Below, one piece after another: positions 1 to 24,564 of a DNA stretch of 24,564 nucleotides. Both the position numbers and the translations under genes were made by a program. The stretch comes from Candidatus Babeliales bacterium (GTDB lineage Bacteria > Babelota > Babeliae > Babelales > JANWKD01), in NCBI GenBank assembly GCA_025451595.1, contig JANWKD010000074.1, forward strand, positions 1 through 24,564, in the 5' to 3' direction. The notes beneath the pieces were generated by a model. That model was not told where the DNA came from. It worked only from the letters and a program-made list of their open reading frames with translations, and ran no database searches. The first letter of the stretch is position 1, and every line of letters starts with the position of its first letter.

Positions 1-1
1 A

Positions 2-1585
2 AGCCATCAATTAGAATATATGCAGCAATATTCACGCAAAATTGAAGAATCATTTTCAGTATGGCAAAAATACACAAATAGATTGAGCGATTATGCTCAG
101 CGATTAAAAGATTGTTTTGTTTGCACCAATACCAATCAAAAAATATCTACTTTACTTGCAGATGCAGTAATTAAATATATGGAAATTGAACGTGATCAAA
201 TTGTTCTTAAATATACTAACCTCGCTCGATTTATAATTGCTCAGCAAAAAATTGAGTTGCCGGAGCTGATCTGTTTTTGGAATAAGCCAGAATTGTATCA
301 TCAATTGGCGCTACGCGCGCGCAGACTCAATGATCGCGTACTCGTTCAATTTATTGAGGATGTAGCAATATTAATAAGTCAGGCGGTCCTTATGGCGGGC
401 AGCGGTTTGTATACGCAATGGATTAGCCAGGATGATGCGCAGATGTTTGAAGAATTGACCAAACAGCAAAATCAGTTAGCAGCAGATTTTGAGCAATTTA
501 TCAATACGCTACAAGCAAATCAAAAAGAAATTGCCGAGAATATTATTAATGCATTCAAGCAAGCGCAAACAGAACTTGAAAAAAAATACCAAGAAGCAAA
601 TACAGCGCAACAACAGGAGACTCTCTACCTTTTTAAAGCAATTAATTTAGACAAACCACGTATTAATTATTTACTGCAACCTGCAACCTCGTATGATCAG
701 ATTTTTCAAGCGTCTGTAATGAATACACCATTATTACAACCTTGGTATAACATATACCAAGTGGGCGACTGGGAGTTTGATATTACCAGCAATAGCTTTT
801 GGCAATACCAATTATCTCCATTCGGAACGCCATTTTGGAAGCCATTTAATGGCAAAGATGATCCATCTCGAAATGCAATTTTTTCTGAATTCATTCCAAG
901 CAACGGATCCACCTCTGATATTGAAATTGAATGTACCATCATCCAATGCACGTATCCTTTTTTTGCAGGAATCATATTCAACCGTGGTCGTTGGATTGCT
1001 GGTGATCCTGAACGGATTTGGCAATATCGATTAGTAGGGCTTTATGGAACGCAATCGGATGCTAGTAATGCGTATAGTCGCGCTATTAACCTTCATTTTG
1101 CGCAGCAATTATTACAATTACCAAAAACGAAAGACGATAAAGAATCGATTATTTCAGCGCTCGAACAAATTACCACGAGTAACTCAACCAATTTGTATCA
1201 ATTAGATAAAGATGATTCATTCCAACTCGTAAAAAAACCATTGACCTATATTTTTGCGATCAATACTTCCCCCAATAAAGTCACTATAACGGTATCTAAA
1301 AAAGAAGTTGCTGGTACTCAAACAGCAATTATGAAGTTATTTTCAACGTCAATTGATAATCTTGATAATTATCTTGCTGTGTATCATGGCATTGGATTTA
1401 TGGCCCCTGGATGCAAAGCACAGTTTGTTATAAAAAAACCGAGCGCTCTGACCATCAAAAATAGTGAAAGCGAATCCAAAATAGCTGGATTACTGAGCAA
1501 TAGTAAAAGAAGAAGTCACCGATTGGCCAATAACAATCAATCATTAAAAAGAACTCAATATACTCAGTTAAGTGTAGGTACGTAA
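2..1585 (+). CDS. Hypothetical protein, probably 5'-truncated: hydrophobic helix, coiled coil and ConA/LamG-like beta-rich C-terminal domain; partial paralog of the downstream giant protein
   Basis: Frame is open from base 2 (S-H-Q-L-E-Y) through the ATG at 20 to TAA 1583-1585, so the true start may lie outside the window. Hydrophobic stretch VLVQFIEDVAILISQAVLMAGSGLY (338-), Q/E/K-rich helical segment, then alternating beta-strand pattern (DIEIECTII, FFAGIIFN, YIFAIN, GIGFMAPG). Confidence 0.85.
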   Translation, partial: SHQLEYMQQYSRKIEESFSVWQKYTNRLSDYAQRLKDCFVCTNTNQKISTLLADAVIKYMEIERDQIVLKYTNLARFIIAQQKIELPELICFWNKPELYHQLALRARRLNDRVLVQFIEDVAILISQAVLMAGSGLYTQWISQDDAQMFEELTKQQNQLAADFEQFINTLQANQKEIAENIINAFKQAQTELEKKYQEANTAQQQETLYLFKAINLDKPRINYLLQPATSYDQIFQASVMNTPLLQPWYNIYQVGDWEFDITSNSFWQYQLSPFGTPFWKPFNGKDDPSRNAIFSEFIPSNGSTSDIEIECTIIQCTYPFFAGIIFNRGRWIAGDPERIWQYRLVGLYGTQSDASNAYSRAINLHFAQQLLQLPKTKDDKESIISALEQITTSNSTNLYQLDKDDSFQLVKKPLTYIFAINTSPNKVTITVSKKEVAGTQTAIMKLFSTSIDNLDNYLAVYHGIGFMAPGCKAQFVIKKPSALTIKNSESESKIAGLLSNSKRRSHRLANNNQSLKRTQYTQLSVGT

Positions 1586-4500
1586 TGAACTATATTATTT
1601 TTCTTATTGCATTGAATACCTTAATACTAAACGCTGCTCAACAATCCCAAAAATTACAGGAACCCGTCAATACAAAGGTTACCCCTACGCAAGCGTTAGC
1701 TATAAAAAAACAAGCAGCAACGGGCGCACAATTGGCTGCGCAGACGTTATTTAATCCTATTGATCCTACCAGCAAACCTTCAAAAGCCAATCCATATGGC
1801 ACCGTCTCATTGAATGAAGCAGCCATCAACGAAACATTTGGCCCGCAGGGTTTAAATTTGCCAACCGATTATATTCAATACATCAAGAACTTTTATTTTT
1901 ATTTAGAATATGTAGCTCGCTTGGAATACGCCGCAAAGCTTGCAACCATAGCTTCGACAAAAGGGATCGCTATGCTCGGAACTATAAGCAGTGGCGGGTG
2001 GCATGCATTTGTGCAAAAAATGGAGTCTGTAGCGGGCTCTTGGCAGAAACTTGAGCAAGAATTGCAAACAATAGCCAACCCTGCATGGTCAGACATTATT
2101 GGTACCATCAATGCTACCTCGTGGCAAAATTTAGCAGAAACTGATTTTTGGCAAAGCTTTAATAATCGTATTAATGCGCAAAGCTTGAACGATTCGATGG
2201 TATGGCAAAACTATTTAAAGATTATGATCAGCAATACTTTTGTGCAAGATACCGGATTGCTCACTTCTATTTTTGAATCAGAAGTAACTCTCTTTAAATA
2301 TATACCTAACATTGAAGTTGCCTACTACCATCCCGAATTTACCGTACTGCGCAATGGTTCTGAAATGTTTCGTATTAACCTCGTTCTTACTGATGCGCTC
2401 CGTACACGCATGGCTATGCAGTCGACTAATTGGAAGGGAATAGATTCAATTAATTTATTGGCCCAAGCGCAAAAATTTCAACAAACAGACTTTTATAAAG
2501 TAGTGACTCTTGCTGAACAAAATCCATCGAATAGTATGAATCAAATTGCTCAATCAAAATTTCCGTACGATCCTCAAATATTCAAAAAAGTTCCCTTACT
2601 ACAAGAACAACTTACCTGCTTTGCGATGATTAAAATAATTCAAGCATTAATTATGAACGTATATGACAAAACGCATCTTGATAATACTATGCAAATACTT
2701 TCAGATGCCAAGATTGCAAAACCGAGCCCTTCCATTTTTTTGTATACACCCAGCGATTATTTGTATCTTGATGATTTAGCGCACTTGAACGATAGCTTTG
2801 AGCAACATGCAAGCTCTCAACAGACACCTTCCCCAGCACAAGCTACGAAATTAGTAAACTATTTTATGAACCAAAAGCCAGAAGAGCGTATTGCAGTTGC
2901 TAGTTTTTTTGGAAATATGTGGAGCACCGTAAAAGACACGGCAGGCAAAAGCTGGGACGATGTCAAAAAAGGAGTAACCGACGCAGAGAAATTAGGCACT
3001 GATACGTTAGACTCCATCACAAATGAAGCAGAAGCGCTTGGCTTTGTAAGTCTTGGTGCTTTTTTAAAAGTTACGGGGCTTGATCCTCAAATGGCCGATA
3101 AATTATTAAAAGAATCACGGGATTTACAAAATAAAGTATATAAAGACCTAGAAGCTACCGGCGACGACCTGGATAATTTAGTAGACGATGTAGGTAATGC
3201 AGCAATTGATGTAAATTCTGGTATTGGTGCAGCAATTGGACAAAGTTTGTCTCTGCTTGATCCAAAACTTGGTAAAGCAGCGCAAGGCTTGTATACAAGT
3301 GTATTTGTAGCTGTCGTTCAATCTGCCGAATCAATGCCCCATTTAGTTATCGCAGAAGGACTTGGAATCGTTAAACTACAAGCAGATGCCGTGAATATGA
3401 TCGCCGATATTACTGCCGATGCGGTAACGGGAAATTATAAAGAACTGGGGGAAGATATTTATACCGGTATTGCACGAATGGCAAAGGACACTGCAGTTAC
3501 TATTCTAAATGTTATTACCTTAAGCGTTAAAAATGTAATTAATAGCTTAATGAATGCCGTAAAAATTACTGCGTATCTAACCGCTTTGCTTACTCGTGTA
3601 TGGATTGATATGTGGACTGCGGTAACATTTGTTGCAACAGGATTTGCTTCAATTTTTGACCCTTCCATCGATCCATTTTCCGTGTCACAAGAGGTTCAAG
3701 ACACGTTGAGCCAGCATGAAAGAACTATTAATGCAGTTATTACTACCGCACTACTGCTTGCGTCTATCCCACTGACTGGAGGAACATCTCTTGCTATTAT
3801 TGGTATGGGCGCTATGACTCTTGGCCCGCAACTATTTTCAGTGTATGGTAGCTACCAAGAAGATGAAATGGCAAAAGAGCAACTTGCTGATGAAAAGCAA
3901 TTTATCAGCAATTATCAAGCATATGTCGCGAATAATAAACTGATTAATATTGTGCAACAAAAACAATGGGCAAATGAGCTTCAGCTCAAATACCAAGCAC
4001 AAACAAGTAATCAAGAACGTGCGCTGGGGTTCTATGAAAACTATTTAAACGAAAATATAAATAGTTTGAAAACGCAGTTCGCTCAAGCACTCGGACAACG
4101 TTGGGCAACCCTATTGCAGCCTGACTCACATGGCCTTGCGCTTGGTGACGTTGGTTCTATTTATTCGGTACAAACAAATCTATTTAATCTTAATCCGTCT
4201 CAAGGTTTTCCATTATACAGTATGGCCCGTCAATCGTTTAGCCAGGAAATTGCGGTCGCTCCCGCTCTTATTTGGCAGGCCGACAGCGGTCAGCCTACCT
4301 CTGCGGTGACCCAAAATTGGTTTAATCAAAAAGAGACGATGATTCTCAATGAGCCAGTTCATAATGCTGAAATTCGTTTTAAAGCCATTTATGTACTCAA
4401 TAGCTACCACATTGGTTTATATCTTGGGGGCGCTACTATTGATATTGCCGACGTCATTAAAAACAAAATGGCGCCAATCAATGCAGATCATTTAGCAAAA

Positions 4501-5889
4501 ATGATTGTATTCAGAAAAGTAGGAAAGAATAGTAAAACAACAGTACAACTGTACGAACACGAAGGTGCGGGTTGGGTTACGCCTTTGAGTAATGGTCCCA
4601 CTTTTGCATTAGGTACCTGGTATCACATTAAAGTCAATTTGATTGACCCGGGAACCACCTTACAAGTCAAAGTGTGGGCAGAACCAGATCAAGAGCCAAA
4701 CTTTTGGCAATCGTTTACCGTCAGTCCGAGTGATCAAAAAACAGTTGGGGTGATTTCATCTGGCGCTTCGATTGAATATCAAATAGTCAATCCAAAACCA
4801 AAGATCGAGCCGATCACAAGTTTACGTCCTGAAAATAAATATCTAAGTCCCGTCGATCAGCAAACCTGGCTTCCATTGCAATTTGAAAAAGAACGTGAAA
4901 AAGCTGCTCAACAACAAATGAAATATCTTCTACAGCCGACGATTGGTAGTTTACAATTAAAACCATACGACACCATGCAAATTGTAAAAGAGAATTATAT
5001 TTACACGACACAAGACACTCAATTAATAGATAAAAATAATAAGTTTATTACTGATTATGTGTTGCCAGCAACGGTCAAATATTATGAGGGATCAAACAAT
5101 GTGCAAGAGGTAACCAATATTGGCCAACAACCACACAACGACTCAAGCATCGTCAGTCTTGTGACCAATAAGGCCTTTACTAAGAATGGTACTGATGTTC
5201 ATTTTGCGGTCACTGATCTTTTTGATACGTATCAAAAAAATCATCCAATACCCGATGATCTGGTAAAAACATTAAAATCTATGCAGCAAGAGTATCAATC
5301 TATGCTCATGAATGTGACATTTGGCATTTGGAAATTACAAGCAACAAGCAGTCAAGATGTTCAAAATCATCAATACATATACACTATGCCATTATATGAC
5401 CAAAATAATAAACTTATTCCAAATGCACTTGATTATCTATTGTTCGCTCGCTGGGAGAATAATTATATTGCTACCGCTCCCGGAAACCCAGGCTATAATT
5501 ATCTTGATGTTTTATCAGATACAACGAGTCAGTATGTAATTATTAGTCTTGTTAGTGGTAACGCCTATTCAAACTCAAGCAAAACCCCTTTACTGACCGG
5601 CTTTGCAGTGAATAACCTATTACAGAATTATCAAAATACCTATGGAAACGTGCGATCAGATTTAGTTTCTCAAATACAAGCTGCCGTTGCTTTATACAAC
5701 CCGCCGACATCAGACAAAACTGCTAACTCTTCAGGACCTGCAACGGGTACCGGAGCTAATAATGTACAAAGCACGACATCTGGTTCCAATGCGAGCGGCA
5801 ACGATCAACCAACTGGCGGTTCTTCCAATGATAGTTTACAAAATCGCAGTGATGATGCGGGTGGTGATAATGTAGATTTTGGCTTTTGA
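1585..5889 (+). CDS. 1434-aa secreted multidomain protein: signal peptide, unknown N-domain, amphipathic/hydrophobic helical region, coiled coil, ConA/LamG-like domain, two tandem ~126-aa repeats, low-complexity tail
   Basis: Uninterrupted 4.3-kb ORF with a TAATG stop/start overlap at 1583-1587. N-terminus MNYIIFLIALNTLILNA is Sec-signal-like. Hydrophobic hairpin at 3727-3840; GTWYHIKVNL...LQVKVW is typical of ConA/LamG-type sandwiches. The CDS is certain; the function is not. Confidence 0.9.
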   Translation: MNYIIFLIALNTLILNAAQQSQKLQEPVNTKVTPTQALAIKKQAATGAQLAAQTLFNPIDPTSKPSKANPYGTVSLNEAAINETFGPQGLNLPTDYIQYIKNFYFYLEYVARLEYAAKLATIASTKGIAMLGTISSGGWHAFVQKMESVAGSWQKLEQELQTIANPAWSDIIGTINATSWQNLAETDFWQSFNNRINAQSLNDSMVWQNYLKIMISNTFVQDTGLLTSIFESEVTLFKYIPNIEVAYYHPEFTVLRNGSEMFRINLVLTDALRTRMAMQSTNWKGIDSINLLAQAQKFQQTDFYKVVTLAEQNPSNSMNQIAQSKFPYDPQIFKKVPLLQEQLTCFAMIKIIQALIMNVYDKTHLDNTMQILSDAKIAKPSPSIFLYTPSDYLYLDDLAHLNDSFEQHASSQQTPSPAQATKLVNYFMNQKPEERIAVASFFGNMWSTVKDTAGKSWDDVKKGVTDAEKLGTDTLDSITNEAEALGFVSLGAFLKVTGLDPQMADKLLKESRDLQNKVYKDLEATGDDLDNLVDDVGNAAIDVNSGIGAAIGQSLSLLDPKLGKAAQGLYTSVFVAVVQSAESMPHLVIAEGLGIVKLQADAVNMIADITADAVTGNYKELGEDIYTGIARMAKDTAVTILNVITLSVKNVINSLMNAVKITAYLTALLTRVWIDMWTAVTFVATGFASIFDPSIDPFSVSQEVQDTLSQHERTINAVITTALLLASIPLTGGTSLAIIGMGAMTLGPQLFSVYGSYQEDEMAKEQLADEKQFISNYQAYVANNKLINIVQQKQWANELQLKYQAQTSNQERALGFYENYLNENINSLKTQFAQALGQRWATLLQPDSHGLALGDVGSIYSVQTNLFNLNPSQGFPLYSMARQSFSQEIAVAPALIWQADSGQPTSAVTQNWFNQKETMILNEPVHNAEIRFKAIYVLNSYHIGLYLGGATIDIADVIKNKMAPINADHLAKMIVFRKVGKNSKTTVQLYEHEGAGWVTPLSNGPTFALGTWYHIKVNLIDPGTTLQVKVWAEPDQEPNFWQSFTVSPSDQKTVGVISSGASIEYQIVNPKPKIEPITSLRPENKYLSPVDQQTWLPLQFEKEREKAAQQQMKYLLQPTIGSLQLKPYDTMQIVKENYIYTTQDTQLIDKNNKFITDYVLPATVKYYEGSNNVQEVTNIGQQPHNDSSIVSLVTNKAFTKNGTDVHFAVTDLFDTYQKNHPIPDDLVKTLKSMQQEYQSMLMNVTFGIWKLQATSSQDVQNHQYIYTMPLYDQNNKLIPNALDYLLFARWENNYIATAPGNPGYNYLDVLSDTTSQYVIISLVSGNAYSNSSKTPLLTGFAVNNLLQNYQNTYGNVRSDLVSQIQAAVALYNPPTSDKTANSSGPATGTGANNVQSTTSGSNASGNDQPTGGSSNDSLQNRSDDAGGDNVDFGF
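4939..5700 (+). repeat. Two tandem protein-level repeats (aa 1119-1244 and 1245-1372) inside the giant ORF
   Basis: Repeat 1: TIGSLQL..YIYT..LIDKNNKFITDYVL..IVSLVT..FAVTDLFDTYQ..DDLV..Y. Repeat 2: TFGIWKL..YIYT..LYDQNNKLI..DYLL..IISLVS..FAVNNLLQNYQ..SDLV..Y. Confidence 0.8.
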
Positions 5890-6864
5890 TCAAGAAATCT
5901 CGCATCTTGCTTGTGATTCTCTTGACATTTCTTTTGCATGTTTTGCGCCTACTGAACGAAGAAATTCATAAATCTCTTTATGATTAACCCGATCAACGTA
6001 ATCTAAGGCAGTCCTGCATGTATTCGAGGTTTGAGATTTATTAAGTTGATTGATATCTCCACCGTAATCAATAAATGATTTAACAATGTTTTTAAAGTTC
6101 TGAATGGTTTCATTTATTCTAAGCCCACTTTCTATTGCGATAGCCGCCGCCCGGTATGTATCCCTAAGTAAATCAGGAACAATAGCTCCCTTTTCAAATA
6201 ATTTCTTTAAAAGATTTAATGCGCGCTTTCTGTCATTGGCACTATGTTCTAGTATTATTCTCTCAATAAGATTATCTAATACGAAAAAAGTATATTTTTT
6301 TTGCGGAGTATTATCATATGAGCCTGCGCCTGCTTGTAACAGCAATTCCGCCATTTCATATTGTTTGGTCTTAACTGCATCTAATAACAATTCATAGCCA
6401 TAGTTTTTCAAAAAATCTTGCACGGATTGGTTTTTTAATAATAATATTAGTTCCAAATTATTAATATCATCTCTCCTGATCATTAATTTAATAGCATGTT
6501 CAAAACCATGAAATTTTATTTCATCCGCAAGATTTTTAATACGATGAAAATCAGCGCCACAATATTGCAATAATTCAATTAAACTCTTTTCATAAGAACG
6601 AGGTATGTAAGGATCTAATAACAATATTAATAACGCAAGGTTTACGTTATTTCTTGCTTGAATGAGATAACTTCCTACCATTTTAATATTATTATCAGTA
6701 ATCTTTTCGAGTTTTGATCGGTCACCCGTTATTAATATTTGATCAACTAATGTTTTAAGCGATTGACAGACTAAACTTTCAGGTTGCTGCAAGGATAATA
6801 GATATTGATGATGGCTAATTTCAAATAGCATCAGAAAAAACAGTATAACAATTTTTTTATTCAT
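5890..6864 (-). CDS. Secreted ankyrin-repeat protein (paralog 4 of tandem array)
   Basis: GAGGAG RBS 5 nt upstream of the ATG. Signal-like N-terminus MNKKIVILFFLMLF. Ankyrin-like motifs LLDAVKTKQYEMAELLLQAGA, IVKSFIDYGGDINQ, RTALDYV..EIYEFLRSVGA. Confidence 0.8.
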   Translation of the reverse strand: MNKKIVILFFLMLFEISHHQYLLSLQQPESLVCQSLKTLVDQILITGDRSKLEKITDNNIKMVGSYLIQARNNVNLALLILLLDPYIPRSYEKSLIELLQYCGADFHRIKNLADEIKFHGFEHAIKLMIRRDDINNLELILLLKNQSVQDFLKNYGYELLLDAVKTKQYEMAELLLQAGAGSYDNTPQKKYTFFVLDNLIERIILEHSANDRKRALNLLKKLFEKGAIVPDLLRDTYRAAAIAIESGLRINETIQNFKNIVKSFIDYGGDINQLNKSQTSNTCRTALDYVDRVNHKEIYEFLRSVGAKHAKEMSRESQARCEIS

Positions 6865-6917
6865 TTTAACTCCTCTTCATTATTTGAAAGTTTATCTGCA
6901 TTCAATAGGCTCACTAA

Positions 6918-8114
6918 TTAGTCATGCAGAACCCCTCTTGACCAATGATATTTATACAATGGTTCAAACGATCTTTTTTGAGCCCCTAATCCAATAAGAA
7001 AATTTTGCATATCTTTATCTTGCGCAAATTGAAATACTGACTGCTGGTCCATATTTATTGCCTGAATATCTGCACCAAATTCGACCAATAATTTAATTAC
7101 TTTTTTTAAATCATCTTTGTCTTTGATGTGCTTCATAGCAAATATAATAGGCGGATCAAATACTTCTGACTTGCTATTTAAACTTAATCCAGACACTGCA
7201 TAAGATATTATATTATTTTTAAATGACTCATAATCTTTATCGCTCACGTATTTCCAAATTATATCTTCCGGAAGCTTCTCAATAAGCTCTTTTGATCTTC
7301 TTGAAAGAGGTATATTGGATTCTATAAGCGATTTAATTTTTTTAAATTCAAACCTTTCACTATATCTAGCAAGTAATTCCTCTGTCTGATCAAATTTATA
7401 GCTATTTATAATTTTGTCGGCCGTAAGATAATCTGCTCCACAATTAATCAAATTAATGTCATTATAATACTGATCATCCATAAGATCTTCGATGGCATAA
7501 CTTCCCGTTAAAACAGAATTTACAACAGCTGCAGTAGGATCATTGTCTGCTTCAAAAAGCGATAATCCCACGCTTTGCAATTCAACTGGTAGTTGTTTAA
7601 TAAGAGATACATTATCCATTTTGAGTGCTTGATCTACTTGAGCTTTTACAACGCTACAAATAACTTGACTACGAAGAGCAATTGGTAGCGTTTTTATTAT
7701 TTTAAAACTAGTATAATCACTAAATTCAATGATCTCTTTTAGTATCCGGGAAGTAATTAAATAATATTCTTTTTCTAATTTGACAAGTTCCTCAAAAAAA
7801 GCGTGCTGTATTTCTAATGGAAACTCGTTTATTTGTTCTAATACCATAAGATCGTTGGCATCTCTTGCTTTTTGATATAAAGCTCTTGCAAGGCCTTTTG
7901 CTTGTTGTTTCACTATATTAACAAAAGGATAGGTGACTTCTGGAGTATTATTAAAAAATTCAATTAATCGACTCATATCTCTCGTTTGAACTGCATCCTT
8001 TATTAATGATTGTATCGCGAGAGTCGTTAATGCCGGCATTCGTTGTCCCGTATTTACATAATTTCCAATACAAATTAAAAGCAATAGTATTATTAATCTT
8101 TTTATTGTTATCAT
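6918..8114 (-). CDS. Secreted protein with LPxxL helical repeats and C-terminal ankyrin repeats (paralog 3)
   Basis: Signal-like MITIKRLIILLLLICIG. C-terminal PPIIFAM..VIKLLVEFGADIQAINMDQQSVFQFA..NFLIGLGA. TAATG overlap with the upstream gene at 8112-8116 (minus strand). Confidence 0.8.
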   Translation of the reverse strand: MITIKRLIILLLLICIGNYVNTGQRMPALTTLAIQSLIKDAVQTRDMSRLIEFFNNTPEVTYPFVNIVKQQAKGLARALYQKARDANDLMVLEQINEFPLEIQHAFFEELVKLEKEYYLITSRILKEIIEFSDYTSFKIIKTLPIALRSQVICSVVKAQVDQALKMDNVSLIKQLPVELQSVGLSLFEADNDPTAAVVNSVLTGSYAIEDLMDDQYYNDINLINCGADYLTADKIINSYKFDQTEELLARYSERFEFKKIKSLIESNIPLSRRSKELIEKLPEDIIWKYVSDKDYESFKNNIISYAVSGLSLNSKSEVFDPPIIFAMKHIKDKDDLKKVIKLLVEFGADIQAINMDQQSVFQFAQDKDMQNFLIGLGAQKRSFEPLYKYHWSRGVLHD

Positions 8115-9247
8115 TATCTTCTTACTCCTAAATCAAAGAGGAGATTCCGTAATTTTTGATTATCACCTGCGGCTTTGAACACGGTGAGTCCATCGGGATT
8201 GACCGCATTGACATGAGCGCCTGCATTAACAAGCATCCGTATAATATCCGGATAGGAATCATCCCGTGGATAAACTGCAGCTTGCATCACGGCATAAATC
8301 AACGGATAGGTAGAGTATTGAGTTCCATCCGCTAACCTAACATGGTAAAGCTCATTAATATTTATATCTTCCTGTAATAACAACTCGAGAAATGGTATTT
8401 TTGCAAATAAAATTGCAGTAGTCAAAAAACCATTAAAGAAATCTTTCTGCTCTTGCACAATTCGTTGGCCAAGCACTGATTGAGAAATTAGCCTATACAT
8501 CGCTATTTTTTTAGCTACCTCATATTTATTATCGCCAGCTGATAAACCTTGAGGCTCCTTATGCAAAATCGTTGAATAAATAGAAGTAAGTTCTTTTGTT
8601 AGAGCTGCTTGGGGGTCTTGATTATAACCTAATTTATACAAGTCGTTAATAATCTCATTTATCAACTCAAGCCGCACCCCACAACTGCCGAAAAGCCTGG
8701 CTAATAATTCTGGATTATCAAACGGTGGCGTTAAAACATACTTACGCAAGGCAATATTGAGCAAAGCTACCTCTGGGTTGTTATCAGCATCAAGCAATGC
8801 TATAACCGGAAATTGTAATTCAAAGGGTAGTTCTTGCAATAAAGAAGGAAAATTTGCATTAGGTGATTTACGCGCTATAAAATCTTGCAGTCCTTGGCAT
8901 ATCAAATCCTGCTCTATTAAATGCTGTAGCAAAAAACCTTTTAGATGTACAGGTAACTGATTTAATTTTGCCACAAACGAAAGATCACCATTAATTACTT
9001 GAGAAACTAAAAAAGCTATAACCTCATTAATTTTATTATTCTGAATAGCCGATTCCGTAACAATTTGTTGTAAGTCCCTAGGCAAATTATTAATTTCTAA
9101 TAAGCTATCGAGATTTCGCTCTTCAATTACTCTATCCATCAAGCCTTCCGCTACTGTTTTTGCCGCTAATAACTTGGCAGAAGGAACCTTGTCCATAGTA
9201 TATAGTTGACTGCTCAGACAAAACAATAACACTATTAATTTTTTCAT
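8114..9247 (-). CDS. Secreted protein with LPxxL helical repeats and C-terminal ankyrin repeats (paralog 2)
   Basis: AAGGA RBS; signal-like MKKLIVLLFCLSSQLYT. Ankyrin motifs TYPLIYAV..IIRMLVNAGAHVNAVNPDGLTVFKAA..NLLFDLGV. Confidence 0.82.
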   Translation of the reverse strand: MKKLIVLLFCLSSQLYTMDKVPSAKLLAAKTVAEGLMDRVIEERNLDSLLEINNLPRDLQQIVTESAIQNNKINEVIAFLVSQVINGDLSFVAKLNQLPVHLKGFLLQHLIEQDLICQGLQDFIARKSPNANFPSLLQELPFELQFPVIALLDADNNPEVALLNIALRKYVLTPPFDNPELLARLFGSCGVRLELINEIINDLYKLGYNQDPQAALTKELTSIYSTILHKEPQGLSAGDNKYEVAKKIAMYRLISQSVLGQRIVQEQKDFFNGFLTTAILFAKIPFLELLLQEDININELYHVRLADGTQYSTYPLIYAVMQAAVYPRDDSYPDIIRMLVNAGAHVNAVNPDGLTVFKAAGDNQKLRNLLFDLGVRR

Positions 9248-9269
9248 TATATTATCCTTTTTTAAACGC

Positions 9270-10457
9270 CTATCTTTTTGCCCCTAAACTCATTAAAAAA
9301 TTTATCAACTCTTGATTATCACTTGCGGCTTGTAATGGAGTTAGACCATTTGAATCAGTAGCATTAATATCCGCGCCAACACTAATAAATAATTTTATTA
9401 GTTCTTTTTTCCTATTTATATCCCCAGGATATAAAATTATTGCTTGTAATGGCGTGACTTCTTTATCCGGCAAAATATTTAAAATGTTGCTTATATTAAA
9501 ATCATATTCTTTAAGTTGTAATGATTCTAATGTTGATTCAAGACCTGTATCATCACCGTTATTTAAGTACGTTAAAATCAATAGACTAAGCATTATACCG
9601 ACATCATCAACTGATTTGTCTATATAGTGCGAATCCAAGATAGTACTGAAAAATTTTGGTGAAATCTTTCCATTTTTTAATAATTCATTAATTGGTGCGC
9701 TTTTAATGACATTGACAAAAGAATCAAACTCAACTGGATCAATAAGCTGACAATCAGCAAAATAATTTTTTATGCGTTCTTTAACTTCAACTGAATTTTC
9801 GTCCTCTAAATTAATATCCAGTACAAGTGCTAATTCATTCATATTTCTTGAAGATAAAGAACTAGCTAAAGTAGATACGTCGCCTGGAAAATTAGTTAAA
9901 ATACTCGAATCTTTATATTTTGCTATCAATAGGGCAAGCGCTCGAACAATACTACAGGTAATTACTTTTCGTAATGTTTCATTAGTTATTGACGATATTA
10001 ACAATTGATTCAAATCATTACCTTCAATGACTTTTTGTATTAGAATTAATGGCAAAATATTGGGCTGACGCAGATAATGATTATATTTGTCGAAAAAAAT
10101 TTCATTTAATGGACTCGGTAGTTGTTGCAATTGCTTACTAAAAAATTCAATTGGACCATCCACTTTAAAAGCATCTAGGTCTATTCCTTTGTTGTTAAAT
10201 ATTTGCAAATCTAAAAAACGTCTTATTATTTCGTCTGATGCTTGAGCAATTTTCGTTAAAAAAGGTTCTGTTATGTCGGATGGATATTGAAAAAAAGTAA
10301 TTAATGGCATCAAATTGCCGGTTTCTATTACTTCAGCTATTATTTGATCAACTAACGTTTTGGTAGCTTGCAACGAAGCCTGAGCTTTTCTGGTTACTGC
10401 ACCTACATAGTTATTGATAAACATTAAACAAAATAAAAATATCAATTTCTTTAACAT
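9270..10457 (-). CDS. Secreted protein with helical repeats and C-terminal ankyrin repeats (paralog 1)
   Basis: AAGGA RBS at 10464-10468 (minus); signal-like MLKKLIFLFCLMFINNYVGA. Ankyrin motifs VTPLQAII..LIKLFISVGADINATDSNGLTPLQAA..NFLMSLGA. Confidence 0.82.
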   Translation of the reverse strand: MLKKLIFLFCLMFINNYVGAVTRKAQASLQATKTLVDQIIAEVIETGNLMPLITFFQYPSDITEPFLTKIAQASDEIIRRFLDLQIFNNKGIDLDAFKVDGPIEFFSKQLQQLPSPLNEIFFDKYNHYLRQPNILPLILIQKVIEGNDLNQLLISSITNETLRKVITCSIVRALALLIAKYKDSSILTNFPGDVSTLASSLSSRNMNELALVLDINLEDENSVEVKERIKNYFADCQLIDPVEFDSFVNVIKSAPINELLKNGKISPKFFSTILDSHYIDKSVDDVGIMLSLLILTYLNNGDDTGLESTLESLQLKEYDFNISNILNILPDKEVTPLQAIILYPGDINRKKELIKLFISVGADINATDSNGLTPLQAASDNQELINFLMSLGAKR

Positions 10458-10499
10458 ATTTTATCCTTTCAATTATCTTAAGTTCTCTATTTGTATACT

Positions 10500-10508
10500 A
10501 GTATACCA
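10500..10508 (-). promoter_or_regulatory. Putative extended -10 promoter (TGGTATACT) for the ankyrin array
   Basis: Minus strand reads TG-G-TATACT about 43 nt upstream of the ATG at 10457; no convincing -35. Confidence 0.45.
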
Positions 10509-10554
10509 AAATCAATCATCGTTTTTAAATAATAAGATTTCTATTTGAATTAAA

Positions 10555-10582
10555 TTGCCAATATGTAAAATAATGGTATACT
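10555..10582 (+). promoter_or_regulatory. Putative sigma70 promoter for uvrC-clpB
   Basis: TTGCCA (10555-10560), 16-nt spacer, TATACT (10577-10582) preceded by a TGn extended -10. Confidence 0.6.
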
Positions 10583-10670
10583 GTTAAAAACAGGTATTTA
10601 TACCTTATTCTACTTGGGCCAGCAACCTCTGGCTTTTAAGCCGGGGAGCGCTTCATTTAAGAAAAAAATT

Positions 10671-11936
10671 ATGGAAAGAATTGATTACAAAACCTTACCT
10701 TCATTACCTGGCATCTATCTGTTCAAGCAGAACGACACTATTTTATACGTTGGTAAGGCTAAATGTCTTAAAAAACGAGTGACCTCCTATTTTCAAAAAA
10801 AAGGGACTGACTGGAAAATAGATATGCTCCTGCAAGAACATACCCATATTGAGCATATTGTAACTCATTCTGAATCTGACGCGTTGCTCCTCGAGGCACA
10901 ATTAATTCGTGACAATAAGCCCAAATTTAATGTATTGCTCAAAAACGGTCAGCCTTTCTTATATATTATGGTAAGCTCAAAACCATTACCCACGCTTGAA
11001 TTGGTGCGTAATAAAAAGGATAAAGGTATCTATTTTGGGCCATTTTTACATAAAATACCTGCACGGAGCGTCTATAATTATGTAATACGAGTTTTTAAAT
11101 TATGGTTATGCAAATCGAGTATTACTCAAGGCTGTCTTGATTACCACTTGGGTCGCTGTGCGGGCAACTGTCTTAAAGAAAATTTTGACAAAGAAGGTTA
11201 TTTATTCAGATTAGAACTTGTCCAGCAACTCTTAAAGGGCAATTACAAGCAATCACTCAAAGCTCTTGAGACCCAAATCAAAGAATTGAATAAAAAATTA
11301 GAATTTGAAAAAGCACAACATCTACACCAATACGTTCAACACTTGGAAATCATTTTTGACACGTTGCAAGCAAAATTCTCAGAAAAAAAGTATCGTCGCG
11401 AAATTGTTGATCGTACCGTGCCGAGTGTGATACATAATTATGAGCAAGTAAGCCAGCAGTTACAGCAATTATTTAACTTACCACGCAAGCCCCGCACAAT
11501 CGATTGTTTTGATATTTCGCATTTTCAAAGCAGTTATATTGTAGGTTCTTGTATTCGCTTTACCAACGGTAAACCAGATAAAAATATGTTTCGGCGATTT
11601 AGAGTGAGAACACTACAGAAGCAAAACGATTACGCTGCATTGCAAGAGATTGTGAGCAGACGGTACAAACATGTTTCAGAAATCCCTGATTTGGTGCTTA
11701 TTGATGGTGGCAAAGGACAATTAAATGCAGTCAAAGATATTGCTTCAACGACATGCATTAGTTTGGCAAAACGTGAAGAACGAATCTTTAGTGCAAACTT
11801 GCAAGAAGGTATCGTATTAGATGTCAAAACAGATTTAGGAAAATTACTGATCGCATTGCGTGATTATGCTCATCATTTTGCTGTTAGCTATCATCGCAAT
11901 CGCCGTCATAACGCATTAGAAAAGGAACAGCTATGA
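10671..11936 (+). CDS. uvrC: Excinuclease ABC subunit C, compact form without C-terminal HhH domains
   Basis: GIY-YIG (PGIYLF..LYVGKAK.LKKRVTSYF), Cys cluster (CLDYHLGRCAGNC), UVR coiled coil (LEFEKAQ), RNase H-like domain (IDCFDISH, NDYAAL, PDLVLIDGGKGQL). ATG at 10671 preferred to the TTG at 10614 because the domain starts immediately after it. Confidence 0.95.
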   Translation: MERIDYKTLPSLPGIYLFKQNDTILYVGKAKCLKKRVTSYFQKKGTDWKIDMLLQEHTHIEHIVTHSESDALLLEAQLIRDNKPKFNVLLKNGQPFLYIMVSSKPLPTLELVRNKKDKGIYFGPFLHKIPARSVYNYVIRVFKLWLCKSSITQGCLDYHLGRCAGNCLKENFDKEGYLFRLELVQQLLKGNYKQSLKALETQIKELNKKLEFEKAQHLHQYVQHLEIIFDTLQAKFSEKKYRREIVDRTVPSVIHNYEQVSQQLQQLFNLPRKPRTIDCFDISHFQSSYIVGSCIRFTNGKPDKNMFRRFRVRTLQKQNDYAALQEIVSRRYKHVSEIPDLVLIDGGKGQLNAVKDIASTTCISLAKREERIFSANLQEGIVLDVKTDLGKLLIALRDYAHHFAVSYHRNRRHNALEKEQL

Positions 11937-14494
11937 ATCCAGAACAGTTTACTATGTCAAGCCAAGAACTTTTAAACTTGAGCATTATGCTTGCGCAAGA
12001 ACATCATAATCCCTCGTTAGAGCCATTGCATACGTTAGCAGCCGGCATTCACAATGAATTTTGCAAATCAGCATTCGCTGTATTGCAAATTCCTACCGCG
12101 CCGCTACAAGAACTAATTAATCAAGAATTAAAAAAACTACCGACGGCACAAGGAACTCAGCTAACAGCGAGCCATACTTTTGAACAGTTTACGCAAGAAT
12201 TAAAAAAAGAAGCTGATGCACTCAAAGATAACTACATTAGCTTAGAACATTTTTTACTGTGTTGGGCAAGCACTTCTTATCTACCAACCAGCATTAAGGA
12301 TTTTTTTAAACAATCACAATTTAATAAAACACGTATTTTAGAGCACATGAAAACTATGCGCAAGGGTAAAACCGTGAACGATAAAAATGCTGAAAAACAG
12401 TACCAAGTATTAGAAAAATATTGCATTAACGTAACTGAACAAGCTCGTAATGGACAACTCGATCCAGTAATCGGACGCCATGAAGAAATCCGTCGCGTGG
12501 TACAGATTTTATCACGTCGAACTAAAAATAATCCGGTGCTCATCGGTGAACCCGGGGTGGGCAAAACGGCTATTGTCGAAGGCATTGCCCAACGTATTAT
12601 CAATAACGATGTACCAGAAAGCTTGCGAGGCAAAGTAATTTATGCGCTTGACCTTGGCTTGTTGATCGCTGGTGCCAAAGATCAAGGTGAGTTTGAAGAA
12701 CGATTAAAAGGTATTTTAAAAGAAATAGAAGAACGACCGGACGAAGTTATTTTATTTATCGATGAATTGCATATGCTTGTTGGAGCTGGTGCTACCGGCG
12801 GCGGCATGGATGCTTCGAATCTATTAAAGCCCGCACTCGCACGTGGCCAATTACACTGCATAGGCGCAACGACACTCAAAGAGTACAAAAAATATATCGA
12901 AAAAGATGCTGCACTCGAACGGCGATTTCAAAAAGTATTCGTTGAAGAGCCGAGTCTAGAAGACGCTATTTCTATTTTGCGAGGACTCAAAGAACGATAC
13001 GAACTACATCATGGTATTCGAATTAAAGATCAAGCGCTTGTAGATGCGGTACTTCTTTCAGCGCGCAACATACCGGATCGTTTCTTGCCTGATAAAGCAA
13101 TTGATTTAGTTGACGAAGCAGCTGCGATGGTCAAAATGTCCATCGATTCACATCCGGTAGAAATTGACCAACTTGAACGGAGAATACGTCAATTGGAAAT
13201 TGAAAAAGTAGCGTTGCAAAAAGAAAAAGGGAATGGTTCCACAAAGCAAAAGCTCGAACATCTTGAACAAGAGCTCTCACAGCTAAAAGAAAAACATCAA
13301 ACCGTGCTTAATCAATGGAAAGCTGAAAAAGCACCTCTCGAGCGTATTAATAAAATCAAAGAAAGCATTGAACTTGCACAATTACAATTCCAACAAGCAG
13401 AACGTGAAGGCGACTTTGCAAAAGCTTCAGAAATTAAATATGGCAAGCTGGTCAAACTCGAACAGGAATTGATCAATGAGCAAGAACGTCTGAAGGAACT
13501 ACCTACCCAAATGATCAAACAACAAGTTGATGAGCATGACATTGCTGCAGTTCTATCGCGCTGGACTGGTATTCCGGTGGAGAAATTACAAACTACCGAA
13601 ATGCAAAAACTCCTCAACATGCAAGCAATACTCCAAAAACGTGTTGTCGGCCAGGACGAGGCTATTGAAAAGGTTGCGCATGCTATTCAAATGCATCGAG
13701 CAGGGCTGACTGACCCCAATCGCCCCATTGGTTCATTCTTATTTTTAGGACCTACGGGTGTTGGTAAAACTGAAGTGGCCAAAACGCTTGCTGATTTTTT
13801 ATTTAATAATCCACGTCGGCTCATTCGCATTGATATGTCAGAATACATGGAAAAACATGCGGTAGCACGGTTAATTGGTGCTCCTCCTGGTTATGTTGGT
13901 TATGAAGAAGGTGGCCAATTGACAGAGCAAGTACGACAGCATCCGTACAGCGTACTACTATTTGATGAAATAGAAAAAGCACACCCTGACGTATTTAATA
14001 TTTTCTTGCAAATCCTTGATGAAGGCCATTTGACCGACAGCCAAGGGCGCACTGTTTCATTTAAAAACTGCATTGTTATTATGACCTCGAATATCGGATC
14101 TGACATTATTTTAAAATCACCAGAGATTACGCAAGAAGTTCAAGATCAGATTGAACAGTTACTACACAAAACATTCCGTCCTGAATTTTTAAATCGTATT
14201 GACGCTATTGCATTTTTCAGACGCCTTACTCAAGCTGATGTTGAAAAAATTGCATATATTCAGTTGCGTGAACTTGAAAAGCGACTTGCAGATAAAGAAG
14301 TTAGTCTGTCTATTTCAGATGAAGCAATAAAAAAAATTGCTGAACTTGGCTTTGAGCCTGAATTTGGCGCGCGACCATTAAAACGTGCAATACAACATTA
14401 TATCACCGTGCCACTTTCTCAATTTATCTTAAAACATCCTGAAACAAAACATGTTTCTGTCGATATCAAACAAGACCAGTTTATTATAGAGTAA
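11933..14494 (+). CDS. clpB: ATP-dependent disaggregase ClpB
   Basis: Clp N-domain, NBD1 ([22 protein letters not shown]), coiled-coil M domain, NBD2 ([49 protein letters not shown]). ATGA overlap with uvrC. Confidence 0.97.
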
Positions 14495-14498
14495 GATC

Positions 14499-14540
14499 AT
14501 CCCCCCATTTTGATGTCCAAAATCAGAATGGGGGATAATT
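14499..14540. terminator. Intrinsic, probably bidirectional, terminator between convergent genes
   Basis: CCCCCATTTTGAT (14502-14514) pairs with ATCAGAATGGGGG (14522-14534) as a 13-bp stem with one G-U pair and a 7-nt loop, just after the clpB stop; followed by ATAATTTT. Confidence 0.75.
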
Positions 14541-14613
14541 TTACAGTCTCAACTTACGGTTGAGTTGTAGACAAGCTGAAGACAACTCAGTGATATCAGT
14601 TTTTCCACAATAA

Positions 14614-15186
14614 TTATTTACTTATAAATTGCCGAACAAAAGATATTATTTCATGGCTTTCTATTGTTATATTTGAAACAATTATCGTGGGATAGCCAAA
14701 TTTTTTGGAATAGAAAATAGTCAGTTTTCCTGAAAAAGTTGTTTGCTTGTTGAGTAAGGATGTATCTTTCACTCGAATGCCTACAGCATCACCTGACTTA
14801 TATGGTATTCCTAAGTAATAATCAACTTCAGAAATATTACTCCACGGAATAAAGCCAAAATGCTTAATAAACATCCCTCTTGAATTAACAATAATAACAG
14901 GAATTGTGCTTTTAGAAAGAAAAAAATTGTAAACAAATGCAAACGCAAGAGAAACGATAAAAAATATAATTAAAGCTTTTAATGAAAATATAACATAATA
15001 ACCTATATCGCTGATAAACCATGGATTCGTTTTAAAAAAGCAAAACAAAACATTTGCGATAAAGCTCCATAAAACGTATATACCGTAGTGATACATGTAA
15101 AATAATGCGGCGATAGGTATTAATATATATCCACTTTGTATGAGTTTTTTATCATAATAAGCAATGAGTTCTTTATTTCCATGCAT
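14614..15186 (-). CDS. Membrane protein, two TM helices followed by a bacterial PH-like domain (STM3941-like)
   Basis: ATG at 15186 preferred to the TTG at 15249. Hydrophobic segments, then PVIIVNSRGMFIKHFGFIPWSNISEV, the I-x-x-x-G...IPW-x-x-I pattern of bacterial PH domains. Confidence 0.65.
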   Translation of the reverse strand: MHGNKELIAYYDKKLIQSGYILIPIAALFYMYHYGIYVLWSFIANVLFCFFKTNPWFISDIGYYVIFSLKALIIFFIVSLAFAFVYNFFLSKSTIPVIIVNSRGMFIKHFGFIPWSNISEVDYYLGIPYKSGDAVGIRVKDTSLLNKQTTFSGKLTIFYSKKFGYPTIIVSNITIESHEIISFVRQFISK

Positions 15187-15364
15187 GATTATTTTTTCAT
15201 AAGCAAAAAAACTTGAATTTATTAAACTCACAATCCCCAACCTTTTCAAGGCTAGGCCAAACCATTTTCAGGATCTCCGTAATACACCTAATAAATATCC
15301 TATAAAAGCAAAATATAATCGCTGAGTTGTAATTTCACTATTTCTTTTGAATCTTTGCATGTAT

Positions 15365-16003
15365 TTATGGTAAGAACGGGATTGCGGTAAATATAGCTCC
15401 TACCGCAGCCGATGCAGTTTCAACAGCAGCTATTGCACCAGTGATACTACCTGCGCTTGTAACGACAGCGGTAGTCGCTAGAGCTGCTTCTGTTGTAAGC
15501 CCCGCTCCCGCAATAGTACCAGCGACTACTGTTACTCCGGTGCTTACCGAAGCTGTTGTGGCAGCAATTGTACCGCCAACTACTCCTCCAGCCAGACCAC
15601 CTGTTGCTACGACAATAGTTCCTGTTGCGGCAACTGCAGTACCATAACATAATGTTTTAGTGAACCAATAAGCGATAGCACCCGATATCGGTCCGCCGCC
15701 TAAACCACGAACTTTTGCTTTAAGGATAAATTGATTATCGCTCATCTTGTTTAATGAAACATAGCCAACCTTTAGGAACTCTTTAAATTGCTTATCATTC
15801 ATTTTACGAAGCATCGGATCAGTAAATGCTTTCTGTACTACATGATGCTTCCCATCTTCTATAACAAGAAACCCATTTTTATGGCGAATTAATGCTGAAC
15901 CTTTCATAACGTTTGGTATAAAAATAGAATTCTCTTTAGACCTCATAGCTAATGATAGCTGGGAAATTAATAATACGGCTAAAAGGTAACGTTTAAAGCC
16001 CAT
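15365..16003 (-). CDS. Secreted precursor: signal peptide, polar pro-domain, RGLGG|G motif, long G/A/T/V-rich hydrophobic C-terminal half (bacteriocin-like)
   Basis: AAAGGT RBS 5 nt before the ATG at 16003 (16009 is a TTG). Signal-like MGFKRYLLAVLLISQLSLA. KAKVRGLGGGP includes 15692-15709; the last ~109 aa are almost uncharged. Confidence 0.75.
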   Translation of the reverse strand: MGFKRYLLAVLLISQLSLAMRSKENSIFIPNVMKGSALIRHKNGFLVIEDGKHHVVQKAFTDPMLRKMNDKQFKEFLKVGYVSLNKMSDNQFILKAKVRGLGGGPISGAIAYWFTKTLCYGTAVAATGTIVVATGGLAGGVVGGTIAATTASVSTGVTVVAGTIAGAGLTTEAALATTAVVTSAGSITGAIAAVETASAAVGAIFTAIPFLP

Positions 16004-16108
16004 ATGCAACCTTTCGATATGCCATTGATCGAATTATATAATTTTAAATAATTGGTTGTTTCCGTCTGGAAAGATTTTATATTTTAAGACTTAGTAAACA
16101 AGGATATA

Positions 16109-16117
16109 TGATATAAT
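16109..16117 (+). promoter_or_regulatory. Putative extended -10 promoter (TGATATAAT) for the Hint toxin operon
   Basis: Perfect TG-n-TATAAT 75 nt upstream of the ATG at 16193; no clear -35; AT-rich background lowers specificity. Confidence 0.5.
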
Positions 16118-16192
16118 TTTTTTGTCTTGAAATTTTTTTAATATCGTGCTCATATTTTTTTAGTTAAATCTTTTAAAAAATGAGAAAAAAAT

Positions 16193-17425
16193 ATGAGCAA
16201 AATCATTTCACTTCCCTTAATTTTTCTTTTCTTTTTTCATTCTATTCATCCGCACGGTTTTTGCGCAGGCACACAAATTCAAACGGCGCAAGGCTATGCA
16301 AATATCGAGAATCAATCGATTGGCACGCACGTCCAAAGCTTGAACAGTGCAACACAATATTGTTTGCAGCCCGTTACGCACATTACCAAAACAAAAGCAA
16401 ATTGTTTTGTACGAATATGGTTTAATGATGAGTATCTCGATACGTCGCCTGACCAACTGTTTTATTGTCCTCATGAAGAAAAATGGATTCCTGCTCAACA
16501 GTTAGCTTCGCAGTCTATTCTTACTAAAAATATCTCTCAAGATTTGATTATTAATAACATTGAGATTATTCATCAAGACGCAGAATTTTATAGTATCACG
16601 GTAGCCAATGATCACACGTTCTTTGTCACCGAGCAACAGATCCTCACTCATAATATTCTACCAATTGTTATTGGTTTTTCTTTTGCCTTTGGTGGTGGCA
16701 TTGAATTTTTGGGTGCAACCATTGGCATAAGCACATTAGGCTTATTGCTTGGGTTCAAGTTTTATAACGATAGATCAAAGAAAGAGCTGCAATTCCAGCG
16801 TTTAGAAAATTCACCAACTATTCCAACGATTAATGCAAATACCTCTATCGTTGCTATTGAACCACGAAAATCTGGATGTGGCAGTACGCAGCCCGCAACC
16901 ATTGAAGATCATATTCTTATCGCACCCATACAAAAACCTAAGGAGCCAAATCGCGGTTGCTATAACCCTGTGCCAGTACCGGAACGCAAGCCAGGATGCG
17001 GTGGCAGCCTGCAACAAAAAACTGATGATTTTATCTTACAACAAGAGACAACGAGTCAAAAACCTGGCCGATTTGTCGTAACACCAGAAAATGTTAAAGG
17101 CGAAATATCTTCTGACATTAAAACAGGAATTAAGCTAAGCAATTCTGCGATAGCTACTCTCGATAAGATAAATAAAAAAGTTGGTCTTAAAGGAACCATT
17201 ACCAATAAAATTGCTACACAAGCAGCTAAAGAATTAGGTTTTGAAAAAATAGGAGAAATGTCCCGTGGTCGTGCGATATTTAGAAAAGGCAATAAATATA
17301 TTTCAGCAGACAAATATAGACATAATGGTGGATTTTGGAATATGGCTAACTCTGTAGATGAAATAATGACAAAACCGGGAAGATTAGGAACTTATGATAT
17401 ATTTCTTAACAAAATAGGTGATTAA
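16193..17425 (+). CDS. Polymorphic toxin: signal peptide, Hint domain, hydrophobic hairpin, linker, C-terminal Ntox21-type (CdiA-CT ECL/EC16-like) RNase domain
   Basis: Hint: GFCAGTQIQTAQGY.NIE..IG..V.S (16256-) to YSITVANDHTFFV..ILTHN (-16654). C-terminus AAKELGFEKI..AIFRKGNKYISADKYRHNGGFW..RLGTYDIFLNKIGD matches the recalled Ntox21 motifs [DS]xDxxxH and RxG[ST]. Confidence 0.88.
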   Translation: MSKIISLPLIFLFFFHSIHPHGFCAGTQIQTAQGYANIENQSIGTHVQSLNSATQYCLQPVTHITKTKANCFVRIWFNDEYLDTSPDQLFYCPHEEKWIPAQQLASQSILTKNISQDLIINNIEIIHQDAEFYSITVANDHTFFVTEQQILTHNILPIVIGFSFAFGGGIEFLGATIGISTLGLLLGFKFYNDRSKKELQFQRLENSPTIPTINANTSIVAIEPRKSGCGSTQPATIEDHILIAPIQKPKEPNRGCYNPVPVPERKPGCGGSLQQKTDDFILQQETTSQKPGRFVVTPENVKGEISSDIKTGIKLSNSAIATLDKINKKVGLKGTITNKIATQAAKELGFEKIGEMSRGRAIFRKGNKYISADKYRHNGGFWNMANSVDEIMTKPGRLGTYDIFLNKIGD

Positions 17426-17944
17426 ATGTTTTGTTGGCGCATTACAAAGTATGATCCAAAAAATCGAAACGAACTCGGCTACTATTTAAAAGACGAATGG
17501 ACTGAATACGGAGATATTGGCAGATCATTTGATGGAAAAATTTTTACTTATGAAGAATATGTAATAGTTGAAGATGCTTATATTCAAGCCGTTCTATTAT
17601 TTATGGATTGTTTAGAGATTGATTCTTTAAAAGTTATATCTCTCGAAGATACGCATGGAAAAAATCCTGAAAGCATATCCGTTGAGAGTATAAAAATAAA
17701 AAATAATGAATATTATAAAAAAGAAATGATAATTTTTATTATTAAGTCTATCTTACGGTATAAATTATGGTGCAAGCTTGAATCAGAAAATATGCGAGTA
17801 GATTTTGGCTATGATTATTATATGGGCTTAGCTTGTTCAAAATTATGTATGTCAACAATAAAAAAAATAGAAAATGAACTTGGATTGTTTGTTGAAAAAA
17901 TAGGATGTGAAATTATTTTCGATGACGATGAAGATGATGATTAA
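17426..17944 (+). CDS. Probable cognate immunity protein
   Basis: Starts at the base directly after the toxin stop. Small, acidic, no signal peptide, visibly AT-rich. Pattern WRITKYDP..G.Y..DEWT..DIG..F..T..EY..E.AY..A..F and W.KLES..DFGYDYYM recalls proteins found downstream of nuclease toxins. Confidence 0.75.
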   Translation: MFCWRITKYDPKNRNELGYYLKDEWTEYGDIGRSFDGKIFTYEEYVIVEDAYIQAVLLFMDCLEIDSLKVISLEDTHGKNPESISVESIKIKNNEYYKKEMIIFIIKSILRYKLWCKLESENMRVDFGYDYYMGLACSKLCMSTIKKIENELGLFVEKIGCEIIFDDDEDDD

Positions 17945-17946
17945 TA

Positions 17947-17994
17947 ATGTTTTGTTGGCGCATTAGCAAGCATTATTCAAAATATCGAAATGAC
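17947..17994 (+). pseudogene. Degraded 5' fragment of a second immunity gene copy
   Basis: 40 of 48 nt identical to 17426-17473, with the first 19 nt identical; MFCWRISKHYSKYRND vs MFCWRITKYDPKNRNE. Similarity then stops and the frame runs antisense into the 18018 gene. Confidence 0.75.
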
Positions 17995-18017
17995 CAAGAC
18001 ATTCATACAAAAATAAC

Positions 18018-18839
18018 TTATGCTTTCTGCTTTAATTTTTCAAGCTTTTCAATACGTGCAGATAATAAATTAAGTTCTTCTTGGGAACGAAATACATCTT
18101 GTTCCATTAAGGATTCAAGTTCAATTCGTAACTTTTCAAAAAAATCAATTAAACTTTTACTATGATTATAATTATGACTAGCATACCAACTAGAGGATTG
18201 ATAGTCAGGAGAGTTCTCGGCGAGTTCTCGATCGAGCTTAAGTCCAGGGTCATCTAATGTTGGTCCTGAATTTGATTTCCAAATAGATAAAGGAAGATCA
18301 ATAATAATTCTTTTTGTCAATAAAGTTGCTAGGCTAAGCATGCAAGAAAGAGAAAATCTTTTGGCTAAATTGTCTGTTATATTGCCATTTGATTGTAAAC
18401 AATAGTGAACGCTACTAACTAATATTATATTTAAAATCGAATCAAACCATGTGTTATTACTGGAAAATTTCTTATTGCAAAACTGTTTCCATTTAGAAAC
18501 CAACACAAACGCCAAGCAGGCTCTTTTTTGACCAATTGTTAATGAATTAAAAAAATCTTCATTGATAAAGTAATACTCACACCCGTTTGCCCAATAACTC
18601 ACCAATGGCCAGTCCTGATTCCCACTGTGAAGTTTTTTTATTTTAATATTGTGGTTTTGAACACGCCACTTGTTAATGCACTCGTTAATGAGCTGTTCAT
18701 TTTCAGGCGAAAAAGATTCGCCTTCAAAATCTTCCAATTGTAAAACAAATTTATTCTCATTTTGAATCGAACAAATTTCAGCAGAAATTACATTATTAAA
18801 AGCAAATATTATTGCTAAACTCAGTATTAAATTTTTCAT
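18018..18839 (-). CDS. Secreted/membrane M48 (HtpX/Ste24)-like protein lacking HExxH (paralog B)
   Basis: Signal-like N-terminus; YFINEDFFNSLTIGQKRACLAFVL; two hydrophobic segments; LKLDRELAE; C-terminal ARIEKLEKL. Paralogous to 18862-19632. Confidence 0.7.
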   Translation of the reverse strand: MKNLILSLAIIFAFNNVISAEICSIQNENKFVLQLEDFEGESFSPENEQLINECINKWRVQNHNIKIKKLHSGNQDWPLVSYWANGCEYYFINEDFFNSLTIGQKRACLAFVLVSKWKQFCNKKFSSNNTWFDSILNIILVSSVHYCLQSNGNITDNLAKRFSLSCMLSLATLLTKRIIIDLPLSIWKSNSGPTLDDPGLKLDRELAENSPDYQSSSWYASHNYNHSKSLIDFFEKLRIELESLMEQDVFRSQEELNLLSARIEKLEKLKQKA

Positions 18840-18861
18840 TGTATAACCTCAACAATTAATT

Positions 18862-19632
18862 TTAACTTACTTTTTGTGCCAATTTTTCTAACTTTTCAAT
18901 GCGAGCCGGCAATTGACCATACAATAGTTGCCAATACTCTTTTTCGTGAACCAGCCACGGTTCAATGGCTTTTCGGACTTTTTCAAAGTAACTGATGACG
19001 CTCTGATAATCATTTAATCGTTCAGCGCGTATGCGATCATCTTCAAAAATTGCATTTTTAGCAAAAATTTTCTCATAAATATAGAGTGGTAACTCTGCGA
19101 ACAATACAGCCCCAAGCCCAGCCCCAAAACCAATTAATCCCCATCGTTTGAATGTTGTTAATTGGTAACCGCAAAGCGTATTTTTTTCTTTAAGGCTATA
19201 ACGTAAAATAGCGATTAACCCTCCAAATAAACCAGGAGCTATCCACGATTTTGCTTCTGCTACTTTCTGAGATGTCGGCTGAATTTCAAATAAGAACATT
19301 GATAGCATGACCTTTTTTTCGCCATCAGTGAGCGTATTAAAGAAATCTTCATTAATATACCAGTAATTAAAAGGCCTAGGATAAAACTGTAACTTAAAAA
19401 TAGGATTCACATCCATTATTTCTCGTAAAGGCTTTCTGATTTGCAGCGTTGGATTATCAGTACCAATTTCTTGCATAAAGTCTCTAATAAATTTTTCATT
19501 ACTCTCTGAAAGAGAGCCTTCAGAAATGCTTTCTGCTTGCAACGCAATTTGAAAGGCTTTTGCAACCTGGTCTTCATTGGCAACTATTGACTGCGCAAAC
19601 AATATACTGATGCTTAATAATAACTTTTTCAT
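18862..19632 (-). CDS. Secreted/membrane M48-like protein lacking HExxH (paralog A)
   Basis: Signal-like MKKLLLSISILFAQSIVA; WYINEDFFNTLTDGEKKVMLSMFL; two hydrophobic segments; FEDDRIRAE; ARIEKLEKL. Confidence 0.7.
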   Translation of the reverse strand: MKKLLLSISILFAQSIVANEDQVAKAFQIALQAESISEGSLSESNEKFIRDFMQEIGTDNPTLQIRKPLREIMDVNPIFKLQFYPRPFNYWYINEDFFNTLTDGEKKVMLSMFLFEIQPTSQKVAEAKSWIAPGLFGGLIAILRYSLKEKNTLCGYQLTTFKRWGLIGFGAGLGAVLFAELPLYIYEKIFAKNAIFEDDRIRAERLNDYQSVISYFEKVRKAIEPWLVHEKEYWQLLYGQLPARIEKLEKLAQKVS

Positions 19633-19718
19633 GTAAATCTATATCCCACTCAAAAATTGATTCTAATTGTCATTTTATAATTATTTTAATAACAATAATT
19701 ATAAATGCTAACAAAATA

Positions 19719-19746
19719 ATTATAGCCAACTATTTAATTATTGCAA
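19719..19746 (-). promoter_or_regulatory. Putative sigma70 promoter for the M48-like pair
   Basis: Minus strand TTGCAA (19746-19741), 16-nt spacer, TATAAT (19724-19719), directly downstream of the terminator. Confidence 0.45.
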
Positions 19747-19754
19747 AAAAAGGC

Positions 19755-19787
19755 AAAAATAGACCGAGCAAAAATGCTCGGTCTATT
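19755..19787 (-). terminator. Rho-independent terminator
   Basis: Perfect 13-bp stem AATAGACCGAGCA/TGCTCGGTCTATT (19758-19770/19775-19787), 4-nt loop, T-run on the minus strand, about 43 nt after the stop at 19830. Confidence 0.9.
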
Positions 19788-19829
19788 AAAAGTAACTAAT
19801 TAGAAATTACGCGCCTTGAAGCCGACTAA

Positions 19830-20471
19830 CTATCTTACGTTATGGCGGCAATTGGAGCAGTATGTTGTGCATTGATTCGCTTGACAAGCTAAAAGAGCAG
19901 TCTCATCTTTTGCAATATGCGCCCCACAAAGCGAACAAATCAAAAATGCCTTAACTGTACGGACTGCCATAGTTTTAATTTTTATTGTTAATGCATCACC
20001 AATATAACCTTTTAAAGAACCAGTACCCAAATTATTTCGGATTTTTTCTAGTCCATCCTTAATCTGTTCTTCAACATTTTTCAAATCTAGGTCTTTTAAA
20101 TCTAAATCGATTTTTGCTCTGTTATGGGTTTGCTCCTTAATATAATCATAAGCGACTTCTAGCACAATCTTTCTTACCTCATCATAATACTTACAGCGTG
20201 CTATTCTATTTTGCAACTTAGATTTTATTGTTAAAAAATTTGTATAGGAATTGTTGCTATTATATTTTATAAAAGCTTTTCCTTGCTCTAAAGCTTCTCT
20301 TGGCTCTAATCGTTGATTATTTGAATAATCGCTATGAGTGCCGGGATAAAACCATTGAACCAATATACTATCAGCTACCTCGTATGGATTAAATGCCGGT
20401 GGCGTACTTGCACTGAGATTAATCGCAAGCCCAAGCAATGCAACACTTAATATTTTAGATACATTATTCAT
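19830..20471 (-). CDS. Secreted protein with a C-terminal six-Cys putative zinc finger (IBR/Rcat-like)
   Basis: AAGGA RBS before the ATG at 20471; the longer 20621 start would overlap tpiA. Signal-like MNNVSKILSVALLGLAINLSA. C-terminus C-x2-C-x13-C-x4-C-x3-C-x2-C. Confidence 0.75.
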   Translation of the reverse strand: MNNVSKILSVALLGLAINLSASTPPAFNPYEVADSILVQWFYPGTHSDYSNNQRLEPREALEQGKAFIKYNSNNSYTNFLTIKSKLQNRIARCKYYDEVRKIVLEVAYDYIKEQTHNRAKIDLDLKDLDLKNVEEQIKDGLEKIRNNLGTGSLKGYIGDALTIKIKTMAVRTVKAFLICSLCGAHIAKDETALLACQANQCTTYCSNCRHNVR

Positions 20472-20576
20472 AAAAATCCTTTGTGTTAAAAATAATATTT
20501 TCCATGCAACACTATATCTTTTTGCAACAAATTTGCAATTATATTCCAAAATAAACCTGTAAAATAAGGAAATGTT

Positions 20577-21305
20577 ATGTATATTGTTGCAAACTGGAAA
20601 ACATATTTCTCTTATGATCAATCATTGGCTTGGATTACAAACCACGGCAAAGAGCTAAGCGACACGCTCAAGCAAACTGATCATCAATTTATTCTTTGCC
20701 CCTCATTCGACGCATTGGCCTGCATACGCAAGAAAACTGATTCTATTCTGTATGGCGCACAAGACTGCTCGCCTTACCCGAGCGGAGCATACACCGGAGA
20801 AGTTTTGGCGCAATCACTTGCTGAAATTGGTTGCAGATACGGTATTATTGGTCATGGTGAACGAAGAGAACTATTTCACGAAACCACCCTACTTATTATT
20901 TTAAAACTTGAGCAACTCATGCTATACAAGATTCAACCAATTATTTGCATTGGAGAAACTGAGCAAGATTACCAGGCCGATAACGCACTGAATGTTGTTA
21001 CCACGCAACTTATTCCCATTGTGCAATACGCAAGAAAGCATTTTATAACCCATTTGTATATAGCTTATGAACCAATGTGGGCTATTGGAGCAAACGCTAT
21101 TGCTCCCAAGATACATCTTGATCGCATTGCAAATCATATTCAAAATCTCAGTCAGCAGCAAAACATTAAAATTACACTGCTCTATGGCGGAAGCATACAA
21201 AGCAGCACGATCAGTCGCTCGCTTTTTGAATCATTTCAAGGACTGTTAGTCGGAAAAGCAAGTACCGATTTTCAAGAACTTAAAAAAATTATACTATCAG
21301 TGTAA
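20577..21305 (+). CDS. tpiA: Triosephosphate isomerase (divergent)
   Basis: AAGGA RBS; ANWK, GAQD, GAYTGEV, IIGHGERR, CIGET, AYEPMWAIG, LLYGGS, LVGKAS; upstream of secG, a widespread gene order. Confidence 0.93.
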   Translation: MYIVANWKTYFSYDQSLAWITNHGKELSDTLKQTDHQFILCPSFDALACIRKKTDSILYGAQDCSPYPSGAYTGEVLAQSLAEIGCRYGIIGHGERRELFHETTLLIILKLEQLMLYKIQPIICIGETEQDYQADNALNVVTTQLIPIVQYARKHFITHLYIAYEPMWAIGANAIAPKIHLDRIANHIQNLSQQQNIKITLLYGGSIQSSTISRSLFESFQGLLVGKASTDFQELKKIILSV

Positions 21306-21391
21306 AGATCAAATATTTTAATGGTCTGTTAAAATTGATCGAATATGCTATTCTAGTATAAGAAAATAAAAACTTAAAACGGAGAAACATT

Positions 21392-21697
21392 ATGCTCTAC
21401 GGTCTACTTGTTACATTGTTTACCATATCATGTATTCTACTTATTCTTATAATTTTGATTCAAAAAGGTAAGGGAAGTATGGGGCTTGGAAATCTGGGCG
21501 GCAGCGCTCAAATGCTTTTTGGCGGATCGGGCGGGCAAGATTTATTTCAAAAAATTACCTGGGGCCTGGGTGCTTTCTTTATGTTTGGGTCGCTTACTTT
21601 AGCGCTTATGAAAACAAAAAATTATCATAATTCTCGCTATTTTACTGCACCAAAAGTAGTAACCCAACCAAATAACCAATTTCCCCAACAACAATAA
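21392..21697 (+). CDS. secG: Preprotein translocase subunit SecG
   Basis: GGAG RBS; two TM helices around ILIQKGKG..LG..GG...LFGG.G...L.KITW.L..FF..L.LA. Confidence 0.93.
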   Translation: MLYGLLVTLFTISCILLILIILIQKGKGSMGLGNLGGSAQMLFGGSGGQDLFQKITWGLGAFFMFGSLTLALMKTKNYHNSRYFTAPKVVTQPNNQFPQQQ

Positions 21698-21704
21698 GGG
21701 CGGT

Positions 21705-22484
21705 ATGGTCCTGCTATCATGTATTAATTTTATTGGTAGCTATGTTCTGCATTTGTGCAATACCCTTGGCGGTTTTTTGCTTTTTTTCTGGAATGTTTTC
21801 AAAACGACTTGTACCACCCGAATCAAAGTTCAAAAAATATTAGCTCAAATGGAGCTTATTGGGGTAGATTCGTTCATGATTACCATTTTGACGGGAACCT
21901 TTGCAGGAGCAGTCCTTGCGCTACAAAGCTACAGCGGCTTCAAGCGGTATGGTGGTCAAGAATTTATGGGACCATTTATAGCGTTGAGCATGGCACGCGA
22001 GCTTGGGCCAGTCATAACAGGATTGATGGTTACTGGTCGAGCAGGATCTGCTATAGCAGCCGAAATTGGAACTATGCAAATTACTGAGCAAATAGACGCC
22101 CTCAAAACGCTCAATATTAACCCAATTCAATACTTAGCCGTGCCTCGCATTGTTGCAGGAACCATCATTTTGCCTTTTCTGACCATTTTTTCTATGATTT
22201 GCGGAATTATTGGGGGATATTTTATTGGCGTGCAAGTATTAGGACTCAATGGACAACAATACATATCGGGTATAGAAAAATATTTGGAATTGACCGATAT
22301 TAGAAATGGCTTGATTAAATCTGCTGCATTTGGTCTCATTTTATCCTGGGTCGGCGCTTATAAAGGATTTTCGGCTCAAGGAGGAGCTCGTGGCGTTGGT
22401 CTTGCTACGACACAAAGCGTGGTAATGGGCTCTATTTTATTGCTTGGTGCCAACTATTTTCTGACAGCAATGTTATTCGATTAA
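21705..22484 (+). CDS. mlaE: MlaE-family lipid ABC transporter permease
   Basis: RELGPVITGLMVTGRAGSAIAAEIGTMQITEQIDALKTLNINPIQYLAVPR; GARGVG.ATT.SVV. Confidence 0.93.
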   Translation: MVLLSCINFIGSYVLHLCNTLGGFLLFFWNVFKTTCTTRIKVQKILAQMELIGVDSFMITILTGTFAGAVLALQSYSGFKRYGGQEFMGPFIALSMARELGPVITGLMVTGRAGSAIAAEIGTMQITEQIDALKTLNINPIQYLAVPRIVAGTIILPFLTIFSMICGIIGGYFIGVQVLGLNGQQYISGIEKYLELTDIRNGLIKSAAFGLILSWVGAYKGFSAQGGARGVGLATTQSVVMGSILLLGANYFLTAMLFD

Positions 22485-22489
22485 CACCC

Positions 22490-23257
22490 ATGATAGAAAT
22501 AAAAAATTTAAGAAAAAATTTTGACAATCGCTGGGTCGCCAATGGCATTGATCTGACAATACCAAAAGGCCAAATGACCGTTATTATTGGCAAATCGGGT
22601 GAAGGCAAATCGGTACTACTCAAACAAATCATAGGCCTTATTAAACCGTTTTCAGGTCATATTATCGTCGACGGCTTTGACATTACACAACTTCCAGAAA
22701 AAAATTTACGTATAGTTTTAAGTCAATTTGGCTACGTATTTCAGTTTGCCGCGCTCCTGGATTCACTTACTATCTTTGAAAATATCGGTATTACGCTGCT
22801 TGAAAATGGCGTTTCGCGTGACGAAGTTATGCACGTTGTGAAAGAAAAAATCAATCTCGTAAATTTATCTGAAGATATCCTACACAAATATCCTTCAGAA
22901 CTTTCTGGCGGGATGAAAAAACGAGTCGGTCTTGCTCGCACACTTATAAACAATCCTAAAATTATTTTATACGATGAGCCTACGACCGGGCTTGACCCTA
23001 TTACTTCTCGAGTAATTCACGAATTAATGTTTGATATGCAAAGAAAATTACACATAACCTCGATCGTGGTTTCGCATGATACTGAAATTTTTAAATATGC
23101 AGACAACATTGCGTTGTTGCATAATGGCAAAATTCAATATTACGGGAATGCTCAGACTATTTGGCAATCTGATAATCCCTATATTTTTCAATTTATCCGA
23201 GGTTTGTCGGAGGGGCCTATTCAGATCGAAATTCCTAATCAAGAATCAACAATATAA
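22490..23257 (+). CDS. mlaF: MlaF/Mkl-family ABC ATPase
   Basis: Walker A GKSGEGKS, Q-loop YVFQFAALLDSL, signature LSGGMKKRVGLAR, Walker B/D-loop LYDEPTTGLDP, H-loop VSHD; adjacent to mlaE. Confidence 0.9.
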   Translation: MIEIKNLRKNFDNRWVANGIDLTIPKGQMTVIIGKSGEGKSVLLKQIIGLIKPFSGHIIVDGFDITQLPEKNLRIVLSQFGYVFQFAALLDSLTIFENIGITLLENGVSRDEVMHVVKEKINLVNLSEDILHKYPSELSGGMKKRVGLARTLINNPKIILYDEPTTGLDPITSRVIHELMFDMQRKLHITSIVVSHDTEIFKYADNIALLHNGKIQYYGNAQTIWQSDNPYIFQFIRGLSEGPIQIEIPNQESTI

Positions 23258-23310
23258 TATCTTCATGTTGTAACTTTTTTCTAAATTGTTAAACTTACGA
23301 TATTCCGCTG

Positions 23311-23333
23311 TTTTATCATCCACTATGATAAAA
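23311..23333. promoter_or_regulatory. Operator-like 9-5-9 inverted repeat upstream of moxR
   Basis: TTTTATCAT-CCACT-ATGATAAAA, ending 14 nt before the moxR ATG and overlapping a TATGAT -10-like hexamer. Confidence 0.45.
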
Positions 23334-23347
23334 ATAAAAAGGATAAT

Positions 23348-24337
23348 ATGGAAACGCAAATTATAGATATTCACTCACCTGATCAGATTACGCAAGAGGT
23401 TTCTCGTTTTCAATTATTGCAGAACGAAGTAGCAAAAGTAATTGTAGGGCAAGAAGAAGCTATTACTTTTATACTTATTGGTATTTTATGCAACGGACAT
23501 GTACTGCTTGAGGGTGTACCTGGAATTGCAAAAACTACAATGATAAAAGCGATTACAAAAGCTCTTGGTCTTGATTTTAAACGAATTCAATTTACGCCAG
23601 ATTTATTACCTTCTGATCTTATTGGAACATTAATTTATAATCCTAAAACTCAAGATTTTGAAACAAAAAAAGGACCTATTTTTGCCAACTTAATTTTAGC
23701 AGATGAGATAAATAGAAGTCCTGCAAAAGTACAGTCCGCTTTGCTTGAGGCGATGCAAGAGAATCAAGTTACGATTGGCTCAACTACCTTTACGCTCGAA
23801 AAACCATTTTTGGTATTTGCAACACAAAATCCTATCGAGCAAGAAGGAACCTATCAACTACCCGAAGCTCAAGTAGATCGCTTTATGTTCAAAATAGTTA
23901 TGGGCTATCCAAGTGCCGAACAAGAAAAAAAGATTATTTTACGATCTAACGAAGTTTCATATTTGCAACAAATTATCTCCAGAGAGTATATTTTTGAAGC
24001 GCAAAAAATAGTAAGTAGTATATATATTGACGATCGAGTAGTTGATTATATTGTTTCACTTATACATGCCACGAGAAAACCCGAACAATACAAGTTACAA
24101 ACTATTAAAAAGTACTTTGAGGCTGGCGCTTCTCCACGTGCGACAATTGCACTGTATAATGCAAGCAAAGCGTATGCTTTTTTAAAAAATCGCCGGTATG
24201 TCACACCAGATGATGTAAAAGCGGTGGTGACTGCTGTTTTGCGGCATCGCATTACTCTATCTTCAGAGGCACACGCAGATAGAATAAATCCTGACGAGTT
24301 GATTCGAATTATGTTAAACACCGTACCTGCGCCATAA
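23348..24337 (+). CDS. moxR: MoxR-family AAA+ ATPase
   Basis: GHVLLEGVPGIAKT, RIQFTPDLLPSD, GPIFANLILADEINRSPAKVQSALLEAMQE, ATQNPIEQEGTY.LPEAQ.DRF, GASPRA. Confidence 0.95.
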   Translation: METQIIDIHSPDQITQEVSRFQLLQNEVAKVIVGQEEAITFILIGILCNGHVLLEGVPGIAKTTMIKAITKALGLDFKRIQFTPDLLPSDLIGTLIYNPKTQDFETKKGPIFANLILADEINRSPAKVQSALLEAMQENQVTIGSTTFTLEKPFLVFATQNPIEQEGTYQLPEAQVDRFMFKIVMGYPSAEQEKKIILRSNEVSYLQQIISREYIFEAQKIVSSIYIDDRVVDYIVSLIHATRKPEQYKLQTIKKYFEAGASPRATIALYNASKAYAFLKNRRYVTPDDVKAVVTAVLRHRITLSSEAHADRINPDELIRIMLNTVPAP

Positions 24338-24340
24338 ACT

Positions 24341-24466
24341 ATGCAAAGAATAGCCTTTATACTATTTTTCATTTATGCTTTTTTAGTTGACACATTTAAC
24401 TTGACAAAATTAAAACATCCTGAGTATTGTTTGAGAATAAAAATTAAAAAAGGAAAGCATGAATGA
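24341..24466 (+). CDS. Possible 41-aa small hydrophobic protein
   Basis: MQRIAFILFFIYAFLVDTFNLTKLKHPEYCLRIKIKKGKHE; starts 3 nt after the moxR stop, and its TGA overlaps the next ATG (ATGA 24463-24466). No RBS; may be chance. Confidence 0.3.
   Translation: MQRIAFILFFIYAFLVDTFNLTKLKHPEYCLRIKIKKGKHE
24401..24430 (+). promoter_or_regulatory. Putative sigma70 promoter for the last gene
   Basis: TTGACA (24401-24406), 18-nt spacer, TATTGT (24425-24430); a second TTGACA at 24387-24392. Confidence 0.45.
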
Positions 24467-24564
24467 AACATCCATTCTGGCTTTTAAATATTACACTCCT
24501 AGCTTCATTTTTTCTAATGATAGGGTTTATATTTTTTTCTCAACAGAGAATCCCCAGAATTATT
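24463..24564 (+). CDS. 5' end of a membrane-anchored protein, runs off the window (GspC-like N-terminus is a weak possibility)
   Basis: AGGA RBS 8 nt upstream; MKHPFWLLNITLLASFFLMIGFIFFSQQRIPRII is a single TM anchor. Too short to identify. Confidence 0.6.
   Translation, partial: MKHPFWLLNITLLASFFLMIGFIFFSQQRIPRII

Follow-up and report, generated by a model that had tools for sequence, protein, structure and literature searches.

The T domains of colicins and of diphtheria toxin carry buried membrane-insertion hairpins, and in the Cry toxins (domains I–III) and Vip3 amphipathic helices surround an apolar hairpin and are followed by beta-sandwich modules of a carbohydrate-binding type. The chlamydial Inc proteins, which belong to a vacuole-dwelling bacterium, have an apolar hairpin of about 40 residues, often near coiled coils, whose flanks lie on one side of the membrane; they are small substrates of the type III secretion system (T3SS) and lack signal peptides. 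The components of the Hbl and Nhe toxins are exported by Sec. Here we describe an apolar hairpin encoded in a window of 24,564 nucleotides (the whole stretch analysed) from a Candidatus Babeliales bacterium of the Dependentiae, which are obligate protist parasites. Members of this phylum are reported to have hundreds of signal-peptide proteins, many effectors among them, as well as outer-membrane vesicles, to export by Sec only and to have no known effector-delivery system (PMC6561590).

The hairpin protein, P0001 (family fam0), has 23 full-length relatives (26–74% identity), and those of them that bear a name are hypothetical proteins of Candidatus Dependentiae or Babeliales. The profile search with its middle region gathered 105 family representatives at E ≤ 1e-10. 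When the whole protein was compared with Pfam (hmmscan, E ≤ 1), no family was matched, SseC, IpaB and the pore-formers included. P0001 is predicted to carry a Sec-type signal peptide, the putative segment having a Kyte–Doolittle mean of 1.44, and 73 of 102 family members have an uncharged run at the N-terminus. A C-terminal aromatic signal was rejected as a family feature, as a hydrophobic-x-hydrophobic end occurred inconsistently, in only 22 of the 102. The layout of the protein is given in Table 1.

Table 1. Features of P0001 and of its upstream neighbour in the window.
Feature	Position (nt)	Strand	Residues (aa)	Remarks
P0002 (fam1), upstream paralogue	2..1585	+		5' end cut by contig end
P0001 (fam0) ORF	1585..5889	+	1434 aa	contains the apolar hairpin
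Putative Sec-type signal peptide	1585..1638	+	1-18	uncharged run ending LNA-A; read from sequence
N-domain	1657..2889	+	25-435	all-alpha bundle, confident prediction
In-phase amphipathic helices	2902..3726	+	440-714	~275 aa, rich in A, V, L, D, T, G
Hairpin arm 1	3727..3777	+	715-731	apolar on all faces
Turn T-G-G-T-S	3775..3789	+	731-735	T731 and G733 nearly invariant; family insertion hotspot
Hairpin arm 2	3790..3843	+	736-753	Gly-rich, less hydrophobic; runs into first coiled-coil helix
Stalk helices	3844..4131	+	754-849	conserved; predicted parallel heterodimeric coiled coil with P0002 aa 140-239
Conserved domain, putative beta-sandwich	4132..4839	+	850-1085	possibly ConA-like; alignment
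Two tandem repeats	4897..5724	+	1105-1380	~130 aa each, of an unassigned domain; YIYT...DY...SLV motifs recur; alignment
Low-complexity tail	5725..5886	+		rich in S, G, T, N; ends FGF

The fam0 gene closes a three-gene operon, fam3–fam1–fam0, that is conserved in Babeliales/Dependentiae and was syntenic in 11–13 loci near an M23 peptidase gene and uvrC–clpB. The fam1 gene stood directly upstream of fam0 in 12 of 13 related loci, and did so as well in the loci L015 and L016, from two further genomes. The third exported protein, fam3, was encoded upstream in all relatives; in this stretch its gene would fall beyond the contig end, and the neighbours of P0001 here were P0002 and ankyrin-repeat genes. 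All members of the trio are signal-peptide proteins outside any Pfam family, and, as far as could be found, the trio has no description in the literature. The fam0 gene is single-copy and syntenic, with an overlapping stop and start, which suits a core component and not an accessory toxin. According to a preprint, ten Dependentiae genomes have no known outer-membrane tether (10.1101/2021.05.31.446380). A tether role was nevertheless rejected, since this premise fails: one OmpA-family domain (PF00691) was found in 99 of 101 genomes of the phylum.

The hairpin itself is an all-apolar helix-turn-helix (aa 715–753), in which the 33-residue stretch INAV...TLG spans aa 715–747 (nt 3727–3825). A preliminary description had placed it after long amphipathic helices starting at nt 2902, and these coordinates proved exact for both elements. 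For the estimation of membrane propensity we used the Kyte–Doolittle and Eisenberg scales and the position-independent Hessa sum. Residues 715–745 were the most hydrophobic internal part of P0001 (Kyte–Doolittle 19-mer means of 1.55–1.69; Eisenberg <H> of 0.5–0.63), and their low hydrophobic moment (0.10–0.18) indicated that the hairpin is apolar on every face. Across about 100 family representatives, positions 714–731 were 81–100% apolar except for 716 and 717, and charged in at most 2% except for 716 and 728. T731 was kept in 91% and G733 in 95% of them, and the residues that frame the hairpin were conserved as well (H711 in 84%, D760 in 98%). The hairpin is not due to chance, and it is of a type that membrane-embedded and membrane-inserting proteins have. 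The literal motif TGGxSLA, under which the hairpin had been described, is not what the family conserves: position 732 was G in 64% and D in 15% of the members, giving T-D-G forms in the alignment, and positions 734–737 were variable.

The upstream protein P0002 (family fam1) combines a single, marginal apolar helix with a coiled coil and a beta domain; the apolar helix is homologous to arm 2 of P0001. The TAA stop of its gene overlaps the ATG of P0001 (TAATG). The paralogy of the two proteins follows from a BLASTP match (E 0.003), collinearity and the complex prediction described below taken together; the profile comparison of fam0 with fam1 by hhalign gave an E of 0.05 and a probability of 1%, though 289 columns were collinear, and that of fam0 with fam3 gave nothing. 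The heterodimer of P0001 and P0002 was predicted with an ipSAE of 0.67, against 0.00 for the best control; in the benchmark of this score, 58 of 80 solved complexes attained the mark, as did 2 of 110 mismatched pairs. Three runs shared at least 53% of the contacts, with a partner pLDDT of at least 69. The interface consisted of heptad-spaced contacts of residues 763–839 with residues 140–239 of the partner and of contacts between the beta domains. Confident contacts began only at residue 763, and the hairpin was not confidently placed against the partner. As no homologue of the complex has been solved, the result is not a memory of a known one. The predicted pairing of P0001 with P0002 via a parallel coiled coil and the beta domains is new here. 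It should be noted that pairing of the two stalks would not allow the P0002 helix to be a single transmembrane span, which speaks against an anchor, and that by this constraint the ancestral element may not span the membrane.

The beta domain of P0001 (aa 850–1085) gave no sequence match in the PDB or Pfam. The best hints, both weak, were Laminin_G_3 (E 0.14) and CBM_6 (E 0.1), each in one of 13 members. By ESM features it scored 0.94 to the ConA-like clusters PelX_N, 3-keto-disaccharide hydrolase and GH32C, a score that shuffled proteins reached 4–10 times in 100; a lectin-like nature of the domain is suggested by the language model only.

The hydrophobicity of the arms differed widely within the family. 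In P0001, the simple Hessa sum gave a dGapp of +2.7 to +4.0 for arm 1 and of +2.7 to +4.2 for both arms, while the family medians were +2.3 for arm 1 (below 0 in 18 of 96 members) and +4.6 for arm 2. Such marginal values in P0001 and most relatives mean that integration by the translocon is not assured. Some orthologues have arms unambiguously of transmembrane grade, with dGapp down to −5.8; at locus L010 the two arms reached −2.0 and +0.4 and the fam1 protein had no segment under the +3 threshold, a pattern consistent with an anchored subunit and a soluble partner. The flanking charges gave no clean positive-inside topology: the mean number of K plus R was 2.2 in the flank preceding arm 1 and 0.0 in the one following it, members with long inserts had a mean of 2.7 ahead of arm 2, and the stretch after arm 2 was acidic. 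The AF2 model of aa 436–860 was all-helical, with long helices across the amphipathic region, a turn at 731–735 and arm 2 continuous with a long helix, but it was poor (pLDDT 51). The best Foldseek match of this model was a bile-acid symporter (E 0.055), and the matches to ClyA (E 0.85) and a Tc holotoxin (E 0.67) were discarded as meaningless at such a pLDDT; the ESM Atlas search with the same residues was uninformative (best score 0.82).

The positive dGapp of most arms and the inconsistent flank charges would suit a hairpin that never enters a membrane and is buried at the stalk base of a periplasmic or secreted complex, under a cover of four long amphipathic helices and the P0002 helix. 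The arm 2 homologue in P0002, unable to span a membrane without misplacing its stalk, points the same way. Such a soluble core, however, would have to bury completely a segment of about 40 residues with no polar face, whereas the complex model contains no confident contact between the hairpin and the partner, its contacts starting at residue 763. Moreover, the subset of orthologues with arms of −2 to −6 dGapp shows values typical of real transmembrane helices. We consider a soluble core decidedly unlikely.

Our preferred reading, which we hold tentatively and to which we would give somewhat less than an even chance, is that P0001 belongs to a lineage-specific, Sec-exported heterodimeric stalk complex and that its hairpin embeds the foot of this complex in a membrane, most likely the bacterium's own. 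P0001 would be exported via its N-terminal signal peptide, and its arms (aa 715–731 and 736–753), joined by the T-G-G turn, would sit in the bilayer, most likely that of the bacterium's inner membrane. In the topology that we infer, the N-domain, the amphipathic helices, the coiled coil, the beta domain and the C-terminal repeats would all lie on the outer side. Arm 2 would lead into the parallel coiled coil of about 80 residues formed with the homologous stalk of P0002, the beta domains of the two proteins would pair at the far end, and fam3 would probably complete the complex. It may serve as an envelope scaffold, or else act at the cell surface or in host contact, with heads that resemble sugar-binding domains. 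The hairpin and its conservation, the operon, the insertions at the turn and the lack of a T3SS (by the search for its gate protein) and of a recognisable enzyme fold are results of the analysis; the heterodimer is a prediction, and the choice of membrane, the topology and the function are inferred.

A hotspot of insertion lies at the tip of the hairpin, a feature new in this analysis. In 32 family representatives the turn holds inserts of 43–639 aa, which are of low complexity, rich in A, E, K and T and mostly net negative; they were also found in orthologues of the same operon (L015, L016). Long inserts at this place could be accommodated by a loop that stays on the cis (near) side of a membrane and are hard to reconcile with a tip that has to cross a target membrane after secretion.

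The latter point bears on a different reading, in which P0001 and P0002 are a secreted alpha-helical pore or translocon for the host membrane, akin but not homologous to YaxAB/XaxAB, the T3SS translocators and the Inc hairpins. According to it, the heterodimer would fold in the periplasm, where the 275-aa amphipathic helices would cover its greasy arms; it would exit through a secretin or within outer-membrane vesicles, attach to host glycans by its beta heads and insert the hairpin into the vacuole membrane. The marginal hydrophobicity of the arms in most members could allow their passage through Sec, as with the Sec-exported Hbl and Nhe components, while the arms of transmembrane grade in some orthologues would be retained by it. 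Two to three secretins were present in every genome searched, and the reported biology of the Dependentiae, with Sec export, signal-peptide effectors and vesicles (PMC6561590), speaks for this reading too. The long in-phase amphipathic region, which adjoins the hairpin and resembles lipid-surface proteins in composition, is in agreement with a pore, as is the predicted binding of a paralogous partner, known from bipartite toxins. Against this stand the tip inserts of up to 639 aa, which would be hard to push through a target membrane, the single-copy, syntenic and core-like gene and the lack of a match to any pore-former family of Pfam. Profiles of the ClyA family (HlyE PF06109, Bacillus_HBL PF05791, XaxAB/YaxAB) were matched neither by P0001 nor, among the families listed, by the middle regions of 13 relatives. 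In sum, we regard a host-membrane pore as unlikely.

The N-domain was modelled confidently as a helical bundle (pLDDT 91), and it is duplicated in longer relatives. It had been proposed to be an enzymatic cargo delivered by the hairpin region; the all-alpha model, for which fold searches gave neither an enzyme-like match nor any other clear one, does not bear this out. Its weak fold matches included XaxA, YaxB, AhlB, AhlC, HblL1 and MakA, which lends some support to the pore. Meanwhile, the amphipathic helices, which begin with SFFGNMW at aa 440 (nt 2902), are indeed present ahead of the hairpin, but judging by their periodicity they extend over about 275 aa and not 200. Residues 436–714 gave one sharp hydrophobicity-periodicity peak at 100 degrees, with a power of 8.8 against a background of about 0.7. 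Among PDB sequences, the profile of aa 436–860 matched only helical bundles made by design (best 9.7e-5), influenza HA2 (E 0.03–0.3) and apolipophorin-III (E 0.05). The more distant matches of the large profile search (E 1e-10 to 1e-4) included phage tape-measure proteins and proteins that match the ApoLp-III, Baculo_PEP_C or CsmC repeat families. Kinship with the designed bundles, HA2 or apolipophorin was rejected in favour of amphipathic-helix composition; the likeness of this region to apolipophorin-III, phasin, CsmC and tape-measure repeats is compositional only.

The preliminary description had also read the hairpin as similar to that of the SctE translocators IpaB and SipB, and the domain order as that of an AB toxin. 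The general resemblance consists of a hairpin with a Gly-Gly turn by a coiled coil, then a possibly lectin-like beta domain, and it extends to one SctE-type feature, two apolar helices adjoining a coiled coil, which is generic and common to many unrelated families. The hairpin does follow long amphipathic helices and precede a coiled coil and a putative beta domain, but no separate catalytic A part was recognised. P0001 matched no SctE, IpaB or SseC profile, and for the middle regions of 13 relatives (hmmscan, E ≤ 10) no translocator or pore-former was among the 25 listed of 43 families. A tblastn search of 72,556 plasmids with the hairpin (aa 700–765, E ≤ 10) gave four chance-level matches (E 6–9), none of them annotated as a translocator; the collection presumably includes the relevant virulence plasmids (IpaB, YopB). 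The T3SS gate PF00771 (SctV/FlhA), for which the searches of E. coli, B. subtilis, Caulobacter and Thermotoga were positive as controls, reached the family's cut-off in one of 101 genomes of the phylum and had no match in this genome, which is 65% complete. No class II chaperone gene adjoined P0001, the neighbours in relatives being fam3, the M23 peptidase gene, uvrC and clpB. Together with the Sec-type signal peptide, the unconserved TGGxSLA and the all-alpha N-domain, these results make a true SctE-family module, or an AB toxin with an enzymatic N-domain cargo, extremely improbable. At the sequence and genome level this reading is largely refuted: no kinship with SctE was detected, and the domains of P0001 do not appear to follow an AB-toxin plan. 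What it has in common with IpaB/SipB is generic and should be kept out of annotations.

We give only a slim chance to a further proposal, namely that the whole fam3–fam1–fam0 trio is a host-membrane device, a hairpin pore delivered by Sec and a secretin or vesicles and unrelated to T3SS, T4SS and T6SS. If it were true, the trio pore would be the route by which the many signal-peptide effectors (ankyrin proteins, nucleases, proteases) enter the cytoplasm of the protist; the P0001 hairpin would cross the membrane, and host glycans would be bound by the beta heads as a pair.

For either kind of role, the operon is among the few concrete candidates in this phylum for a new envelope architecture or a host-membrane device. 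New in this work are the family-wide anatomy of the hairpin, the hotspot at its tip, the predicted heterodimeric stalk, the confident model of the N-domain and the tests of the SctE and AB-toxin proposals. The hairpin anatomy, the hotspot and the N-domain model provide defined constructs for structural work and for the groups that study Chromulinavorax, Babela and Vermiphilus.

When P0001 is set beside the known systems, the Cry/Vip3-type order would be the closest parallel to its domain order; P0001 showed no match in sequence or fold to Cry/Vip3 or to the colicin and diphtheria T domains, has no recognised separate catalytic A part and ends its helical region in a beta fold that is putative. 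The SctE proteins (IpaB, SipB, YopB; SseC PF04888, IpaB_EvcA PF03518) share with P0001 an apolar hairpin by a coiled coil and a bacterium living inside eukaryotic cells. P0001 differs from them in being three to four times longer, in its Sec signal peptide, in the huge turn inserts of its relatives, in its beta domains and in lacking both sequence or profile similarity and a chaperone gene. With the Inc proteins it has in common an apolar hairpin near a coiled coil; these are small and have no signal peptide, and P0001 has a predicted one. The bipartite and tripartite toxins of the ClyA family (YaxAB/XaxAB, AhlABC, Hbl/Nhe, MakA) resemble P0001 in their adjacent paralogous genes, their long helical stalks with an apolar hairpin at one end and their assembly as heteromers, which for P0001 is predicted from the binding of the adjacent partner subunit P0002 (ipSAE 0.67).

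The segment aa 715-753 of protein P0001 is the most hydrophobic internal segment of this 1434-aa protein, with Kyte-Doolittle means up to 1.55-1.69 and an Eisenberg <H> of 0.5-0.63 (moment 0.10-0.18). The hydrophobicity of the preceding region, aa 436-714, shows one sharp peak in its spectrum, at 100 degrees (8.8 versus a background of ~0.7), indicating ~275 aa of in-phase amphipathic helix. The coordinates of the preliminary description were exact, S440 lying at nt 2902 and I715-G747 at nt 3727-3825. The AF2 model of the hairpin region is poor (pLDDT 51) and shows a helix, a turn at 731-735 and a second helix, with arm 2 continuing as a long helix. A family profile built on aa 436-860 matched 167 representatives of 50% clusters at a cut-off of E<=1e-3; at E<=1e-10, 105 remained. 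In approximately 100 of the family representatives, arm 1 is apolar at almost all positions with hardly any charge, and T731 (91%), G733 (95%), H711 (84%) and D760 (98%) are conserved. The apolar hairpin previously described as TGGxSLA is real and conserved; that literal wording is not kept, as position 732 is D in 15% and the residues after it vary.

Features of the window (nt coordinates)
Feature	Coordinates	Strand	Remarks
P0001 ORF	1585-5889	+	1434 aa
P0001 tail	5725-5886		low-complexity, S/G/T/N-rich, terminates in FGF
Four-gene array	5890-10457	-	between the P0001 gene and uvrC-clpB
HINT-Ntox21 ORF	16193-17425		410 aa, pre-toxin HINT domain and Ntox21 toxin domain

P0001 (fam0) is encoded by the final gene of a three-gene operon, fam3-fam1-fam0, which was found in 11-13 related loci and also in two more genomes; a divergent M23 peptidase gene borders this operon, which is followed by uvrC-clpB. 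The window is one whole contig of an assembly of 965 kb that is 65% complete, and the contig end truncates the upstream gene, which encodes P0002 (fam1) and whose stop codon shares bases with the P0001 start (TAATG). All three products have signal-peptide-like N-termini, and a Pfam family was found for none of them. The first product, fam3, showed no likeness to fam0 or fam1, and its alignment contains a conserved Cys-containing C-terminal block (C419, C440 and more Cys in the consensus). The named relatives of P0001 are Candidatus Dependentiae or Babeliales, and the neighbour genes in the window (ankyrin-repeat proteins, uvrC, clpB, Hint-Ntox21 toxin, tpiA, secG, mlaEF, moxR) are consistent with such an organism. 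The middle-region profile has a single copy in the window's genome; at E<=1e-10 it is present in 29 of the 101 genomes sampled from the phylum, where it is concentrated in three GTDB families; more diverged forms of the family are probably missed by this cut-off.

In 11 loci (L001-L011), a divergently transcribed gene adjoins fam3; its 400-420-aa product has an M23 peptidase domain at the C-terminus. In four loci, a PilO-like protein is encoded on the far side of this gene. These neighbours may point to a cell-wall or envelope connection, or the arrangement may be plain synteny. The uvrC-clpB pair directly follows the large gene in L010, L012 and L013 and lies within a few kb in most other relatives. 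At least two genes of the minus-strand array of the window encode ankyrin-repeat proteins.

The hairpin had been likened to that of SctE, the major translocators of the T3SS, and the N-domain had been regarded as a possible enzymatic cargo. Every specific test of SctE kinship failed. No SctE family profile matched, and among 72,556 plasmids no sequence with a translocator annotation resembled the hairpin, even at E<=10. Searches for the T3SS gate protein were positive in 1 of 101 genomes from the phylum and negative in the window's genome (65% complete). The sole strong FHIPEP (FlhA/SctV) match among these genomes (G052:C11:179248-181099) contains an in-frame TGA and may represent contamination, a flagellar remnant or a pseudogene. 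P0001 carries a Sec-type signal peptide, which counts against SctE, and no chaperone gene was found near its gene.

The N-domain (aa 25-435) was predicted with very high confidence from a 69-sequence alignment to be an all-alpha bundle (pLDDT 91, pTM 0.90), and Foldseek gave no match to this model below E 0.19. With no enzyme fold seen, the cargo proposal gained no support; the duplication of the domain in longer relatives is also unlike a catalytic payload. In relatives of 1900-2500 aa (P0093, P0094, P0096, P0099, P0105 and others), the N-domain is in tandem duplicate, and there are likewise two copies of the unit made up of amphipathic helix, H-R motif and apolar helix. That would give four apolar helices per protein, and with this even count both ends would lie on one side.

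P0002 is a distant paralogue of the module of P0001 comprising arm 2, the coiled coil and the putative beta domain (BLASTP E 0.003; a statistically weak hhalign alignment, collinear over 289 columns). Binding between the two modules is predicted, with an ipSAE of 0.67 (0.66-0.73 in three runs; best control 0.00). Among solved complexes 58 of 80 attained this ipSAE mark, against 2 of 110 among mismatched pairs; these counts hold only roughly because our own alignments were used. At least 53% of the contacts recur across the runs, and the partner pLDDT is at least 69. The predicted interface pairs P0001 763-839 with P0002 140-239, with beta-domain contacts beyond; its heptad spacing suggests a parallel coiled coil. 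The hairpin was not confidently positioned against P0002 in the model. In our reading, it lies at the foot, on the N-terminal side, of a predicted stalk of ~80 residues built from two chains, the other end of which would bear the paired beta heads together with additional C-terminal domains. The candidate lectin domain, aa 850-1085, had no PDB or Pfam sequence match; the only likeness seen was to language-model neighbours of the ConA-like type (0.94). Among 102 family members, the last residues often show F-G or F-S patterns (FGG, GGF, FSF, FSL), and since a hydrophobic-x-hydrophobic terminus occurs in only 22, this is not a consistent OMP-like beta-signal. The tails of relatives contain short G-phi-x-phi-G repeats.

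The reading that we tentatively favour is a foot embedded in the bacterium's own membrane, because every face of both arms is apolar and because TM-grade arms occur in some orthologues whose fam1 proteins have none. On a simple Hessa sum, the median dGapp of arm 1 is +2.3; the lowest value is -5.8, and 18 of the 96 members fall below 0. The family median for arm 2 is +4.6, and the arms of P0001 range from +2.7 to +4.2. The mostly positive values would suit a purely soluble buried core formed by both arms, as would the homologous helix of P0002, which cannot be a single membrane span; given the apolar faces, we consider such a core quite improbable. No clean positive-inside pattern was found in the charges flanking the arms.

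Insertions have a hotspot at the hairpin tip: the profile match of 32 representatives breaks at positions 302-313, and 43-639 aa, A/E/K/T-rich and mostly net negative, lie between the profile halves. Two of the long-insert genes occupy the same operon and are thus orthologues of P0001. A tip tolerating hundreds of extra residues suits a near-side (cis) loop, which, together with the behaviour of the gene as a syntenic single-copy core gene, argues for the foot in the bacterium's own membrane. A secreted device inserting into the host membrane is an unlikely alternative to it, in spite of arms that are mostly marginal enough for passage through Sec, adjoining amphipathic helices that could shield them, 2-3 secretins in each genome searched (13/13), and a biology that requires something of that sort (PMC6561590). 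In the searched genomes, the secretin genes often form close pairs, and two lie close together in the window's genome (G000:C71:485-955 and 5334-5813).

Regarding the envelope, no outer-membrane tether homologue was reported in ten Dependentiae genomes (preprint 10.1101/2021.05.31.446380). At odds with that statement, 99 of the 101 genomes examined from the phylum, including the window's (G000:C5:5949-6242), contain one OmpA-family (PF00691) domain, within an ORF of ~210-260 aa.

The family of P0001 has no public description or Pfam model. Its architecture is a combination of known elements, namely an apolar hairpin, a predicted heterodimeric coiled coil and putative lectin-like heads.

Follow-up and report, generated by a model that had tools for sequence, protein, structure and literature searches.

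A probable polymorphic toxin-immunity gene pair from a Hint-capped, Sec-dependent family in a bacterium of intracellular appearance

Polymorphic toxins are usually studied on large machines, such as CdiA filaments, Rhs/T6SS and LXG/T7SS. The CdiA-CT(ECL)-type Ntox21 rRNase cleaves 16S rRNA between A1493 and G1494, and cleavage by Asn cyclisation is established chemistry for inteins and bacterial intein-like (BIL) domains. In T6SS effectors of the Tse6/prePAAR class, marginally hydrophobic segments linked to the toxin have been proposed to insert into the target inner membrane and carry the toxin across. The available text of Zhang et al. (2012, Biol Direct, PMC3482391) lists signal peptide + HINT + toxin and Ntox21 + HINT among the architectures of polymorphic toxins, with HINT processing and T2SS export for Ntox21. 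MafB toxins of pathogenic Neisseria carry an optional BIL domain that precedes the tip, and their outer-membrane route is unknown (Jamet et al. 2015, PMC4287609).

We analysed a 24,564-nucleotide stretch of DNA (the window) from a Candidatus Babeliales bacterium (contig JANWKD010000074.1, assembly GCA_025451595.1). It contains a toxin gene with a candidate immunity gene behind it, made up of the following features:

16193-17425, + strand: toxin gene, an ORF of 410 aa
16193-16255, + strand: signal-type N-terminus of the toxin (residues 1-21), read from the sequence as MSK, a 12-residue hydrophobic core and HSIHPH
16256-16654, + strand: Hint domain of the PT-HINT/bacterial intein-like type (residues 22-154; PF07591, TIGR01443, 2LWY)
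16655-16765, + strand: hydrophobic segment rich in Gly (residues 155-191), which begins immediately behind the predicted scissile Asn154/Ile155 bond
16766-17140, + strand: disordered linker (residues 192-316; pLDDT 34-47) with two Cys-bearing repeats
17141-17425, + strand: toxin tip (residues 317-410), two helices followed by Ntox21 (BECR-fold, CdiA-CT ECL-type RNase) at residues 344-410
17426-17944, + strand: candidate cognate immunity gene, an ORF of 172 aa, no signal peptide, its start abutting the toxin stop
17947-18000, + strand: what is left of a second immunity gene, which over its first ~49 nt matches the start of 17426-17944 (MFCWRI..) with 84% identity

We consider it likely that the two genes together are a polymorphic toxin-immunity cassette, that they belong to a Sec-dependent, Hint-capped family abundant in the source bacterium's phylum, most likely Dependentiae/Babeliales, and that the released tip is delivered to competitors.

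The toxin ORF was intact across its 410 codons, with no frameshift or internal stop, and its TAA was followed directly by the ATG of the downstream gene, leaving zero gap. Pfam analysis matched PT-HINT (PF07591) to residues 29-154 at 37.8 bits (cut-off 27.7) and Ntox21 (PF15526) to residues 344-410 at 69.4 bits (E 3.5e-19; cut-off 25), and the TIGR01443 model intein_Cterm matched residues 131-154. The domain order was a signal-type N-terminus, PT-HINT (22-154), the 37-aa Gly-rich hydrophobic segment, the disordered Cys-bearing linker and the Ntox21 tip. Four Pfam families matched the protein at E ≤ 1, every one of them Hint or Ntox21, and none of the RHS, FHA, TPS, PAAR, LXG and DUF1020 models of Pfam/NCBIfam did so, in agreement with the preliminary description, which had noted that the toxin carries no RHS/CdiA/LXG stalk. 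A promoter and terminator scan gave a signal no higher than that of shuffled controls. Residues 6-16 were helical in the AlphaFold model. It had also been proposed that the Hint domain starts at the signal cleavage site; this was clear across the family, most members of which close the signal region with AxA/(E)GF, and less clear for the window copy, in which the signal-peptidase site is non-canonical (..FFFHSIHPH/GF; slashes mark the cut).

The Hint domain was modelled with a pLDDT of 95-98 (AlphaFold). Its best match among solved structures was the BIL domain of PDB 2LWY (E 5e-5, residues 22-154), and the ESM Atlas returned generic Hint clusters only, with scores of 0.85 or lower. The domain opens with G22-F-C-A-G-T and closes with T152-H153-N154 followed by I155, so that the replacement of Cys1 by Gly and the THN-Ile junction described previously were both found. 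Gly22 occupies the intein Cys1 position, Gln88 occupies the block-B His position, where it aligns to the His of 2LWY, and the block-F His141 is kept. A search of 1.84 billion representatives gave 7422 family matches at E ≤ 1e-3, of which about 1500 reached E ≤ 1e-10 and 51 reached E ≤ 1e-30, and residue columns were counted in 119 members. The terminal His-Asn was invariant (119/119), the block-F His was kept in 116/119, and PT-HINT was matched by 115/119. Position 1 was Gly in 102/119 members, Ser in 9 and Ala in 5, and the block-B (TxxH) position was Gln in 100/119 and His in 19/119. The residue following His-Asn was Phe, Ile, Ala or Val, with Cys, Ser and Thr almost absent; canonical tandem Hints recovered by the same family search begin with ..GQCFIAGT. 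Because His-Asn is invariant, position 1 is Gly and block B carries Gln, the residue pattern fits a Hint domain that has kept the chemistry for the C-terminal cut only, as had been suggested for the window copy. The family would also provide a ready-made collection of Hint domains that are adapted to cleave at the C-terminal end only.

The segment behind the predicted cut has the conserved motif HN-[FI]-x-P-x3-G-x2-[WF]-x-F-G-G-x-I-E-F-x-G-x3-G-x4-G-x3-G, in which P157 is conserved in 104/119 members, G167 in 108/119, G183 in 107/119 and a mid-segment Glu in 57/119. It is only marginally hydrophobic. The best 19-mer of the window copy had a dG of +2.4 kcal/mol, the family median was +3.0, and a 19-mer with dG below 0 was found in 1/119 members; true transmembrane helices of the same genome lie between -4 and +1 kcal/mol. 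This difference fits passage of the segment through Sec, and less a stop-transfer anchor. AlphaFold2 modelled residues 155-174 as coil (pLDDT about 50) and residues 175-205 as a single helix. Where the preliminary description saw a 37-aa hydrophobic hairpin, the hydrophobic stretch was therefore retained (155-191; 16655-16765) and the hairpin was not, given the one helix and the marginal hydrophobicity. A two-helix transmembrane hairpin was rejected as a candidate, its first half being 12-15 residues long, with no helix in the model and a positive dG; a glycine-zipper Pfam family was also rejected (no match at E ≤ 1).

A K/R patch follows the segment at residues 189-203, with 3.4 K+R against 1.5 D+E in 15 aa. 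This patch and the single helix 175-205 fit an N-out/C-in anchor equally well, a topology that would keep the toxin in the producer's cytoplasm, and this counts against delivery to competitors. The protein would then be an unreleased membrane anchor with a periplasmic Hint and a cytoplasmic tip held with the immunity protein, working as a toxin-antitoxin, addiction or stress-triggered module, or delivered only by vesicles or lysis. Such an anchor is consistent with the lack of a modelled helix at 155-174, with a positive patch after the segment and an acidic residue before it, which fits the positive-inside rule, and with an immunity protein that has no signal peptide and is encoded directly after the toxin stop codon. 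However, the dG values given above are poor for an anchor, the invariant His-Asn of the junction would apparently be purposeless without release, and a scaffold of the secretion type whose tips can be exchanged is what delivered toxins typically have. We regard the anchor as quite improbable.

The linker carries its repeats at residues 225-243 (RKSGCGS..EDHILI) and 254-285 (RGCYNPVPVPERKPGCGG..DDFILQQE). Comparison with other family members placed a tip-swap junction at about residue 288: similarity to members P0006 and P0007 stops at 279-288, and the toxin shares 51% identity with P0006 across residues 9-288 but diverges beyond. The tip is 54% identical to that of member P0025, whose linker differs, and the linker alone also occurs in a non-Hint protein on another contig (C11). 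The GC content was 0.316 for the tip vs 0.377 for the scaffold.

By its domain match the tip is an Ntox21 domain, of the ColE3-like 16S rRNase type, and we consider this assignment sound; phmmer also aligned the tip to residues 161-235 of 4NTQ_A (E 0.033). In CdiA-CT(ECL), the active site consists of D203, D205, H207 and K214 according to the available text of PMC9086364. The corresponding positions in the window copy are D373, Y375, H377 and N383, so that 2/4 match; Y375 (TAT) takes the D205 position and N383 (AAT) that of K214. In the 16 other Ntox21 tips of the family, the Lys is invariant and the second Asp is present in 13 and replaced by Thr in 2. The rRNase activity of the window copy is uncertain because of these two changes, and it may be altered or weakened. 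The preliminary description of the tip as an Ntox21 rRNase is thus supported for the family assignment, and less so for the function of this copy. Together with the non-canonical signal-peptidase site, the Y375 and N383 substitutions weigh against our main reading.

The window copy could be a weakened or dead relic of an active family, kept for the use of its immunity gene against the toxins of relatives. Both changed positions belong to the characterised active site, in the available text of PMC9086364, and differ from what the sibling tips carry. Against a relic, the reading frame is intact, D373 and H377 are kept, the new basic residues K374 and R376 that flank the site could compensate, and the immunity gene is intact and conserved. 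On balance this seems rather unlikely.

The downstream gene (GC 0.279) was proposed as the partner of the toxin, and genomic comparison bore this out. In nearly all of 30 family loci, the spacing between the toxin and the ORF behind it was -13 to +27 nt. Pairwise comparison of loci gave 41 pairs alike in both tip and downstream ORF, 7 alike in the tip only, 3 in the downstream ORF only and 300 in neither, counts that are not phylogenetically independent. Because tip and downstream gene co-vary, we count 17426-17944 as the candidate cognate immunity gene. Its 172-aa product shares 44% identity with the ORF that follows another Ntox21-tipped member. It has 36 homologues, none with a Pfam domain; four times, a pair of these report an equal longest-contig size. 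Searches of Pfam, NCBIfam, PADLOC and PDB sequences gave no match to the protein, nor did sequence comparison with Imm41, Imm-Barstar and CdiI(ECL). Its structure was modelled confidently (pLDDT 93), without a clear PDB relative: Foldseek returned nothing at E ≤ 0.001, and with VIA-align the best Z was 6.4 (generic ferredoxin-like folds), a CdiI (6d7y_B) scoring a Z of 5.4, within noise. In the remnant at 17947-18000, similarity to the immunity gene stops at the end of the convergent gene 18018-18839.

The common plan was recognised in about 140 of the best 150 representatives, which are proteins of ~300 aa. The scaffold was present in 85/261 species genomes of the phylum, with up to 8 copies per genome. 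Tips of the 119 members were Ntox37 (23), Ntox21 (17), ColE3-type 'Cytotoxic' (10), Ntox33 (1) and DUF4258 (1), and about 67/119 tips had no Pfam family. A look-up of the same genome for the scaffold with other tips, as had been advised, found one: a paralogue on contig C26 that carries an Ntox37 tip and is accompanied by two small ORFs in tandem. A locus search of genome contigs with a five-member alignment gave one locus, whose genome (G241 = G261) also belongs to this phylum. Viral contigs gave no family locus, which is weak evidence since the search used two peptide patterns only, and 30 loci had no accessory or receptor gene in common within flanks of only 1.5 kb, a point against delivery that is limited by this short range. 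The genome encodes an Omp85 protein, two secretins and two T2SS-E/PilB-type ATPases, a candidate export route. One scaffold with alternative tips and a co-varying downstream gene is, at the level of sequence, a polymorphic toxin-immunity system. The family is apparently an undescribed, large branch of this known type of bacterial weapon, and a search of the available literature for Dependentiae together with 'polymorphic toxin' or 'Hint domain' found no paper.

The source organism looks obligately intracellular, of the protist-parasite type, because its genome encodes two TLC ATP/ADP translocases and genomes are small in the phylum (0.8-2.1 Mb in 261 species of one order); an intracellular lifestyle had been suspected from the start. 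Ankyrin proteins are encoded within the window. ColE3 and Ntox21 RNases target the decoding centre, a site generally regarded as universally conserved. With such a target and such a lifestyle, the ankyrin proteins included, the toxin could be a host-directed effector, whose fragment crosses the protist vacuole membrane and cuts cytosolic or mitochondrial small-subunit rRNA while the downstream protein only protects the producer; the mid-segment Glu also recalls hairpins that insert on a pH trigger. However, nearly every copy is accompanied by an immunity gene that varies along with the tip and occurs in duplicate or as a remnant, which is the signature of an interbacterial arms race. In the available text of Zhang et al. 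(2012, PMC3482391), host-directed toxins of intracellular bacteria mostly have no immunity genes, and the toxin-antidote modules of obligate intracellular Rickettsia have been read as interbacterial (bioRxiv 10.1101/2022.02.21.481368). A host-directed effector is, in our view, distinctly unlikely. A bacterial target appears more likely than the host, because the family bears the interbacterial marks of a cognate, co-varying and tandemly duplicated immunity gene; of the two targets named initially, co-infecting bacteria were thus favoured over mitochondrial ribosomes.

Collectively, we propose the following sequence of events for delivery to competitors. The signal sequence would carry the precursor across the inner membrane. 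The Hint domain, then at the mature N-terminus, would cut the Asn154/Ile155 bond by Asn cyclisation, as its residue pattern suggests. The cut would expose a new Gly-rich, marginally hydrophobic N-terminus (155-191), followed by the basic patch, the Cys-bearing linker and the RNase tip. By analogy with fusion-peptide/glycine-zipper segments and with the transmembrane segments found in T6SS effectors such as Tse6, this segment would act as a delivery module, which probably engages a membrane and helps the tip into a competing bacterium's cytoplasm. The cytoplasmic 172-aa protein would protect the producer and its kin by neutralising the tip, as gene coupling and co-variation suggest. A bolder and doubtful possibility is that the Gly-rich segment is a self-contained membrane-entry device, Asn cyclisation unmasking a fusion-peptide-like N-terminus that carries RNase tips across the target membrane, that of a rival bacterium or of the host vacuole, without an injection machine. 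If true, it would explain why up to eight copies are kept in obligate intracellular genomes of ~1 Mb.

The family shrinks the polymorphic toxin to about 300-400 residues: a signal peptide, a C-terminal-cleavage Hint, a greasy module and a swappable tip. If the greasy module does mediate entry, this would be a minimal, portable toxin-delivery unit, and the consistent immunity genes would indicate intracellular parasites fighting each other inside shared hosts. The Hint domain shares the conserved blocks F and G (..H-x-F-x-V....L-x-H-N) with the Clostridium thermocellum BIL domain (2LWY). In contrast to this BIL domain and to inteins, it has no N-terminal nucleophile; thioester formation, splicing and ligation are therefore impossible, leaving only Asn cyclisation. 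The CdiA-CT of Enterobacter cloacae ATCC 13047 (4NTQ; Beck et al. 2014, as given in the available text of PMC9086364) belongs to the same Pfam family, Ntox21, and the equivalents of its D203 and H207 are kept, whereas D205 and K214 of this CdiA-CT/CdiI(ECL) pair are replaced as described above and CdiB/CdiA filament delivery is absent.

Another class of similar design is that of the Sec/'T2SS' PT-HINT toxins, as presented in the available text of Zhang et al. (PMC3482391). As in the window, their sole trafficking signal is a signal peptide, PT-HINT precedes a C-terminal toxin that can be swapped, and directly downstream lies the immunity gene. The window toxin differs in that the Hint domain comes first in the mature protein, with no stalk, repeats, N-extein, Cys1 or block-B His, and in the conserved Gly-rich hydrophobic module and linker that separate the Hint from the tip; no passage on such a module was found in that text, and the phylum is absent from the phyla listed there. 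MafB/MafI class 1 of pathogenic Neisseria are likewise small Sec-dependent polymorphic toxins, with a signal peptide, a conserved N-terminal part, a variable RNase-type tip, an adjacent immunity gene and no T5SS/T6SS signature (PMC4287609). Unlike MafB, the window toxin gave no DUF1020 match (PF06255; E ≤ 1), and the flanks examined contain no partner resembling mafA; MafB has its BIL domain between DUF1020 and the tip rather than N-terminally, with no hydrophobic module behind this domain. In comparison with the Tse6/prePAAR class, the window has no PAAR, VgrG or Eag chaperone, and its hydrophobic segment would be exposed by predicted self-cleavage after Sec export.

The candidate toxin gene lies on contig C74 of a genome bin of 965 kb in 107 contigs (65% complete). 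The features of the toxin and of its partner were as follows.

16193-17425, + strand, toxin ORF of 410 aa, ending in TAA
toxin residues from G22, start of the Hint, G22-F-C-A-G-T
toxin residues 29-154, PT-HINT (Pfam, 37.8 bits against a cut-off of 27.7)
toxin residues 131-154, intein C-terminal splicing motif (NCBIfam)
T152-H153-N154, end of the Hint, with Ile155 as the +1 residue
toxin residues 155-191 (16655-16765, + strand), hydrophobic stretch of 37 residues
toxin residues 344-410, Ntox21 (Pfam, 69.4 bits against a cut-off of 25)
17426-17944, + strand, downstream partner ORF of 172 aa, its first base directly after the toxin TAA

The Hint motifs quoted in the preliminary description (GFCAGT start, THN end, Ile at +1, 37-residue stretch) were all found. 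No further Pfam or NCBIfam domain was matched at E<=1, indicating that the toxin has no RHS, FHA/TPS, PAAR, LXG or DUF1020 part and bearing out the earlier statement that an RHS/CdiA/LXG stalk is absent. The best solved relative of the Hint was the bacterial intein-like domain 2LWY (E 5e-5, residues 22-154); that of residues 337-410 was CdiA-CT of Enterobacter cloacae (4NTQ_A, 161-235).

A scaffold profile built from toxin residues 1-215 and a same-genome paralogue matched 7422 of 1.84 billion representative proteins at E<=1e-3, of which 51 passed E<=1e-30. Of the top 150 matches, about 140, roughly 200-470 aa in size, had the same plan: a signal-type N-terminus, a Hint opening (E)GFxAGTLVKTP and closing His-Asn, then a hydrophobic stretch rich in Gly, of median length 34 aa. 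This stretch is followed by a basic patch (3.4 K+R against 1.5 D+E per next 15 aa) and the variable C-terminal part has a median of about 130 aa. The Hint start at the predicted signal cleavage site, proposed earlier for the window copy, is clear in most members (cleavage between ..AxA and (E)GF); in the window copy itself the putative site is non-canonical (..FFFHSIHPH ahead of GF). Alignment of 119 family members gave the following counts.

H153 and N154: invariant, 119/119
H141 (block F): His in 116/119
Hint position 1: Gly in 102/119, Ser in 9, Ala in 5
block-B His position: Gln in 100/119
residue +1 after His-Asn: Phe in 70, Ile in 16, Ala in 12, Val in 7, Cys in 3

Both residues on which the N-terminal acyl shift depends have therefore been lost in the family, and everything required for Asn cyclisation has been retained. 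Large multi-Hint proteins recovered by the same search have Hints opening ..CFIAGT and polar residues behind HN, indicating that the scaffold family is a distinct branch.

The AlphaFold2 model of the toxin was confident for the Hint (pLDDT 95-98), showed residues 155-174 as low-confidence coil and 175-205 as one helix, and left linker 208-316 disordered. The membrane hairpin described earlier was not recovered: there is only this one helix, and the first hydrophobic half has just 12-15 residues ahead of GGG. On the Hessa 2005 scale, the best 19-mer of the segment scored +2.4 kcal/mol (family median +3.0), and only 1/119 members scored below 0; the TLC carriers of the same genome have transmembrane helices scoring -4 to +1. 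The segment, rich in Gly, Ser and Thr, is thus marginally hydrophobic and closer in character to a fusion peptide or glycine zipper than to a stop-transfer anchor, which is compatible with Sec export. A single N-out/C-in span keeping the tip in the cytoplasm of the producer would also fit the basic patch directly behind the segment and an acidic residue ahead of helix 175-205. A divergent neighbour had a stretch of comparable hydrophobicity and no Pfam match.

15365-16009, - strand, signal peptide, polar domain, then some 109 Gly/Ala/Thr/Val residues with hardly any charge; best 19-mer dG +2.9, marginal like the module of the toxin

The tips of the 119 members were assigned with Pfam.

Ntox37: 23 members
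Ntox21: 17 members
ColE3-type 'Cytotoxic': 10 members
Ntox33: 1 member
DUF4258: 1 member
no Pfam assignment: about 67 members

The window toxin was 51% identical to family member P0006 over residues 9-288 and 43% identical to P0007 over residues 3-279, the tips then diverging; conversely, its tip and that of P0025, 54% identical, stand on different linkers. The swap point lies at about residue 288, behind the motif ..DDFILQQE. The low GC of the tip (0.316) and downstream gene (0.279), against 0.377 for the Hint, 0.407 for the linker and a genome mean of 0.352, fits a recently swapped tip-immunity cassette (17141-17944). At the positions of the CdiA-CT(ECL) active site (D203, D205, H207, K214; PMC9086364), the window tip has D373, Y375, H377 and N383, with K374 and R376 as new basic residues beside it. 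The equivalent of K214 is invariant in the 16/16 other family Ntox21 tips, and the second Asp is Asp in 13 and Thr in 2 of these 16. Given Y375 and N383, the activity of the window tip is uncertain.

In 30 loci taken from further genomes of the phylum, nearly all family members had a same-strand ORF behind them at -13 to +27 nt. Of 351 locus pairs, which are not phylogenetically independent, 41 were alike in tip as well as downstream ORF, 7 in the tip alone, 3 in the downstream ORF alone and 300 in neither. Judged by sequence, the family is polymorphic and paired with co-varying putative immunity genes. The 172-aa partner shared 44% identity with the ORF that follows a different Ntox21-tipped member, and its 36 homologues, each about 170 aa long, had no Pfam domain. 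Four pairs of these homologues may lie together, judging by the equal length of the longest contig given for both. Its AlphaFold model was confident (pLDDT 93, pTM 0.89) and had no clear relative among solved structures. What looks like a truncated second copy follows.

17947-18000, directly after the stop of 17426-17944, putative immunity gene remnant, 41/49 nt repeating the 5' end of that gene (MFCWRI..)

The likeness is lost at the end of the convergent gene 18018-18839. Separately, locus L016 (G012:C4:105131-108706, in another genome) carries two family members in tandem, each with its own downstream ORF of ~205 aa (tips 76% and partners 64% identical), an example of recent cassette duplication.

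Two further loci of the window's genome (G000) were related to the toxin.

G000:C26, L001:1324-2247, + strand, toxin paralogue sharing the signal sequence, Hint and Gly-rich module; Ntox37 tip
L001:2263-2562 and 2572-2931, two small paralogous ORFs behind it (99 and 119 aa)
G000:C11, L035:2158-3888, - strand, 576 aa, signal-type N-terminus, mid-protein hydrophobic pair
L035:1733-2149, - strand, ORF of 138 aa behind it

The C26 paralogue, whose junction reads ..VHN followed by FVPVVIGISFLFGSGAIEFAGATIG.., answers the earlier suggestion to look for the same scaffold with a different tip; the two small ORFs are probably immunity genes. The C11 protein, without Hint or Pfam match and with an unassigned tip, shares with the toxin no more than the Cys-bearing repeats of the linker (RGC[YF]NPVP..KPGCGG; 38% identity to residues 192-301), and may be a third polymorphic toxin, the shared linker serving as a recombination joint.

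Among 261 species genomes of the phylum (all one order, 0.8-2.1 Mb), the scaffold was found at E<=1e-10 in 85, representing 55/145 genera and 14/20 other families sampled; the copy number reached 8 in a genome, and none was found in the 4 further genomes of the family to which the window belongs. The following genes bear on lifestyle.

G000:C47:5510-8378, - strand, pair of TLC ATP/ADP translocase genes in tandem, a sign of energy parasitism
G000:C71:485-955 and 5334-5813, - strand, two secretin genes, open frames 855 and 875 aa long, about 5 kb apart

The TLC family was absent from all 14 control genomes. The genome also encodes Omp85 and two T2SS-E/PilB-type (PilB/GspE-type) ATPases, and ankyrin-repeat genes are present in the window. 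Together with the small genomes of the phylum, these genes fit an obligately intracellular, diderm energy parasite, in agreement with the intracellular, rather than free-living, source supposed earlier. They are also consistent with the phylum being Dependentiae. The secretins and the two ATPases encoded elsewhere offer a possible route over the outer membrane for Sec-exported proteins.

Collectively, domain order, residue pattern, swappable tips and a coupled, co-varying downstream gene are established at the level of gene sequence. By established intein and BIL chemistry, Asn154 cyclisation would cleave the protein C-terminally without an N-terminal step, yielding a fragment that opens with the conserved hydrophobic motif. 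By analogy, this fragment could engage a membrane and let the RNase tip enter a target cell. The immunity-gene pattern makes other bacteria in a shared host cell the most likely target, ahead of host targets such as the mitochondrial ribosomes considered in the preliminary description. Zhang et al. 2012 (PMC3482391) describe host-directed toxins of intracellular bacteria as mostly lacking immunity genes, and the obligate intracellular Rickettsia provides a precedent for interbacterial toxin-antidote modules (bioRxiv 10.1101/2022.02.21.481368).

None of the papers searched connects Dependentiae to polymorphic toxins or to Hint domains. The architecture class is already known: both the 'signal peptide + HINT + toxin' class and the Ntox21 + HINT pairing are catalogued by Zhang et al. 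2012 (PMC3482391). The closest studied case is Neisseria MafB class 1, with a signal peptide, DUF1020, an optional BIL, a variable tip and MafI, whose route across the outer membrane is reported as unknown (PMC4287609). By contrast, the window family has its Hint as an N-terminal cap, has lost Cys1 and the block-B His as a family, carries a conserved hydrophobic module behind the scissile bond and a Cys-repeat linker, and belongs to a different phylum.
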